The position numbers and the translations under genes are program-made. A stretch of 64,000 nucleotides of DNA from a virus: IMG/VR virus record IMGVR_UViG_2896850075_000002; one strand, given 5' to 3'. Of the stretch, positions 1 to 64,000 are shown piece after piece. The notes beneath the pieces are model-generated. The model did no database searches and was not told the DNA's origin. It worked only from the letters and a program-made list of their open reading frames with translations. How positions within the stretch are numbered: position 1 is the stretch's first letter; every line of letters begins with the position of its first letter.

Positions 1-1
1 A

Positions 2-286
2 TTATTCTACACCTCCATCTAATGCATGTGTAATTGATTTGAATACCTCATTACCGCCAACACTGACGGCGCCAGCAACTAAACCATCAACTAACCCTAC
101 GACTGGTTTAATATCGCCGTTCAGCCAACCAAATACAATACCAATCACTGCCCCAATTCCCAATGCAATCATTGGTAAATACACATTCTTCAATGGTGTT
201 TGCTTAACTCCCCACACGATTACAAAAGTAGCAATCGCAATCATGGCAATAGTACCACCATTCAATAATTGGATAAATTCTTCCAC
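2..286 (-). CDS. Holin
   Basis: 94 aa with 3 hydrophobic segments. Directly upstream of the lysin in the circular order (see copy 41067-41351). Confidence 0.85.
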   Translation of the reverse strand: MEEFIQLLNGGTIAMIAIATFVIVWGVKQTPLKNVYLPMIALGIGAVIGIVFGWLNGDIKPVVGLVDGLVAGAVSVGGNEVFKSITHALDGGVE

Positions 287-492
287 TATTTTTCATCTCG
301 CTTCCTATAATATTCGATTATTTCCTGTTTCTTTGTGTTCTCCTTCTGTAGCGCCTCATTATCCTTTTTTAGCTTGGCAAGCGTGTTGTCAGTGGCCTTA
401 GTACGGTTCAATATCGCCGGTGCTTGAGTTATCAATGCAACGATTATCGAAGCACCAGCACTGATGAGGGCCACGAGTACGACGTCGCTCAC
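286..492 (-). CDS. Small membrane-anchored coiled-coil protein, lysis cassette
   Basis: N-terminal TM helix followed by a charged heptad region. Stop overlaps the holin start. Confidence 0.65.
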   Translation of the reverse strand: MSDVVLVALISAGASIIVALITQAPAILNRTKATDNTLAKLKKDNEALQKENTKKQEIIEYYRKRDEK

Positions 493-496
493 TATA

Positions 497-880
497 TCAG
501 CCCCCGATTACTATTTCATGGATCATCGATGATAAAACAAAAAATGCATACATCGATTCAAAACTTATTAGTTGCCCATTACCAGCATCGTGAAAGATAA
601 AGGCGACCATAAAAAAGACCCACACAAATGTGAGGGCTCCTGTCATTACCGGTTTATAATATGGTACATCAATATTCCAGAACGAATAGACAACTGCTAA
701 CGTCGCTACAATCATGAGTATTGAAATCGAAGGTGGATCATCCATGATATCTAAAACCGTTGGCCGTGGTGGTACGAAGGCAAAGGTTACATTATGCCTA
801 ACGAGAAAATAGACGCCCAATCCATAAGTTTCTAATGATTTCCACAACCAAAAACGATTCTGCTTTAAATGTGTTAACAC
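497..880 (-). CDS. Multi-pass membrane protein, lysis cassette
   Basis: 127 aa, about 4 hydrophobic segments. Confidence 0.65.
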   Translation of the reverse strand: MLTHLKQNRFWLWKSLETYGLGVYFLVRHNVTFAFVPPRPTVLDIMDDPPSISILMIVATLAVVYSFWNIDVPYYKPVMTGALTFVWVFFMVAFIFHDAGNGQLISFESMYAFFVLSSMIHEIVIGG

Positions 881-893
881 ATACTTTCATCTC

Positions 894-1304
894 CTAACCA
901 GTCACCCAAACAAACGTACCGCCTACATAGTCAGTCACATCAAATTGTCCATCCATTGGGCTCTCAAAATTCAAATTTCCATCATTACCCAGTGTTAATG
1001 AAAATGAACGTCCAATTGTTCCTCTTAACGAGAACGGGATAGACTGTTGTGGATAGAAATTCGTTGGTAATTTTGCAATGACAGCATCACGAACTAAGTT
1101 AGTAATTGACAGTCTCAAAACTACAATTTCGCCGATTTTTCTTATACTTGTTTTTCCAATATTAGCTCTGTTTTCGAAACCATTGATTAACGTTAAGTCA
1201 ATCCATCCAGTATCCTCAACCGCTGAACCAAGGCCTTCTAACATTCGGTTCAACGGTTCATCCCAATTTGCTTGACCATGATTAATAGTAGTGATGTTAA
1301 TCAT
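894..1304 (-). CDS. Short tail fibre/receptor-binding-like protein (paralog C)
   Basis: MINITTINHGQANWDE N-terminal motif and DTGW motif shared with 2915-3742. Start refined to ATG 1304 behind GGTGGTG. Confidence 0.7.
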   Translation of the reverse strand: MINITTINHGQANWDEPLNRMLEGLGSAVEDTGWIDLTLINGFENRANIGKTSIRKIGEIVVLRLSITNLVRDAVIAKLPTNFYPQQSIPFSLRGTIGRSFSLTLGNDGNLNFESPMDGQFDVTDYVGGTFVWVTG

Positions 1305-1404
1305 AACTAACACCACCTTTATAAATAATAAAAGGGTTAGAAATACCGGTATATAGGCATTCTACCCCCCCCCCGTCATTTTCTAACTTGTTTTTAATTT
1401 TCAT
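1297..1404 (-). CDS. Poly-G leader peptide (35 aa, MKIKNKLENDGGGVECLYTGISNPFIIYKGGVSYD), not in ORF track
   Basis: SD GGAGG, ATG 1404, G10 run at 1365-1374. Stop overlaps the next ATG. Homologous to 3739-3843. Confidence 0.6.
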   Translation of the reverse strand: MKIKNKLENDGGGVECLYTGISNPFIIYKGGVSYD

Positions 1405-1561
1405 TCTTTTTATCCTCCGTTTCTGTGTCAGTCGTATCTTCATTAATACCAACTAGCTCATTGTATTGATCCTCTGTTAGTAAACCGCCTAGTTTCAAAG
1501 TGCTTAAATTATCCGCATTATACAGCCCCATCGCGTAATACTGTTTGATAAAAATAAACAT
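1394..1561 (-). CDS. XkdX-family small protein (55 aa), not in ORF track
   Basis: MFIFIKQYYAMGLYNADNL...LLTEDQYNELVG; TAATG overlap with the upstream gene. Confidence 0.8.
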   Translation of the reverse strand: MFIFIKQYYAMGLYNADNLSTLKLGGLLTEDQYNELVGINEDTTDTETEDKKNEN

Positions 1562-1911
1562 TAGTTAGTTCCTCCATTCTGTGCAGCAATTGCAAGCATT
1601 GCTTGAGCGTTGAACTGGTCTTGCGCAGTCTTGTTCTGCGCAATTTGCAACATCAATGCCGCATTAGTTTTATCTTGTTCTGACGGCTCCGGTACTGGCA
1701 CTGGATGTGCTGCAAGCCATTCATCCTTATCAGTGCCATTCCATGTAGTCCCATCCCACGTAATTGGCTCGTATAGTCCATTTGTCGGTGCTACTGGCGT
1801 CGCGTTGCCTGGTAACGGATTAGGTAACTCATCATCCGTCATAAAAAATTCACTGTGATCCAGCTCATTGTCTTCATTCCAAAAATATAATATTTGTGGC
1901 AATTTACTCAT
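1561..1911 (-). CDS. Tail fibre assembly/chaperone-like protein
   Basis: P-x-W-DG-x-x-W motif with a helical C-terminus; lies between a fibre gene and XkdX. Confidence 0.6.
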   Translation of the reverse strand: MSKLPQILYFWNEDNELDHSEFFMTDDELPNPLPGNATPVAPTNGLYEPITWDGTTWNGTDKDEWLAAHPVPVPEPSEQDKTNAALMLQIAQNKTAQDQFNAQAMLAIAAQNGGTN

Positions 1912-2863
1912 CCCTTCCTAAATAATTAATGCCTGCAAAATCTAACTTAGTACCGTTTGGCAAGGCTTTGGCTACATATAGTCCATCATCCTTAATGGTT
2001 ACTGGAAATTCGGTTTGACTAGATACATTTCGGCATAATGCTGTGATGCCACCGTCAGCCCCCAAAAACTTATCTGGCATTGCTAAAATTCTCGTTGCTG
2101 CCGGAATATCTGCAGTTGCTACGATTCCAGAAGTCAAATGGACAAGATCATTCACACGTCGAGCAAGCGGTGCATCTTTTGCTTGATACAGGCCTTCCAC
2201 CGCACCAACCATTGTCAAACGAACTAATCCAGTGTCTTCCGCATGAATATCGTTGGCCGCGGGTGCCCAGTACTCTGACTTTCCAACAAATACCTCACCA
2301 AAAAACAAATTGTGATCTACACCATCGGTAGACCCATTGTTGTCAATACGGAATGCTCCCTGAACATTATTACCTGAATTGAAGCTAAGCTTATACAGAA
2401 CTGCTTTAGACGGATTTGGAACAACACTCGTGGTTAATTGAATATTATTCAAATTATCATTTGCATCATGACAAATCATGTAAGCATCAAAGCTTGTAAT
2501 ACCGACAGCACCATACGCAATGAAATAGACATCATAATTTGTGTTGGGTACCAAGGTATACTCATCCGTTATTGCAAAAACCTCCTCATCAACACCGGGC
2601 TTTTCTTTGTCATGTAAGATGCTGAATAAATTGACTTTGCCATTCTTGTATAAGTGATTACGAATAACAAGAACTTTTCCACCAACGGGTGCGGACCAAT
2701 GTTTAGTATTTCGAGGAGTTGCAGAATTTAAGATCAAATTTTGCCGACTAACTGGTCCCCCAGACAAATGAAACGTATCAGAGTCAAGGCCAGAGAAGTT
2801 ATCATTGATAGTCTTTTCCCAATGTTCTTGACCATAATCAACTTTTGCTAAACTTACTGTCAT
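1904..2863 (-). CDS. Tail fibre/receptor-binding protein (paralog B) with carbohydrate-binding-like central domain
   Basis: VDYGQEHWEKTINDNF anchor motif, NLILNS...W beta-sandwich-like region, EDTG motif. Start refined to ATG 2863 (SD AGAAAGGA). Confidence 0.7.
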   Translation of the reverse strand: MTVSLAKVDYGQEHWEKTINDNFSGLDSDTFHLSGGPVSRQNLILNSATPRNTKHWSAPVGGKVLVIRNHLYKNGKVNLFSILHDKEKPGVDEEVFAITDEYTLVPNTNYDVYFIAYGAVGITSFDAYMICHDANDNLNNIQLTTSVVPNPSKAVLYKLSFNSGNNVQGAFRIDNNGSTDGVDHNLFFGEVFVGKSEYWAPAANDIHAEDTGLVRLTMVGAVEGLYQAKDAPLARRVNDLVHLTSGIVATADIPAATRILAMPDKFLGADGGITALCRNVSSQTEFPVTIKDDGLYVAKALPNGTKLDFAGINYLGRDE

Positions 2864-2890
2864 AATTGAACTTCCTTTCTCTAATTCAAA

Positions 2891-2910
2891 GCCGTTCAAT
2901 TGTGAACGGC
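2891..2910 (-). terminator. Perfect 8-bp hairpin (GCCGTTCA/TGAACGGC) followed by a short U run between fibre genes
   Basis: Inverted repeat seen directly; only UUU follows. Confidence 0.5.
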
Positions 2911-2914
2911 TACT

Positions 2915-3742
2915 TTACGAAATAAATACATGGTTAAAATTAATCCAAAATGTGTCGTCGCTTGTTTCTGAACAATATTGCAACTGAATTTTTCCATTGT
3001 AAAAATTCCAGCCATATTGAACTCCAAATGCTCGTGTATCAAAGTGAGTGTTAACCATTTGGTGCTCGCTAAACCAATCCGTAACTAGCTGTGGCAGCGT
3101 AGCAACGTTTAATGTTAGATTCCATCCCTTGGTAATAGCGATGCCATTCACAGAACCGCTCAGCATTAACATATCAACTGCCCCTAACTGAATAATTCTA
3201 AAGGCGGGAGTATCACCTAAAAAATTACTGTAAACTTTTGCACCATTCATTAGAGTAATCCCATCCCTAATCCAGCCAGTATCTGTGACTTGTGCAGTGT
3301 CCTCCACTGCTGGGCGCCAATCCGTTGCCTTATCACCAAGCTCAACTTGTACATGATATTGACCGGTGTTCAAACTGACATTTCGTACAGAAATTTGCAG
3401 AATACCAGTATTATTTGTCGTTACAGTCAAAGGACTTCCAGCTTTAACGCCATTAGTACCGGAAACTGCCTTAAATCCAGCGTTTCCTGCAAATAGATCC
3501 TGTGTTCCTTGGTCATCACGTGCTGGAATATTAGTAGATACCGTATACGTAGTATTGGCAGCTAATTGTAAATTGACTGATGGCATTTCCAAATAATCTT
3601 CCCGATACTGACTACGTTTGAATTTCTCCAAGCTAAAATAATTTCGGCCTCCGATAACCATATTGTTCAAATTTTTGAAATTCGTATTGATAACCCCATC
3701 CCAGCCTGCTTGACCGGAATCAATATTGGTGATATTAGTCAT
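2915..3742 (-). CDS. Tail fibre/receptor-binding protein (paralog A)
   Basis: MTNITNIDSGQAGWDG anchor, GGRN...GDKATDWRPAVED module, DTGW motif. Confidence 0.75.
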   Translation of the reverse strand: MTNITNIDSGQAGWDGVINTNFKNLNNMVIGGRNYFSLEKFKRSQYREDYLEMPSVNLQLAANTTYTVSTNIPARDDQGTQDLFAGNAGFKAVSGTNGVKAGSPLTVTTNNTGILQISVRNVSLNTGQYHVQVELGDKATDWRPAVEDTAQVTDTGWIRDGITLMNGAKVYSNFLGDTPAFRIIQLGAVDMLMLSGSVNGIAITKGWNLTLNVATLPQLVTDWFSEHQMVNTHFDTRAFGVQYGWNFYNGKIQLQYCSETSDDTFWINFNHVFIS

Positions 3743-3843
3743 AAATCACACCACCATTCCAATATGATAAAGGGGTTAGAAACGTTGATAATACTAAGTT
3801 TATACCCCCCCCCGGCGTTTTCTAATGTAGATTTAATCTTCAT
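3739..3843 (-). CDS. Poly-G leader peptide (34 aa, MKIKSTLENAGGGYKLSIINVSNPFIILEWWCDL), not in ORF track
   Basis: SD GGAGG, ATG 3843, G9 run at 3805-3813. ATGA overlap with the fibre gene start. Confidence 0.6.
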   Translation of the reverse strand: MKIKSTLENAGGGYKLSIINVSNPFIILEWWCDL

Positions 3844-3858
3844 GTTTTTGTCCTCCCA

Positions 3859-4692
3859 TTACTTAAAAGTTGCATTCAAACACTGAATACCAATAGTTGC
3901 TGGCTCCGAAATAAGATACATCCATTTTCCATCACTCGCACGGGTAACTGCAAAGCTACCGATATTGAAGTCCGGTAATGCAGCTTTGATTTGTGCTGTC
4001 ATGAACCGCGGAATCATCACTTGACCATTATTCTGCAAATCAACATTCATTGTTAATTCCGTCATTAGCGGAACACCGGCATACGAAGTTGTTTGTGCAA
4101 TACCAGCGCCATTGTAATAGCCCCATGCTTTAAATCTGGGATAATCGTTCAGATTCAGTTTGGCGGTATCAATTGCGTAGGACTTTTCATTCAGTACAAC
4201 TGCTACTTGTTGGTTCTGAACATAGGTCGTTGTCGCTAATCCATTCGGATCAACCGCAACCGTCACATTCTGGATTTGACCAACGACCACAGTAACGGCC
4301 AACTTGAATTCCAACAAAACTTTATCTGCAAAACTAGGCATCATTTCAGCTTCTACAGCCTTGATTACCGCGTATAGAATTTCACTGCCACCAGTTTCCT
4401 TAGCATAAATGCCAATCGCATTAACTGGATAGCTAATTTCTAGATCACGATTCGTAAAAAAAACTTCGACTTGCTTTAACGTATGATCATCTAGTCTGAC
4501 AATAGAATTGTCCGTCAGTACACCACTCTGCATCTCATCCGGCATCGCTGTTAATTCACCAACGCTTACTGTCGATAGGTCTTTGCTACTTGCGGTCGTG
4601 CGTGTCAGCGAGAAGGTTGTTTTACCCGCTGCTGCTCGACTTGCTAATAATAAGCCTGCACTTGTCAATTGTGAATTTGCATATGTTGCCAT
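3859..4692 (-). CDS. Baseplate-proximal tail fibre/collar protein
   Basis: LTSAG...L...T..F N-terminus and IGIYAK motif typical of tail-collar fibre N-domains; follows the XkdU-like gene. Confidence 0.7.
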   Translation of the reverse strand: MATYANSQLTSAGLLLASRAAAGKTTFSLTRTTASSKDLSTVSVGELTAMPDEMQSGVLTDNSIVRLDDHTLKQVEVFFTNRDLEISYPVNAIGIYAKETGGSEILYAVIKAVEAEMMPSFADKVLLEFKLAVTVVVGQIQNVTVAVDPNGLATTTYVQNQQVAVVLNEKSYAIDTAKLNLNDYPRFKAWGYYNGAGIAQTTSYAGVPLMTELTMNVDLQNNGQVMIPRFMTAQIKAALPDFNIGSFAVTRASDGKWMYLISEPATIGIQCLNATFK

Positions 4693-5334
4693 TTAACTCA
4701 CCTCCTTTAATTGTGTACTCTCAGCGGTCACAGACGTGTTGACCGTGACATGTTGCACGGTACCGACGCGCATAATTTCATCCGCTAACAGCATAAAACT
4801 GACTGGTTCCGCATCTACACTAGTTGCAACCGCAACTTGAACTGCTTGGCCAGCATTAAATTGCTCGACTGTCCGCTCTGTACGTCGCGTTGTTATTTGA
4901 TAGGTTAAATTGGCTGGAACATAAACATTCAACAAATAGCGTAGCCGTTTGATTTGTGTAACACTCACATCCGCTTCCAAGCTGATGGTGCTCAAGATTG
5001 AATTGATCGCATCAACTTCAATATCAGCCGGTATCTGCATTGCCTTAACAAGCGAACGAAAATAGCCAATTGTGATTGGCTGTGGCGGTAAGATACGCAT
5101 CAAAATGTCGTACCGTCGCTCTTCCAAAGTAGCCCCTGATTCAGGTGTGATTCCCAGTTGATATTCGAATAACGACAATCCTTGGGCATCCGCCGTAAAG
5201 ACGTATTGATTCATCAATATTCGATTCAGTTGGTCCGTATTCGCATCAACTGCCACCTGTTCAGCATTGACTAGCGAATGCATTTCCACAATATCATCAT
5301 AATAATCTGGTAAATAGTCACTTAATTTAGCCAT
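4693..5334 (-). CDS. Baseplate wedge protein (XkdU/YmfQ-like)
   Basis: YLPDYY, TA...GL..E..LGI, TLEERR motifs; gene order. Confidence 0.85.
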   Translation of the reverse strand: MAKLSDYLPDYYDDIVEMHSLVNAEQVAVDANTDQLNRILMNQYVFTADAQGLSLFEYQLGITPESGATLEERRYDILMRILPPQPITIGYFRSLVKAMQIPADIEVDAINSILSTISLEADVSVTQIKRLRYLLNVYVPANLTYQITTRRTERTVEQFNAGQAVQVAVATSVDAEPVSFMLLADEIMRVGTVQHVTVNTSVTAESTQLKEVS

Positions 5335-6475
5335 TGAAGTCCACCACTCCCATCACTGGTAGCTGTGATACCGTATTGTTGAATACCAAATCAATATCAG
5401 CTGCTTGTCCATTTAATAGTGGTAACGAGGCATTAACAACTCCATCAACCTTCATCAGCTGAGTTAGGATTTGCGCACGATAGATTGTCAATTGGTATCC
5501 TCGGCCAGTCACCGCATCGACATTATTCCAGTCGGTACGCTTTTGTTTGAAATAGGCTTCAATTCCTGTCTCAATCGCCGAACGAACGGCCTCAACAGTA
5601 ATCTGACTATCAACTTCAATGGTGGTAGTAACATTAATTACCAGCTCAGTCGGTGCAACGACCGTGACCTGATGTCCAATTGGCGCAAGTCCATATCCTT
5701 CCCCAGTAACCTCATCTGGATCAATCGTATTCTTTACTTGATTCAATAGGTCAGTACTTGCAGCTCGTAAATCATTGTCAATAATGACTAGCTTTACAGT
5801 GCCGCCACCGTGCCACGCCGGATAAACTTGACCGGCGCCAACGTCCTCAATTCCAGCTAGCATCTTTAAATAATCGGCCACATTCCCACCATAAGCATTG
5901 TATGAGTCAGGCGAGAGTAATCGCTCACGTAGATGATCATCAGTTTCAGCATCGCGGGCTGGTACCGGCACTGCAGTGATTTCAGCCCACGATAGCGAAT
6001 CATTCGGCGTCACTGGTAATATTTGGCCACGATAGCCATTAGGGCCGCTTCCTACTGATTCAGCAACTAAATAGCCTACGCCGTCGCCGACAATTTCAGC
6101 CACTTTATAAAAGAACGGCTCATCGCCTAGACTTGCAAACCGGTCACCGACCTGCACATTAGTCACCGGCTGTCCGTCAGCATCGGTAAATTTGGCGCTG
6201 GCTTTGGCCGCAGTCGCTGGCTGTCGCGATGTTCCTTTCTCGACAGCCCGATAATCCAAGAACTCGCTTTGTGCAGTTAATGTATATGTCTGACGGACAA
6301 TCTTTGCTGCATCCATAGAACTTTCCGCCATTGCGGATGCAGCTGGCGCTAGCGCATCATAGATAATTGAGCCTTCACGTTTATCAACCGTATCAGAAAC
6401 TTTTGCCAACATTTTATCCAGCCAATAGTCAAAGTCTTGGGCTTCCAACTGATTGGCTAAGTCATCAGGATTCAT
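5327..6475 (-). CDS. Baseplate J-like protein (XkdT-like)
   Basis: DKREGSIIYDALAP, ETDDHLRER, GGGTVKLVI motifs. Confidence 0.92.
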   Translation of the reverse strand: MNPDDLANQLEAQDFDYWLDKMLAKVSDTVDKREGSIIYDALAPAASAMAESSMDAAKIVRQTYTLTAQSEFLDYRAVEKGTSRQPATAAKASAKFTDADGQPVTNVQVGDRFASLGDEPFFYKVAEIVGDGVGYLVAESVGSGPNGYRGQILPVTPNDSLSWAEITAVPVPARDAETDDHLRERLLSPDSYNAYGGNVADYLKMLAGIEDVGAGQVYPAWHGGGTVKLVIIDNDLRAASTDLLNQVKNTIDPDEVTGEGYGLAPIGHQVTVVAPTELVINVTTTIEVDSQITVEAVRSAIETGIEAYFKQKRTDWNNVDAVTGRGYQLTIYRAQILTQLMKVDGVVNASLPLLNGQAADIDLVFNNTVSQLPVMGVVDFNG

Positions 6476-6896
6476 TCGCATGCACCTCCTTTTCAACACT
6501 CATGGTGCCATATACCGTTTCAACCGTAGCTGTGATGTCTAAAGTAGTCGCATTTACTTGTACGATGCTTTCAACCACTACATCATCAACCCGATCATCC
6601 GCCTGTAAAGCTTCTTGCAACATTCGTTCGACTTCAACGGTGGCATAGTCAAAGCTTTTTCCCAGCAGTTCACTAAAATCATTACCATACTGGTCAGAAT
6701 AAATGGGAAAGACAAACCTTTCAGTCCGCATCACCTTATCAACGGCTTGAACCATTGCGTCATAGTCATCAACCATACCAACGATGTGCCCGTCTACTAC
6801 TTGATAAGTTCTCGAGGGCAACGTGACTTCTTCCACTTCGTCCGCCAGGTCATCAACTGTAACGCCATCGTCGACTGTTTCAATTTCATCCGCCAT
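6465..6896 (-). CDS. Baseplate wedge/sheath initiator (XkdS, gp25-like)
   Basis: TERFVFPIYSDQYG, EALQADDRV motifs. Confidence 0.85.
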   Translation of the reverse strand: MADEIETVDDGVTVDDLADEVEEVTLPSRTYQVVDGHIVGMVDDYDAMVQAVDKVMRTERFVFPIYSDQYGNDFSELLGKSFDYATVEVERMLQEALQADDRVDDVVVESIVQVNATTLDITATVETVYGTMSVEKEVHANES

Positions 6897-6906
6897 TGCT
6901 CTCACC

Positions 6907-7209
6907 TCAGACTTTATCAAAAATATAAAATGACTGGCCACCATCACTGCGAATCATCGCAACGTGGTCTCCAGTCTTTAACCCATTCTTAATTTGTACC
7001 TTTTTATCACTACCGTCGACTTTTACGATCGTCTCATAGTCACTGACAGCTCTTCCCGTAGTCAGAAACACATTGGTCAGCATTAAATTATTGCCAAGCT
7101 GAACCTGTAGCGGAGTCGTACCCACAACTGTGCCGTAAACAACATCAGCATAGTCCGACTGGCTGCCACCTCTACTCTTCAGCATACTAAGTAGCCACTC
7201 ACCGGCCAT
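6907..7209 (-). CDS. Baseplate spike-like protein (XkdR-like)
   Basis: GTVVGTTPLQV...LKTGDHVAMIRSDGGQSF. Confidence 0.8.
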   Translation of the reverse strand: MAGEWLLSMLKSRGGSQSDYADVVYGTVVGTTPLQVQLGNNLMLTNVFLTTGRAVSDYETIVKVDGSDKKVQIKNGLKTGDHVAMIRSDGGQSFYIFDKV

Positions 7210-7212
7210 CTT

Positions 7213-8232
7213 TTACACCTTCATTTCTATTTCGCAAGTATATTTAGTTCCAAAATGATGTGTCGCCTTGGTAATGAGCACTGAACGGGTCCCAAGACCA
7301 ATGTCCTTCAAGCTCTGAATTTTGACGTACACTGCATTACCAGCAATCAGATCAATATCGCCTAACGTCGTGAGCGTCAAGGTGTATGCTTGCTTGTTTT
7401 TCGACTTTAATAATGCTTTAGCTTGCTCCATCATCTGTGCTTTGTTCGACTTATCCTTCGCATTTTCTACGTGTTGAAGCCGGCCCCAGTTATCAATATT
7501 ATGACGACTACTTGCAGTAACAGTAGTGTAATGCGTATCCTTAGCACTCTTGCCACTAGCAGTCGCTGTACTCTTCTGACCTTTAGTCTCATCCTCTCGA
7601 ACGATTCGTACCACGGTTGCAGCATCATCAATACTGCGTTCGTATTGAAATTTAGTCATCAATGACTTGTCCCCCACAACTGTCGTTAACGCCTTGTACG
7701 GAGCCTTCCGAAGTTCAACCACATCATAATTTGCAGCCACAAAATACAGATTACCAGTTGCTTTCTCGGTGTTTTCAATCGACGTTTTCAGCATATCAAA
7801 ATAGCTTTTACTATCACAGACTTCCGCCGCTAGCTTATGACTACTAGCGCTGACAATGCTGTGACTGATTTGAGCCATATTGCAAACTTTACTAAAACGC
7901 TGACTCAACGTCGATACCGGCCAAACAAGGGAATCTTCATTTTTCAAGTAACGAAGTTTATCATAGGCAGTCACTGTGAACTTTTCTGGTTCATATTTGA
8001 AATCGAAAATATAGCCGTAAAAAATTCTGATACCATCCCAATAGAATTTAACAATGTCCCCGTTATGCGGTGTGAATCCTTCATCAACCTCGACAATATC
8101 AAACTCCAATGAACCGGCCGAATAATTCAAGTCAGTCGTCCAAGTAATCGAATCATTGACTAACAGGTTACGGATGTCCCACACAATCGCCCCTTCACCG
8201 CGATGTTGGACCGTCATCGTCGTTACTGCCAT
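7213..8232 (-). CDS. Baseplate hub protein (XkdQ-like)
   Basis: F.GYIF, TAYDKLRYLKN, AGNAVYVKI motifs; gene order. Confidence 0.85.
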   Translation of the reverse strand: MAVTTMTVQHRGEGAIVWDIRNLLVNDSITWTTDLNYSAGSLEFDIVEVDEGFTPHNGDIVKFYWDGIRIFYGYIFDFKYEPEKFTVTAYDKLRYLKNEDSLVWPVSTLSQRFSKVCNMAQISHSIVSASSHKLAAEVCDSKSYFDMLKTSIENTEKATGNLYFVAANYDVVELRKAPYKALTTVVGDKSLMTKFQYERSIDDAATVVRIVREDETKGQKSTATASGKSAKDTHYTTVTASSRHNIDNWGRLQHVENAKDKSNKAQMMEQAKALLKSKNKQAYTLTLTTLGDIDLIAGNAVYVKIQSLKDIGLGTRSVLITKATHHFGTKYTCEIEMKV

Positions 8233-8235
8233 TCC

Positions 8236-8928
8236 TTACACCGCCTTTACTGCAGATTTTTTCACCCATCCGCGCCAACCGCCGCTAAGCGTCGTCACGT
8301 GATATGGATAAGCTCTTCCGAGAGCGATAAAGTTCACTTTGCGAATGGTGTTATGCTCAGTCTGGCCAGGTCCCCGTCCATAACTATCAACGTGCAAGCG
8401 GCCATTTACGATTACCTTCGAGCCTCGCCCAATTTTTTTGGGTGGCTTTGGCCGCGGCTTTCCTTTTTTCGCAACTTTTTTCTTAGCAATTTTCATTTTT
8501 TCAGCTTTATAAGTTTTATACTCCGTTAGATCTAACGTGAAGGTGTATTCATCCGCATTTGCATTTTCCATCCCGTAATTAAAGCTAGCAACTGTCATCT
8601 TCAGTGAAATTTTAGTTCCAGAAACAACCAAGCGAATTGGCTTTTTTGACTTTTGAGCCGCAATAATCCAATCAATATACTTTTGAGCCGAACTAAGTGG
8701 CTTGGAGGCAGTCACATAACGCACATTCTTAGTCGTGACTGGCAAAATACTTTCTATTGACAGTGTTCGCAATTTAACTTCACCAATTCTGTTGATTTCG
8801 CCAAGCTTGACAACTTCTTCGGTTGCATCGTTGGTTTCATAGTTAACTTTTAATTCTTGTGGGTTAACCGGTAGCTCAATCGTTTTGTTCTTGTTATCGG
8901 TCAGATACACACCAATATGTTTTGCCAT
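8236..8928 (-). CDS. Tail tube initiator (XkdP-like) with C-terminal SH3-like domain
   Basis: LPVNPQELK N-domain, YTLDLTEYK, Lys/Pro linker, GSKVIVNG...PYHV...GWV. Confidence 0.75.
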   Translation of the reverse strand: MAKHIGVYLTDNKNKTIELPVNPQELKVNYETNDATEEVVKLGEINRIGEVKLRTLSIESILPVTTKNVRYVTASKPLSSAQKYIDWIIAAQKSKKPIRLVVSGTKISLKMTVASFNYGMENANADEYTFTLDLTEYKTYKAEKMKIAKKKVAKKGKPRPKPPKKIGRGSKVIVNGRLHVDSYGRGPGQTEHNTIRKVNFIALGRAYPYHVTTLSGGWRGWVKKSAVKAV

Positions 8929-8943
8929 TATTCACTCACCTCT

Positions 8944-11900
8944 TTAGCTCATCGCCGTGCCATTTTTACGAATCAAATAATTCTCAAGCTCGCGAGCGAT
9001 AGTTTCGCCATCAAGTGCACCATTACCGCTGCTAACCACTTGAATTGCACCTGGTTGTACTTGAACAACCATACTTGAAGCATCGCCATAATGGTTAGCT
9101 GTCACCGTTTCACGAGCATTATCGCCAAATGGCGTCGTAGCCGGAACATCGCTTATATGGCTTCCTGTAGCTCCGAATTGAATCTGACCATTAGCAGTGA
9201 TAGAACTACCGCTCATTCCATTAATCGCATTAGACACATTACCAATGACTTCTAATGCTCTATTGAAGCCAGCTGCTAGTTGATCACCAGGGTTTAGCCC
9301 AGTTAAACCAAAATTTCCTAACGATGAGTCAATATTGGCAGCACTCACTGCTGACGTTGCCATCTTAGCTCCCGCCTTACTAATCAACGAGCTAGTTCCA
9401 TTCATCCCGATTGCCATACCTTGGCCCATATAGTCACCAATTTCAGCAAATAACCGCGATGGTGAATGAATTTTAGCAGCTGCACGAGCAGCACGATTAG
9501 CTTGTGCAATCAGGGCATTTGCAGCCGCAGTAACCGTTCCTAATCTCGACCGCATTCCGGCGGCCAATCCGGCACTAATCATGGCACCAGCCGAACGGGC
9601 AGCACTAACACCACTCTTCATTGCACTGGTAGCAGCATTAACTAAGGCGTGTGCGGCAGACCGTGCATTACCTGTTCCGCCTTTAAAGGCGCTAACAAAT
9701 TTATTAACCGCATCTCGTGCAATAGATCCTAATGTATTTAGTCCGGTCTTAACAACACTAACCGCGCTGACCATTGTTTTTAGGCTAGCGGCAGCTGATG
9801 CAGCTTTGTTTGCTATTGAAGCAACCTGAGTCGCTACAAGTTTCGTTGCTACTCCCAATGCAGCCATACCGATAGCAGACGCGGCGGCAGCGATTCCTAG
9901 CCCTGCGAGAACAAGGGCAGTGGCAGCAGCCACCAGCACAATAGCAGCAAGTCCGATCATTGCCATCATTGCTCCCATCATAACCATCGTTAAACCGACC
10001 ATCGCCATCATCCCTCCAGCCATAACCAGCATCAGACCAGCCATCGCCATCATTGCTCCAGCCATAACCATCACAAGGCCTGTAAAAGCCATCATCGCTC
10101 CGGCCATAACCAGCATCAAGCCAACCATCGCCATCATTGCTCCAGCCATAACTAATATTAGCCCCATTGCGGCAACCATTGCACCGGCCATAACTAGCAT
10201 TAGTGCAACACCTAGCATCATTATTCCAACTGCAGCCACCAATGACATTGGTGCTACTAACATCAAACTTACCGCTAATAGCATCATTCCAACCCCAGCA
10301 ATCAAGCCCGTTGCGGCAATCCCCATTAGGGCCACGCTCATTAATAGCAAACCAATTGCGGCAACCATACTAAACACGGCCACTAACGGCATTGCTACGG
10401 CTAGAATCATCATTCCAACTGCTGCAATCATCACTGTTACTGCTACCATGGTCATTGCTACGCCTAATAGCAACAAACCAATCGCAGCTAGCATGGACAA
10501 CGGTGCTAGTAGCACCATACTAACCGCCAATATCATCATGCCAACTCCAGCAATCAAACCTGTAACGGCAATGACAGTTAAAGCCACACTCATAAGTAAC
10601 AGTCCGACAGCCGCAATCATACTGAATACGGCAATCAACGGCAATGTGATTGCCAGCATCAACATCCCAACAGCAGCGATAATAACAGTCACCACGATGG
10701 CAGCCATTGCAACGGCAAATAGCAGCGCTCCCACGGCTGCGATAACAAATCCAACACCTAAGATTAATAAGGAAGCTCCTAATAGAATAAGACCCACTGC
10801 AGCAACAATAGCAGCCAAACCGAAGACGGCAACCGCACCAGCAAGCGCTAATAGTCCAATAGCGGCACTAACACCATACTGAGAAATCAACGGCAATTGA
10901 GTTGCTAATAGCGCCAAGCCAGCCGATGCAAGTAACACCGCAATACCAATCAATAGTAAAGCAGCACCAAGAATTAAGAATCCCACCGCACCTCCGATTA
11001 AGGACGGTCCGAGTAGTTTAACGATGACAGCTAATACAGCGACAGCCGCAATCATTCCAAAGAACATTGCAATAGCTGGCCAACCAGCTGACACCAGCTT
11101 GATTGTTGCGTTCGCAATCATCAATAGTCCCGCGCCTGCTAAAGCAGCGCCAGCACCAATCAGAACCATAGCAATCCCTAGCTTCAACATTGATGTCGCA
11201 GCCGCTCCCGTCTTACCGGGTTCTGGTACTGGAATTTCTGGAACTTTAGGTGTCTTTTGAAACATTGATAATGCTGATCTAATCCCTTTAAGCGCTTGGA
11301 ACCCTTTCATCGCAGTGACAACCAAACCAACTGCCACCGCCACTGCTTTGATTTGTCCTGGGCTCATTTTTGATAAAGCATTCAGGCCGGCAATCAGAAC
11401 CGTGAACTTTAATCCCTGCATTCCAGACTTCATAACGACAAACGCGGCCCCAATCGTTTTAAGCGTTCCTGGGCTTAGCTTACTTACAGCATCCGCTACC
11501 GCGCTAATCGATTTAGCCGCGCCTTTGATTGTGTTACCCGCCAATTCACCAAAACTCTTGAACGGATTTTTACCACCACCTGCCAGCTTCCCAAACACTC
11601 GTTTGGCAGACGCACCCAGAGTCGTAAACATAGACTGTACCGACTTGATAGCGCCAGTGTCCGTAAATCCGGCCCACATTTGTTTTGCATTTGCGACGAC
11701 GGTTTTAAATGCATTCATCGCACCATCAGCAATTGGCTTAAAATCAATTTTATTAATGGAGTCAGACAAGCTGGATACCATTTTAATACCAACTTGACTT
11801 GCGCTATCAAAGGCATCTTGCAACTTAATGGCGACACCTTCTTTGAGTCCATCAACTGCTTGTCCGACAGTCTTAAATTGTGTTGCCATCTTAGTAAAGC

Positions 11901-12633
11901 CTTTATTAGTCCCAGCTTTTGAGACAGCATTGAAGAAATCCTGTGTTTTAACTTTGCCGTTTTGAATATCCTGAACTAATTGTGCAGTGGATCTGTGCAT
12001 TGTTTTAGCGACTGCAGCCATACCAGCTGGTGATTGTTGCATCATCAATTTAAAATCAGCCCATTGTACTTTAGGCATGGCAGCCATCTGAGTAGCTTGC
12101 TGACTCAAAGTCTTCATCGCTTGTGCCGGATCTTCAGAGGCGGATGCTAGCCCACCAAATCCTTTAACCAACGATGTCGTGTTCTTTGTACCAACTGCTG
12201 CTAGCTGGCTATAAGTTGAAGCCATATCTGATGCAGAATAAATTGTTTGTTGCGCAAACTTTGATAAACTTCCACGAGCGGCAGAGATTTGCTTGGGGCT
12301 TTGTCCAATCATGGACATGTTCCCGTTAAACGTTTGCCATGCCTTGCTGGAATCGTTCAATTCGCCAATCATTGAGCCAATCCCCGATGAGGCAATTCCA
12401 ATGCCTTTACTAATACCGCCACCAATAACATTGGCACCTAATACAGACTTAAATACCCCACCAGTTTCAGCGGCAGACTTGTTAAGACTGCTGAATGGAT
12501 TGGCGCCTGCCATTCCAGACTTGAAACGTGAAAACATCGACTGTCCCTGACTTAATTTACTGTTTAGTTTGTCTAGTGGTGATGTGAATCCGTCTAGAAT
12601 TTTAATTGTTGCGCTTACAGTTGACATACTCAT
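8944..12633 (-). CDS. Tape measure protein
   Basis: About 1230 aa, tape-measure N-domain (ASDMASTYSQLAA), Ala/Gly/Met/Leu repeats, IHSPSR motif. Start refined to ATG 12633. Confidence 0.95.
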   Translation of the reverse strand: MSMSTVSATIKILDGFTSPLDKLNSKLSQGQSMFSRFKSGMAGANPFSSLNKSAAETGGVFKSVLGANVIGGGISKGIGIASSGIGSMIGELNDSSKAWQTFNGNMSMIGQSPKQISAARGSLSKFAQQTIYSASDMASTYSQLAAVGTKNTTSLVKGFGGLASASEDPAQAMKTLSQQATQMAAMPKVQWADFKLMMQQSPAGMAAVAKTMHRSTAQLVQDIQNGKVKTQDFFNAVSKAGTNKGFTKMATQFKTVGQAVDGLKEGVAIKLQDAFDSASQVGIKMVSSLSDSINKIDFKPIADGAMNAFKTVVANAKQMWAGFTDTGAIKSVQSMFTTLGASAKRVFGKLAGGGKNPFKSFGELAGNTIKGAAKSISAVADAVSKLSPGTLKTIGAAFVVMKSGMQGLKFTVLIAGLNALSKMSPGQIKAVAVAVGLVVTAMKGFQALKGIRSALSMFQKTPKVPEIPVPEPGKTGAAATSMLKLGIAMVLIGAGAALAGAGLLMIANATIKLVSAGWPAIAMFFGMIAAVAVLAVIVKLLGPSLIGGAVGFLILGAALLLIGIAVLLASAGLALLATQLPLISQYGVSAAIGLLALAGAVAVFGLAAIVAAVGLILLGASLLILGVGFVIAAVGALLFAVAMAAIVVTVIIAAVGMLMLAITLPLIAVFSMIAAVGLLLMSVALTVIAVTGLIAGVGMMILAVSMVLLAPLSMLAAIGLLLLGVAMTMVAVTVMIAAVGMMILAVAMPLVAVFSMVAAIGLLLMSVALMGIAATGLIAGVGMMLLAVSLMLVAPMSLVAAVGIMMLGVALMLVMAGAMVAAMGLILVMAGAMMAMVGLMLVMAGAMMAFTGLVMVMAGAMMAMAGLMLVMAGGMMAMVGLTMVMMGAMMAMIGLAAIVLVAAATALVLAGLGIAAAASAIGMAALGVATKLVATQVASIANKAASAAASLKTMVSAVSVVKTGLNTLGSIARDAVNKFVSAFKGGTGNARSAAHALVNAATSAMKSGVSAARSAGAMISAGLAAGMRSRLGTVTAAANALIAQANRAARAAAKIHSPSRLFAEIGDYMGQGMAIGMNGTSSLISKAGAKMATSAVSAANIDSSLGNFGLTGLNPGDQLAAGFNRALEVIGNVSNAINGMSGSSITANGQIQFGATGSHISDVPATTPFGDNARETVTANHYGDASSMVVQVQPGAIQVVSSGNGALDGETIARELENYLIRKNGTAMS

Positions 12634-12670
12634 GGCCTCCTTTCTTTTATGTACAAACAAACTAGAAGAC

Positions 12671-12868
12671 TCAGTGCCTTCTAGCTTTTCGTTTAGCGTC
12701 TTTTTCTTGACGTCGTTCTTCCTTAACTCTTATGTCAATCCCAGCGATCACGAGTGCCTTTTCTCGGATAGTTAGGGCTGTGTACTGTGACGGGGTCCAG
12801 TTGAAGTTATTCATCGTATAGAAATAGTATGAAAAATCTGCACCTTCACCGTCTTGAATTATTTTTTT
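12671..12868 (-). CDS. -1 frameshift extension of the tail assembly chaperone
   Basis: A AAA AAA heptamer at 12862-12868 just before the stop; the -1 frame is open to 12671 (...NWTPSQYTALTIREKALVIAGIDIRV...). Confidence 0.8.
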   Translation of the reverse strand, partial: KKIIQDGEGADFSYYFYTMNNFNWTPSQYTALTIREKALVIAGIDIRVKEERRQEKDAKRKARRH

Positions 12869-13290
12869 ACTTCATCCGTTAAATCCTTCAAGTTTTCCTG
12901 GTTGATACCTGACAGTTTCATGACTTCACCACTAAGATCAGTCATTTCACCAACTTTCAGCATTTCCTTCAACGTCCCGATTGGATCAGCTAATGTACCA
13001 TAGCTTTCTTGAAGTTCATGATCATCTAACGGAGGGAACACGACCGAAGCTGTGACAAGTAGTTCGCCAAACAGCTCCTGGTCTTGAGTCTCCTCAATTT
13101 GACCCGTTGCCGGATTTTTACGCCGACGAGTGGCTTTCTTTCGTAATCCATCGATTTCTTTATTAGTAATCTCTCGAATAACAAACGGCTCAGTAAAGCG
13201 CTTGAACGCGACTTCTTTGGTTGCTGGTTCATACGCCATATTTTGTTTCAGAAAGCTAGATACACTACGTTGTTGCTTTTCTTCGGTCAT
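12859..13290 (-). CDS. Tail assembly chaperone (XkdN-like)
   Basis: SVVFPPLDDHELQESYG...EMLKVGE; lies between the tube and TMP genes. Confidence 0.88.
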   Translation of the reverse strand: MTEEKQQRSVSSFLKQNMAYEPATKEVAFKRFTEPFVIREITNKEIDGLRKKATRRRKNPATGQIEETQDQELFGELLVTASVVFPPLDDHELQESYGTLADPIGTLKEMLKVGEMTDLSGEVMKLSGINQENLKDLTDEVKK

Positions 13291-13303
13291 GTTGTAATTC
13301 CTC

Positions 13304-13786
13304 CTATAAATCGAATCCAGTGAATGCCTGAATTAGGCTAACGCCTTCAAAAGTAAAATCAGATTCCCATTGCATTACATCGTCATCCGCTTCAAAATCA
13401 GCAAACGGAACATCATCTAAGTTGACGTCAGTGAAATGTAATGTTTGAGTGCCAGCTGCGCTGGTAGGATCATTAATTGTTAAAGTCGCTTCAAAGTACA
13501 AGTCTTTGCCACCGTTGATGTATGGTAAAGCATACTTAGACCAGTTCGAACTAATTAGGTAACCACCTAACGTCCCAGTTCCTTCCACACTCGTAGTCTT
13601 TTTGTGCTTCCAACGTGATCCAAGTGTCTGCACATCTTCCTTATTTTTTTCTAGCTTGGCGCTAAATTTATTTGCTTCAATCAATGGAATAACCTTGCCA
13701 TTGATAGTGATATAAATTTTCGCGTCCTTAGTTGAAATCGTATCGCGCCCATTAAGGAACGAGCCGATTGTCGTGTTTTCAGCCAT
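13304..13786 (-). CDS. Tail tube protein (XkdM-like)
   Basis: LEKNKEDV.TLG, GTGTL, final E.DFTFE motif. Confidence 0.92.
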   Translation of the reverse strand: MAENTTIGSFLNGRDTISTKDAKIYITINGKVIPLIEANKFSAKLEKNKEDVQTLGSRWKHKKTTSVEGTGTLGGYLISSNWSKYALPYINGGKDLYFEATLTINDPTSAAGTQTLHFTDVNLDDVPFADFEADDDVMQWESDFTFEGVSLIQAFTGFDL

Positions 13787-13799
13787 GTTTTAGACCCTC

Positions 13800-15164
13800 C
13801 TATTGAACAGTAATCGTCATGTATAATTTTTCCATTGCTTCGTTTGGTTGAACCGCTAAATCTACCACAATGGAGTCTTTAGTTTGGCCTTCTGCCACAG
13901 TTACATCATCAGCCACAAAATTAGTGATAGAACCACCATTTTGCAATGTATCCAGTTGAGCCACAAGGTTTGCTTTGAATAGGTCGCGACCAGTGTCATC
14001 GTTGTTGACCTTACCAATGAACTGGTTTTCGAAAATTGTTTGCGTCAAATTCGCAATGCCATCGATTGTGCGGATGACCTGGTTTTTAGCAAAATAGCTT
14101 GGCTTGTCATCAGTAAATTGAACCAGGCTGTTGATGTCCTCTTCAATAACCACATCGCCATCTCGCTTCACACTAAATACGAGGTGTCCTGCTTTCAAAT
14201 TATCAATGATTGCTGTATTTGAAAGGCGAGGTGTCGCATCTTGTGCATCCGGATAAACGGCATACGTCAACGAGGCACTACCATCAAGCGCAGATGATGC
14301 TCCTGCAATATATGCGGCTGCGGTAGTTGCGTCCAAGACCGTGCCATCCATTAATGTCACGCCATTGACAACAGCTGTAATGGCTTCCGAATTGTACTTG
14401 GTGTCGGTCGTCAAAGCTGGTACAACGCCCGTCACCTTGTACCCTTCATCATCACGCATCCGCTGTACAAGGTTCGCAAGTAAGGCATGAATCTCAGTAT
14501 CAACTGGATAGCCGGCCGTCGTGACGACACTGTATGAGCGAGTCTCCATGGCGTCAGACAATAATGTCGTGATGTCGCCCTTTTCACTAGTACCACCCGT
14601 CAGCTTATACGTGGTCTTACCAGTCAATGCTGCCAATTTGGTTGGTCCTGCCGTTTCATCTGCGGTAACAACATCAATATAATCATTAGACAGCAGTGGC
14701 ACTGAACCATCACTCTTAATTGCCTGTTGATCAACTACAGACGTTCCTAGAAGCGTTGTAACTGTAATTTTCGTCTCGTCCGTCGGGTCTTTTAACACAC
14801 TGACAGTCAGATCATTACCACGTACACCTGCGTATTTAGCTGTAAGCGTCCATGGCAAGCCTTCATCAGCCACTGTTGCTTTAGTACCAGCATTGTCGTT
14901 GACTAGTAACACAGTTACGGCTCCCTTTAAAGCTTCATGAATTGTAATCGCCTTAGAATCCGTCTGAGCAACACCAATCAGTGCGCGAAAGTCACTATCT
15001 CCAGATAGCTCAATGACCCCATTAGCGCCCCAACCATAATCAACACCGTTTGCCATTAATACACGGCCAGTAGTCGTATCAGTTTGTTGTTCCGGCACCC
15101 CTTTGACATTGATATATGCGCCAGGTCGTACCTTATTTTGTGTCTTCCAAATTCCGCCTGCCAT
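13800..15164 (-). CDS. Tail sheath protein (XkdK-like)
   Basis: MAGGIW..QNKVRPGAYIN, AKYAGVRGN, KNQVIRTID, AMEKLYMT. Confidence 0.95.
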   Translation of the reverse strand: MAGGIWKTQNKVRPGAYINVKGVPEQQTDTTTGRVLMANGVDYGWGANGVIELSGDSDFRALIGVAQTDSKAITIHEALKGAVTVLLVNDNAGTKATVADEGLPWTLTAKYAGVRGNDLTVSVLKDPTDETKITVTTLLGTSVVDQQAIKSDGSVPLLSNDYIDVVTADETAGPTKLAALTGKTTYKLTGGTSEKGDITTLLSDAMETRSYSVVTTAGYPVDTEIHALLANLVQRMRDDEGYKVTGVVPALTTDTKYNSEAITAVVNGVTLMDGTVLDATTAAAYIAGASSALDGSASLTYAVYPDAQDATPRLSNTAIIDNLKAGHLVFSVKRDGDVVIEEDINSLVQFTDDKPSYFAKNQVIRTIDGIANLTQTIFENQFIGKVNNDDTGRDLFKANLVAQLDTLQNGGSITNFVADDVTVAEGQTKDSIVVDLAVQPNEAMEKLYMTITVQ

Positions 15165-15356
15165 TTAAATTGCCTCCTTAAATTTATTGATTTCACTTTT
15201 AGCTTGTTCTAACGAATATTGTTTATCTTCTTCCAAAACAACTTTGAGAATATCGACTTCCAACTTCGTGAACGCACTCGCCATTAACAAGTCGGCCTTA
15301 TCAAACTTTGGCACAACCGTTTTGGCTCGCTTTACTGTTCTCTTGGTTTCACTCAC
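15165..15356 (-). CDS. Small conserved neck/tail protein
   Basis: GTG start behind GAGGAGG; FDKADLL...YSLEQAKSEI..F. Confidence 0.65.
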   Translation of the reverse strand: MSETKRTVKRAKTVVPKFDKADLLMASAFTKLEVDILKVVLEEDKQYSLEQAKSEINKFKEAI

Positions 15357-15762
15357 GTTTTGTCCCTCCTCGATAATCAATCGTCTCTTGTTTCGTGCCA
15401 TCATCAACAGGTACCGCGCGGAAACTGACAGTGAATGTCATCAGTAACGCCCCATCGTTGTGGTCGAAGTTTCGGTTTGTGATCCCTGCGAAATCATTTA
15501 ACTGAACAAAATTATCAGCTAATAATTCTTCCATCATTTCCATATCTTCATTCGGGTTTTCCGGGTCTGGAAAATACACCAATTGAAAGTGATTATCTCG
15601 CACTTGGATACCGAATAGGTTTGGCATAATAGCAGTTGGCAACTTTTCCACAAAAAAAGATGGCTCTTGAAAACCACCTCGTTGTTGTTCACGATAAATG
15701 GGCAACCCTGGAACAAGTTGAGCCAACTGTGTAGCAATTCGCTTCGTTACATTAAATGACAT
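15349..15762 (-). CDS. Tail terminator-like protein
   Basis: IYREQQRGGFQEPSFFV; position upstream of the sheath gene. Confidence 0.75.
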   Translation of the reverse strand: MSFNVTKRIATQLAQLVPGLPIYREQQRGGFQEPSFFVEKLPTAIMPNLFGIQVRDNHFQLVYFPDPENPNEDMEMMEELLADNFVQLNDFAGITNRNFDHNDGALLMTFTVSFRAVPVDDGTKQETIDYRGGTKRE

Positions 15763-15771
15763 TGAACCACC

Positions 15772-16170
15772 TCATGAGAGCTTAGATAAGAACTTTTGTA
15801 GTGCAGGGGTCAACAATGACGTCATTTGGTCATCAACCTCAAACATTGTTTTCATCAGCATGTGCTGCCCAGGAACCCAACCACCGCCACGAGTTCTATG
15901 TCCCATTTCGATATATTGCGCATATTCGATGTTGTTTAGCGCCGTCAACGTAATCACGGATGCACTAACTGTTGGCCCTTTCAATTCCCAACCACGTCGA
16001 AGCGTCCCTGTGTCAACCGGTGTTTTGGCTTTGACTCCTTTGAGTATTTGTGCACCAACTCGTTTTACACTCTCTTCCAACTGCGATTTAAGAATTTCGG
16101 CATTGGCCTCCGTTTGAACCTTCTTCGCAAATTCTTTGAATTCAGCATCATCAATCGTTCCCCAACTCAT
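15772..16170 (-). CDS. HK97 gp10-family neck protein
   Basis: TPVDTGTLRRGW, YAQYIEMGHRT. Confidence 0.9.
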   Translation of the reverse strand: MSWGTIDDAEFKEFAKKVQTEANAEILKSQLEESVKRVGAQILKGVKAKTPVDTGTLRRGWELKGPTVSASVITLTALNNIEYAQYIEMGHRTRGGGWVPGQHMLMKTMFEVDDQMTSLLTPALQKFLSKLS

Positions 16171-16546
16171 TAGCTGCCACCTCTTTAGCCTTCTCATCAC
16201 GAACCATCGCTACTTCTTGATGGGTCTCATAGCCCGTATACCCCCTGCTAGCGCGCTTATACTGGGTCACATTGCCATTCACATCAGTGACGGCAATCAA
16301 ATCACCAGCAGCTACCTTAACCCCGTTATCAATAATGAGCTTGGCGTCGTACAAATCAGTCCCATAGAACGATTGTTCGCTGGTTTTCAATCCTGACAGT
16401 ACCACTTTTGCCGGGCGATTTTCACAAATAACCACGTCTTCGGTGGTTGTGAATGGCCCATCTTCAACTTCCCGCACACCGGTAATGGTTACGCGATCAT
16501 GCCATAGTTTGGGCAACACTTTTGCCATGCGCTTATAACCATTCAT
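16151..16546 (-). CDS. Head-tail adaptor/stopper
   Basis: Position and size; GDLIAVT...Y motif. Confidence 0.7.
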   Translation of the reverse strand: MNGYKRMAKVLPKLWHDRVTITGVREVEDGPFTTTEDVVICENRPAKVVLSGLKTSEQSFYGTDLYDAKLIIDNGVKVAAGDLIAVTDVNGNVTQYKRASRGYTGYETHQEVAMVRDEKAKEVAANELGND

Positions 16547-16932
16547 TGTTTCACCACCCGGTAACTATTCAGAGTCGCCAAAAAGTTATCGCTAATTACA
16601 TTGGCTTCCTGCAGCTCCAGATAGGCTTGTGATGGCGATTTAAACTTAACGGAGGTATCACCCTCGGAAATACTATCAACATCTCCCGACTGCTCGTCAA
16701 GTGGCGTTAACAACTGATGGGTGCCGACATACTGCATGCACATCGCTACAATCGTGCTATCCAGATGTTCTGATAAGGCAATCGGATCAACATGGCAATA
16801 ATTTGCCACATCCATAATCGTCTTATCGAGCACATAACTTAAAACATCATCATAGCCATCATTCCCGTCAGGCTTCGGCAATAGCTTCTTTAGTTGGGCC
16901 AATAACACTGGCCGCCGCGGTAATTGTTCCAT
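16543..16932 (-). CDS. Head-tail connector (gp6/gp15-like)
   Basis: VANYCH, SISEGDTSVKF, LNSYR. Confidence 0.8.
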   Translation of the reverse strand: MEQLPRRPVLLAQLKKLLPKPDGNDGYDDVLSYVLDKTIMDVANYCHVDPIALSEHLDSTIVAMCMQYVGTHQLLTPLDEQSGDVDSISEGDTSVKFKSPSQAYLELQEANVISDNFLATLNSYRVVKQ

Positions 16933-16945
16933 GCTTACCCCACCT

Positions 16946-17986
16946 TTACTTAACGAGTGCTAATAAATCAGCTTTAACGGCACTAGCATCGTATTGAATT
17001 CCTTCTTGGTCTAAATAAGCCTTGATTTGTTCGACCGTGCTTGAATCGGTTGGTTTAGCCAATGTTTGCACTGTGCCTTCTGCCGGAGCCTTATCACTCA
17101 CAACAAATTCAATCCCCTTGGTCTTGGTCTTCAAGATGAAAACATCATCGTATGATTGTTCGTAATACAAGAAGTTCCCAGAATTCATAGCTGATGGACT
17201 GTCAAAGCCAGCAAAACTGTACTTTTGCGGTGCGATTTGAATTCCGTTTGAAATCAAGAACATTTCAATTTGCTTAGCATCAGCTTTAAGTTTGGAACCA
17301 ACCGTGAAGTCGAAAGCCGTTTGCATTAAGTCAGATGGCACAACCACAATTGTTACATCATCTAGGCTATAAACAGTGCGTTGAACGTTATTAGGGTCTT
17401 TCAAGACCATTTCACGGTTCATTGCTTCAGCACGTTTAAGAATGGCGTTGTTCTTTGGCGTCAGGTATAAGATTCGGCCTTGTTGTGGCACACGGGCTTC
17501 GTCCATTCCGACCATCATGTCATCGAACGCGGTTAAGATGTTCTTTTCATCTAATGTATCAGTTTGAATGCCGCCATCGTTCGCGTCTGCTTTACGTTGA
17601 TATAGCTTAGAAAACATTTCGCGATCCATTTCTGGCATCTTTTCATCAAGATTGAATTGCTTCGTGATATTCGCCATCGAGATCACATAGTTAGATTCGT
17701 CCACATCTGATGGGTCAACCAAGGTACTCCAATACCGCTCATTTTTAAGTTCATATGGATCCCAATCATTTGAATAGTTTGCAGAAGGTGTTGTAATGGT
17801 TCGCCGCGCACGGTCCCGCCGACCTTCATCAATCGTTAACCGTGGGACTTTGATATGTTTAGCACCATCAAAGCTAATTAATGAATTTGACGGTGAGTTC
17901 CATAAGTCTGCTGAGAATAAATGTCCGTCGTAAAAAGATTGTTGAATCGCCTGTTGGTAGGCATCTGCATAATTAATTGTTGCCAT
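16946..17986 (-). CDS. Major capsid protein with C-terminal HeH/LEM-like appendage
   Basis: Follows the scaffold gene; DP.DVDESN, PEMD motifs; C-terminal TVEQIKAYLD..GI.Y..A.KADLLALV. Confidence 0.9.
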   Translation of the reverse strand: MATINYADAYQQAIQQSFYDGHLFSADLWNSPSNSLISFDGAKHIKVPRLTIDEGRRDRARRTITTPSANYSNDWDPYELKNERYWSTLVDPSDVDESNYVISMANITKQFNLDEKMPEMDREMFSKLYQRKADANDGGIQTDTLDEKNILTAFDDMMVGMDEARVPQQGRILYLTPKNNAILKRAEAMNREMVLKDPNNVQRTVYSLDDVTIVVVPSDLMQTAFDFTVGSKLKADAKQIEMFLISNGIQIAPQKYSFAGFDSPSAMNSGNFLYYEQSYDDVFILKTKTKGIEFVVSDKAPAEGTVQTLAKPTDSSTVEQIKAYLDQEGIQYDASAVKADLLALVK

Positions 17987-17998
17987 GTTGTTTTCCTC

Positions 17999-18553
17999 CT
18001 AAGATTTAAATGCGTCGATCATTGCTTGGGCGGGATCTGGATCTTGCGGGCCACTCCCACCGTTTGGTTCGTAATGTCCCTGCTTACCTTCGTCGAACAA
18101 ATAGCCATCGGACTTTTTAAGCGCTGCTAACTGATCATCGACACCTTCAAGCTTGCCATCATCGGTTAGCTTCACCTTATCCATATCAAGCAAGCCCTTG
18201 ATGGCTTTAGGGTTACGTACTTTAGCACCAGTCAGCGCCGTATTCAATGCGCCGTTCAACTTGGTTTGGTTAAGCTGAGCGGTCAATGCTTTAGTGTCCT
18301 CATCATATTTGGCTTGTAAATCAGTGACTTGCTTAGTCAACTCTTCGTTATCCCCTAATTGCTTTTTAAGGCCCTTCAAATCCTTATCCCGGCTAGCCAC
18401 GTTACCTTTTAAAGTTTCGTTTTCTTGTTGCAAGGCTTCAATGCCAGTACTGGCTTTAACCTTGGCGTTTTCGATATCCTCGCCGTTGATATCCATAACA
18501 GCCTTGATTTGTTCCTCGGTAAGTTTCAGTTCTGTTAGTTTTTCACGTTTCAT
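17999..18553 (-). CDS. Capsid scaffolding protein (GP20 family)
   Basis: MKRE.L.EL.L.EEQI, A.NPKAIKGLLD, LKKSDGYLF. Confidence 0.9.
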   Translation of the reverse strand: MKREKLTELKLTEEQIKAVMDINGEDIENAKVKASTGIEALQQENETLKGNVASRDKDLKGLKKQLGDNEELTKQVTDLQAKYDEDTKALTAQLNQTKLNGALNTALTGAKVRNPKAIKGLLDMDKVKLTDDGKLEGVDDQLAALKKSDGYLFDEGKQGHYEPNGGSGPQDPDPAQAMIDAFKS

Positions 18554-18569
18554 TTTTGTTTTCCTCCGT

Positions 18570-18640
18570 TACGCTTTTTGTACGTGGTTGCACCACCACT
18601 TGTGTAAAACAAAAGAACCTTTTTACGTCTTGTTCGGGAC
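18570..18640 (-). ncRNA. Putative cis-regulatory tandem pseudoknot RNA upstream of the scaffold gene (GP20-motif-like)
   Basis: Two hairpin-GTA(C)AAAAAG units whose loops can pair downstream (GAAC/GTTC, TGC/GCG). Confidence 0.5.
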
Positions 18641-18651
18641 AATTTAGGTAT

Positions 18652-18682
18652 AAAAATAGCACTCAACCGGTGATGGAGTGCT
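18652..18682 (-). terminator. Intrinsic terminator after the MuF/small gene pair
   Basis: AGCACTC/GAGTGCT stem followed by ATTTTT. Confidence 0.7.
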
Positions 18683-18700
18683 GGTGGAACTATCTATTGG

Positions 18701-18955
18701 TTATTGCCATTCAATTTTCACATTCCAATGATCTTCGGTGATTTTACGGGCCTTGTCCAAACATTCCTGAACATTAGGCGCATACTTGTAATAACTATAT
18801 TTAATCTCAGCTGTAAAATTATTTACTTCTAAATTGTTACGAAAGGATTCCATTTCAGGTGAATTATAGTCAATACCCGCAGCTTCTTGCTGTTCATTAA
18901 ACCGATAGTATAGGAATTCTCGAACATCTGGGTTGATCTCATTTATTTTCATCAA
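18701..18955 (-). CDS. Small protein coupled to MuF; candidate immunity protein
   Basis: 84 aa, start overlaps the MuF end, followed by a terminator. Confidence 0.55.
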   Translation of the reverse strand: MMKINEINPDVREFLYYRFNEQQEAAGIDYNSPEMESFRNNLEVNNFTAEIKYSYYKYAPNVQECLDKARKITEDHWNVKIEWQ

Positions 18956-20609
18956 TAATTCCCACCTTTCCTCGATTCAATACGACAAACTTATCACCAT
19001 TTGAATTATACCACCCATCAACGCCTAAGCCCATTGCAACGTAATCGAATAACATCTCGCCAACCAGTGGCTGTACTTTCTCTTTAATTCCATATATTTG
19101 CATTTGTTTTTGCAATGCAGCCTGAAACTCAAATTGATTTACGATAACGCTATCCGCTGCCATTGTACCAGTGACAAGTTCATTAGGCGAATAGCCATAT
19201 TTTTTGGTAGTATACTGATAATCTGCACCAAAATATATTCCCCGTCCATTAAGAGAATTGTTGGTTGTCGAATACTCCAGCGGACCCCGCAACAATTGCT
19301 GCTTTCGATCAGTATAACGATAAATTTTCGCACTATCAGGAATTAGTAGCGAATCCTTCCAATTAATAATAGTTGGTTTAACATCATAGCCCAGTTGGTG
19401 GGCATAGTCCAACATATTTTGGCGGTAGGCACCATGATAAATATCGTCCGGTACGTCTGGCCTTTGCCGTTCAACCTGAATTATCATGCCTTCAAGCTGA
19501 GCAGCAGTTAACTCACTGATACGGGCAATCGGCTTCTTACTCAACATTTGAGTAATGTCACCATTATTCCAAACCCTGTTGGCAGTTCCATATTCCTTCC
19601 ACCAATCAGCATAGGTAGCATTCTCAATTAACTTACCTTTACCAGTCTCAGGATCACGCATCCAACGTTCACCCACATCGGGTAAATCCGCAATCCACGG
19701 TACTGTCGTACAGCGGCACCGAGCGTGGATCAAGGGGTAGTTAATGCCAACTCGCCGGTCTTTCATCGCAAAATGTTGACCGTCTAACTTAGCGCATATG
19801 TTACAAGTATGACTTTCAAGCGTTGCCATATATTCGTAAGCATCAATACCGCTTTCTTCGTAGCTCTTAGCGGTTGCTTCTTCTTGGATATGGCCTAATT
19901 CAGATTGCACCAGGTTATGAATCTGATTTCGCTTCACATCTTGGAACTGGGCGTGCATTCGTTGGGCAACTTTATCAACGCCCCAACCCATCACAGTTGC
20001 ACGAAACAGCGAATCCATTAAATAACTAGGCAGTTCTTGCTGATAGTTCCTCCAAATCCGTTGTGAGAAGTCCTTGCCATCTTTAGCCCATGGCCGAGAT
20101 ACCACTGTTTGAAGCTGGGCCTCATTGAAATGAGCGAAATCCGAAGTAAACGCGCCACGCTGTTGCTGAACATTAAACGTAGTCCGCATATAAGTGTCTT
20201 CATATTGCTTCGTCAACGCTGTTTCCATACTGCTAGCATGTTTCTTGGCTAGCCCACGGGTAAGTTTACGCATTTGGTCTTCAAGCGCTGACAGACGCGC
20301 TAAGCGGCTCTTATAATATTCACTGTTTAACTCCTGTTCATACCCTCCAGTCTTGGCCTTAGCTTCGAACTGCGCTAGCGTATTCTGCCAATGTTTGGTC
20401 TTGATGCCGTCCAATGCCTTAATGGCTTGATCAGAACTTAACCCCTCATTGGCGGCATACTTATCAACCCATGAGCTGGCTTCCTTGGCAATCTCACGGT
20501 AGGCGCCGTTCAATCCGGGTTGCAGTGCCTTCTCATAAGCTTGCGTATTCTTGATTGCTCGCTGCTTAACGCGCAAATGACGCTTCTCCCAATAACTAAG
20601 TTTGGTCAT
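18939..20609 (-). CDS. MuF/SPP1 gp7 minor capsid protein with C-terminal ART-like extension
   Basis: MuF motifs (ATLESHTCNICAKLDG, YPLIHARCRCTTVP) plus about 210 aa extra C-terminal domain. Confidence 0.88.
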   Translation of the reverse strand: MTKLSYWEKRHLRVKQRAIKNTQAYEKALQPGLNGAYREIAKEASSWVDKYAANEGLSSDQAIKALDGIKTKHWQNTLAQFEAKAKTGGYEQELNSEYYKSRLARLSALEDQMRKLTRGLAKKHASSMETALTKQYEDTYMRTTFNVQQQRGAFTSDFAHFNEAQLQTVVSRPWAKDGKDFSQRIWRNYQQELPSYLMDSLFRATVMGWGVDKVAQRMHAQFQDVKRNQIHNLVQSELGHIQEEATAKSYEESGIDAYEYMATLESHTCNICAKLDGQHFAMKDRRVGINYPLIHARCRCTTVPWIADLPDVGERWMRDPETGKGKLIENATYADWWKEYGTANRVWNNGDITQMLSKKPIARISELTAAQLEGMIIQVERQRPDVPDDIYHGAYRQNMLDYAHQLGYDVKPTIINWKDSLLIPDSAKIYRYTDRKQQLLRGPLEYSTTNNSLNGRGIYFGADYQYTTKKYGYSPNELVTGTMAADSVIVNQFEFQAALQKQMQIYGIKEKVQPLVGEMLFDYVAMGLGVDGWYNSNGDKFVVLNRGKVGIIDENK

Positions 20610-22026
20610 CGTCCTCACCGCCTAGCTGGTCGTCAGCATCTGGATTACCGTAGCCATCTTGCGCCACAATATCATCTTGCCGATTCTTCAACTCTTCTTG
20701 CCAGTCATCGACAATTGGATTGGCCTTAGCAACAGCCTCATCACTAGAATACTGGGCGACCTGCGCCACGACCTGAGCTTGCTCCAAGCTATTCTGGATA
20801 GCTGTGCGAGTCCACGTCTGACTAATTGGGCGACTGTCAGCATCACTAACACCCAGCCAGCCCATAATAGCCCGCACAAGCTCGCTAAGTGCATCTCGGA
20901 AATAAGCTTCAGTGTTAGACGCTTTAAGTTCAAGATGCCCATATAATGCACGAATAGCCGTTCCAGAAGCATTTCCGATTGCTTTAAAATCTGTCGGGTT
21001 AATGCCCTGCCCATCTACGAATATCTTGCTGTCAGTACGGTTCAAAACGTTGTCCCGAGCTTCAACTGGAATGTCGATAGTCAACTTGTCAACGCCAGAC
21101 TTATCACTTGGGCCGAGGTTATCCATCTTAATCGCTTTGTCCTGCTTTAAGGTTTTCATAAACTCTGACAAGTCGGTGCCACCATAATTGGTAAGCACTA
21201 AAATAACTTGTTGTACGTCGTTAATGTCGTTCACGAAGCCGTTATAAACGTTATCGAACACATCGATGAACCCCTTGACCTTCAACAACTCTGGGCGTTG
21301 GTCCTTGTTTTTAGGGAAGGCAATAAAGGGTACCCGGCCAAACCCATGGTCAAATACGGCACCAGCACCCACTTCATCACCAGTTGATACATCATAAGTT
21401 GGGAATCGGTCGTCAATCGTTTCCAGATCACTATAGTCTGACAGCTTGGACTTAAACACTGTTACATCTTTAGCCGTCCAATATTCGTGAACATTGAATT
21501 GCTTACCGGTATCTGGGTCCAGCTCTTTGTAGCTACGCCGCACTGCCAGTAATTTACGATCGAGGTCACTGCTATAAATGGGAGTAACCTGATCAGGCGG
21601 CACAATACCATAACGGAACTGCTTGTCATCATCAATCCAATAATGAAGCCAACCAACACCAGCATTACTAGCATCAACTACTAACTGATTCAGACGCAGG
21701 TTAAAGTTGTCGCCTAACGTATTTTTGATTTTATCGTTAAGATTGTCGTCCTCAACGTCAATTGCCGGTGGCACCGTTGCAAGATAGCCCGCTTCCTGAT
21801 CAATTAATAGCTGAGCATAATTACTACTAACCCGGTTATCAGCATGACGTAATGGGCCGTCCTCGGCTTCCTTGCCTTCTTCTTTAGTCTTAGACTCACC
21901 ATCATTTCGCAATGTAATATCATTTTCATTGTGGTAATAGCGCAAGGCTGTACTGTAGTGACGGTTAAACCGAGTTCGTCGCCCGTCGGTATTCTTTAAC
22001 AATTGGATCATCGCTTTTGTTTCCAA
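20596..22026 (-). CDS. Portal protein (SPP1 gp6-like)
   Basis: HADNRVSSNYAQLLIDQ.AGY, HGFGRVPFIAF, SGTAIR.LY..L..K. Confidence 0.95.
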   Translation of the reverse strand: METKAMIQLLKNTDGRRTRFNRHYSTALRYYHNENDITLRNDGESKTKEEGKEAEDGPLRHADNRVSSNYAQLLIDQEAGYLATVPPAIDVEDDNLNDKIKNTLGDNFNLRLNQLVVDASNAGVGWLHYWIDDDKQFRYGIVPPDQVTPIYSSDLDRKLLAVRRSYKELDPDTGKQFNVHEYWTAKDVTVFKSKLSDYSDLETIDDRFPTYDVSTGDEVGAGAVFDHGFGRVPFIAFPKNKDQRPELLKVKGFIDVFDNVYNGFVNDINDVQQVILVLTNYGGTDLSEFMKTLKQDKAIKMDNLGPSDKSGVDKLTIDIPVEARDNVLNRTDSKIFVDGQGINPTDFKAIGNASGTAIRALYGHLELKASNTEAYFRDALSELVRAIMGWLGVSDADSRPISQTWTRTAIQNSLEQAQVVAQVAQYSSDEAVAKANPIVDDWQEELKNRQDDIVAQDGYGNPDADDQLGGEDDDQT

Positions 22027-23270
22027 GGCTTGAAACCTCCTTTCCGCATGATTGACTCAATGGCATACCGAACAGCATCAATACTGTGGTCGTTACCATC
22101 GGGGTATTCTGCTTTTAATTCACCATACTTATCGCGTTCTAACTCATAGGCTGTGAACTCACGGGCAGCATTAGGACAACGCTCCGGATCAATAATGATT
22201 TCACGTAAGTCTTGTAGCCATTTGAATCCCTGGTCACGACTTCCCGGCCCCTTAATGGCACCAATCACCGGCAGCCCCATGTCCCGAAGTTCAGCAATCG
22301 TTCCGGGTGAAGCAGAATCACCAGTGATTGGCTTGTTTTCGGGATCATACGGTTTGATTAAATCCACGGCGTTCTGGTTCTTCAACCCAACCTGGTAAAC
22401 TTCTGCGTAGATGTATAGCCGGTGCCGTGCGACATCAAAAAAGACTTGCTCGTATGCCAATGGATCACTGGCAAAACCGAAATCAAGTCCTCGTCTTGGG
22501 TTATCAAATGTTTGTAATTCCTGTTCCGTAATGCGCCGCTTAATGATGTTGTTAAATACCTCAGCGCCCGTCCCAGTAATCTCACCGAGATACTCATGGG
22601 CGTACGCTTTGGGGTTATCCTCCTTTAACTGCTCGGCATCCGCAATGAACTCTTTACCAAGCCATTCTCTTGGAACACTAAGATAATCGGATTTATGCAC
22701 CAATGTATCGCCGCGCAGGCCTTCACTGTCAGTCACTTTATTCACCCAGCTATTCTGACTCGCTGGCGGATTGTAGCTATAAAAGGTGATGATGTCACTA
22801 CCACCACGATTAAGCGACTGATTCATAGAACGAATTTCCGGCCAGCCACCGAACTCATCAACTTCTTCATAGTGTTTAAACTTAGTATAGCCGTGTCTAA
22901 ACTTCTGTGATTTAATTTTACGTGGCTTATCAGCACCCTTAAATCGAATCTGCTGGCCAGTCGGCATATAAGTTAATACCATCGGACTAACAGACTCTTT
23001 CCAATAGTCTTCAACGCCCAATACATCGATGGCCCATAGATACTGGTCAAACACTGAATCACGCAGCGTGTTTGCAACTTTCCGTAGTACTACGGCGTTC
23101 GCTTCTGGGTCTTTCATGATTCCCAATACGACCTCAATTGAAACGAAACTTGACTTCGTTGATCCACGGCCACCGGACAGCCAATAATTTGAATGCCGAC
23201 GATGCTTAATATCAACGTGAAGATTGTAGAAAGATGTTGCTACTTTAGTCTTTAAGCTCACTCGTTTCAT
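22008..23270 (-). CDS. terL: Terminase large subunit (PBSX-like)
   Basis: GGRGSTKSS Walker A, YEEVDE Walker B, GLDFG, DHSIDAVRY. Confidence 0.97.
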   Translation of the reverse strand: MKRVSLKTKVATSFYNLHVDIKHRRHSNYWLSGGRGSTKSSFVSIEVVLGIMKDPEANAVVLRKVANTLRDSVFDQYLWAIDVLGVEDYWKESVSPMVLTYMPTGQQIRFKGADKPRKIKSQKFRHGYTKFKHYEEVDEFGGWPEIRSMNQSLNRGGSDIITFYSYNPPASQNSWVNKVTDSEGLRGDTLVHKSDYLSVPREWLGKEFIADAEQLKEDNPKAYAHEYLGEITGTGAEVFNNIIKRRITEQELQTFDNPRRGLDFGFASDPLAYEQVFFDVARHRLYIYAEVYQVGLKNQNAVDLIKPYDPENKPITGDSASPGTIAELRDMGLPVIGAIKGPGSRDQGFKWLQDLREIIIDPERCPNAAREFTAYELERDKYGELKAEYPDGNDHSIDAVRYAIESIMRKGGFKPWKQKR

Positions 23271-24081
23271 CTTCATCATCTCCTTCGATATTATCGTCAA
23301 TCTTAACGCCCTGTGATTCCTGCTGAGTTGTGTAAACATCAGCATACTTAGCAAGCGTCTCAAGCGCCTTCTGCTTATCATACATTTCAACCACGGCCTC
23401 ACCTTTGTCAATCCGGATTGACTTTACATTGCTCGTATCAATTTGATTACTATCTTCCAAGGTTACTATATTCTCGTAATACCACGCTTGCTCTCCTGTT
23501 TCTGGGTCAATATCAGGATCCATGCGATAGTGCCCGTTGTCATCCTCATAGGGACCCGTTTTATCTCTAATCTTAGTCCAACGCAAACGCTTCACTGTTT
23601 TAAAGCTAACCACATCGCGAACATCCGACTTAGACTGCTGGCGCAATTCAAGGATGATATCTTGAAGGTCAAAGTACAAGTCAGATTGTTGTTGCTTCTT
23701 CAACTCAGTCAACTGCCGTTTTACACTAGCATTCACTAGCATCCGACTACCATTCACATTGGCTGTATTCCAATCAACTCTGTAAGCCTGCTGGTACGCC
23801 CAAGTTGCATTAAATCGCTGTAAATAAAAGAGGCAGAACAACTTCTGCTTTTCAGTCAGCTCGTTGTTTGCCTCTAATTCATCTACTATTTTAGGTGCAA
23901 CCTTGGGTGCATCTTTTTTTCGTTTTGGTTGCACCTTTTTGATTGCAGATGCATCCTTCTTCCAGCCGTCGCGGGTACGCCACGATTTGAGCGTATTGAC
24001 TGGCACACCATACTTAGCTGAGATGTCTTTGTAAGCCATCCCTGAAGAGTAATCCCTACCTGCCTGTTTTCGTTTATCCAT
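23245..24081 (-). CDS. terS: Terminase small subunit
   Basis: N-terminal HTH (YKDISAKYGVPVNTLKSW), LTEKQKLFC..Y..FNAT.AY, YDKQKALE.L. Confidence 0.92.
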   Translation of the reverse strand: MDKRKQAGRDYSSGMAYKDISAKYGVPVNTLKSWRTRDGWKKDASAIKKVQPKRKKDAPKVAPKIVDELEANNELTEKQKLFCLFYLQRFNATWAYQQAYRVDWNTANVNGSRMLVNASVKRQLTELKKQQQSDLYFDLQDIILELRQQSKSDVRDVVSFKTVKRLRWTKIRDKTGPYEDDNGHYRMDPDIDPETGEQAWYYENIVTLEDSNQIDTSNVKSIRIDKGEAVVEMYDKQKALETLAKYADVYTTQQESQGVKIDDNIEGDDEDETSELKD

Positions 24082-24127
24082 TACATACCACCACACCCTG
24101 CTTTCTATTGATTTTATGTATTAAATT

Positions 24128-24658
24128 CTAACTTTCGTTGGTATTTTGGGGTTCAGCATCTAAATACCATTGTAAATTAAAATTTTTTATTTTCTTTTTC
24201 ACAGACTTTCCTGATCGCTCAGTAACGACAATCAAAAATCCTAACATCCCATAATCTGTCTCGTGCTGTTCACAATATGCATCTAAGTTCATTAAAAATA
24301 AATCACGTGACATACAAAATTGATTTGTTTCTCCCGGAACTAGACTGGCACCATATTTTTCATTTTGGTACATCTTTCCATGTGAAGAAATAATTAATCC
24401 CGTTGTATCTTTCCATGGTTGACTTGGCATGGTAGCAAAAAGCATCACCTTATCGATTTCGGCAATCTTTTCAGGCGACTTGTTAGTTACTAAAACAGGA
24501 ATTTCAAATTCTTTTTTACCTTCAACAGCCGTTAAAGAATTATGGAAAGTTATCTTTAACCTAACCTTTTTACTCCGTTTAGACTGATATATTGTGTAAA
24601 CTAGCACCAATGCTCCTACAATTCCTGAAAACCATTCCGCCAATGAACCTATTTCCAT
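24128..24658 (-). CDS. Moron: membrane-anchored hypothetical protein
   Basis: AT-rich, N-terminal TM helix, own SD and TG-TATAGT-like -10. Confidence 0.7.
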   Translation of the reverse strand: MEIGSLAEWFSGIVGALVLVYTIYQSKRSKKVRLKITFHNSLTAVEGKKEFEIPVLVTNKSPEKIAEIDKVMLFATMPSQPWKDTTGLIISSHGKMYQNEKYGASLVPGETNQFCMSRDLFLMNLDAYCEQHETDYGMLGFLIVVTERSGKSVKKKIKNFNLQWYLDAEPQNTNES

Positions 24659-24820
24659 CACAATCTCCTCCAAACTAATATAACTATACAAAAACTCCCA
24701 CCATTAAGCGAGAGCTAGTTTGAAGGCATGCTATTAGTTTAAATTCATTCTCTTTCTTTTCTCAGTTAAATCCATATCACTAAAAAGCTTGATATATCAA
24801 TGATAGTTTGTTTTCCAAAT

Positions 24821-24841
24821 TAAAAGCCCTCCGAAGGACGC
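24821..24841 (-). terminator. Intrinsic terminator after the 96-aa moron
   Basis: GUCCU-UCGG-AGGGC followed by UUUU. Confidence 0.55.
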
Positions 24842-24847
24842 TAGCTT

Positions 24848-25138
24848 TTATTTGGTATTAGCCCTCAAAAAAGAAATTATTTCAGTGTTGCTGATAAACT
24901 CATGGTGTTCAATCATCGACCAAATTCCTTTGTCATTTTTTTGCCATAAATCAATTTCATAAACATTACGCTTACCAGTTGAGAGACGATTCATATAAGA
25001 ATTCCAATCAATCTTTGAATCACTAAACTTCATCTCAACTTGACGCATTAAGTCAACAAATATCTCCTTACTCGTTACTCCAAAGGACTCTCGGTCAGTT
25101 TTGTTCTCTAAATACTCAGTTATATCAATTTGGTACAT
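24848..25138 (-). CDS. Moron: 96-aa hypothetical protein
   Basis: AT-rich ORF with SD GGGAGTG. Confidence 0.7.
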   Translation of the reverse strand: MYQIDITEYLENKTDRESFGVTSKEIFVDLMRQVEMKFSDSKIDWNSYMNRLSTGKRNVYEIDLWQKNDKGIWSMIEHHEFISNTEIISFLRANTK

Positions 25139-25243
25139 ACCACATCACTCCCTATCTAATCCAACTATATATAAAGCTTCTACTATGTTATATGAGTAAG
25201 AGGCAGTTTCAAATGCTACATATCTGAAAACCACCTTAAAAAG

Positions 25244-26065
25244 TTAAACATTAGTAATATAAATTACATTATCCTCAACTTGTACCTCATACAAGAAATC
25301 CTTCTTAGCAGAATAGTACATATAACCGCTAATTCCCTTTTTACCCTTTTCTATTGCATCATCCTCCATGTAATCTCGCATATGTTCAGACATAAACTCT
25401 TGATCTGAGCTAGCATCGACCCATTTTGGCAAGGTAACAATCACCTGATTAATAACATTACAATTCTTGAACACTGTAAATTCAGTCCCTGTACCCAAAG
25501 AAGTGTTACCATCTAACTTATAGGTAACAAAGCTATCATCTTCACGAATCTTTGTCATTCCTTTAGGGTCAATAACGGAATGTACCGCATTCTTCTTTAA
25601 AGAATGTGTCTTATTGAATAAGAGATCTAACAACGTCAAAGTTATATCTTCTGCTGCAAAGATAACAAACCTGGCCTCGACGGGTGTTATAGTTTGTGAT
25701 CTTACCGCTGATCCATGTGAAACTGAAGTTAAATTTCGTAAATTTCCTATCTCAGTAACAATATCAATCACATTATCGAATACCGTTGGAAATTGTTCGC
25801 TTGCCGCTAACTCTGAACTCAAGGAGCTTAGTGTACCCTTGATTAATTTATTCAGACTAAGATACCTATCTTTATCAATATCCTCATCATTAAGTGCTTT
25901 ATATACCCATTTACAAGTTGATTCAATCATGCTTCGCGCATAATTAACAGATTCCCCGTAACGTTCCTCGTTATAGCTATCATTCATTTCAGAGTAACGT
26001 TCATCAATTGATGCTATTCCAAAACTATCAACCTCGGGCCTCAAAATTTCACCAGGATGTCTCAT
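25244..26065 (-). CDS. Moron: Abi_C/HEPN-like domain protein with an extra C-terminal domain
   Basis: AVNYARSMIESTCK...LNKL...IGNLRNLTSVSHG (R110-x6-H117). Confidence 0.75.
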   Translation of the reverse strand: MRHPGEILRPEVDSFGIASIDERYSEMNDSYNEERYGESVNYARSMIESTCKWVYKALNDEDIDKDRYLSLNKLIKGTLSSLSSELAASEQFPTVFDNVIDIVTEIGNLRNLTSVSHGSAVRSQTITPVEARFVIFAAEDITLTLLDLLFNKTHSLKKNAVHSVIDPKGMTKIREDDSFVTYKLDGNTSLGTGTEFTVFKNCNVINQVIVTLPKWVDASSDQEFMSEHMRDYMEDDAIEKGKKGISGYMYYSAKKDFLYEVQVEDNVIYITNV

Positions 26066-26246
26066 ATTTTCACCACATCTTTAATTTAATTGACTCAACT
26101 ATATCAAACCGCACTGTATTATGCGATTACGTTGTTTCAAATTTTTAAACACACAAGTATGTACCTGGCTCTCCTAAAAGCTCCAAAAAATGTCACCGTT
26201 AAGTGAGAACCAGTTTGAAGAACAGTAATCGGACTTTACCGGCTTA

Positions 26247-26276
26247 TTGTACCGTCATACTCTTTTCAGATATAAT
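26247..26276 (+). promoter_or_regulatory. Sigma-A-like promoter of the + strand moron
   Basis: TTGTAC-18-TATAAT. Confidence 0.55.
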
Positions 26277-26308
26277 GTAACTAATTAGTCATTCTAGGAG
26301 AAAATATC

Positions 26309-26878
26309 ATGAAAAAGATAATTCAAAAAATTTTAGAGAATTCATTATCATCTCTACTATGTACTGCAATAATTTGGCTTTGCTCAAATGCTGCAGTATT
26401 TTATATGTTTATTCCAAATAAATCCATTATTCAATCATTTTCCATTATTTATGATAATAAAATATGGATGACAATAATAATAATTGGTCTTCTTTTACTG
26501 ATAGCACGGTCATATAACATTCATCGAATAAATAAAATACAGTATTTCCCAGATTATAGTCTTATACCTCAAACTAGAAGTACAATTACTGTCAAAAAAC
26601 CGGGCGAAGTTGCATTCACTGTCTATCTTTCATACTCCTTTGATAACCGTATCTTTGTTCAAGGTATATCTAATCTCAGATGTCCTAAATGTGCACAGGA
26701 CTTGGTAACTAAACGAACTATCATTTTGGGTAGATATGAACATTTTTGTCCACAATGTAAATTTTCAATTACTAATAATTTCACTGATAATACATGGTCA
26801 CAAATACTTACCCGTAACTCCGAAACATTGTTTAACAATAAGACAACAGAACAAGTTAATGATATTATTAAGCAATAA
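26309..26878 (+). CDS. Moron: 2-TM membrane protein with C-terminal zinc ribbon
   Basis: Two hydrophobic segments, CPKC-x17-CPQC, very AT-rich, antisense to the late operon. Confidence 0.7.
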   Translation: MKKIIQKILENSLSSLLCTAIIWLCSNAAVFYMFIPNKSIIQSFSIIYDNKIWMTIIIIGLLLLIARSYNIHRINKIQYFPDYSLIPQTRSTITVKKPGEVAFTVYLSYSFDNRIFVQGISNLRCPKCAQDLVTKRTIILGRYEHFCPQCKFSITNNFTDNTWSQILTRNSETLFNNKTTEQVNDIIKQ

Positions 26879-26929
26879 TAAAAAGCTGTCGAGAAGCCTA
26901 ATCAATTTAGACTTTTTAACAGCTTTTTA
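26879..26929. terminator. Bidirectional terminator
   Basis: AAAAAGCTGT...ACAGCTTTTT. Confidence 0.75.
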
Positions 26930-26959
26930 TTTACACAATTAAAGAACCCACTCATTTAC

Positions 26960-27011
26960 GCTATTAATATAACATCTAAAAAGGGACATTGTCTGGACAT
27001 ATAAGGGACAA
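26960..27011 (-). promoter_or_regulatory. Putative activator-dependent late promoter
   Basis: Three TGTCC(C/A) direct repeats at an 11-bp period (26983, 26994, 27005) right after the activator gene; extended -10 TG-T-TATATT. Confidence 0.6.
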
Positions 27012-27521
27012 TTATCCAACCATTTCTTCGAGGCTCACAATTCCAAACAAGAAAATTGAAAACTCTTGAATTGCCTCTTTCTGATCACGCTTAATGGTTT
27101 TTTCCGACACATTAAAATAGTCAGCAATTTTCATAAACGTCCATTTTTGTGGATTGATATACATGTTTTGAATTACAAAATAGCGCCGCTTCACTGCCAT
27201 ATCACGCTTACTAGCGTAGCTGTGATAGGCCTGCAGCATTAAGTCTGTGTACTCCATCATTTTCTTGGTTCGTGCCTTATAACCCACAATACTACGGATT
27301 TTTAAATCATCCTGTGAGAACACATCTTTAAGATACTGATCAATATCCGTATCAATATCTTTGGAGTGCTCCGTGAGAATATCATAGTTTTTCAATAGCA
27401 ACTTAGTGTTTTTAACTCGCCAAGTCTGCTCGTTAGCAAATTGTCGCTTGCGTTCGTTGCGAACTAGCTCTGTCACCAACTTCGTTATTTGTTGAATTGA
27501 TTTTTGATCCAACTCTATCAC
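27012..27521 (-). CDS. Late transcriptional activator (ArpU/RinA-like)
   Basis: C-terminal HTH (IADYFNVSEKTIKRD); last gene of the early module. Confidence 0.75.
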   Translation of the reverse strand: MIELDQKSIQQITKLVTELVRNERKRQFANEQTWRVKNTKLLLKNYDILTEHSKDIDTDIDQYLKDVFSQDDLKIRSIVGYKARTKKMMEYTDLMLQAYHSYASKRDMAVKRRYFVIQNMYINPQKWTFMKIADYFNVSEKTIKRDQKEAIQEFSIFLFGIVSLEEMVG

Positions 27522-27533
27522 CCTTTCAAATAA

Positions 27534-27866
27534 TTACCATGGCAATTCCTCCCAGTGCCTATCTAAAAACTCAGCCATTACACGAGCTTTAAAACGCCAA
27601 GGGCTGCCTTTAACCCCTCTATGAATCAATTGATGGTGCTGTTCCATATAACCAATCTCACGACTATATTTTGGGTTATAAATAATATTATCTAATATCC
27701 AACCCCAAGATTTATTGCCGCACCATTTACGCAAATCTTTTGACGTCCATGTACGTCCAATAAGACTTTCTCCCTCAAACCCATGCATATCATCTGGTAT
27801 CAACTTCATGCTATCTGGAATTTGAACCGGTACTGTTACTTGTAAAACTTGCTTCATAATAATCAC
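27534..27866 (-). CDS. DUF771-like DNA-binding protein
   Basis: GRTW...W..DNI...P...W.FKA..MAEFL..HW. Confidence 0.65.
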   Translation of the reverse strand: MIIMKQVLQVTVPVQIPDSMKLIPDDMHGFEGESLIGRTWTSKDLRKWCGNKSWGWILDNIIYNPKYSREIGYMEQHHQLIHRGVKGSPWRFKARVMAEFLDRHWEELPW

Positions 27867-27903
27867 TCTTTTCTTTTAATTAATGACTATTATGATTCAA
27901 TTT

Positions 27904-28092
27904 TCAATTCATGGTTAACCAGTTATTAAACTGTGTCAAGAACAAGTGATACTCTTCGCCACTCAGGTCAACCCAGTAACCATCCGTGCCAATAAAGTTA
28001 ACTTGATAATGTTCTTTAATCTAAGAAATCATCGCCACTTTACTAAAGACAATTACTACTTCTTCACCACTAGCATTCTCTGTTGTAAACAT
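27904..28092 (-). pseudogene. Small ORF interrupted by an in-frame TAG
   Basis: 63 codons, with TAG as codon 24 (28021-28023). Confidence 0.4.
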
Positions 28093-28211
28093 TTATACAC
28101 TCGCTCTCTGATTTTTAGATTGTTACTGTACATCATTTTTTGTCAGTTCCTTGTTTACGTTTTTCGATAAAAAGTGTAAAACTGAATACTCATCCTAAAA
28201 ACACTTTAAAA

Positions 28212-28637
28212 TCAGTGTTCTAACAAATCAGCATTGCGATGGATGTCGCCAACTATTTCAGGATAGGTTTGTGGAAATTTAATATCATTGTCCCATTCAC
28301 CCAAACAAGCAAATAACGGCTTCTCCCCACAATAGAATCCTGCGTAATCCTCTCGACATTCGACTTTTAAATAGTCAGTAATGTTTTTCCCATATATCAT
28401 AGATGACGTAGCTAAAATGTCGCCCTCGTAGATATCCTTGCCGTCCACGTCTTTCAGGCCGGTAAACTGCTCAAGCTTAAACAGTGCGTCAATTCCATCA
28501 ACTGCGCCATCGTTTGAGTACCCGTCCTGTCCATCAGTACTAGCCTCTGCCCAATAGGCTTGACCATGAATAAATTCAATATTGTCAGGTAACAGCATTT
28601 TATTCTGAATTTTGTCCCATGCTCTAAACTTAATCAT
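28212..28637 (-). CDS. YopX family protein
   Basis: MIKFRAWDK, QFTGLKDVDGKDIYEGDI, EIVGDIH. Confidence 0.92.
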   Translation of the reverse strand: MIKFRAWDKIQNKMLLPDNIEFIHGQAYWAEASTDGQDGYSNDGAVDGIDALFKLEQFTGLKDVDGKDIYEGDILATSSMIYGKNITDYLKVECREDYAGFYCGEKPLFACLGEWDNDIKFPQTYPEIVGDIHRNADLLEH

Positions 28638-28932
28638 CGTTGCCACCTCCAACATTTAAAAAATCGATATTTTTTGAAAGTTCACGATTAGTTTTAGCCA
28701 ACAAACTTAAATATTCATCAATTTTTAAAACTTCGTTATCGTCAATAAGTCGCTGTGTATAGACTGCCTTTAACGCTGATGATAAATCTGGGTAATAGCC
28801 AATCGCTTTCGGTATGGGCTTACCAACACTATCCGTTAATCGACCACCTTTACTGTCCGTAATACGTTGCAGCACCCAATTATTGTATTTCTGTGCATCA
28901 ACTTGATAATCATTGTTAATTTTAATAATCAT
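28630..28932 (-). CDS. Hypothetical phage protein
   Basis: ORF with SD GGAGG; IGYYPDLSSAL motif. Confidence 0.7.
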   Translation of the reverse strand: MIIKINNDYQVDAQKYNNWVLQRITDSKGGRLTDSVGKPIPKAIGYYPDLSSALKAVYTQRLIDDNEVLKIDEYLSLLAKTNRELSKNIDFLNVGGGNDD

Positions 28933-29409
28933 GCTCAATCCTCCCCGAACGCTTTATCCAATGCCACTTGAGCCTCGATGTAATCAATTGCCAGCTGATA
29001 GGCCTTATAGATACGTTCGTCTTGGTCTTTGTATTCATCAGCCACTCGTTGCTTAAGTTCCGTCCATGTTCCTTGGTAACAGCCAGTCGTTGCCACATCT
29101 AGCGACGGGATATAAGTTAATTGAGCATTATCGCGCGAGCTTTGCAAGCCAGCTACGTACACTTTAAGGCCGGTTGATTCGTGCCAGTTGACCCAATTTA
29201 GGTTGGCACCCTCTAAGTCAGCACCCCTTAAATCGGCACACCTTAAGTCGGTACACCATAAGTCGGCACCCCTTAAGTTGGCACGCCGTAAGTCAGCACA
29301 CCATAAGTCGGCACGCTCACCGCCGGTCTCGTTGTTCAGCCATTTATTGTGTAAATTAATAATTACGTCTAATTCAGTTTGCTTCATGCTCAATCCTCCT
29401 CGAACGCTT
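28930..29409. repeat. 25-nt direct repeats flanking the pentapeptide gene
   Basis: catgctcaatcctcc(c/t)cgaacgctt at 28930-28954 and 29385-29409. Confidence 0.9.
28935..29387 (-). CDS. Pentapeptide-repeat protein
   Basis: ADLWC ADLRR ANLRG ADLWC TDLRC ADLRG ADLEG ANLNW. Confidence 0.9.
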   Translation of the reverse strand: MKQTELDVIINLHNKWLNNETGGERADLWCADLRRANLRGADLWCTDLRCADLRGADLEGANLNWVNWHESTGLKVYVAGLQSSRDNAQLTYIPSLDVATTGCYQGTWTELKQRVADEYKDQDERIYKAYQLAIDYIEAQVALDKAFGED

Positions 29410-29454
29410 CAAACGCCCGCTTACGTTCCTCGTTAGTTGGTTCCTTGACGATTA

Positions 29455-29556
29455 TCATGCTATGCTGCTCTCTTTCATGAATACCAGCCAATGGGTCTTG
29501 CCACGTTTATTGCCAAACAATGGTTGGTAGCCGATAGCGTCCAATATTAATTTCAC
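29455..29556 (-). pseudogene. C-terminal remnant of a phage SAM-dependent methyltransferase
   Basis: AIGYQPLFGNKRGKTHWLVFMK resembles the C-terminus of a common Firmicutes phage MTase; catalytic motifs absent. Confidence 0.6.
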
Positions 29557-29564
29557 ATTGCACC

Positions 29565-29687
29565 TCAAAATAGAACGTTCCAAATTGTGATTGCGAACCA
29601 GGTTTCGAAAATCAACGCAGCAATCCATGCCGCGATAATGAGTCCCAAAATACAAATATTGCCCAACTGCTCAATTAGTTCTCGCAT
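29565..29687 (-). CDS. 40-aa membrane peptide, not in ORF track
   Basis: SD GAGGTG; MRELIEQLGNICILGLIIAAWIAALIFETWFAITIWNVLF. Confidence 0.55.
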   Translation of the reverse strand: MRELIEQLGNICILGLIIAAWIAALIFETWFAITIWNVLF

Positions 29688-29842
29688 CCGTTATCACCTC
29701 TCGTTACCTGGTAAGGTGCATAATCATGTACCATCCGCAAGCGCTCTGAATTTTCACGACTATGTTTGTCAGCATTCATGCGCATCCGCCGCCGTTTCTT
29801 CTTAACCGTTGATTTCTTGGTGTGTTTCCGTTGTTTCGTCAT
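29675..29842 (-). CDS. Small basic hypothetical protein
   Basis: Lys/Arg-rich ORF with SD GGAGG. Confidence 0.5.
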   Translation of the reverse strand: MTKQRKHTKKSTVKKKRRRMRMNADKHSRENSERLRMVHDYAPYQVTRGDNGCEN

Positions 29843-30137
29843 AATTTTCCTCCGATAAAAAATAATTGCCGTCAATCACTGCCAGCAAGCGTGGTTTTAG
29901 CCAGGTATTGCTGTGACCAATCATCTGACTACACTTTGTCAGTGATATTTCATTTGCAATCACTCTTTTCATTACCAGTAGCTCATAGTGCGTGAGCGTC
30001 GGCAAAGCATCTGGCATACAAGCAGATATTGCATGTACCTGCTTCAACGCATCTGGCGGTGCATCAGTGACACTACCATATTGCTGTTCCACTACCTGTA
30101 CAGCCGCTAACAGTATTTGATGATTAAATCTCTTCAT
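29802..30137 (-). CDS. Hypothetical protein, possible HTH
   Basis: ORF coupled to neighbours; SLTKCSQMIGHSNTWL. Confidence 0.6.
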   Translation of the reverse strand: MKRFNHQILLAAVQVVEQQYGSVTDAPPDALKQVHAISACMPDALPTLTHYELLVMKRVIANEISLTKCSQMIGHSNTWLKPRLLAVIDGNYFLSEENYDETTETHQEING

Positions 30138-30828
30138 TTTGGGCCTCCGTTAAGGTGATTGGGTCTCCTGGCTCAGTCCGCCAATCGCCAAGCCTTAACA
30201 TCGCCGCAACGTCAGGCGTAACCCGAACCCCTTTAATATGATATTTCGCCATGAAACTATAAATTCCGATATTATGCTGTTGATTATGATGAACCCGACA
30301 CAGTGGCATCACCTGATTACCAATGTGTTTGATATGATTACGATCACGACCAATGCCGACAGCGTGAACATGCGCGACATCCGCATGGTTGCCACAAATG
30401 CAGCATTTCTTATACTTGAGACAAGTCCGCTCCCAGCCATACTGACCTTGCACTTCATCCAACGTTCGTGTTAGAAATGGTACGTTCCACGCTAGACAAA
30501 AATCAATTAGGTATTCAATAAAGTTGGTTGCCACCGTCTCCGAACAGTTTGCCAACGAAAAGCCGTCATAGATTCCGCTATATAGCGCGTACTGCTCCTT
30601 CATTTGTGTCTTAGTCAACTCAGGTAAGTAGTTGCCCGCCCAACGGTCAATCTCACCCAGCAAGGCATATATCTTGTGCTGCTGAGCGGCCGTAATATGG
30701 CGCCCATCATCGTAAAGCAAGCCAACTTCACCATTCGACACTAGATATTGCAACTGGTCGGACTGGGTTAGTTCGATTGTCACAATGTTGTCCTTGATTT
30801 CTAGCACGCGCCCCATTGCTTGTGGCAA
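30124..30828 (-). CDS. Putative HNH-like nuclease (HNHc-type)
   Basis: CCICG..ADVAH...VG.GRDR....H.....PLCRVHHNQQH. Confidence 0.85.
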   Translation of the reverse strand: MPQAMGRVLEIKDNIVTIELTQSDQLQYLVSNGEVGLLYDDGRHITAAQQHKIYALLGEIDRWAGNYLPELTKTQMKEQYALYSGIYDGFSLANCSETVATNFIEYLIDFCLAWNVPFLTRTLDEVQGQYGWERTCLKYKKCCICGNHADVAHVHAVGIGRDRNHIKHIGNQVMPLCRVHHNQQHNIGIYSFMAKYHIKGVRVTPDVAAMLRLGDWRTEPGDPITLTEAQNEEI

Positions 30829-30958
30829 TCTCTACCAGCTCCTCCGTATACTGTTCATGCACGATCTCCGTACAGTTGGGACACGGCCCAATGTTGAATA
30901 CACCGAGCATCGTCTGCGGATGCACGACCTTAGTCCCATGACATAATTCACATTCCAT
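30728..30958 (-). CDS. Small Zn-finger protein
   Basis: CELC...CPNC; SD GAGGTG. Confidence 0.55.
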   Translation of the reverse strand: MECELCHGTKVVHPQTMLGVFNIGPCPNCTEIVHEQYTEELVEIATSNGARARNQGQHCDNRTNPVRPVAISSVEW

Positions 30959-30973
30959 TTTTTGCACCTCACT

Positions 30974-31894
30974 TTATACTTCACCGCGATAATCCTTGAT
31001 TGCACTGAATGCAACACCATTACCAACACCGTAATTCTTCATTCGACTTAATGTTCGCGCGCCGTAACGATTTTCGAGACCCTTACCATCTAAGTTAGTC
31101 GTCACAATCACCGTCTTGTTCTCCCGATCACGCCAAAACCGATCTACTAAGTCTTGCGAGTATTCGGTATCACGTTCACTGCCAAAGTCATCTAGTACGA
31201 CTACATCGGCCTGTTTAATTTCAAATAAAATTTTGTTAACCTGTCGCTTCAACGTATCGTCTTTAAACGACTGTTTTTGCAACTCAATAAGCTCATGCCA
31301 GTCAATAAATAGTGCCTTCCAACTGACATAGACGGTTTTAGTCTCGCCATTTTTTGTAACCTGCTTAGTTGTCTTATACCCTGTTTGAGCCAACACGGCA
31401 TATAGCATTCCCATTGCTAAGTGCGTCTTACCACGACCCGTTTTGCCAATTAATAGACTATGCACAGTTTTGCCATCAGCAATCTGCTTCGCTATTTGCT
31501 GACACCTCACTAGCACTCGTCTCTCAGGCTCATCCGTCGCCATATAGTTCTTAAAACGGTGCCGCATGACATCAGAACTACTAGTCACGCTATAGGTTCT
31601 CAGATAGCCCAAGGCATCATTGCGATGTGCGACCGTCGTTAATTCTGTGGCCGTTGGAATCGTTCGCTGTGCAACAGGTTCGGTATACCCACACTTCTTG
31701 CGGCGCAGTTGTCCATTCTCAGTGTAGGTAATCACTCCTGGGCAAGCCCCAGCTAGTTTTCTACCAGTCACTGAGTCAACCGTCTTGGGCCGTAACAGTG
31801 GTGTGCCACAGTTTGGGCAATTCACGCCATAGGTTTCAAACCGACTGTTCATCAACCGCTCAATTGATTCCTGTATTTTTGTGGGTTTTACCAT
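30974..31894 (-). CDS. DnaC/IstB-like helicase loader
   Basis: GKTGRGKTH Walker A, VVVLDDFG Walker B, TTNL, N-terminal CxxC. Confidence 0.92.
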   Translation of the reverse strand: MVKPTKIQESIERLMNSRFETYGVNCPNCGTPLLRPKTVDSVTGRKLAGACPGVITYTENGQLRRKKCGYTEPVAQRTIPTATELTTVAHRNDALGYLRTYSVTSSSDVMRHRFKNYMATDEPERRVLVRCQQIAKQIADGKTVHSLLIGKTGRGKTHLAMGMLYAVLAQTGYKTTKQVTKNGETKTVYVSWKALFIDWHELIELQKQSFKDDTLKRQVNKILFEIKQADVVVLDDFGSERDTEYSQDLVDRFWRDRENKTVIVTTNLDGKGLENRYGARTLSRMKNYGVGNGVAFSAIKDYRGEV

Positions 31895-32727
31895 GGCAAA
31901 TCATCATCCGCAACATCACGGTCTTCTAATGCAAACCCATTCGCATGTCGGTTAGCACTCGGTGCCTGATAATCATCATCGAAGCGACCATTAAACCAGG
32001 TCGACCCGTTCATTGGTTGTTTCCACTTATTGGCAGCCAAATCCTGTTGATACAGGCGTAATCGTTCCAACAAGTAGTCATTAGTATGCTTGATACTCTG
32101 TTTACGCCATATTTTATAATGGGCGAACGCTTGCTTCTTTCCCTTTTTATTTGGATATTGATTCCAAATCAGGTCAAATTCATTTTCTAGTGACACGGAT
32201 GGTGCGGGTAGGTCCGCACGTTGCGCTGTTTGGTCTGCTCCTGATTCTTTTTCTTGTTCTGACTCTTGCTCTAAATCTAGTTCTAATTCTTTCTCTTTCT
32301 CTTTCTCTACGTTACGTCCTGTTACATCACTGTTACTTTGTAACGCTTTTTGACGTTTACGGTAGGCCCGCACGCGCTTAGCTGATGAACTTTCCTTGCC
32401 AACTAAGCCTTCTGTAACATCATCCGCAAATCGAAAGGCACTTGCATCTTCATCAGAATATTCAATCAAATGTTTCGCATTCAAAAACGTTAATAAAAAC
32501 TCAACATCGACTTGTTGCTCCTCAAGAATCAGCCCTAGCTCCTCAGAAAAATCTTTACCAATCCCCGTAAAGTAGATATAGCCACCATTCTCAAGCGATA
32601 GCAGAATCATCTCCAAATAAATAACAGCGTAGGTGTCGCCACCCGACATCCGGCGCAATAAGCGCACTGCTGGGGATTTAAAAAAGTCCATTTGTAACTT
32701 GATCCAGTAATACGTTTTTTCAGCCAT
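31888..32727 (-). CDS. Replication initiator (replisome organizer N-domain)
   Basis: YYWIKL..DFF......LRRM.GGDTY..IYL.M.L.SL; W..YPNKKGK. Confidence 0.9.
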   Translation of the reverse strand: MAEKTYYWIKLQMDFFKSPAVRLLRRMSGGDTYAVIYLEMILLSLENGGYIYFTGIGKDFSEELGLILEEQQVDVEFLLTFLNAKHLIEYSDEDASAFRFADDVTEGLVGKESSSAKRVRAYRKRQKALQSNSDVTGRNVEKEKEKELELDLEQESEQEKESGADQTAQRADLPAPSVSLENEFDLIWNQYPNKKGKKQAFAHYKIWRKQSIKHTNDYLLERLRLYQQDLAANKWKQPMNGSTWFNGRFDDDYQAPSANRHANGFALEDRDVADDDLPW

Positions 32728-32741
32728 AATGGACCACCTTC

Positions 32742-33185
32742 CTAAAACGGCATATCAGCATCACTGATGTCAATCTGCTTGCCATTGTTTTCAAATGGAT
32801 TGTGTTGTGGATTTTGTGCGTTAATACCTGCTTGCGCTTGTTGGGCCGCATCCGCTGTGTCAGCCCGCTGTCGTTGTTGGGCTGACTCTTGCTTGCTATC
32901 CACAAAGTCAACCGTATTAACGACGACATCTTGCGTGTAATGAGTTTGACCATTACTCTCATATTTGCCACTGATCAACTGTCCTGTGATCCCGATTCGA
33001 CTGCCTTTGTGAAAATACTTCGTCAGCATTTCAGCGCGTTTTTCCCATGCTTGGCAACGAATAAAGTTACTGTTATCACCATAGCCACGCACCGCAATGC
33101 TAAAACTTAAAACAGCTTTACCACTCTGCGTATACTTCAGCTCTAAATCATTCGTAATTCGACCATATAGACTTACCACATTCAT
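32742..33185 (-). CDS. ssb: Single-stranded DNA-binding protein
   Basis: GRITNDLELKYTQSG, DISDADMPF tail. Confidence 0.97.
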   Translation of the reverse strand: MNVVSLYGRITNDLELKYTQSGKAVLSFSIAVRGYGDNSNFIRCQAWEKRAEMLTKYFHKGSRIGITGQLISGKYESNGQTHYTQDVVVNTVDFVDSKQESAQQRQRADTADAAQQAQAGINAQNPQHNPFENNGKQIDISDADMPF

Positions 33186-33940
33186 ACGTTTCCACCTTCC
33201 AAATCGTGCCGCATTTGCTTAGCAGCATTGAAGAACTTCACAGCATTACTGGTCGTATTCAGCTCAGCATCGACGTAGCCCGTTTGTCCCATTAGTTCTT
33301 GATAAATATCAGGTTGGTCACGCCCCGTAGCTTGACTGATTAATTCGATTTGATGCATTGCTTGCTTCAAGGGACCACTACTAGTATTAGTTTGATTGTT
33401 ATTCTGGCGTCGCTGGTTAACACCGCCACGCTGTTGGCGTTGTCCACCACTGTGTTGAGCAATACTCGGTGATGCCGCCGGGGCGCTCGTTGCAGCTCCG
33501 TCATCATCAACCTCGGAACTCACACCGAATGAGGCTCCTAACGAATACCGTTTAGCATAAGTGATCGCGCTCCCAGCTTCCTGGGGCTGGCCGTTCGTTG
33601 TAAACTTCATCCACGGTGAATGGTAAACAAAACCAGTTGTATGCACGATGATTGTCCGCACACGGATGACTTTCATATCGATTTCAGCTTCCTGATACCA
33701 AGCTAATCCAGTCGCTTTCAAGCCATCGTCAATCGATTTGATTAAGTCATCCAGTAGAACATAATCGTATTTTTTGTTATTGCCATTTTTCGTTCCGTAA
33801 TTAACGTGTCCATTTTTGGCTGGGGCCTTAACTTGAGACCGGAACTTAGCCAATCCAGTATTAAATGCCGCTTGTAACTCAACTCGTTTTTCTGGCGTAA
33901 CTTTCTCTACTTTTGGTACATCCGTTTCTTTATCGGTCAT
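33182..33940 (-). CDS. erf: ERF-family single-strand annealing protein
   Basis: PQEAGSAITYAKRYSL...GV.SE.DDDG. Confidence 0.92.
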   Translation of the reverse strand: MTDKETDVPKVEKVTPEKRVELQAAFNTGLAKFRSQVKAPAKNGHVNYGTKNGNNKKYDYVLLDDLIKSIDDGLKATGLAWYQEAEIDMKVIRVRTIIVHTTGFVYHSPWMKFTTNGQPQEAGSAITYAKRYSLGASFGVSSEVDDDGAATSAPAASPSIAQHSGGQRQQRGGVNQRRQNNNQTNTSSGPLKQAMHQIELISQATGRDQPDIYQELMGQTGYVDAELNTTSNAVKFFNAAKQMRHDLEGGNV

Positions 33941-33982
33941 CTAAATACCTCCCTGAATCAATTGCAATTTAAGATTGCGGGC

Positions 33983-34108
33983 CTACTTCAAGTTACAAAA
34001 CACCTCATAATCAGCTGGTGTCATTTCATCGCACGGAGTACGACCATAGATTGCAATACCCGTTTCGATTACCGATAAAATGGCAGTATTTAAGTTACTT
34101 GTTACCAT
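33983..34108 (-). CDS. 41-aa hypothetical protein, not in ORF track
   Basis: MVTSNLNTAILSVIETGIAIYGRTPCDEMTPADYEVFCNLK; overlaps the upstream gene end. Confidence 0.45.
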   Translation of the reverse strand: MVTSNLNTAILSVIETGIAIYGRTPCDEMTPADYEVFCNLK

Positions 34109-34274
34109 CTTTGCACCCCCATACTCGTTGCCATAAATGTGGTTTGGGCGTATGATAGACACGTAGTTTGATAAGATATGCGTCTAACGCGGTACCTACG
34201 ACTGGTTGCATCCGGTCGTGGGTATTTTGTTGTTTTAGCCAAATTTCGAATGGCTTATGCGGTACTTTTCTCAT
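34095..34274 (-). CDS. 59-aa hypothetical protein, not in ORF track
   Basis: SD AGAAAGGA; MRKVPHKPFEIWLK... Confidence 0.6.
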   Translation of the reverse strand: MRKVPHKPFEIWLKQQNTHDRMQPVVGTALDAYLIKLRVYHTPKPHLWQRVWGCKDGNK

Positions 34275-34289
34275 AATCAGTTTTCCTTT

Positions 34290-34490
34290 CTAATTCACTT
34301 GGCTCAGTGCAGAAATAAAAATCTCAAACTTACGTCCGGACGCTTCAACTACAGCAATCCGCCGTGATGACTTACCAAACAAGTCAGGTTTAATTTCAAC
34401 GACTTTGCCAACGCCTCCAGCAATAATGAGCTGTCCAGCTGACATAACGCTTGGATAAGTTACACGATCACCAACACTAATAATTGTCAT
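34290..34490 (-). CDS. Small SH3-fold-like hypothetical protein
   Basis: VGDRVTY...GKVVEI; SD GAGGAGG. Confidence 0.6.
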   Translation of the reverse strand: MTIISVGDRVTYPSVMSAGQLIIAGGVGKVVEIKPDLFGKSSRRIAVVEASGRKFEIFISALSQVN

Positions 34491-34731
34491 AATTGCCCTC
34501 CTCATCCGGTAAGCGAAAAATCCATTTATCGGCTTTCTGCTCAGGTGTTACTACTATCACGCCGTTGTCACCTAATGCTTCTAGGAACTCCTCTGAATAC
34601 TTCTTCGTGCTATTTCGTTCGATAACGTTGCAACCAACAGCAAACTGAATATCAGTTAGCAAAGTCTCTTCATTGGCCCGAATCGTATTATGCCGTCGCA
34701 TACTAAGCGCGTAATTAATCGATTCATCATA
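34477..34731 (-). CDS. Hypothetical protein
   Basis: SD AAGGAGG before ATG 34731. Confidence 0.65.
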   Translation of the reverse strand, partial: YDESINYALSMRRHNTIRANEETLLTDIQFAVGCNVIERNSTKKYSEEFLEALGDNGVIVVTPEQKADKWIFRLPDEEGNYDNY

Positions 34732-34750
34732 CATAGTTAAAACCTCCTTT

Positions 34751-34852
34751 TTAAATTCCAAACCAGTCTCTAATTTCATGTCGCTTAAACCACAATGTTG
34801 TTACCACCCATGTTAGTAGCACTACTGCTACCCAATTTGGTAATACGATCAT
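34751..34852 (-). CDS. 33-aa membrane peptide, not in ORF track
   Basis: SD GGAGG; MIVLPNWVAVVLLTWVVTTLWFKRHEIRDWFGI. Confidence 0.6.
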   Translation of the reverse strand: MIVLPNWVAVVLLTWVVTTLWFKRHEIRDWFGI

Positions 34853-34904
34853 TATTTTCCCTCCAATTAAGCTTATATTGAACCATCATCTACCCGCCTA
34901 GGTT

Positions 34905-35165
34905 TTAGTTACTTAAATTCTGATGATTCAATAACCATTTATCGACTGCTGGTGCGTACCATTTTCCATCTCCCTCTGGTTTTGGAAATCCTTCTTTATC
35001 ACGATAGTGTTTGTCGAATGAATCTACTTTGATACCAAACTCAGAGTAGAAATCTTTACGTCCAATCATTTTATGCTTAACGGTCTGCTGACTGCGACCG
35101 TCTGCAACTCCCTGTTCATATGCTTGTTTAAAGAGCTTCGATAAGGAAGCTACTAAACTGTCCAT
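34905..35165 (-). CDS. Excisionase-like winged-helix protein
   Basis: MIGRKDF...FGI...FDKHYR...GFPKP...W...VDKWL. Confidence 0.65.
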   Translation of the reverse strand: MDSLVASLSKLFKQAYEQGVADGRSQQTVKHKMIGRKDFYSEFGIKVDSFDKHYRDKEGFPKPEGDGKWYAPAVDKWLLNHQNLSN

Positions 35166-35185
35166 TTGGCTACCCCCTCTGAACC

Positions 35186-35920
35186 TTATTCATATAAGCC
35201 TAATGATGTTTGTCGAATAATGGTCTTTGTGGCGGTCGATGGCTCCCAGTCATTAACGAAGTCCATTACCATCCGATAATCCTTTTTCCGCAACATCGAC
35301 CGAGCGCTTACACCGGCAATCTTCTTGACACCGCCATTAATGTCTTTGAATAATTCGCCACGCTGCTTTTGAGTAATGCTGCCATAGCTATTTGATACCT
35401 CAGATACTCGCTGATTAATCCGACGTGCCAGAATATTGTAATCTGGCTGAGGAATAACTTGGTTCTCTTTTAGGTCTTTTAAATCATCCTCAACATCATC
35501 CAATCGCTGGTTAGTTTCCTCATTTGCGTCCAGTGCCAATTTTGCAAGTTCACGTGGTGACGTTGGTAATGCTGGACGTGATGGATTAAAATAATTTTCT
35601 TCCAACTCGTCAAACATATCCCAGGCTCGATCAGTACCTAGCATTTTTGAATGCCGACTGGCGCCACGCTTAGTCCACAGATACAAATGACTAGAAAATT
35701 TATTAATAGGCAAGTCGAAATTTTCTACCTGGCTTTTAAATTGTTTCAAACTGTTTGCTTTAAGCAAATAATAATGGATACCTTCAATAAACTTAGTCTT
35801 GTTATTGGCGAAATTTTGTTTAATCGCTGTGTTCGTTGCCCCATAAAACTCAGCTAATTGCTCTGTAGTCAAAATCAGTTCTCCATTAAATTTGATTTGT
35901 TCTACGTCTTGCATTTTCAT
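35186..35920 (-). CDS. Antirepressor (ORF6N + ORF6C domains)
   Basis: ILTTEQLAEFYG, YLWTKRGASRHSKMLGTDRAWDMFDELEENYF. Confidence 0.9.
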   Translation of the reverse strand: MKMQDVEQIKFNGELILTTEQLAEFYGATNTAIKQNFANNKTKFIEGIHYYLLKANSLKQFKSQVENFDLPINKFSSHLYLWTKRGASRHSKMLGTDRAWDMFDELEENYFNPSRPALPTSPRELAKLALDANEETNQRLDDVEDDLKDLKENQVIPQPDYNILARRINQRVSEVSNSYGSITQKQRGELFKDINGGVKKIAGVSARSMLRKKDYRMVMDFVNDWEPSTATKTIIRQTSLGLYE

Positions 35921-35929
35921 CGTTCCTTC

Positions 35930-36145
35930 CTAGTTTTCAATATTTAATACGCGGTAAATTTTTTGTCGAATATCGATAGACTTAGGTGACATATCCGCAT
36001 GAATTGCTCGATTTACCTGTGTAGGGCCCTCACCAATCAATTTGGCTAATTCAACTTGACTCATATCACGTTCAAATAATCCAATCTTAATTTTGGTCGT
36101 AATTGCTTTGGCACCATTAATTAATTTTTCCTCAGTCATTTTCAA
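35930..36145 (-). CDS. Cro-like repressor
   Basis: HTH (MSQVELAKLIGEGPTQVNRAI), divergent from CI. Confidence 0.85.
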   Translation of the reverse strand: MKMTEEKLINGAKAITTKIKIGLFERDMSQVELAKLIGEGPTQVNRAIHADMSPKSIDIRQKIYRVLNIEN

Positions 36146-36185
36146 CCCTCCTCAGTAATTTATTTATCAAGTTATTGCATTTTCT

Positions 36186-36360
36186 ACCATATGTGATAAA
36201 ATCAATGTATAAGAAATAAGCATACAAAAAGCCATCTTCTAGCCTTTCCTACCAAAGTTACGCTGTGAAGTTGCCCGTTTCTTGTTGCTCAATTACTTGA
36301 TGAATTCATTATCAATCATTTGTGATAAAAAGTCAAACTTATATTCCACCATTTGTGATA
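36186..36360. promoter_or_regulatory. Three putative CI/Cro operators in the switch region
   Basis: A(C/T)CAT(A/T)TGTGATA at 36186-36198, 36315-36327 and 36348-36360. Confidence 0.65.
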
Positions 36361-36392
36361 ATAATTTCATCAATACCCTTAGGAGTGTTGAT

Positions 36393-36797
36393 ATGACTAC
36401 ATTAGAAAGAATAAAAAAACTTTCTAAGCAACGCGGATGGTCACTACAAACTTTAGCTGAAAAAGCAGGTTTAGGAAAAAATAGCATTTATCGCTGGGAT
36501 GCAAAAACACCCAGTACCGCTAGCCTACAAAAAGTTGCCAAAGTTCTAGACGTCTCTGTCGCCGATTTGCTTGGAAGCGAAAGCACTGTTCAATCGGATG
36601 AACCAAAACACATTGACGTTGATGACATCGTTAATAGTGTTGCGCCACTTACACAACGTGATCATGCTTTATCCGATGAGGACCAGGCTGCTATTCGTGC
36701 GCTTGTCAAAACTTACCTTGAAAGTAAGGAAGGACAAGACCGACTACGTAAATATGGTGGTTACGATAATAATGGCAAAAAAACTGATGGGAAATGA
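36393..36797 (+). CDS. CI/ImmR-like XRE repressor (no S24 peptidase domain)
   Basis: MTTLERIKKL..RGWSLQTLAEKAGLGKNSIYRW; start refined to ATG 36393. Confidence 0.92.
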   Translation: MTTLERIKKLSKQRGWSLQTLAEKAGLGKNSIYRWDAKTPSTASLQKVAKVLDVSVADLLGSESTVQSDEPKHIDVDDIVNSVAPLTQRDHALSDEDQAAIRALVKTYLESKEGQDRLRKYGGYDNNGKKTDGK

Positions 36798-36806
36798 AGT
36801 GATTAG

Positions 36807-37283
36807 ATGATTTATGACACCTTGCAAGAAGCGTTGACTGATATGGAAACGTTAGGAACTTGGGACCCTGATCGTCTAATCCGTCATTTTGGGATTGCTT
36901 ACCACTATACTAGTGACTTACCAGATAATATCAACGGTTACTCACTACCGTTGACTAGAACCTTTTTTATTAATGAAAATACTAAGTCACCCATATTTGT
37001 AAAATGCCATGAGTTGCAACACTGCTTACTCGACCCAACTGTTGAGCCACTCATCGATACTAGTATGGTCTCAAATTCAAAAATAGAATCGCGTGCGAAC
37101 CGTGGCGCATTCTATATTATGATTAAGAACTACTTAAATACGACTGATATTGAACCAGGCGATTTTAATATTCTCAGATTCGCTGAGAGCTACCAGCTCG
37201 AAACCAAACATTTATTATTTATTCGAAACGTAGCCGAACAGGAACTGGGTATTAAGATTAGTCAAGGCGTATTTAGTCTGTAA
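36807..37283 (+). CDS. ImmA/IrrE-family metallopeptidase
   Basis: HELQH HExxH motif, E..ANRGA; adjacent to the repressor. Confidence 0.9.
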   Translation: MIYDTLQEALTDMETLGTWDPDRLIRHFGIAYHYTSDLPDNINGYSLPLTRTFFINENTKSPIFVKCHELQHCLLDPTVEPLIDTSMVSNSKIESRANRGAFYIMIKNYLNTTDIEPGDFNILRFAESYQLETKHLLFIRNVAEQELGIKISQGVFSL

Positions 37284-37321
37284 CTGTAATTTAACCAGTG
37301 AATCTATCATAGAAAGAGGAA

Positions 37322-37738
37322 ATGTCCGTGAACCTGTTTAACAAGATTCTAAACATTTTTAGTAAGGCGAACATGGCTTCTGTCCTTGAAGAAGATAGTG
37401 AGAGGATAATAAAAGACATAGAAATAGAGGACCGAAATATAGAACGATACCAAATTCAATCGGGAAAGCTATACAATCTCTGGCACAGTAAAAACTATGT
37501 TGCTACAGAATCCTATGGATTAAAAATAATCGGCCATGGTAATTGGTTACCTGGCGTGTTTGAAACTATGGCCAAACTATATCGTCGACAGAAACGATAT
37601 AACAGTGAAATTGACATTCTAGAGGCTGGAATACAGGCACAAAAAGAACATAGTAACTCCGGAGTGGCAATCAGAGATTTTCAATTACGTATTGAAAGAA
37701 TTCACGAGTTACAACCGAATAGTAATAGCATAGACTGA
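37322..37738 (+). CDS. TPR-like hypothetical protein (lysogeny accessory)
   Basis: FETMAKLYRRQKRYNSEIDILEAGI helical-hairpin pattern. Confidence 0.6.
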   Translation: MSVNLFNKILNIFSKANMASVLEEDSERIIKDIEIEDRNIERYQIQSGKLYNLWHSKNYVATESYGLKIIGHGNWLPGVFETMAKLYRRQKRYNSEIDILEAGIQAQKEHSNSGVAIRDFQLRIERIHELQPNSNSID

Positions 37739-37843
37739 TATACTAAGTTTACAAAAAAGCGTTTCACCGCCATCAACAGTAAAACGCCTCAAATAACGTT
37801 ATGTTGCTTTACAAAAACAATTATATCATTGGAGGATATGTAA

Positions 37844-38416
37844 ATGAATATGAAAAAGGTCGCGACCATGGGGACAATTCTATTAACCGGGTTAAGCTTA
37901 ACTGCTTGTGTTAGCTCTTCAAATGAATCAAGTTCTAGCTCCAAGAAAGAATCAACTTCAAAAGTAGCAAAGTCGAATTCAAAAAAAGAAGCATCTAGCA
38001 AAAAAGAAAGCAGTAGTTCATCGAAGAAAAGTAATGATGCTAATGATATCCTTCAAGCTATGGATTCTAAAAAACTCGCTAAATTTAATGAAGACTTGTC
38101 ATCCAGCTTAAGCGAAGATCAAGGATTTGCGAACGATGGTCAAAAAGGATACGACTACGCAACTTACATTGACACCTTAGCGTATGACCACAATAGAGGC
38201 CTAATTGTAACAGTCAATGATGACTTTATGGGATTAAATGACGCCCAAAAAACTACTGTCGGACAAGGAGCACAAAAATTAGCTGCAACACAGCTCGTAA
38301 TCGACGGTATGGACATTGGTGCAGACAGTTCTGCCATCATGACCAATGTCCACTATGGTTCTGAAAGGGTCGGTCACTCAAAATCGTTCTCACCATCTAA
38401 TTTTAAATGGAAATAA
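37844..38416 (+). CDS. Lipoprotein, candidate superinfection exclusion
   Basis: Lipobox LTAC, Ser/Lys linker, position upstream of int. Confidence 0.75.
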   Translation: MNMKKVATMGTILLTGLSLTACVSSSNESSSSSKKESTSKVAKSNSKKEASSKKESSSSSKKSNDANDILQAMDSKKLAKFNEDLSSSLSEDQGFANDGQKGYDYATYIDTLAYDHNRGLIVTVNDDFMGLNDAQKTTVGQGAQKLAATQLVIDGMDIGADSSAIMTNVHYGSERVGHSKSFSPSNFKWK

Positions 38417-38455
38417 AAAAAGCACATCCCCTCCCGCCAAGAAGTCAGATGTGCT
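38415..38455 (-). terminator. Leftward terminator hairpin upstream of int
   Basis: AGCACATC/GATGTGCT stem; the A run on + reads as a U run on -. Confidence 0.6.
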
Positions 38456-38581
38456 AATTGAACAAATACATAACAAAGGATAACTCTACCCTTTTTATAA
38501 AATTAATTATACCTGAAAGGAAGTGATGCCACAATCCTTCAAATTCTACCCGCCTAGGTGAAATTTAAGGAGGAAATCAAA

Positions 38582-39745
38582 ATGGCAAGTATTACTAAAA
38601 GAAATGGTAAGTGGGCCGTCCGCGTCAGTTACTATGACGAATTCGGCAAACGATGCTTTAAAAACAAAAGTGGTTTCACTCGCAAAAAAGAAGCTGAACA
38701 ATGGGCTACCGAATTAGAACAAGCTAAGTTTGATAAATCCATTGGTAAGACTGACACAACGACACTCTTTTCTGATTACTATGAACGATGGCTAGAAACT
38801 TACAAATTTGGCAAAGTTGCACGAATTACCGAACAGGAATACCGATACACTCTCCGTCAAATCGCTGAACTTTTACCAAAGATCCAACTATCAGCAATGA
38901 CTCGGCTGCGGTATCAACAATTCATTAATGACTTTGTTCATGGTAACTCACAACAGCGTACCAAACGTAATCTTAAAGACGACCAGCCCTATCATAGTAA
39001 ATCATCCGTTGAAAAGCTGCACGGTCATATTCACGCTGCTGTTGTTGATGCCGTGGCTGATAACTTAATTAAGTCTGATTTCTGTCTGCACGCTGAGTTA
39101 GGCGGTCATGCGGGTAAATCAGCACAGTTAAAGTACCTTGATGCCGAGGACATGCAAAAACTAGCCGCTGAGGTTAATACGGATATCAAGTTAACCTCTA
39201 CCAGCAAATCAATGATCTACACTGGTTTACTAACTGGAATGCGAGTGGCCGAGGTTTCTGCACTCACTTGGCCCGATATTGATTGGCAAAACAAAACCGT
39301 ACGCGTTAATAAGTCATGGGATTATGTTTATGGTCAAAAATTCAAGAAAACTAAAACCGAATCGAGTATTCGGACAATAACCGTAACTGACGATCTTTTA
39401 AATCATCTTAAAACGTTACACGCTTTACAAATGGCAGTTAAATTGGACAACCCAGATCATTTGGTTTTCATGAATAAGCGTGGTCGTATTCCCTCTCCAG
39501 GTGCATGCGATAATCTGCTTAAAAAATACCACGACTCATTGGGTATTAAACGGATTAGCTTTCACGGCCTACGTCACACTCATGCTAGTTACCTACTCTA
39601 CTGTGGTGTGAAGATGGAATACATCTCAAAACGATTAGGTCACAAGAACAGTTCCATCACTCGTAACGTCTACGCTCATATGATTAAAGAAGACCAACGA
39701 CAGGAAAACGAACGGACCTTAAAAGCCCTCTCTCAGGTCAACTAA
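38582..39745 (+). CDS. int: Tyrosine integrase
   Basis: N-terminal arm-binding domain (W.VRVSY), TGMRVAE, HGLRH, RLGH, VYAH; SD AAGGAGG. Confidence 0.97.
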   Translation: MASITKRNGKWAVRVSYYDEFGKRCFKNKSGFTRKKEAEQWATELEQAKFDKSIGKTDTTTLFSDYYERWLETYKFGKVARITEQEYRYTLRQIAELLPKIQLSAMTRLRYQQFINDFVHGNSQQRTKRNLKDDQPYHSKSSVEKLHGHIHAAVVDAVADNLIKSDFCLHAELGGHAGKSAQLKYLDAEDMQKLAAEVNTDIKLTSTSKSMIYTGLLTGMRVAEVSALTWPDIDWQNKTVRVNKSWDYVYGQKFKKTKTESSIRTITVTDDLLNHLKTLHALQMAVKLDNPDHLVFMNKRGRIPSPGACDNLLKKYHDSLGIKRISFHGLRHTHASYLLYCGVKMEYISKRLGHKNSSITRNVYAHMIKEDQRQENERTLKALSQVN

Positions 39746-39747
39746 CA

Positions 39748-40011
39748 TGGTGCACTTTTGGTGCACTCAACAAAAATGATAGCGCTAAAAGGCTTGATAT
39801 CAATGATATGAGAGTGCACTCGAAAGGCTGTACTCTCCTTAAATTGATTATCTGTACCAGCCTTGAGCGTCGTCAATCGTTGAGTTGACGGCGTTTTTAT
39901 TTTAATTTAATTGTTTCAAAACGGCTTTAATTGATATAATGGTGCACTTTTTGGTGCACTTTTACGAAAAAACATCAAATTTCGACGATTTAGTGCACTC
40001 AAAAGTGCACC
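39748..40011 (+). other. attP: core CTGTACTCTCCTT (39828-39840) with GTGCAC-containing arm sites
   Basis: Seven GTGCAC motifs (TGGTGCACT direct pairs on both sides). The core resembles the 3' end of Lactobacillus tRNA-Ser(CGA), the mv4-type target, as recalled. Confidence 0.8.
39867..39903 (+). terminator. Intrinsic terminator just downstream of the att core
   Basis: GCGTCGTCAA/TTGACGGCGT stem followed by TTTTATTTT. Confidence 0.7.
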
Positions 40012-40113
40012 AAAAAAATCCACACCACTGTAACTCATTGTGCCCCAAGGGGTTACAGCAACGGTAAATGCACATGACGCCTAGGCGGTTAAAATATATG
40101 GAGTAAATAAATT

Positions 40114-40157
40114 AAAAAAGCCCCACACCAACCATTATGGTCAGTGTGAGGCTTTTT
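40114..40157. terminator. Bidirectional terminator after the lysin
   Basis: AAAAAAGCCCCACAC...GTGTGAGGCTTTTT. Confidence 0.75.
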
Positions 40158-40158
40158 G

Positions 40159-41067
40159 TTATTTCACATATTCAAGAGTATTATTAGCTGGGCCAGTTGC
40201 CATATAAGCATAGCCGTTCGGACGTGGTTGGCGCACCCAACGATAACCACCTTGAATGATAGCTTGATCAGTCTTGATGGTTGATCCCGCTGGCAAGACA
40301 GCAATAACACTGGACGCTGTAGAAGCGCCTGTTCGAAGTTTCACAGCTGTTTTGAGCGTGTATGTCTTCTGCTCCTTGACCCACTTTGGCCCGGCTGGCT
40401 TAGGCTTACTTGGCGCAGGTACAACTGTCTTAGTCGCTTTTGCATACTTGTCCCAAGCGGCTTTGTCACCGTAGAAAACGTTGAAATCAAGATTGCCACC
40501 CCAACCTGACAAGCGCCCAACGCTTGCGTATTGGAAGATGACCATCGACTTCCAATGCTTAAGTAATCCGTATAGATCACGTGGCTTGAACCCATTAACG
40601 ACCGTATCACGATTATACTGGGCCAACCATAGTCCATAATTAGCCTTGACAACGGACGACCAGTCCAATGAATTTTCGCAATTAATACCAGTATAGAGCA
40701 ACGGACGAACTCCAGTCTGGCTATAAACAGAATCAAGCCATTGTTTGGCTAGTCCAACGCCAACTTGATCTTGAATTGTCGAACCACTCGTGTTTTCGAA
40801 GTCCAGAACCAGAACAGCTTGACCGATATACGGCTTAGCCTTGGACAAAAAGTAGTCGGCCTGTTTCTTTACATCAACGTCATTTCGAATAAAGTGATAG
40901 AGTCCTAACTTTTTGTCCGCAGATAGAACTTGTTTAGCATGCCCGCTCCATGACGGATTCGTATATCCTGTTCCTTCAGTTACTTTCACAATGACGAAAT
41001 CACCAGCGATTTCATCAACATTCATGCCAGCCTGATAACTGGAAACATCAATACCATTTAAACTCAT
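40159..41067 (-). CDS. Endolysin: GH25 muramidase with SH3 cell-wall binding domain
   Basis: GIDVSSYQ, KVTEG, LDFE, FQY, DFNVFYG; C-terminal SH3_5-like domain (GYRWVRQ). Confidence 0.95.
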   Translation of the reverse strand: MSLNGIDVSSYQAGMNVDEIAGDFVIVKVTEGTGYTNPSWSGHAKQVLSADKKLGLYHFIRNDVDVKKQADYFLSKAKPYIGQAVLVLDFENTSGSTIQDQVGVGLAKQWLDSVYSQTGVRPLLYTGINCENSLDWSSVVKANYGLWLAQYNRDTVVNGFKPRDLYGLLKHWKSMVIFQYASVGRLSGWGGNLDFNVFYGDKAAWDKYAKATKTVVPAPSKPKPAGPKWVKEQKTYTLKTAVKLRTGASTASSVIAVLPAGSTIKTDQAIIQGGYRWVRQPRPNGYAYMATGPANNTLEYVK

Positions 41068-41351
41068 TATTCTACACCTCCATCTAATGCATGTGTAATT
41101 GATTTGAATACCTCATTACCGCCAACACTGACGGCGCCAGCAACTAAACCATCAACTAACCCTACGACTGGTTTAATATCGCCGTTCAGCCAACCAAATA
41201 CAATACCAATCACTGCCCCAATTCCCAATGCAATCATTGGTAAATACACATTCTTCAATGGTGTTTGCTTAACTCCCCACACGATTACAAAAGTAGCAAT
41301 CGCAATCATGGCAATAGTACCACCATTCAATAATTGGATAAATTCTTCCAC
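41067..41351 (-). CDS. Holin (copy 2)
   Basis: Identical to 2-286; adjacent to the lysin. Confidence 0.85.
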   Translation of the reverse strand: MEEFIQLLNGGTIAMIAIATFVIVWGVKQTPLKNVYLPMIALGIGAVIGIVFGWLNGDIKPVVGLVDGLVAGAVSVGGNEVFKSITHALDGGVE

Positions 41352-41557
41352 TATTTTTCATCTCGCTTCCTATAATATTCGATTATTTCCTGTTTCTTTG
41401 TGTTCTCCTTCTGTAGCGCCTCATTATCCTTTTTTAGCTTGGCAAGCGTGTTGTCAGTGGCCTTAGTACGGTTCAATATCGCCGGTGCTTGAGTTATCAA
41501 TGCAACGATTATCGAAGCACCAGCACTGATGAGGGCCACGAGTACGACGTCGCTCAC
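41351..41557 (-). CDS. Membrane-anchored coiled-coil protein (copy 2)
   Basis: Identical to 286-492. Confidence 0.65.
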   Translation of the reverse strand: MSDVVLVALISAGASIIVALITQAPAILNRTKATDNTLAKLKKDNEALQKENTKKQEIIEYYRKRDEK

Positions 41558-41561
41558 TATA

Positions 41562-41945
41562 TCAGCCCCCGATTACTATTTCATGGATCATCGATGATAA
41601 AACAAAAAATGCATACATCGATTCAAAACTTATTAGTTGCCCATTACCAGCATCGTGAAAGATAAAGGCGACCATAAAAAAGACCCACACAAATGTGAGG
41701 GCTCCTGTCATTACCGGTTTATAATATGGTACATCAATATTCCAGAACGAATAGACAACTGCTAACGTCGCTACAATCATGAGTATTGAAATCGAAGGTG
41801 GATCATCCATGATATCTAAAACCGTTGGCCGTGGTGGTACGAAGGCAAAGGTTACATTATGCCTAACGAGAAAATAGACGCCCAATCCATAAGTTTCTAA
41901 TGATTTCCACAACCAAAAACGATTCTGCTTTAAATGTGTTAACAC
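41562..41945 (-). CDS. Multi-pass membrane protein (copy 2)
   Basis: Identical to 497-880. Confidence 0.65.
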   Translation of the reverse strand: MLTHLKQNRFWLWKSLETYGLGVYFLVRHNVTFAFVPPRPTVLDIMDDPPSISILMIVATLAVVYSFWNIDVPYYKPVMTGALTFVWVFFMVAFIFHDAGNGQLISFESMYAFFVLSSMIHEIVIGG

Positions 41946-41958
41946 ATACTTTCATCTC

Positions 41959-42369
41959 CTAACCAGTCACCCAAACAAACGTACCGCCTACATAGTCAGT
42001 CACATCAAATTGTCCATCCATTGGGCTCTCAAAATTCAAATTTCCATCATTACCCAGTGTTAATGAAAATGAACGTCCAATTGTTCCTCTTAACGAGAAC
42101 GGGATAGACTGTTGTGGATAGAAATTCGTTGGTAATTTTGCAATGACAGCATCACGAACTAAGTTAGTAATTGACAGTCTCAAAACTACAATTTCGCCGA
42201 TTTTTCTTATACTTGTTTTTCCAATATTAGCTCTGTTTTCGAAACCATTGATTAACGTTAAGTCAATCCATCCAGTATCCTCAACCGCTGAACCAAGGCC
42301 TTCTAACATTCGGTTCAACGGTTCATCCCAATTTGCTTGACCATGATTAATAGTAGTGATGTTAATCAT
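41959..42369 (-). CDS. Short fibre paralog C (copy 2)
   Basis: Identical to 894-1304. Confidence 0.7.
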   Translation of the reverse strand: MINITTINHGQANWDEPLNRMLEGLGSAVEDTGWIDLTLINGFENRANIGKTSIRKIGEIVVLRLSITNLVRDAVIAKLPTNFYPQQSIPFSLRGTIGRSFSLTLGNDGNLNFESPMDGQFDVTDYVGGTFVWVTG

Positions 42370-42469
42370 AACTAACACCACCTTTATAAATAATAAAAGG
42401 GTTAGAAATACCGGTATATAGGCATTCTACCCCCCCCCCGTCATTTTCTAACTTGTTTTTAATTTTCAT
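42362..42469 (-). CDS. Poly-G leader peptide (copy 2, G10)
   Basis: Same as 1297-1404. Confidence 0.6.
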   Translation of the reverse strand: MKIKNKLENDGGGVECLYTGISNPFIIYKGGVSYD

Positions 42470-42626
42470 TCTTTTTATCCTCCGTTTCTGTGTCAGTCGT
42501 ATCTTCATTAATACCAACTAGCTCATTGTATTGATCCTCTGTTAGTAAACCGCCTAGTTTCAAAGTGCTTAAATTATCCGCATTATACAGCCCCATCGCG
42601 TAATACTGTTTGATAAAAATAAACAT
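42459..42626 (-). CDS. XkdX-family protein (copy 2)
   Basis: Same as 1394-1561. Confidence 0.8.
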   Translation of the reverse strand: MFIFIKQYYAMGLYNADNLSTLKLGGLLTEDQYNELVGINEDTTDTETEDKKNEN

Positions 42627-42976
42627 TAGTTAGTTCCTCCATTCTGTGCAGCAATTGCAAGCATTGCTTGAGCGTTGAACTGGTCTTGCGCAGTCTTGTT
42701 CTGCGCAATTTGCAACATCAATGCCGCATTAGTTTTATCTTGTTCTGACGGCTCCGGTACTGGCACTGGATGTGCTGCAAGCCATTCATCCTTATCAGTG
42801 CCATTCCATGTAGTCCCATCCCACGTAATTGGCTCGTATAGTCCATTTGTCGGTGCTACTGGCGTCGCGTTGCCTGGTAACGGATTAGGTAACTCATCAT
42901 CCGTCATAAAAAATTCACTGTGATCCAGCTCATTGTCTTCATTCCAAAAATATAATATTTGTGGCAATTTACTCAT
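42626..42976 (-). CDS. Fibre assembly-like protein (copy 2)
   Basis: Identical to 1561-1911. Confidence 0.6.
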   Translation of the reverse strand: MSKLPQILYFWNEDNELDHSEFFMTDDELPNPLPGNATPVAPTNGLYEPITWDGTTWNGTDKDEWLAAHPVPVPEPSEQDKTNAALMLQIAQNKTAQDQFNAQAMLAIAAQNGGTN

Positions 42977-43928
42977 CCCTTCCTAAATAATTAATGCCTG
43001 CAAAATCTAACTTAGTACCGTTTGGCAAGGCTTTGGCTACATATAGTCCATCATCCTTAATGGTTACTGGAAATTCGGTTTGACTAGATACATTTCGGCA
43101 TAATGCTGTGATGCCACCGTCAGCCCCCAAAAACTTATCTGGCATTGCTAAAATTCTCGTTGCTGCCGGAATATCTGCAGTTGCTACGATTCCAGAAGTC
43201 AAATGGACAAGATCATTCACACGTCGAGCAAGCGGTGCATCTTTTGCTTGATACAGGCCTTCCACCGCACCAACCATTGTCAAACGAACTAATCCAGTGT
43301 CTTCCGCATGAATATCGTTGGCCGCGGGTGCCCAGTACTCTGACTTTCCAACAAATACCTCACCAAAAAACAAATTGTGATCTACACCATCGGTAGACCC
43401 ATTGTTGTCAATACGGAATGCTCCCTGAACATTATTACCTGAATTGAAGCTAAGCTTATACAGAACTGCTTTAGACGGATTTGGAACAACACTCGTGGTT
43501 AATTGAATATTATTCAAATTATCATTTGCATCATGACAAATCATGTAAGCATCAAAGCTTGTAATACCGACAGCACCATACGCAATGAAATAGACATCAT
43601 AATTTGTGTTGGGTACCAAGGTATACTCATCCGTTATTGCAAAAACCTCCTCATCAACACCGGGCTTTTCTTTGTCATGTAAGATGCTGAATAAATTGAC
43701 TTTGCCATTCTTGTATAAGTGATTACGAATAACAAGAACTTTTCCACCAACGGGTGCGGACCAATGTTTAGTATTTCGAGGAGTTGCAGAATTTAAGATC
43801 AAATTTTGCCGACTAACTGGTCCCCCAGACAAATGAAACGTATCAGAGTCAAGGCCAGAGAAGTTATCATTGATAGTCTTTTCCCAATGTTCTTGACCAT
43901 AATCAACTTTTGCTAAACTTACTGTCAT
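42969..43928 (-). CDS. Fibre paralog B (copy 2)
   Basis: Identical to 1904-2863. Confidence 0.7.
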   Translation of the reverse strand: MTVSLAKVDYGQEHWEKTINDNFSGLDSDTFHLSGGPVSRQNLILNSATPRNTKHWSAPVGGKVLVIRNHLYKNGKVNLFSILHDKEKPGVDEEVFAITDEYTLVPNTNYDVYFIAYGAVGITSFDAYMICHDANDNLNNIQLTTSVVPNPSKAVLYKLSFNSGNNVQGAFRIDNNGSTDGVDHNLFFGEVFVGKSEYWAPAANDIHAEDTGLVRLTMVGAVEGLYQAKDAPLARRVNDLVHLTSGIVATADIPAATRILAMPDKFLGADGGITALCRNVSSQTEFPVTIKDDGLYVAKALPNGTKLDFAGINYLGRDE

Positions 43929-43979
43929 AATTGAACTTCCTTTCTCTAATTCAAAGCCGTTCAATTGTGAACGGCTACT

Positions 43980-44807
43980 TTACGAAATAAATACATGGTT
44001 AAAATTAATCCAAAATGTGTCGTCGCTTGTTTCTGAACAATATTGCAACTGAATTTTTCCATTGTAAAAATTCCAGCCATATTGAACTCCAAATGCTCGT
44101 GTATCAAAGTGAGTGTTAACCATTTGGTGCTCGCTAAACCAATCCGTAACTAGCTGTGGCAGCGTAGCAACGTTTAATGTTAGATTCCATCCCTTGGTAA
44201 TAGCGATGCCATTCACAGAACCGCTCAGCATTAACATATCAACTGCCCCTAACTGAATAATTCTAAAGGCGGGAGTATCACCTAAAAAATTACTGTAAAC
44301 TTTTGCACCATTCATTAGAGTAATCCCATCCCTAATCCAGCCAGTATCTGTGACTTGTGCAGTGTCCTCCACTGCTGGGCGCCAATCCGTTGCCTTATCA
44401 CCAAGCTCAACTTGTACATGATATTGACCGGTGTTCAAACTGACATTTCGTACAGAAATTTGCAGAATACCAGTATTATTTGTCGTTACAGTCAAAGGAC
44501 TTCCAGCTTTAACGCCATTAGTACCGGAAACTGCCTTAAATCCAGCGTTTCCTGCAAATAGATCCTGTGTTCCTTGGTCATCACGTGCTGGAATATTAGT
44601 AGATACCGTATACGTAGTATTGGCAGCTAATTGTAAATTGACTGATGGCATTTCCAAATAATCTTCCCGATACTGACTACGTTTGAATTTCTCCAAGCTA
44701 AAATAATTTCGGCCTCCGATAACCATATTGTTCAAATTTTTGAAATTCGTATTGATAACCCCATCCCAGCCTGCTTGACCGGAATCAATATTGGTGATAT
44801 TAGTCAT
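43980..44807 (-). CDS. Fibre paralog A (copy 2)
   Basis: Identical to 2915-3742. Confidence 0.75.
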   Translation of the reverse strand: MTNITNIDSGQAGWDGVINTNFKNLNNMVIGGRNYFSLEKFKRSQYREDYLEMPSVNLQLAANTTYTVSTNIPARDDQGTQDLFAGNAGFKAVSGTNGVKAGSPLTVTTNNTGILQISVRNVSLNTGQYHVQVELGDKATDWRPAVEDTAQVTDTGWIRDGITLMNGAKVYSNFLGDTPAFRIIQLGAVDMLMLSGSVNGIAITKGWNLTLNVATLPQLVTDWFSEHQMVNTHFDTRAFGVQYGWNFYNGKIQLQYCSETSDDTFWINFNHVFIS

Positions 44808-44864
44808 AAATCACACCACCATTCCAATATGATAAAGGGGTTAGAAACGTTGATAATACTAAGT

Positions 44865-44909
44865 TTATACCCCCCCCCCGGCGTTTTCTAATGTAGATTT
44901 AATCTTCAT
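44865..44909 (-). pseudogene. Frameshifted poly-G leader (G10, 14 aa MKIKSTLENAGGGV*)
   Basis: C run 44870-44879 has 10 C versus 9 in copy 1. Confidence 0.6.
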
Positions 44910-44924
44910 GTTTTTGTCCTCCCA

Positions 44925-45758
44925 TTACTTAAAAGTTGCATTCAAACACTGAATACCAATAGTTGCTGGCTCCGAAATAAGATACATCCATTTTCCATCA
45001 CTCGCACGGGTAACTGCAAAGCTACCGATATTGAAGTCCGGTAATGCAGCTTTGATTTGTGCTGTCATGAACCGCGGAATCATCACTTGACCATTATTCT
45101 GCAAATCAACATTCATTGTTAATTCCGTCATTAGCGGAACACCGGCATACGAAGTTGTTTGTGCAATACCAGCGCCATTGTAATAGCCCCATGCTTTAAA
45201 TCTGGGATAATCGTTCAGATTCAGTTTGGCGGTATCAATTGCGTAGGACTTTTCATTCAGTACAACTGCTACTTGTTGGTTCTGAACATAGGTCGTTGTC
45301 GCTAATCCATTCGGATCAACCGCAACCGTCACATTCTGGATTTGACCAACGACCACAGTAACGGCCAACTTGAATTCCAACAAAACTTTATCTGCAAAAC
45401 TAGGCATCATTTCAGCTTCTACAGCCTTGATTACCGCGTATAGAATTTCACTGCCACCAGTTTCCTTAGCATAAATGCCAATCGCATTAACTGGATAGCT
45501 AATTTCTAGATCACGATTCGTAAAAAAAACTTCGACTTGCTTTAACGTATGATCATCTAGTCTGACAATAGAATTGTCCGTCAGTACACCACTCTGCATC
45601 TCATCCGGCATCGCTGTTAATTCACCAACGCTTACTGTCGATAGGTCTTTGCTACTTGCGGTCGTGCGTGTCAGCGAGAAGGTTGTTTTACCCGCTGCTG
45701 CTCGACTTGCTAATAATAAGCCTGCACTTGTCAATTGTGAATTTGCATATGTTGCCAT
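44925..45758 (-). CDS. Tail fibre/collar protein (copy 2)
   Basis: Identical to 3859-4692. Confidence 0.7.
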   Translation of the reverse strand: MATYANSQLTSAGLLLASRAAAGKTTFSLTRTTASSKDLSTVSVGELTAMPDEMQSGVLTDNSIVRLDDHTLKQVEVFFTNRDLEISYPVNAIGIYAKETGGSEILYAVIKAVEAEMMPSFADKVLLEFKLAVTVVVGQIQNVTVAVDPNGLATTTYVQNQQVAVVLNEKSYAIDTAKLNLNDYPRFKAWGYYNGAGIAQTTSYAGVPLMTELTMNVDLQNNGQVMIPRFMTAQIKAALPDFNIGSFAVTRASDGKWMYLISEPATIGIQCLNATFK

Positions 45759-46400
45759 TTAACTCACCTCCTTTAATTGTGTACTCTCAGCGGTCACAGA
45801 CGTGTTGACCGTGACATGTTGCACGGTACCGACGCGCATAATTTCATCCGCTAACAGCATAAAACTGACTGGTTCCGCATCTACACTAGTTGCAACCGCA
45901 ACTTGAACTGCTTGGCCAGCATTAAATTGCTCGACTGTCCGCTCTGTACGTCGCGTTGTTATTTGATAGGTTAAATTGGCTGGAACATAAACATTCAACA
46001 AATAGCGTAGCCGTTTGATTTGTGTAACACTCACATCCGCTTCCAAGCTGATGGTGCTCAAGATTGAATTGATCGCATCAACTTCAATATCAGCCGGTAT
46101 CTGCATTGCCTTAACAAGCGAACGAAAATAGCCAATTGTGATTGGCTGTGGCGGTAAGATACGCATCAAAATGTCGTACCGTCGCTCTTCCAAAGTAGCC
46201 CCTGATTCAGGTGTGATTCCCAGTTGATATTCGAATAACGACAATCCTTGGGCATCCGCCGTAAAGACGTATTGATTCATCAATATTCGATTCAGTTGGT
46301 CCGTATTCGCATCAACTGCCACCTGTTCAGCATTGACTAGCGAATGCATTTCCACAATATCATCATAATAATCTGGTAAATAGTCACTTAATTTAGCCAT
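45759..46400 (-). CDS. XkdU-like baseplate protein (copy 2)
   Basis: Identical to 4693-5334. Confidence 0.85.
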   Translation of the reverse strand: MAKLSDYLPDYYDDIVEMHSLVNAEQVAVDANTDQLNRILMNQYVFTADAQGLSLFEYQLGITPESGATLEERRYDILMRILPPQPITIGYFRSLVKAMQIPADIEVDAINSILSTISLEADVSVTQIKRLRYLLNVYVPANLTYQITTRRTERTVEQFNAGQAVQVAVATSVDAEPVSFMLLADEIMRVGTVQHVTVNTSVTAESTQLKEVS

Positions 46401-47541
46401 TGAAGTCCACCACTCCCATCACTGGTAGCTGTGATACCGTATTGTTGAATACCAAATCAATATCAGCTGCTTGTCCATTTAATAGTGGTAACGAGGCATT
46501 AACAACTCCATCAACCTTCATCAGCTGAGTTAGGATTTGCGCACGATAGATTGTCAATTGGTATCCTCGGCCAGTCACCGCATCGACATTATTCCAGTCG
46601 GTACGCTTTTGTTTGAAATAGGCTTCAATTCCTGTCTCAATCGCCGAACGAACGGCCTCAACAGTAATCTGACTATCAACTTCAATGGTGGTAGTAACAT
46701 TAATTACCAGCTCAGTCGGTGCAACGACCGTGACCTGATGTCCAATTGGCGCAAGTCCATATCCTTCCCCAGTAACCTCATCTGGATCAATCGTATTCTT
46801 TACTTGATTCAATAGGTCAGTACTTGCAGCTCGTAAATCATTGTCAATAATGACTAGCTTTACAGTGCCGCCACCGTGCCACGCCGGATAAACTTGACCG
46901 GCGCCAACGTCCTCAATTCCAGCTAGCATCTTTAAATAATCGGCCACATTCCCACCATAAGCATTGTATGAGTCAGGCGAGAGTAATCGCTCACGTAGAT
47001 GATCATCAGTTTCAGCATCGCGGGCTGGTACCGGCACTGCAGTGATTTCAGCCCACGATAGCGAATCATTCGGCGTCACTGGTAATATTTGGCCACGATA
47101 GCCATTAGGGCCGCTTCCTACTGATTCAGCAACTAAATAGCCTACGCCGTCGCCGACAATTTCAGCCACTTTATAAAAGAACGGCTCATCGCCTAGACTT
47201 GCAAACCGGTCACCGACCTGCACATTAGTCACCGGCTGTCCGTCAGCATCGGTAAATTTGGCGCTGGCTTTGGCCGCAGTCGCTGGCTGTCGCGATGTTC
47301 CTTTCTCGACAGCCCGATAATCCAAGAACTCGCTTTGTGCAGTTAATGTATATGTCTGACGGACAATCTTTGCTGCATCCATAGAACTTTCCGCCATTGC
47401 GGATGCAGCTGGCGCTAGCGCATCATAGATAATTGAGCCTTCACGTTTATCAACCGTATCAGAAACTTTTGCCAACATTTTATCCAGCCAATAGTCAAAG
47501 TCTTGGGCTTCCAACTGATTGGCTAAGTCATCAGGATTCAT
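46393..47541 (-). CDS. Baseplate J-like protein (copy 2)
   Basis: Identical to 5327-6475. Confidence 0.92.
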   Translation of the reverse strand: MNPDDLANQLEAQDFDYWLDKMLAKVSDTVDKREGSIIYDALAPAASAMAESSMDAAKIVRQTYTLTAQSEFLDYRAVEKGTSRQPATAAKASAKFTDADGQPVTNVQVGDRFASLGDEPFFYKVAEIVGDGVGYLVAESVGSGPNGYRGQILPVTPNDSLSWAEITAVPVPARDAETDDHLRERLLSPDSYNAYGGNVADYLKMLAGIEDVGAGQVYPAWHGGGTVKLVIIDNDLRAASTDLLNQVKNTIDPDEVTGEGYGLAPIGHQVTVVAPTELVINVTTTIEVDSQITVEAVRSAIETGIEAYFKQKRTDWNNVDAVTGRGYQLTIYRAQILTQLMKVDGVVNASLPLLNGQAADIDLVFNNTVSQLPVMGVVDFNG

Positions 47542-47962
47542 TCGCATGCACCTCCTTTTCAACACTCATGGTGCCATATACCGTTTCAACCGTAGCTGTG
47601 ATGTCTAAAGTAGTCGCATTTACTTGTACGATGCTTTCAACCACTACATCATCAACCCGATCATCCGCCTGTAAAGCTTCTTGCAACATTCGTTCGACTT
47701 CAACGGTGGCATAGTCAAAGCTTTTTCCCAGCAGTTCACTAAAATCATTACCATACTGGTCAGAATAAATGGGAAAGACAAACCTTTCAGTCCGCATCAC
47801 CTTATCAACGGCTTGAACCATTGCGTCATAGTCATCAACCATACCAACGATGTGCCCGTCTACTACTTGATAAGTTCTCGAGGGCAACGTGACTTCTTCC
47901 ACTTCGTCCGCCAGGTCATCAACTGTAACGCCATCGTCGACTGTTTCAATTTCATCCGCCAT
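47531..47962 (-). CDS. XkdS-like protein (copy 2)
   Basis: Identical to 6465-6896. Confidence 0.85.
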   Translation of the reverse strand: MADEIETVDDGVTVDDLADEVEEVTLPSRTYQVVDGHIVGMVDDYDAMVQAVDKVMRTERFVFPIYSDQYGNDFSELLGKSFDYATVEVERMLQEALQADDRVDDVVVESIVQVNATTLDITATVETVYGTMSVEKEVHANES

Positions 47963-47972
47963 TGCTCTCACC

Positions 47973-48275
47973 TCAGACTTTATCAAAAATATAAAATGAC
48001 TGGCCACCATCACTGCGAATCATCGCAACGTGGTCTCCAGTCTTTAACCCATTCTTAATTTGTACCTTTTTATCACTACCGTCGACTTTTACGATCGTCT
48101 CATAGTCACTGACAGCTCTTCCCGTAGTCAGAAACACATTGGTCAGCATTAAATTATTGCCAAGCTGAACCTGTAGCGGAGTCGTACCCACAACTGTGCC
48201 GTAAACAACATCAGCATAGTCCGACTGGCTGCCACCTCTACTCTTCAGCATACTAAGTAGCCACTCACCGGCCAT
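47973..48275 (-). CDS. XkdR-like spike (copy 2)
   Basis: Identical to 6907-7209. Confidence 0.8.
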   Translation of the reverse strand: MAGEWLLSMLKSRGGSQSDYADVVYGTVVGTTPLQVQLGNNLMLTNVFLTTGRAVSDYETIVKVDGSDKKVQIKNGLKTGDHVAMIRSDGGQSFYIFDKV

Positions 48276-48278
48276 CTT

Positions 48279-49298
48279 TTACACCTTCATTTCTATTTCG
48301 CAAGTATATTTAGTTCCAAAATGATGTGTCGCCTTGGTAATGAGCACTGAACGGGTCCCAAGACCAATGTCCTTCAAGCTCTGAATTTTGACGTACACTG
48401 CATTACCAGCAATCAGATCAATATCGCCTAACGTCGTGAGCGTCAAGGTGTATGCTTGCTTGTTTTTCGACTTTAATAATGCTTTAGCTTGCTCCATCAT
48501 CTGTGCTTTGTTCGACTTATCCTTCGCATTTTCTACGTGTTGAAGCCGGCCCCAGTTATCAATATTATGACGACTACTTGCAGTAACAGTAGTGTAATGC
48601 GTATCCTTAGCACTCTTGCCACTAGCAGTCGCTGTACTCTTCTGACCTTTAGTCTCATCCTCTCGAACGATTCGTACCACGGTTGCAGCATCATCAATAC
48701 TGCGTTCGTATTGAAATTTAGTCATCAATGACTTGTCCCCCACAACTGTCGTTAACGCCTTGTACGGAGCCTTCCGAAGTTCAACCACATCATAATTTGC
48801 AGCCACAAAATACAGATTACCAGTTGCTTTCTCGGTGTTTTCAATCGACGTTTTCAGCATATCAAAATAGCTTTTACTATCACAGACTTCCGCCGCTAGC
48901 TTATGACTACTAGCGCTGACAATGCTGTGACTGATTTGAGCCATATTGCAAACTTTACTAAAACGCTGACTCAACGTCGATACCGGCCAAACAAGGGAAT
49001 CTTCATTTTTCAAGTAACGAAGTTTATCATAGGCAGTCACTGTGAACTTTTCTGGTTCATATTTGAAATCGAAAATATAGCCGTAAAAAATTCTGATACC
49101 ATCCCAATAGAATTTAACAATGTCCCCGTTATGCGGTGTGAATCCTTCATCAACCTCGACAATATCAAACTCCAATGAACCGGCCGAATAATTCAAGTCA
49201 GTCGTCCAAGTAATCGAATCATTGACTAACAGGTTACGGATGTCCCACACAATCGCCCCTTCACCGCGATGTTGGACCGTCATCGTCGTTACTGCCAT
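48279..49298 (-). CDS. XkdQ-like hub (copy 2)
   Basis: Identical to 7213-8232. Confidence 0.85.
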   Translation of the reverse strand: MAVTTMTVQHRGEGAIVWDIRNLLVNDSITWTTDLNYSAGSLEFDIVEVDEGFTPHNGDIVKFYWDGIRIFYGYIFDFKYEPEKFTVTAYDKLRYLKNEDSLVWPVSTLSQRFSKVCNMAQISHSIVSASSHKLAAEVCDSKSYFDMLKTSIENTEKATGNLYFVAANYDVVELRKAPYKALTTVVGDKSLMTKFQYERSIDDAATVVRIVREDETKGQKSTATASGKSAKDTHYTTVTASSRHNIDNWGRLQHVENAKDKSNKAQMMEQAKALLKSKNKQAYTLTLTTLGDIDLIAGNAVYVKIQSLKDIGLGTRSVLITKATHHFGTKYTCEIEMKV

Positions 49299-49301
49299 TC
49301 C

Positions 49302-49994
49302 TTACACCGCCTTTACTGCAGATTTTTTCACCCATCCGCGCCAACCGCCGCTAAGCGTCGTCACGTGATATGGATAAGCTCTTCCGAGAGCGATAAAGTT
49401 CACTTTGCGAATGGTGTTATGCTCAGTCTGGCCAGGTCCCCGTCCATAACTATCAACGTGCAAGCGGCCATTTACGATTACCTTCGAGCCTCGCCCAATT
49501 TTTTTGGGTGGCTTTGGCCGCGGCTTTCCTTTTTTCGCAACTTTTTTCTTAGCAATTTTCATTTTTTCAGCTTTATAAGTTTTATACTCCGTTAGATCTA
49601 ACGTGAAGGTGTATTCATCCGCATTTGCATTTTCCATCCCGTAATTAAAGCTAGCAACTGTCATCTTCAGTGAAATTTTAGTTCCAGAAACAACCAAGCG
49701 AATTGGCTTTTTTGACTTTTGAGCCGCAATAATCCAATCAATATACTTTTGAGCCGAACTAAGTGGCTTGGAGGCAGTCACATAACGCACATTCTTAGTC
49801 GTGACTGGCAAAATACTTTCTATTGACAGTGTTCGCAATTTAACTTCACCAATTCTGTTGATTTCGCCAAGCTTGACAACTTCTTCGGTTGCATCGTTGG
49901 TTTCATAGTTAACTTTTAATTCTTGTGGGTTAACCGGTAGCTCAATCGTTTTGTTCTTGTTATCGGTCAGATACACACCAATATGTTTTGCCAT
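49302..49994 (-). CDS. XkdP-like protein (copy 2)
   Basis: Identical to 8236-8928. Confidence 0.75.
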   Translation of the reverse strand: MAKHIGVYLTDNKNKTIELPVNPQELKVNYETNDATEEVVKLGEINRIGEVKLRTLSIESILPVTTKNVRYVTASKPLSSAQKYIDWIIAAQKSKKPIRLVVSGTKISLKMTVASFNYGMENANADEYTFTLDLTEYKTYKAEKMKIAKKKVAKKGKPRPKPPKKIGRGSKVIVNGRLHVDSYGRGPGQTEHNTIRKVNFIALGRAYPYHVTTLSGGWRGWVKKSAVKAV

Positions 49995-50009
49995 TATTCA
50001 CTCACCTCT

Positions 50010-53000
50010 TTAGCTCATCGCCGTGCCATTTTTACGAATCAAATAATTCTCAAGCTCGCGAGCGATAGTTTCGCCATCAAGTGCACCATTACCGCTGCTA
50101 ACCACTTGAATTGCACCTGGTTGTACTTGAACAACCATACTTGAAGCATCGCCATAATGGTTAGCTGTCACCGTTTCACGAGCATTATCGCCAAATGGCG
50201 TCGTAGCCGGAACATCGCTTATATGGCTTCCTGTAGCTCCGAATTGAATCTGACCATTAGCAGTGATAGAACTACCGCTCATTCCATTAATCGCATTAGA
50301 CACATTACCAATGACTTCTAATGCTCTATTGAAGCCAGCTGCTAGTTGATCACCAGGGTTTAGCCCAGTTAAACCAAAATTTCCTAACGATGAGTCAATA
50401 TTGGCAGCACTCACTGCTGACGTTGCCATCTTAGCTCCCGCCTTACTAATCAACGAGCTAGTTCCATTCATCCCGATTGCCATACCTTGGCCCATATAGT
50501 CACCAATTTCAGCAAATAACCGCGATGGTGAATGAATTTTAGCAGCTGCACGAGCAGCACGATTAGCTTGTGCAATCAGGGCATTTGCAGCCGCAGTAAC
50601 CGTTCCTAATCTCGACCGCATTCCGGCGGCCAATCCGGCACTAATCATGGCACCAGCCGAACGGGCAGCACTAACACCACTCTTCATTGCACTGGTAGCA
50701 GCATTAACTAAGGCGTGTGCGGCAGACCGTGCATTACCTGTTCCGCCTTTAAAGGCGCTAACAAATTTATTAACCGCATCTCGTGCAATAGATCCTAATG
50801 TATTTAGTCCGGTCTTAACAACACTAACCGCGCTGACCATTGTTTTTAGGCTAGCGGCAGCTGATGCAGCTTTGTTTGCTATTGAAGCAACCTGAGTCGC
50901 TACAAGTTTCGTTGCTACTCCCAATGCAGCCATACCGATAGCAGACGCGGCGGCAGCGATTCCTAGCCCTGCGAGAACAAGGGCAGTGGCAGCAGCCACC
51001 AGCACAATAGCAGCAAGTCCGATCATTGCCATCATTGCTCCCATCATAACCATCGTTAAACCGACCATCGCCATCATCCCTCCAGCCATAACCAGCATCA
51101 GACCAGCCATCGCCATCATTGCTCCAGCCATAACCATCACAAGGCCTGTAAAAGCCATCATCGCTCCGGCCATAACCAGCATCAAGCCAACCATCGCCAT
51201 CATTGCTCCAGCCATAACTAATATTAGCCCCATTGCGGCAACCATTGCACCGGCCATAACTAGCATTAGTGCAACACCTAGCATCATTATTCCAACTGCA
51301 GCCACCAATGACATTGGTGCTACTAACATCAAACTTACCGCTAATAGCATCATTCCAACCCCAGCAATCAAGCCCGTTGCGGCAATCCCCATTAGGGCCA
51401 CGCTCATTAATAGCAAACCAATTGCGGCAACCATACTAAACACGGCCACTAACGGCATTGCTACGGCTAGAATCATCATTCCAACTGCTGCAATCATCAC
51501 TGTTACTGCTACCATGGTCATTGCTACGCCTAATAGCAACAAACCAATCGCAGCTAGCATGGACAACGGTGCTAGTAGCACCATACTAACCGCCAATATC
51601 ATCATGCCAACTCCAGCAATCAAACCTGTAACGGCAATGACAGTTAAAGCCACACTCATAAGTAACAGTCCGACAGCCGCAATCATACTGAATACGGCAA
51701 TCAACGGCAATGTGATTGCCAGCATCAACATCCCAACAGCAGCGATAATAACAGTCACCACGATGGCAGCCATTGCAACGGCAAATAGCAGCGCTCCCAC
51801 GGCTGCGATAACAAATCCAACACCTAAGATTAATAAGGAAGCTCCTAATAGAATAAGACCCACTGCAGCAACAATAGCAGCCAAACCGAAGACGGCAACC
51901 GCACCAGCAAGCGCTAATAGTCCAATAGCGGCACTAACACCATACTGAGAAATCAACGGCAATTGAGTTGCTAATAGCGCCAAGCCAGCCGATGCAAGTA
52001 ACACCGCAATACCAATCAATAGTAAAGCAGCACCAAGAATTAAGAATCCCACCGCACCTCCGATTAAGGACGGTCCGAGTAGTTTAACGATGACAGCTAA
52101 TACAGCGACAGCCGCAATCATTCCAAAGAACATTGCAATAGCTGGCCAACCAGCTGACACCAGCTTGATTGTTGCGTTCGCAATCATCAATAGTCCCGCG
52201 CCTGCTAAAGCAGCGCCAGCACCAATCAGAACCATAGCAATCCCTAGCTTCAACATTGATGTCGCAGCCGCTCCCGTCTTACCGGGTTCTGGTACTGGAA
52301 TTTCTGGAACTTTAGGTGTCTTTTGAAACATTGATAATGCTGATCTAATCCCTTTAAGCGCTTGGAACCCTTTCATCGCAGTGACAACCAAACCAACTGC
52401 CACCGCCACTGCTTTGATTTGTCCTGGGCTCATTTTTGATAAAGCATTCAGGCCGGCAATCAGAACCGTGAACTTTAATCCCTGCATTCCAGACTTCATA
52501 ACGACAAACGCGGCCCCAATCGTTTTAAGCGTTCCTGGGCTTAGCTTACTTACAGCATCCGCTACCGCGCTAATCGATTTAGCCGCGCCTTTGATTGTGT
52601 TACCCGCCAATTCACCAAAACTCTTGAACGGATTTTTACCACCACCTGCCAGCTTCCCAAACACTCGTTTGGCAGACGCACCCAGAGTCGTAAACATAGA
52701 CTGTACCGACTTGATAGCGCCAGTGTCCGTAAATCCGGCCCACATTTGTTTTGCATTTGCGACGACGGTTTTAAATGCATTCATCGCACCATCAGCAATT
52801 GGCTTAAAATCAATTTTATTAATGGAGTCAGACAAGCTGGATACCATTTTAATACCAACTTGACTTGCGCTATCAAAGGCATCTTGCAACTTAATGGCGA
52901 CACCTTCTTTGAGTCCATCAACTGCTTGTCCGACAGTCTTAAATTGTGTTGCCATCTTAGTAAAGCCTTTATTAGTCCCAGCTTTTGAGACAGCATTGAA

Positions 53001-53699
53001 GAAATCCTGTGTTTTAACTTTGCCGTTTTGAATATCCTGAACTAATTGTGCAGTGGATCTGTGCATTGTTTTAGCGACTGCAGCCATACCAGCTGGTGAT
53101 TGTTGCATCATCAATTTAAAATCAGCCCATTGTACTTTAGGCATGGCAGCCATCTGAGTAGCTTGCTGACTCAAAGTCTTCATCGCTTGTGCCGGATCTT
53201 CAGAGGCGGATGCTAGCCCACCAAATCCTTTAACCAACGATGTCGTGTTCTTTGTACCAACTGCTGCTAGCTGGCTATAAGTTGAAGCCATATCTGATGC
53301 AGAATAAATTGTTTGTTGCGCAAACTTTGATAAACTTCCACGAGCGGCAGAGATTTGCTTGGGGCTTTGTCCAATCATGGACATGTTCCCGTTAAACGTT
53401 TGCCATGCCTTGCTGGAATCGTTCAATTCGCCAATCATTGAGCCAATCCCCGATGAGGCAATTCCAATGCCTTTACTAATACCGCCACCAATAACATTGG
53501 CACCTAATACAGACTTAAATACCCCACCAGTTTCAGCGGCAGACTTGTTAAGACTGCTGAATGGATTGGCGCCTGCCATTCCAGACTTGAAACGTGAAAA
53601 CATCGACTGTCCCTGACTTAATTTACTGTTTAGTTTGTCTAGTGGTGATGTGAATCCGTCTAGAATTTTAATTGTTGCGCTTACAGTTGACATACTCAT
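50010..53699 (-). CDS. Tape measure protein (copy 2)
   Basis: Identical to 8944-12633. Confidence 0.95.
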   Translation of the reverse strand: MSMSTVSATIKILDGFTSPLDKLNSKLSQGQSMFSRFKSGMAGANPFSSLNKSAAETGGVFKSVLGANVIGGGISKGIGIASSGIGSMIGELNDSSKAWQTFNGNMSMIGQSPKQISAARGSLSKFAQQTIYSASDMASTYSQLAAVGTKNTTSLVKGFGGLASASEDPAQAMKTLSQQATQMAAMPKVQWADFKLMMQQSPAGMAAVAKTMHRSTAQLVQDIQNGKVKTQDFFNAVSKAGTNKGFTKMATQFKTVGQAVDGLKEGVAIKLQDAFDSASQVGIKMVSSLSDSINKIDFKPIADGAMNAFKTVVANAKQMWAGFTDTGAIKSVQSMFTTLGASAKRVFGKLAGGGKNPFKSFGELAGNTIKGAAKSISAVADAVSKLSPGTLKTIGAAFVVMKSGMQGLKFTVLIAGLNALSKMSPGQIKAVAVAVGLVVTAMKGFQALKGIRSALSMFQKTPKVPEIPVPEPGKTGAAATSMLKLGIAMVLIGAGAALAGAGLLMIANATIKLVSAGWPAIAMFFGMIAAVAVLAVIVKLLGPSLIGGAVGFLILGAALLLIGIAVLLASAGLALLATQLPLISQYGVSAAIGLLALAGAVAVFGLAAIVAAVGLILLGASLLILGVGFVIAAVGALLFAVAMAAIVVTVIIAAVGMLMLAITLPLIAVFSMIAAVGLLLMSVALTVIAVTGLIAGVGMMILAVSMVLLAPLSMLAAIGLLLLGVAMTMVAVTVMIAAVGMMILAVAMPLVAVFSMVAAIGLLLMSVALMGIAATGLIAGVGMMLLAVSLMLVAPMSLVAAVGIMMLGVALMLVMAGAMVAAMGLILVMAGAMMAMVGLMLVMAGAMMAFTGLVMVMAGAMMAMAGLMLVMAGGMMAMVGLTMVMMGAMMAMIGLAAIVLVAAATALVLAGLGIAAAASAIGMAALGVATKLVATQVASIANKAASAAASLKTMVSAVSVVKTGLNTLGSIARDAVNKFVSAFKGGTGNARSAAHALVNAATSAMKSGVSAARSAGAMISAGLAAGMRSRLGTVTAAANALIAQANRAARAAAKIHSPSRLFAEIGDYMGQGMAIGMNGTSSLISKAGAKMATSAVSAANIDSSLGNFGLTGLNPGDQLAAGFNRALEVIGNVSNAINGMSGSSITANGQIQFGATGSHISDVPATTPFGDNARETVTANHYGDASSMVVQVQPGAIQVVSSGNGALDGETIARELENYLIRKNGTAMS

Positions 53700-53924
53700 G
53701 GCCTCCTTTCTTTTATGTACAAACAAACTAGAAGACTCAGTGCCTTCTAGCTTTTCGTTTAGCGTCTTTTTCTTGACGTCGTTCTTCCTTAACTCTTATG
53801 TCAATCCCAGCGATCACGAGTGCCTTTTCTCGGATAGTTAGGGCTGTGTACTGTGACGGGGTCCAGTTGAAGTTATTCATCGTATAGAAATAGTATGAAA
53901 AATCTGCACCTTCACCGTCTTGAA

Positions 53925-54356
53925 TTATTTTTTTACTTCATCCGTTAAATCCTTCAAGTTTTCCTGGTTGATACCTGACAGTTTCATGACTTCACCACTA
54001 AGATCAGTCATTTCACCAACTTTCAGCATTTCCTTCAACGTCCCGATTGGATCAGCTAATGTACCATAGCTTTCTTGAAGTTCATGATCATCTAACGGAG
54101 GGAACACGACCGAAGCTGTGACAAGTAGTTCGCCAAACAGCTCCTGGTCTTGAGTCTCCTCAATTTGACCCGTTGCCGGATTTTTACGCCGACGAGTGGC
54201 TTTCTTTCGTAATCCATCGATTTCTTTATTAGTAATCTCTCGAATAACAAACGGCTCAGTAAAGCGCTTGAACGCGACTTCTTTGGTTGCTGGTTCATAC
54301 GCCATATTTTGTTTCAGAAAGCTAGATACACTACGTTGTTGCTTTTCTTCGGTCAT
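53925..54356 (-). CDS. Tail assembly chaperone (copy 2; -1 frameshift extension to 53737)
   Basis: Identical to 12859-13290. Confidence 0.88.
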   Translation of the reverse strand: MTEEKQQRSVSSFLKQNMAYEPATKEVAFKRFTEPFVIREITNKEIDGLRKKATRRRKNPATGQIEETQDQELFGELLVTASVVFPPLDDHELQESYGTLADPIGTLKEMLKVGEMTDLSGEVMKLSGINQENLKDLTDEVKK

Positions 54357-54369
54357 GTTGTAATTCCTC

Positions 54370-54852
54370 CTATAAATCGAATCCAGTGAATGCCTGAATT
54401 AGGCTAACGCCTTCAAAAGTAAAATCAGATTCCCATTGCATTACATCGTCATCCGCTTCAAAATCAGCAAACGGAACATCATCTAAGTTGACGTCAGTGA
54501 AATGTAATGTTTGAGTGCCAGCTGCGCTGGTAGGATCATTAATTGTTAAAGTCGCTTCAAAGTACAAGTCTTTGCCACCGTTGATGTATGGTAAAGCATA
54601 CTTAGACCAGTTCGAACTAATTAGGTAACCACCTAACGTCCCAGTTCCTTCCACACTCGTAGTCTTTTTGTGCTTCCAACGTGATCCAAGTGTCTGCACA
54701 TCTTCCTTATTTTTTTCTAGCTTGGCGCTAAATTTATTTGCTTCAATCAATGGAATAACCTTGCCATTGATAGTGATATAAATTTTCGCGTCCTTAGTTG
54801 AAATCGTATCGCGCCCATTAAGGAACGAGCCGATTGTCGTGTTTTCAGCCAT
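54370..54852 (-). CDS. Tail tube protein (copy 2)
   Basis: Identical to 13304-13786. Confidence 0.92.
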   Translation of the reverse strand: MAENTTIGSFLNGRDTISTKDAKIYITINGKVIPLIEANKFSAKLEKNKEDVQTLGSRWKHKKTTSVEGTGTLGGYLISSNWSKYALPYINGGKDLYFEATLTINDPTSAAGTQTLHFTDVNLDDVPFADFEADDDVMQWESDFTFEGVSLIQAFTGFDL

Positions 54853-54865
54853 GTTTTAGACCCTC

Positions 54866-56230
54866 CTATTGAACAGTAATCGTCATGTATAATTTTTCCA
54901 TTGCTTCGTTTGGTTGAACCGCTAAATCTACCACAATGGAGTCTTTAGTTTGGCCTTCTGCCACAGTTACATCATCAGCCACAAAATTAGTGATAGAACC
55001 ACCATTTTGCAATGTATCCAGTTGAGCCACAAGGTTTGCTTTGAATAGGTCGCGACCAGTGTCATCGTTGTTGACCTTACCAATGAACTGGTTTTCGAAA
55101 ATTGTTTGCGTCAAATTCGCAATGCCATCGATTGTGCGGATGACCTGGTTTTTAGCAAAATAGCTTGGCTTGTCATCAGTAAATTGAACCAGGCTGTTGA
55201 TGTCCTCTTCAATAACCACATCGCCATCTCGCTTCACACTAAATACGAGGTGTCCTGCTTTCAAATTATCAATGATTGCTGTATTTGAAAGGCGAGGTGT
55301 CGCATCTTGTGCATCCGGATAAACGGCATACGTCAACGAGGCACTACCATCAAGCGCAGATGATGCTCCTGCAATATATGCGGCTGCGGTAGTTGCGTCC
55401 AAGACCGTGCCATCCATTAATGTCACGCCATTGACAACAGCTGTAATGGCTTCCGAATTGTACTTGGTGTCGGTCGTCAAAGCTGGTACAACGCCCGTCA
55501 CCTTGTACCCTTCATCATCACGCATCCGCTGTACAAGGTTCGCAAGTAAGGCATGAATCTCAGTATCAACTGGATAGCCGGCCGTCGTGACGACACTGTA
55601 TGAGCGAGTCTCCATGGCGTCAGACAATAATGTCGTGATGTCGCCCTTTTCACTAGTACCACCCGTCAGCTTATACGTGGTCTTACCAGTCAATGCTGCC
55701 AATTTGGTTGGTCCTGCCGTTTCATCTGCGGTAACAACATCAATATAATCATTAGACAGCAGTGGCACTGAACCATCACTCTTAATTGCCTGTTGATCAA
55801 CTACAGACGTTCCTAGAAGCGTTGTAACTGTAATTTTCGTCTCGTCCGTCGGGTCTTTTAACACACTGACAGTCAGATCATTACCACGTACACCTGCGTA
55901 TTTAGCTGTAAGCGTCCATGGCAAGCCTTCATCAGCCACTGTTGCTTTAGTACCAGCATTGTCGTTGACTAGTAACACAGTTACGGCTCCCTTTAAAGCT
56001 TCATGAATTGTAATCGCCTTAGAATCCGTCTGAGCAACACCAATCAGTGCGCGAAAGTCACTATCTCCAGATAGCTCAATGACCCCATTAGCGCCCCAAC
56101 CATAATCAACACCGTTTGCCATTAATACACGGCCAGTAGTCGTATCAGTTTGTTGTTCCGGCACCCCTTTGACATTGATATATGCGCCAGGTCGTACCTT
56201 ATTTTGTGTCTTCCAAATTCCGCCTGCCAT
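54866..56230 (-). CDS. Tail sheath protein (copy 2)
   Basis: Identical to 13800-15164. Confidence 0.95.
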   Translation of the reverse strand: MAGGIWKTQNKVRPGAYINVKGVPEQQTDTTTGRVLMANGVDYGWGANGVIELSGDSDFRALIGVAQTDSKAITIHEALKGAVTVLLVNDNAGTKATVADEGLPWTLTAKYAGVRGNDLTVSVLKDPTDETKITVTTLLGTSVVDQQAIKSDGSVPLLSNDYIDVVTADETAGPTKLAALTGKTTYKLTGGTSEKGDITTLLSDAMETRSYSVVTTAGYPVDTEIHALLANLVQRMRDDEGYKVTGVVPALTTDTKYNSEAITAVVNGVTLMDGTVLDATTAAAYIAGASSALDGSASLTYAVYPDAQDATPRLSNTAIIDNLKAGHLVFSVKRDGDVVIEEDINSLVQFTDDKPSYFAKNQVIRTIDGIANLTQTIFENQFIGKVNNDDTGRDLFKANLVAQLDTLQNGGSITNFVADDVTVAEGQTKDSIVVDLAVQPNEAMEKLYMTITVQ

Positions 56231-56422
56231 TTAAATTGCCTCCTTAAATTTATTGATTTCACTTTTAGCTTGTTCTAACGAATATTGTTTATCTTCTTCC
56301 AAAACAACTTTGAGAATATCGACTTCCAACTTCGTGAACGCACTCGCCATTAACAAGTCGGCCTTATCAAACTTTGGCACAACCGTTTTGGCTCGCTTTA
56401 CTGTTCTCTTGGTTTCACTCAC
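56231..56422 (-). CDS. Small neck/tail protein (copy 2)
   Basis: Same as 15165-15356. Confidence 0.65.
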   Translation of the reverse strand: MSETKRTVKRAKTVVPKFDKADLLMASAFTKLEVDILKVVLEEDKQYSLEQAKSEINKFKEAI

Positions 56423-56828
56423 GTTTTGTCCCTCCTCGATAATCAATCGTCTCTTGTTTCGTGCCATCATCAACAGGTACCGCGCGGAAACTGACAGTGA
56501 ATGTCATCAGTAACGCCCCATCGTTGTGGTCGAAGTTTCGGTTTGTGATCCCTGCGAAATCATTTAACTGAACAAAATTATCAGCTAATAATTCTTCCAT
56601 CATTTCCATATCTTCATTCGGGTTTTCCGGGTCTGGAAAATACACCAATTGAAAGTGATTATCTCGCACTTGGATACCGAATAGGTTTGGCATAATAGCA
56701 GTTGGCAACTTTTCCACAAAAAAAGATGGCTCTTGAAAACCACCTCGTTGTTGTTCACGATAAATGGGCAACCCTGGAACAAGTTGAGCCAACTGTGTAG
56801 CAATTCGCTTCGTTACATTAAATGACAT
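56415..56828 (-). CDS. Tail terminator-like protein (copy 2)
   Basis: Identical to 15349-15762. Confidence 0.75.
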   Translation of the reverse strand: MSFNVTKRIATQLAQLVPGLPIYREQQRGGFQEPSFFVEKLPTAIMPNLFGIQVRDNHFQLVYFPDPENPNEDMEMMEELLADNFVQLNDFAGITNRNFDHNDGALLMTFTVSFRAVPVDDGTKQETIDYRGGTKRE

Positions 56829-56837
56829 TGAACCACC

Positions 56838-57236
56838 TCATGAGAGCTTAGATAAGAACTTTTGTAGTGCAGGGGTCAACAATGACGTCATTTGGTCATC
56901 AACCTCAAACATTGTTTTCATCAGCATGTGCTGCCCAGGAACCCAACCACCGCCACGAGTTCTATGTCCCATTTCGATATATTGCGCATATTCGATGTTG
57001 TTTAGCGCCGTCAACGTAATCACGGATGCACTAACTGTTGGCCCTTTCAATTCCCAACCACGTCGAAGCGTCCCTGTGTCAACCGGTGTTTTGGCTTTGA
57101 CTCCTTTGAGTATTTGTGCACCAACTCGTTTTACACTCTCTTCCAACTGCGATTTAAGAATTTCGGCATTGGCCTCCGTTTGAACCTTCTTCGCAAATTC
57201 TTTGAATTCAGCATCATCAATCGTTCCCCAACTCAT
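56838..57236 (-). CDS. HK97 gp10-family protein (copy 2)
   Basis: Identical to 15772-16170. Confidence 0.9.
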   Translation of the reverse strand: MSWGTIDDAEFKEFAKKVQTEANAEILKSQLEESVKRVGAQILKGVKAKTPVDTGTLRRGWELKGPTVSASVITLTALNNIEYAQYIEMGHRTRGGGWVPGQHMLMKTMFEVDDQMTSLLTPALQKFLSKLS

Positions 57237-57612
57237 TAGCTGCCACCTCTTTAGCCTTCTCATCACGAACCATCGCTACTTCTTGATGGGTCTCATAGCC
57301 CGTATACCCCCTGCTAGCGCGCTTATACTGGGTCACATTGCCATTCACATCAGTGACGGCAATCAAATCACCAGCAGCTACCTTAACCCCGTTATCAATA
57401 ATGAGCTTGGCGTCGTACAAATCAGTCCCATAGAACGATTGTTCGCTGGTTTTCAATCCTGACAGTACCACTTTTGCCGGGCGATTTTCACAAATAACCA
57501 CGTCTTCGGTGGTTGTGAATGGCCCATCTTCAACTTCCCGCACACCGGTAATGGTTACGCGATCATGCCATAGTTTGGGCAACACTTTTGCCATGCGCTT
57601 ATAACCATTCAT
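57217..57612 (-). CDS. Head-tail adaptor (copy 2)
   Basis: Identical to 16151-16546. Confidence 0.7.
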   Translation of the reverse strand: MNGYKRMAKVLPKLWHDRVTITGVREVEDGPFTTTEDVVICENRPAKVVLSGLKTSEQSFYGTDLYDAKLIIDNGVKVAAGDLIAVTDVNGNVTQYKRASRGYTGYETHQEVAMVRDEKAKEVAANELGND

Positions 57613-57998
57613 TGTTTCACCACCCGGTAACTATTCAGAGTCGCCAAAAAGTTATCGCTAATTACATTGGCTTCCTGCAGCTCCAGATAGGCTTGTGATG
57701 GCGATTTAAACTTAACGGAGGTATCACCCTCGGAAATACTATCAACATCTCCCGACTGCTCGTCAAGTGGCGTTAACAACTGATGGGTGCCGACATACTG
57801 CATGCACATCGCTACAATCGTGCTATCCAGATGTTCTGATAAGGCAATCGGATCAACATGGCAATAATTTGCCACATCCATAATCGTCTTATCGAGCACA
57901 TAACTTAAAACATCATCATAGCCATCATTCCCGTCAGGCTTCGGCAATAGCTTCTTTAGTTGGGCCAATAACACTGGCCGCCGCGGTAATTGTTCCAT
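57609..57998 (-). CDS. Head-tail connector (copy 2)
   Basis: Identical to 16543-16932. Confidence 0.8.
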   Translation of the reverse strand: MEQLPRRPVLLAQLKKLLPKPDGNDGYDDVLSYVLDKTIMDVANYCHVDPIALSEHLDSTIVAMCMQYVGTHQLLTPLDEQSGDVDSISEGDTSVKFKSPSQAYLELQEANVISDNFLATLNSYRVVKQ

Positions 57999-58011
57999 GC
58001 TTACCCCACCT

Positions 58012-59052
58012 TTACTTAACGAGTGCTAATAAATCAGCTTTAACGGCACTAGCATCGTATTGAATTCCTTCTTGGTCTAAATAAGCCTTGATTTGTTCGA
58101 CCGTGCTTGAATCGGTTGGTTTAGCCAATGTTTGCACTGTGCCTTCTGCCGGAGCCTTATCACTCACAACAAATTCAATCCCCTTGGTCTTGGTCTTCAA
58201 GATGAAAACATCATCGTATGATTGTTCGTAATACAAGAAGTTCCCAGAATTCATAGCTGATGGACTGTCAAAGCCAGCAAAACTGTACTTTTGCGGTGCG
58301 ATTTGAATTCCGTTTGAAATCAAGAACATTTCAATTTGCTTAGCATCAGCTTTAAGTTTGGAACCAACCGTGAAGTCGAAAGCCGTTTGCATTAAGTCAG
58401 ATGGCACAACCACAATTGTTACATCATCTAGGCTATAAACAGTGCGTTGAACGTTATTAGGGTCTTTCAAGACCATTTCACGGTTCATTGCTTCAGCACG
58501 TTTAAGAATGGCGTTGTTCTTTGGCGTCAGGTATAAGATTCGGCCTTGTTGTGGCACACGGGCTTCGTCCATTCCGACCATCATGTCATCGAACGCGGTT
58601 AAGATGTTCTTTTCATCTAATGTATCAGTTTGAATGCCGCCATCGTTCGCGTCTGCTTTACGTTGATATAGCTTAGAAAACATTTCGCGATCCATTTCTG
58701 GCATCTTTTCATCAAGATTGAATTGCTTCGTGATATTCGCCATCGAGATCACATAGTTAGATTCGTCCACATCTGATGGGTCAACCAAGGTACTCCAATA
58801 CCGCTCATTTTTAAGTTCATATGGATCCCAATCATTTGAATAGTTTGCAGAAGGTGTTGTAATGGTTCGCCGCGCACGGTCCCGCCGACCTTCATCAATC
58901 GTTAACCGTGGGACTTTGATATGTTTAGCACCATCAAAGCTAATTAATGAATTTGACGGTGAGTTCCATAAGTCTGCTGAGAATAAATGTCCGTCGTAAA
59001 AAGATTGTTGAATCGCCTGTTGGTAGGCATCTGCATAATTAATTGTTGCCAT
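58012..59052 (-). CDS. Major capsid protein (copy 2)
   Basis: Identical to 16946-17986. Confidence 0.9.
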   Translation of the reverse strand: MATINYADAYQQAIQQSFYDGHLFSADLWNSPSNSLISFDGAKHIKVPRLTIDEGRRDRARRTITTPSANYSNDWDPYELKNERYWSTLVDPSDVDESNYVISMANITKQFNLDEKMPEMDREMFSKLYQRKADANDGGIQTDTLDEKNILTAFDDMMVGMDEARVPQQGRILYLTPKNNAILKRAEAMNREMVLKDPNNVQRTVYSLDDVTIVVVPSDLMQTAFDFTVGSKLKADAKQIEMFLISNGIQIAPQKYSFAGFDSPSAMNSGNFLYYEQSYDDVFILKTKTKGIEFVVSDKAPAEGTVQTLAKPTDSSTVEQIKAYLDQEGIQYDASAVKADLLALVK

Positions 59053-59064
59053 GTTGTTTTCCTC

Positions 59065-59619
59065 CTAAGATTTAAATGCGTCGATCATTGCTTGGGCGGG
59101 ATCTGGATCTTGCGGGCCACTCCCACCGTTTGGTTCGTAATGTCCCTGCTTACCTTCGTCGAACAAATAGCCATCGGACTTTTTAAGCGCTGCTAACTGA
59201 TCATCGACACCTTCAAGCTTGCCATCATCGGTTAGCTTCACCTTATCCATATCAAGCAAGCCCTTGATGGCTTTAGGGTTACGTACTTTAGCACCAGTCA
59301 GCGCCGTATTCAATGCGCCGTTCAACTTGGTTTGGTTAAGCTGAGCGGTCAATGCTTTAGTGTCCTCATCATATTTGGCTTGTAAATCAGTGACTTGCTT
59401 AGTCAACTCTTCGTTATCCCCTAATTGCTTTTTAAGGCCCTTCAAATCCTTATCCCGGCTAGCCACGTTACCTTTTAAAGTTTCGTTTTCTTGTTGCAAG
59501 GCTTCAATGCCAGTACTGGCTTTAACCTTGGCGTTTTCGATATCCTCGCCGTTGATATCCATAACAGCCTTGATTTGTTCCTCGGTAAGTTTCAGTTCTG
59601 TTAGTTTTTCACGTTTCAT
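59065..59619 (-). CDS. Scaffolding protein (copy 2)
   Basis: Identical to 17999-18553. Confidence 0.9.
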   Translation of the reverse strand: MKREKLTELKLTEEQIKAVMDINGEDIENAKVKASTGIEALQQENETLKGNVASRDKDLKGLKKQLGDNEELTKQVTDLQAKYDEDTKALTAQLNQTKLNGALNTALTGAKVRNPKAIKGLLDMDKVKLTDDGKLEGVDDQLAALKKSDGYLFDEGKQGHYEPNGGSGPQDPDPAQAMIDAFKS

Positions 59620-59766
59620 TTTTGTTTTCCTCCGTTACGCTTTTTGTACGTGGTTGCACCACCACTTGTGTAAAACAAAAGAACCTTTTTACGTCTTGTT
59701 CGGGACAATTTAGGTATAAAAATAGCACTCAACCGGTGATGGAGTGCTGGTGGAACTATCTATTGG

Positions 59767-60021
59767 TTATTGCCATTCAATTTTCACATTCCAATGATCT
59801 TCGGTGATTTTACGGGCCTTGTCCAAACATTCCTGAACATTAGGCGCATACTTGTAATAACTATATTTAATCTCAGCTGTAAAATTATTTACTTCTAAAT
59901 TGTTACGAAAGGATTCCATTTCAGGTGAATTATAGTCAATACCCGCAGCTTCTTGCTGTTCATTAAACCGATAGTATAGGAATTCTCGAACATCTGGGTT
60001 GATCTCATTTATTTTCATCAA
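59767..60021 (-). CDS. Candidate MuF immunity protein (copy 2)
   Basis: Identical to 18701-18955. Confidence 0.55.
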   Translation of the reverse strand: MMKINEINPDVREFLYYRFNEQQEAAGIDYNSPEMESFRNNLEVNNFTAEIKYSYYKYAPNVQECLDKARKITEDHWNVKIEWQ

Positions 60022-61675
60022 TAATTCCCACCTTTCCTCGATTCAATACGACAAACTTATCACCATTTGAATTATACCACCCATCAACGCCTAAGCCCAT
60101 TGCAACGTAATCGAATAACATCTCGCCAACCAGTGGCTGTACTTTCTCTTTAATTCCATATATTTGCATTTGTTTTTGCAATGCAGCCTGAAACTCAAAT
60201 TGATTTACGATAACGCTATCCGCTGCCATTGTACCAGTGACAAGTTCATTAGGCGAATAGCCATATTTTTTGGTAGTATACTGATAATCTGCACCAAAAT
60301 ATATTCCCCGTCCATTAAGAGAATTGTTGGTTGTCGAATACTCCAGCGGACCCCGCAACAATTGCTGCTTTCGATCAGTATAACGATAAATTTTCGCACT
60401 ATCAGGAATTAGTAGCGAATCCTTCCAATTAATAATAGTTGGTTTAACATCATAGCCCAGTTGGTGGGCATAGTCCAACATATTTTGGCGGTAGGCACCA
60501 TGATAAATATCGTCCGGTACGTCTGGCCTTTGCCGTTCAACCTGAATTATCATGCCTTCAAGCTGAGCAGCAGTTAACTCACTGATACGGGCAATCGGCT
60601 TCTTACTCAACATTTGAGTAATGTCACCATTATTCCAAACCCTGTTGGCAGTTCCATATTCCTTCCACCAATCAGCATAGGTAGCATTCTCAATTAACTT
60701 ACCTTTACCAGTCTCAGGATCACGCATCCAACGTTCACCCACATCGGGTAAATCCGCAATCCACGGTACTGTCGTACAGCGGCACCGAGCGTGGATCAAG
60801 GGGTAGTTAATGCCAACTCGCCGGTCTTTCATCGCAAAATGTTGACCGTCTAACTTAGCGCATATGTTACAAGTATGACTTTCAAGCGTTGCCATATATT
60901 CGTAAGCATCAATACCGCTTTCTTCGTAGCTCTTAGCGGTTGCTTCTTCTTGGATATGGCCTAATTCAGATTGCACCAGGTTATGAATCTGATTTCGCTT
61001 CACATCTTGGAACTGGGCGTGCATTCGTTGGGCAACTTTATCAACGCCCCAACCCATCACAGTTGCACGAAACAGCGAATCCATTAAATAACTAGGCAGT
61101 TCTTGCTGATAGTTCCTCCAAATCCGTTGTGAGAAGTCCTTGCCATCTTTAGCCCATGGCCGAGATACCACTGTTTGAAGCTGGGCCTCATTGAAATGAG
61201 CGAAATCCGAAGTAAACGCGCCACGCTGTTGCTGAACATTAAACGTAGTCCGCATATAAGTGTCTTCATATTGCTTCGTCAACGCTGTTTCCATACTGCT
61301 AGCATGTTTCTTGGCTAGCCCACGGGTAAGTTTACGCATTTGGTCTTCAAGCGCTGACAGACGCGCTAAGCGGCTCTTATAATATTCACTGTTTAACTCC
61401 TGTTCATACCCTCCAGTCTTGGCCTTAGCTTCGAACTGCGCTAGCGTATTCTGCCAATGTTTGGTCTTGATGCCGTCCAATGCCTTAATGGCTTGATCAG
61501 AACTTAACCCCTCATTGGCGGCATACTTATCAACCCATGAGCTGGCTTCCTTGGCAATCTCACGGTAGGCGCCGTTCAATCCGGGTTGCAGTGCCTTCTC
61601 ATAAGCTTGCGTATTCTTGATTGCTCGCTGCTTAACGCGCAAATGACGCTTCTCCCAATAACTAAGTTTGGTCAT
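60005..61675 (-). CDS. MuF with ART-like C-terminus (copy 2)
   Basis: Identical to 18939-20609. Confidence 0.88.
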   Translation of the reverse strand: MTKLSYWEKRHLRVKQRAIKNTQAYEKALQPGLNGAYREIAKEASSWVDKYAANEGLSSDQAIKALDGIKTKHWQNTLAQFEAKAKTGGYEQELNSEYYKSRLARLSALEDQMRKLTRGLAKKHASSMETALTKQYEDTYMRTTFNVQQQRGAFTSDFAHFNEAQLQTVVSRPWAKDGKDFSQRIWRNYQQELPSYLMDSLFRATVMGWGVDKVAQRMHAQFQDVKRNQIHNLVQSELGHIQEEATAKSYEESGIDAYEYMATLESHTCNICAKLDGQHFAMKDRRVGINYPLIHARCRCTTVPWIADLPDVGERWMRDPETGKGKLIENATYADWWKEYGTANRVWNNGDITQMLSKKPIARISELTAAQLEGMIIQVERQRPDVPDDIYHGAYRQNMLDYAHQLGYDVKPTIINWKDSLLIPDSAKIYRYTDRKQQLLRGPLEYSTTNNSLNGRGIYFGADYQYTTKKYGYSPNELVTGTMAADSVIVNQFEFQAALQKQMQIYGIKEKVQPLVGEMLFDYVAMGLGVDGWYNSNGDKFVVLNRGKVGIIDENK

Positions 61676-63092
61676 CGTCCTCACCGCCTAGCTGGTCGTC
61701 AGCATCTGGATTACCGTAGCCATCTTGCGCCACAATATCATCTTGCCGATTCTTCAACTCTTCTTGCCAGTCATCGACAATTGGATTGGCCTTAGCAACA
61801 GCCTCATCACTAGAATACTGGGCGACCTGCGCCACGACCTGAGCTTGCTCCAAGCTATTCTGGATAGCTGTGCGAGTCCACGTCTGACTAATTGGGCGAC
61901 TGTCAGCATCACTAACACCCAGCCAGCCCATAATAGCCCGCACAAGCTCGCTAAGTGCATCTCGGAAATAAGCTTCAGTGTTAGACGCTTTAAGTTCAAG
62001 ATGCCCATATAATGCACGAATAGCCGTTCCAGAAGCATTTCCGATTGCTTTAAAATCTGTCGGGTTAATGCCCTGCCCATCTACGAATATCTTGCTGTCA
62101 GTACGGTTCAAAACGTTGTCCCGAGCTTCAACTGGAATGTCGATAGTCAACTTGTCAACGCCAGACTTATCACTTGGGCCGAGGTTATCCATCTTAATCG
62201 CTTTGTCCTGCTTTAAGGTTTTCATAAACTCTGACAAGTCGGTGCCACCATAATTGGTAAGCACTAAAATAACTTGTTGTACGTCGTTAATGTCGTTCAC
62301 GAAGCCGTTATAAACGTTATCGAACACATCGATGAACCCCTTGACCTTCAACAACTCTGGGCGTTGGTCCTTGTTTTTAGGGAAGGCAATAAAGGGTACC
62401 CGGCCAAACCCATGGTCAAATACGGCACCAGCACCCACTTCATCACCAGTTGATACATCATAAGTTGGGAATCGGTCGTCAATCGTTTCCAGATCACTAT
62501 AGTCTGACAGCTTGGACTTAAACACTGTTACATCTTTAGCCGTCCAATATTCGTGAACATTGAATTGCTTACCGGTATCTGGGTCCAGCTCTTTGTAGCT
62601 ACGCCGCACTGCCAGTAATTTACGATCGAGGTCACTGCTATAAATGGGAGTAACCTGATCAGGCGGCACAATACCATAACGGAACTGCTTGTCATCATCA
62701 ATCCAATAATGAAGCCAACCAACACCAGCATTACTAGCATCAACTACTAACTGATTCAGACGCAGGTTAAAGTTGTCGCCTAACGTATTTTTGATTTTAT
62801 CGTTAAGATTGTCGTCCTCAACGTCAATTGCCGGTGGCACCGTTGCAAGATAGCCCGCTTCCTGATCAATTAATAGCTGAGCATAATTACTACTAACCCG
62901 GTTATCAGCATGACGTAATGGGCCGTCCTCGGCTTCCTTGCCTTCTTCTTTAGTCTTAGACTCACCATCATTTCGCAATGTAATATCATTTTCATTGTGG
63001 TAATAGCGCAAGGCTGTACTGTAGTGACGGTTAAACCGAGTTCGTCGCCCGTCGGTATTCTTTAACAATTGGATCATCGCTTTTGTTTCCAA
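61662..63092 (-). CDS. Portal protein (copy 2)
   Basis: Identical to 20596-22026. Confidence 0.95.
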   Translation of the reverse strand: METKAMIQLLKNTDGRRTRFNRHYSTALRYYHNENDITLRNDGESKTKEEGKEAEDGPLRHADNRVSSNYAQLLIDQEAGYLATVPPAIDVEDDNLNDKIKNTLGDNFNLRLNQLVVDASNAGVGWLHYWIDDDKQFRYGIVPPDQVTPIYSSDLDRKLLAVRRSYKELDPDTGKQFNVHEYWTAKDVTVFKSKLSDYSDLETIDDRFPTYDVSTGDEVGAGAVFDHGFGRVPFIAFPKNKDQRPELLKVKGFIDVFDNVYNGFVNDINDVQQVILVLTNYGGTDLSEFMKTLKQDKAIKMDNLGPSDKSGVDKLTIDIPVEARDNVLNRTDSKIFVDGQGINPTDFKAIGNASGTAIRALYGHLELKASNTEAYFRDALSELVRAIMGWLGVSDADSRPISQTWTRTAIQNSLEQAQVVAQVAQYSSDEAVAKANPIVDDWQEELKNRQDDIVAQDGYGNPDADDQLGGEDDDQT

Positions 63093-64000
63093 GGCTTGAA
63101 ACCTCCTTTCCGCATGATTGACTCAATGGCATACCGAACAGCATCAATACTGTGGTCGTTACCATCGGGGTATTCTGCTTTTAATTCACCATACTTATCG
63201 CGTTCTAACTCATAGGCTGTGAACTCACGGGCAGCATTAGGACAACGCTCCGGATCAATAATGATTTCACGTAAGTCTTGTAGCCATTTGAATCCCTGGT
63301 CACGACTTCCCGGCCCCTTAATGGCACCAATCACCGGCAGCCCCATGTCCCGAAGTTCAGCAATCGTTCCGGGTGAAGCAGAATCACCAGTGATTGGCTT
63401 GTTTTCGGGATCATACGGTTTGATTAAATCCACGGCGTTCTGGTTCTTCAACCCAACCTGGTAAACTTCTGCGTAGATGTATAGCCGGTGCCGTGCGACA
63501 TCAAAAAAGACTTGCTCGTATGCCAATGGATCACTGGCAAAACCGAAATCAAGTCCTCGTCTTGGGTTATCAAATGTTTGTAATTCCTGTTCCGTAATGC
63601 GCCGCTTAATGATGTTGTTAAATACCTCAGCGCCCGTCCCAGTAATCTCACCGAGATACTCATGGGCGTACGCTTTGGGGTTATCCTCCTTTAACTGCTC
63701 GGCATCCGCAATGAACTCTTTACCAAGCCATTCTCTTGGAACACTAAGATAATCGGATTTATGCACCAATGTATCGCCGCGCAGGCCTTCACTGTCAGTC
63801 ACTTTATTCACCCAGCTATTCTGACTCGCTGGCGGATTGTAGCTATAAAAGGTGATGATGTCACTACCACCACGATTAAGCGACTGATTCATAGAACGAA
63901 TTTCCGGCCAGCCACCGAACTCATCAACTTCTTCATAGTGTTTAAACTTAGTATAGCCGTGTCTAAACTTCTGTGATTTAATTTTACGTGGCTTATCAGC
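63074..64000 (-). CDS. terL: Terminase large subunit (copy 2, 5' part cut by the window edge)
   Basis: Identical to the 3' part of 22008-23270. Confidence 0.95.
   Translation of the reverse strand, partial: ADKPRKIKSQKFRHGYTKFKHYEEVDEFGGWPEIRSMNQSLNRGGSDIITFYSYNPPASQNSWVNKVTDSEGLRGDTLVHKSDYLSVPREWLGKEFIADAEQLKEDNPKAYAHEYLGEITGTGAEVFNNIIKRRITEQELQTFDNPRRGLDFGFASDPLAYEQVFFDVARHRLYIYAEVYQVGLKNQNAVDLIKPYDPENKPITGDSASPGTIAELRDMGLPVIGAIKGPGSRDQGFKWLQDLREIIIDPERCPNAAREFTAYELERDKYGELKAEYPDGNDHSIDAVRYAIESIMRKGGFKPWKQKR

Follow-up and report, generated by a model that had tools for sequence, protein, structure and literature searches.

Hypermutable poly-G tracts in short leader open reading frames as candidate switches of receptor-binding proteins in a temperate phage of lactic acid bacteria

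Phages Mu and P1 carry invertible host-range segments (the G segment and the C segment, respectively), which use a site-specific invertase and inverted repeats. Phase variation through a repeat in a leader peptide has been described for the pil1 and pil3 pili of Streptococcus gallolyticus (Danne et al. 2014, PLoS Pathog, PMC3894217). At pil1, a GCAGA repeat (22 copies) lies at the 5′ end of the operon behind the promoter, the stem-loop, which carries a run of six T, has been proven to act as a terminator, and OFF leaders stop at least 28 nt before it whereas ON leaders stop in or after it (PMC3894217). In Campylobacter phages of the genus Fletchervirus, hypermutable poly-G tracts occur in receptor-binding-protein (RBP) genes (Sorensen et al. 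2021, Cell Rep 35:109214, as cited in PMC12823448 and PMC10877375); according to these citing accounts, the phages are virulent, their host is Gram-negative, and a tract within the RBP coding sequence leads to a truncated protein. Homopolymer slippage at contingency loci of T2 and T4 has been presented as bet-hedging (Gomez, Barrick and Waters 2025, bioRxiv 10.1101/2025.10.21.683753), with tracts in coding sequences (agt, rIIA) that are inactivated directly, no leader open reading frame (ORF) and no link to RBPs. Finally, the leader of Helicobacter pylori tlpB contains a G-repeat of variable length under the control of the sRNA RepG (PMC8295292); the repeat pairs with a C/U-rich RNA, and its length tunes expression post-transcriptionally.

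A mechanism closely analogous to the one proposed here is already published, namely that of the S. gallolyticus pili (PMC3894217). As at pil1, a simple-sequence repeat lies within a short leader-peptide gene that has its own ribosome-binding site (RBS), and repeat number sets the leader frame and with it the position at which ribosomes stop relative to a downstream stem-loop; an outcome comparable to the stochastic ON/OFF switching of a surface adhesion structure in that Firmicute is proposed from the sequence. Unlike at pil1, the repeat is a poly-G run that doubles as the 5′ side of the hairpin, and a leader in an OFF frame ends within that hairpin, at −35 to −62 relative to the RBP start. 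A leader in the ON frame continues for 35–40 nt beyond the hairpin to a stop overlapping the start of the target gene. The cassettes, one to three per phage, lie inside a phage late operon. As in Fletchervirus, slippage in a phage poly-G tract would give subpopulations differing in their RBPs, but, as far as those phages are described in the citing papers, the present loci differ in that a distinct leader ORF carries the tract, leaving the RBP frame untouched, and in that the phage is temperate and infects lactic acid bacteria. The predicted pairing resembles that of tlpB, although the partner here is CCCUUUU in cis, whereas that of tlpB is an sRNA acting in trans, and ribosomes read the repeat here as Gly codons, whereas the tlpB repeat is untranslated. 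As with Mu and P1, the proposed result is a heritable and reversible choice of tail-fibre tips in a temperate myovirus, but by slippage and with cassettes in direct repeat, an arrangement that speaks against a DGR or invertase switch.

The window, which is the entire 64,000-nt stretch that we analysed (IMG/VR record IMGVR_UViG_2896850075_000002), contains two copies of a Lactiplantibacillus prophage in tandem. Over 41,080 nt they are identical save for tract A, with G9 in the first copy and G10 in the second. The leaders, cassettes and RBP genes are all encoded on the minus strand, and both leaders are unannotated (Table 1). When aligned with each other, cassettes A and C share 82% column identity along ~200 nt, which bears out the homology claimed for them in the preliminary description, and translation placed both leader ORFs, their Shine-Dalgarno (SD) sites, the G9 and G10 runs and the stop/start overlaps exactly where that description had put them. 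The start of leader C overlaps the end of an XkdX-like gene by 11 nt, and holin and lysin genes lie downstream of cassette C.

Table 1. Positions of cassettes, tracts, hairpins and neighbouring genes in the window.
Feature	Position	Strand	Details
Cassette A	3739..3857	-	SD GGGAGG 3857-3852; leader ATG 3843-3841; stop TGA 3741-3739, overlapping ATG (3742-3740) of the 275-aa gene; 34 codons at G9, from translation; product MKIKSTLENAGGGYKLSIINVSNPFIILEWWCDL
Poly-G tract A	3805..3813	-	G9 here; G10 in second copy; G9-G11 across other assemblies
Hairpin A	3769..3813	-	G run pairs with CCCCUUU (3775-3769); inner stem weak in this copy
Cassette C	1297..1418	-	SD GGAGG 1418-1414; leader ATG 1404-1402; stop TAA 1299-1297, 5 nt beyond ATG (1304-1302) of the 136-aa gene; 35 codons at G10; product MKIKNKLENDGGGVECLYTGISNPFIIYKGGVSYD
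Poly-G tract C	1365..1374	-	G10 in both window copies; G10-G13 across other assemblies
Hairpin C	1330..1374	-	G run pairs with CCCUUUU (1336-1330); inner stem AGAAUGCC/GGUAUUUCU
Second-copy leader A	44865..44909	-	Cut to 14 codons; tract A is G10 (44870-44879)
Second-copy leader C	42362..42469	-	G10 (42430-42439); same as first copy
RBP paralogue A, 275 aa	2915..3742	-	SD GGTGGTG 3755-3749; shared N-terminal motif, inserted middle domain, shared C-terminal EDTGW domain
RBP paralogue B, 319 aa	1904..2863	-	Own SD, without poly-G cassette; PHROG matches to tail fibre/host specificity and PblB-type receptor binding
RBP paralogue C, 136 aa	894..1304	-	SD GGTGGTG 1317-1311; N-terminal helix and beta-sandwich head
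Tail-fibre anchor protein, 277 aa	3859..4692	-	Just upstream of cassette A; homologous to N-terminus of the single large fibre in Lactobacillus phages Lj771/KC5a

Frame translation revealed that a change in tract length shifts the leader ORF from ~35 codons down to 11–22 codons. Leader A reaches a stop at +1 with G9 and at +5 with G8 or G11, while G10 leads to a stop after 14 aa; the second-copy leader A is only 14 codons long because tract A there is G10. Leader C stops after 22 aa with G11 and immediately with G9 or G12. These translations agree with the earlier claims that one G more or fewer stops leader C early and that leader A at G10 ends after 14 aa. One length in three generally permits read-through, and two do so for cassette A; the read-through of leader A at G8 and G11 had been overlooked. 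Since the RBP frame always contains stops, a leader-RBP fusion is impossible at any run length, as had also been claimed. Fusion by frameshifting or bypassing was likewise rejected, given these stops in the RBP frame of every cassette and the fact that paralogue B, which has no leader, begins with the same N-terminal motif.

G or C runs of at least 9 nt occur in the 3.37-Mb genome only as the four tracts, two per prophage copy, and only two G8 runs are found outside them. Among ~12 independent assemblies of the same prophage, tract A was 9, 10 or 11 nt long and tract C 10, 11, 12 or 13 nt, in six A/C combinations, with a background divergence of 0–4 substitutions per 5–10 kb and no other indel. 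Invariant run length in relatives had been named beforehand as an observation that would speak against a switch; the lengths vary (A 9–11, C 10–13). The most common length of tract A is the leader-OFF length G10, not G9. In Logan contigs, minority length variants are dropped, and the two available raw-read runs, X24 and X32, held no reads from the phage. Slipped-strand changes in the G runs are far more frequent than any other mutation in this phage. It is hardly credible that these differences are homopolymer sequencing or assembly errors. Homopolymers of 9–13 nt are error-prone, three assemblies have contig or scaffold breaks at the tracts, and the G9/G10 pair lies inside one long-read-type assembly, where it could be a homopolymer consensus error; however, many independent short-read assemblies, with ~200x word depth, call differing tract lengths with no other indel in 5–10 kb, the A8 and T7 runs never vary in length, and a range up to G13 exceeds plus or minus 1.

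Runs of at least nine identical bases are slippage sites for RNA polymerase and ribosomes. Non-heritable slippage of either on the G run, which would produce a fixed mixture of frames and set an expression ratio, is consistent with such run lengths and with a hairpin following the run, and it may accompany a DNA switch. As the explanation of the cassettes it is very unlikely, because the length differences are seen directly in the DNA and the hairpin begins within the run, a spacing unlike that of a classical frameshift stimulator.

The design of the cassette was then compared in 18 diverged cassettes of Lactiplantibacillus prophages, 15 of which were aligned (13 clusters below 80% identity; median identity 62%), plus one from another genus. 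SD and ATG were present in all 18 and, in all intact cassettes, were located 24–33 nt 5′ of the run, with an ATG-to-run distance that is a multiple of 3 in every cassette. The distance from the G run to the RBP start was 59–63 nt, the tract thus being upstream and outside of the RBP coding sequence. Frame 2 relative to the RBP start was free of stops from the run to +5 in 15/15 aligned cassettes and in 3 more (expected by shuffling, ~0.27 per cassette), and the remaining two frames had 1–4 stops apiece, falling within the hairpin. The read-through stop was ATGA (+1) or at +5 in every cassette, and the distant cassette from the other genus obeyed the same frame rule, with its stop at +8. The leader peptide is not conserved: owing to indels, the conserved TTTCTAACC motif is read in different frames (as SNP or as FLT), which argues that translation itself is kept rather than the peptide product. 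In one relative, located in a remnant prophage, the leader is dead (codon 2 is TAA) and the RBP is intact. The downstream genes all belong to one receptor-binding-protein family, which answers the question, raised in the preliminary description as a check, whether the cassette always precedes fibre genes.

These comparisons bear on the possibility that the tracts are hypermutable but without regulatory effect, the cassette serving to couple translation constitutively, to affect the stability or processing of the RNA, or as a conserved module boundary at which recombination swaps RBP genes more readily, with length as neutral noise in lysogens. Such a reading would accommodate the related prophages that have no cassette altogether and the occurrence of the cassette together with RBP C, with an identical protein, in a different and diverged prophage background. 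It is also compatible with the roughly equal frequency of ON and OFF lengths, since OFF lengths occur in about half of the reference-genome cassettes and a neutral random walk would give likewise, and with the good SD sites at normal spacing that the RBP genes themselves possess. Nevertheless, we regard it as rather unlikely: a neutral tract would be expected to decay by interruption, but uninterrupted G7–G13 runs are kept although their flanks are only 62% identical, conservation extends both to the open frame up to +5 and to the early stops of the remaining frames, and no other G/C run of at least 9 nt is tolerated genome-wide.

The cassette also includes a conserved RNA hairpin, which the preliminary description had overlooked. 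In the inner stem, 4/6 pairs were changed on both sides and 94% of cells were paired, and the hairpin covariation score was 0.255, compared with 0.10–0.15 in slid controls; C/U changes opposite G indicate pairing in RNA. Single-sequence folding z-scores of the window's own cassettes were not significant, and an Rfam search of positions 800–4800 returned no family. The conserved hairpins have predicted free energies of −11 to −23 kcal/mol, and 11 of the 15 cassettes have at least 5 U within 8 nt after the C run. These features, together with the arrangement of leader-peptide repeat and stem-loop proven in a Firmicute (PMC3894217), raise the possibility of pil1-type attenuation, in which the hairpin and its U-rich tail act as a premature terminator that is held open only by leaders reading through it, so that the step controlled by tract length would be transcription of the RBP gene and not its translation. 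This is unlikely. A terminator discriminant was positive in only 4/15 cassettes (by the classical formula, here a rough guide only), and a consensus terminator scan called none of the cassette hairpins. OFF-frame stops lie inside the hairpin, a position that gives ON in pil1, and each ribosome translating the leader has to cross the G run, which makes up the 5′ arm of the stem. Were cassette C to contain an efficient terminator, the holin and lysin genes would be silenced as well. Moreover, the ON stop is kept at +5 of the RBP start, 35–40 nt beyond the hairpin; coupling at the start codon requires a stop there, and anti-termination does not.

A model in which the RBP SD is masked by structure was not supported by folding, masking being overall no better than in shuffles (mean −7.2 versus −6.1 kcal/mol in shuffles; SD pairing 4.8/7 in both), a result that also sits well with tracts lacking a regulatory effect. 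A significant RBS hairpin was found in only 3–4 of the 15 cassettes (L007b, L009 and L012). Pairing of an upstream TTAGAAA with TTTCTAA was likewise discarded, as the compensatory changes match the downstream AGAA copy instead.

One N-terminal motif and a DTGW domain are common to all cassette-linked genes, and the N-terminal motif that paralogues A, B and C have in common suggests a shared docking site. The structure model of RBP A was poor (pLDDT 58). That of RBP C (pLDDT 92.6) matched TP901-1 BppL, Listeria PSA gp15 and the lactococcal p2 RBP head in Foldseek, with probability 1.0 to 3ejc, 4v96, 6r5w, 2f0c and 2bse and a TM-score up to 0.74 (head-only targets); as modelled, RBP C has the lactococcal RBP fold of the TP901-1 BppL/p2/PSA type. 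Among isolated phages, the region and cassette C had no match in 50,697 phage records (megablast and blastn), and the nearest, Lj771, KC5a and phiAQ113, have only the N-terminus of the fibre anchor in common (36–39% identity) and carry one large fibre gene. When viral contigs and JGI metagenomes were scanned for the cassette pattern, every match outside Lactiplantibacillus was a chance one, and a metagenome scan for this phage's own tracts found none.

Given the variation in run length and the single read-through length in three, the cassettes are probably contingency loci in short leader ORFs that switch the host-binding proteins RBP A and RBP C on and off at random and heritably. In the proposed mechanism, the contingency locus would be part of a short leader ORF at which initiation is efficient and which immediately precedes an RBP gene of a temperate myovirus; run length sets the leader reading frame. 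At a read-through length, ribosomes would cover ~35 codons, pass through the hairpin and across the RBP SD and start, and stop 5 nt (or 1 nt) past it; at the other lengths, they would stop 11–22 codons in, inside the hairpin and 35–62 nt before the RBP start. Leader ribosomes arriving at the RBP start may increase translation of the RBP, either through termination-reinitiation or because they remove local structure. If they do, each lineage would produce RBP B constitutively, whereas production of RBPs A and C would be stochastic and heritable. Up to four virion types per genome could result, which would amount to a bet-hedging host-range device. For a broader reading the balance is about even: the cassette may be a portable, phase-variable translational coupler of ~100 nt in which a strong start is followed by the poly-G run, the hairpin and finally a stop that overlaps the start of the next gene. 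Temperate phages infecting Gram-positive bacteria would place one such unit ahead of every additional RBP gene of the TP901-1 type, with at most three per phage, giving 2^n heritable virion types with the RBP coding sequence intact.

Should RBP synthesis depend on tract length, a random generator of host range would be built into a temperate phage whose host is an industrially important lactic acid bacterium, with consequences for how starter and probiotic strains resist phages and for host-range prediction from sequence. It would also extend phage contingency loci from in-gene frameshifts, as in Campylobacter and T-even phages, to a regulatory leader design proven before only for bacterial pili (pil1). 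For annotation, the loci illustrate that leaders are missed and that assemblies break or miscount at the tracts. Direct testing is feasible in laboratory strains of the Lactiplantibacillus plantarum group, and natural length variants (A9/C10, A10/C10, A10/C12 and A11/C13) exist in sequenced isolates.

Translation of the region, whose genes lie on the minus strand, bore out the two leader ORFs of the preliminary description, with their Shine-Dalgarno (SD) sequences, G9 and G10 runs and stop/start overlaps. The TGA of leader A overlaps the ATG (3742) of the 275-aa receptor-binding protein (RBP) gene A, and the TAA of leader C lies 5 nt beyond the ATG (1304) of the 136-aa gene C. The two cassettes, each consisting of SD, leader ORF, poly-G run and hairpin, can be aligned across ~200 nt. 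The frame consequences described earlier were also correct, except that read-through of leader A at G8 and G11, ending 5 nt past the RBP start (+5), had been overlooked; G10 yields MKIKSTLENAGGGV-stop. These tracts are the only G/C runs of at least 9 in the 3.37-Mb genome, with two G8 runs elsewhere. The stop of an XkdX-like gene overlaps the leader C start by 11 nt (1394-1404, minus strand), so that XkdX, leader C and RBP C form chained overlapping reading frames.

Coordinates of cassette and prophage features
Feature	Position	Strand	Details
Leader A SD	3857-3852	-	GGGAGG
Leader A	3843-3739	-	34 codons, MKIKSTLENAGGG...SNPFIILEWWCDL
Tract A	3805-3813	-	G9
Leader C SD	1418-1414	-	GGAGG
Leader C	1404-1297	-	35 codons, MKIKNKLENDGGG...SNPFIIYKGGVSYD
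Tract C	1365-1374	-	G10
Middle att	39828-39841		
Integrase	38558-39745	+	
Divergent cassette	L038:1516-1625		contig of another Lactobacillaceae genus (G073); MRKNRNTLIIFLGG, G6

Self-comparison of the window revealed that 1-22934 equals 41066-64000 save one gap, and the chromosome carries two complete prophage copies in tandem (41,065 bp each); att cores of 14 nt (CTGTACTCTCCTTA) bound them, and the integration site is the 3' end of a tRNA-Ser(CGA) gene. Across 41,080 nt, no substitution separates the copies, and their only indel is in tract A (copy 1, G9; copy 2, G10). Because this difference could be a homopolymer consensus error, independent assemblies were sought; exact-protein look-ups and contigs yielded some twelve assemblies in which this prophage recurs with 0-4 substitutions per 5-10 kb; apart from the tracts, they contain no indel of 1 nt. 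Run length, to which the preliminary description had ascribed a candidate switching role, indeed differs among these near-identical prophages (tract A, G9-G11; tract C, G10-G13). One contig terminates within the tract A run, a contig of 952 nt from a related phage is broken off at two tracts, and no length variation was found in A8 and T7 runs among the compared copies. This is the pattern expected of a hypermutable tract. The sole non-tract indel, of 12 nt, lies near the tape-measure gene end in GCA_025515415 (comparison contigs L061:250-277 versus L060).

Tract lengths across assemblies (the coded runs X1 and X6 are possibly duplicates of some named runs)
Assembly	Tract A	Tract C
Window copy 1	G9	G10
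Window copy 2	G10	G10
ERR3330861	G10	G11
GCA_001435655	G10	G10
GCA_025515415	G10	G12
GCA_030262435	G11	G13
SRR36233878	G9	G11
SRR30815946	G10	G10
SRR32034556	G9 (flank variant: immediate stop)	G11
ERZ1760274	G10	G10
GCA_002897175	G9	scaffold gap
X1	G9	G11
X6	G10	G10

Of 22 other Lactiplantibacillus species genomes, 7 have prophages in which DNA, pattern and covariance-model searches identified the cassette, at one to three copies per cassette-bearing prophage and with runs of G6-G13; in the 41 other Lactobacillaceae genera sampled, the same searches found none except one divergent copy. The cassettes form 13 clusters at <80% identity, with a median identity of 62% over the run-to-start stretch. 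Across 18 distinct cassettes, the SD and ATG are located 24-33 nt 5' of the run, always at a multiple of 3, and frame 2 relative to the downstream start is open from the run to the +5 stop (xATGGCTAA); the expectation for such an open frame in shuffled sequences is ~0.27 per cassette. The remaining two frames contain 1-4 stops each, giving leaders of 11-22 codons that end 35-62 nt 5' of the start. About half of the reference-genome cassettes have a read-through length. Because of frame-shifting indels, the conserved TTTCTAACC motif is translated as SNP in some cassettes and as FLT in others; the translation path is therefore conserved, and the leader peptide is not. The divergent copy, between two small paralogous tail genes with a different N-terminal motif, obeys the same one-frame rule: G7 would reach +8 of a TTG start. 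The tracts are hypermutable, and the leader frame logic is conserved.

A related prophage (L065:3304-4953) has three successive cassettes (G12, G8, G8) 5' of RBP genes of 154, 264 and 160 aa, and a contig from a second sample (L066) is cut at two of these runs. In a remnant prophage of Lactiplantibacillus sp. DA1 (L069:2880-3411), where head genes are followed directly by small tail genes, the RBP C protein is identical to that of the window, its cassette has a G11 run, and a mutation has turned the second leader codon into TAA; since the flanks are only ~87% identical, the sequences suggest recent exchange of the cassette-plus-RBP module.

Folded alone, each cassette gives one common structure (-11 to -23 kcal/mol): pairing between the G run and CCCUUUU, and inside it a second stem (AGAAUGCUG/CAGCAUUUCU). 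In a model-fitted alignment of only 14 distinct rows, 94% of cells were paired, 4 of 6 inner pairs had changed on both sides, and the covariation score was 0.255, versus 0.19 for shuffles and 0.10-0.15 for slid partners. C/U changes opposite G are consistent with RNA pairing; Rfam returned no family match for the cassette region. The hairpin would be a weak terminator: an approximate terminator discriminant was positive in 4 of 15 cassettes. In pil1, the leader-peptide repeat switch of Streptococcus gallolyticus with a stem-loop terminator, anti-termination is proven and a stop inside the stem-loop is already ON (PMC3894217). Here the conserved +5 stop lies 35-40 nt past the hairpin, which favours translational coupling, whereby leader ribosomes arriving at the RBP start would promote RBP translation, over anti-termination of that type. 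Transcriptional or ribosomal slippage on the G run may render OFF states (early leader stop) leaky. A simple masked-RBS model is not supported, as SD pairing and local folding energy in the cassettes did not differ from those of shuffled controls.

Phage contingency loci are known from T2/T4, and RepG/tlpB is a G-repeat system. In Campylobacter phages, poly-G is reported to lie within the RBP gene itself, whereas here it occupies a separate leader ORF. Literature searches turned up neither a phage RBP switch based on poly-G in a leader ORF nor anything of the kind for lactic acid bacteria phages. The cassette is real; its hypermutability and its conserved translational design are well supported, and as a switch it is an unproven candidate.

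The tail module is of the PBSX/Mu type, in the order Baseplate_J, gp48-like protein, 277-aa fibre anchor, A, B, 116-aa protein, XkdX and C, then holin and lysin. The A, B and C proteins have the N-terminal motif MxNITxIxxGQAxWD..N in common, as well as a DTGW domain at the C-terminus; B has no cassette. The preliminary description had raised whether the cassette always precedes fibre genes, and in relatives all cassette-linked genes belong to this one RBP family. In cassette-free related prophages, the distal gene abuts the anchor gene. The predicted structure of RBP C (pLDDT 92.6, 41 homologues) matches TP901-1 BppL, Listeria PSA gp15 and the p2 RBP head; the cassette targets are receptor-binding proteins. 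Right after the RBP A stop (2890-2911, minus strand), AGCCGTTCA and TGAACGGCT can form a hairpin of 9 perfect base pairs, and TTTGAATT comes next; this element may act as a partial terminator, or as a stabiliser, between the genes for RBP A and RBP B. Elsewhere in the tail region, two adjacent ~111-nt copies, 82% identical (both at 9958-10152, and the pair again at 51024-51218), probably lie within the tape-measure gene, and a prophage gene at 25244-26065 was flagged as a candidate Abi_C/HEPN-like defence gene.
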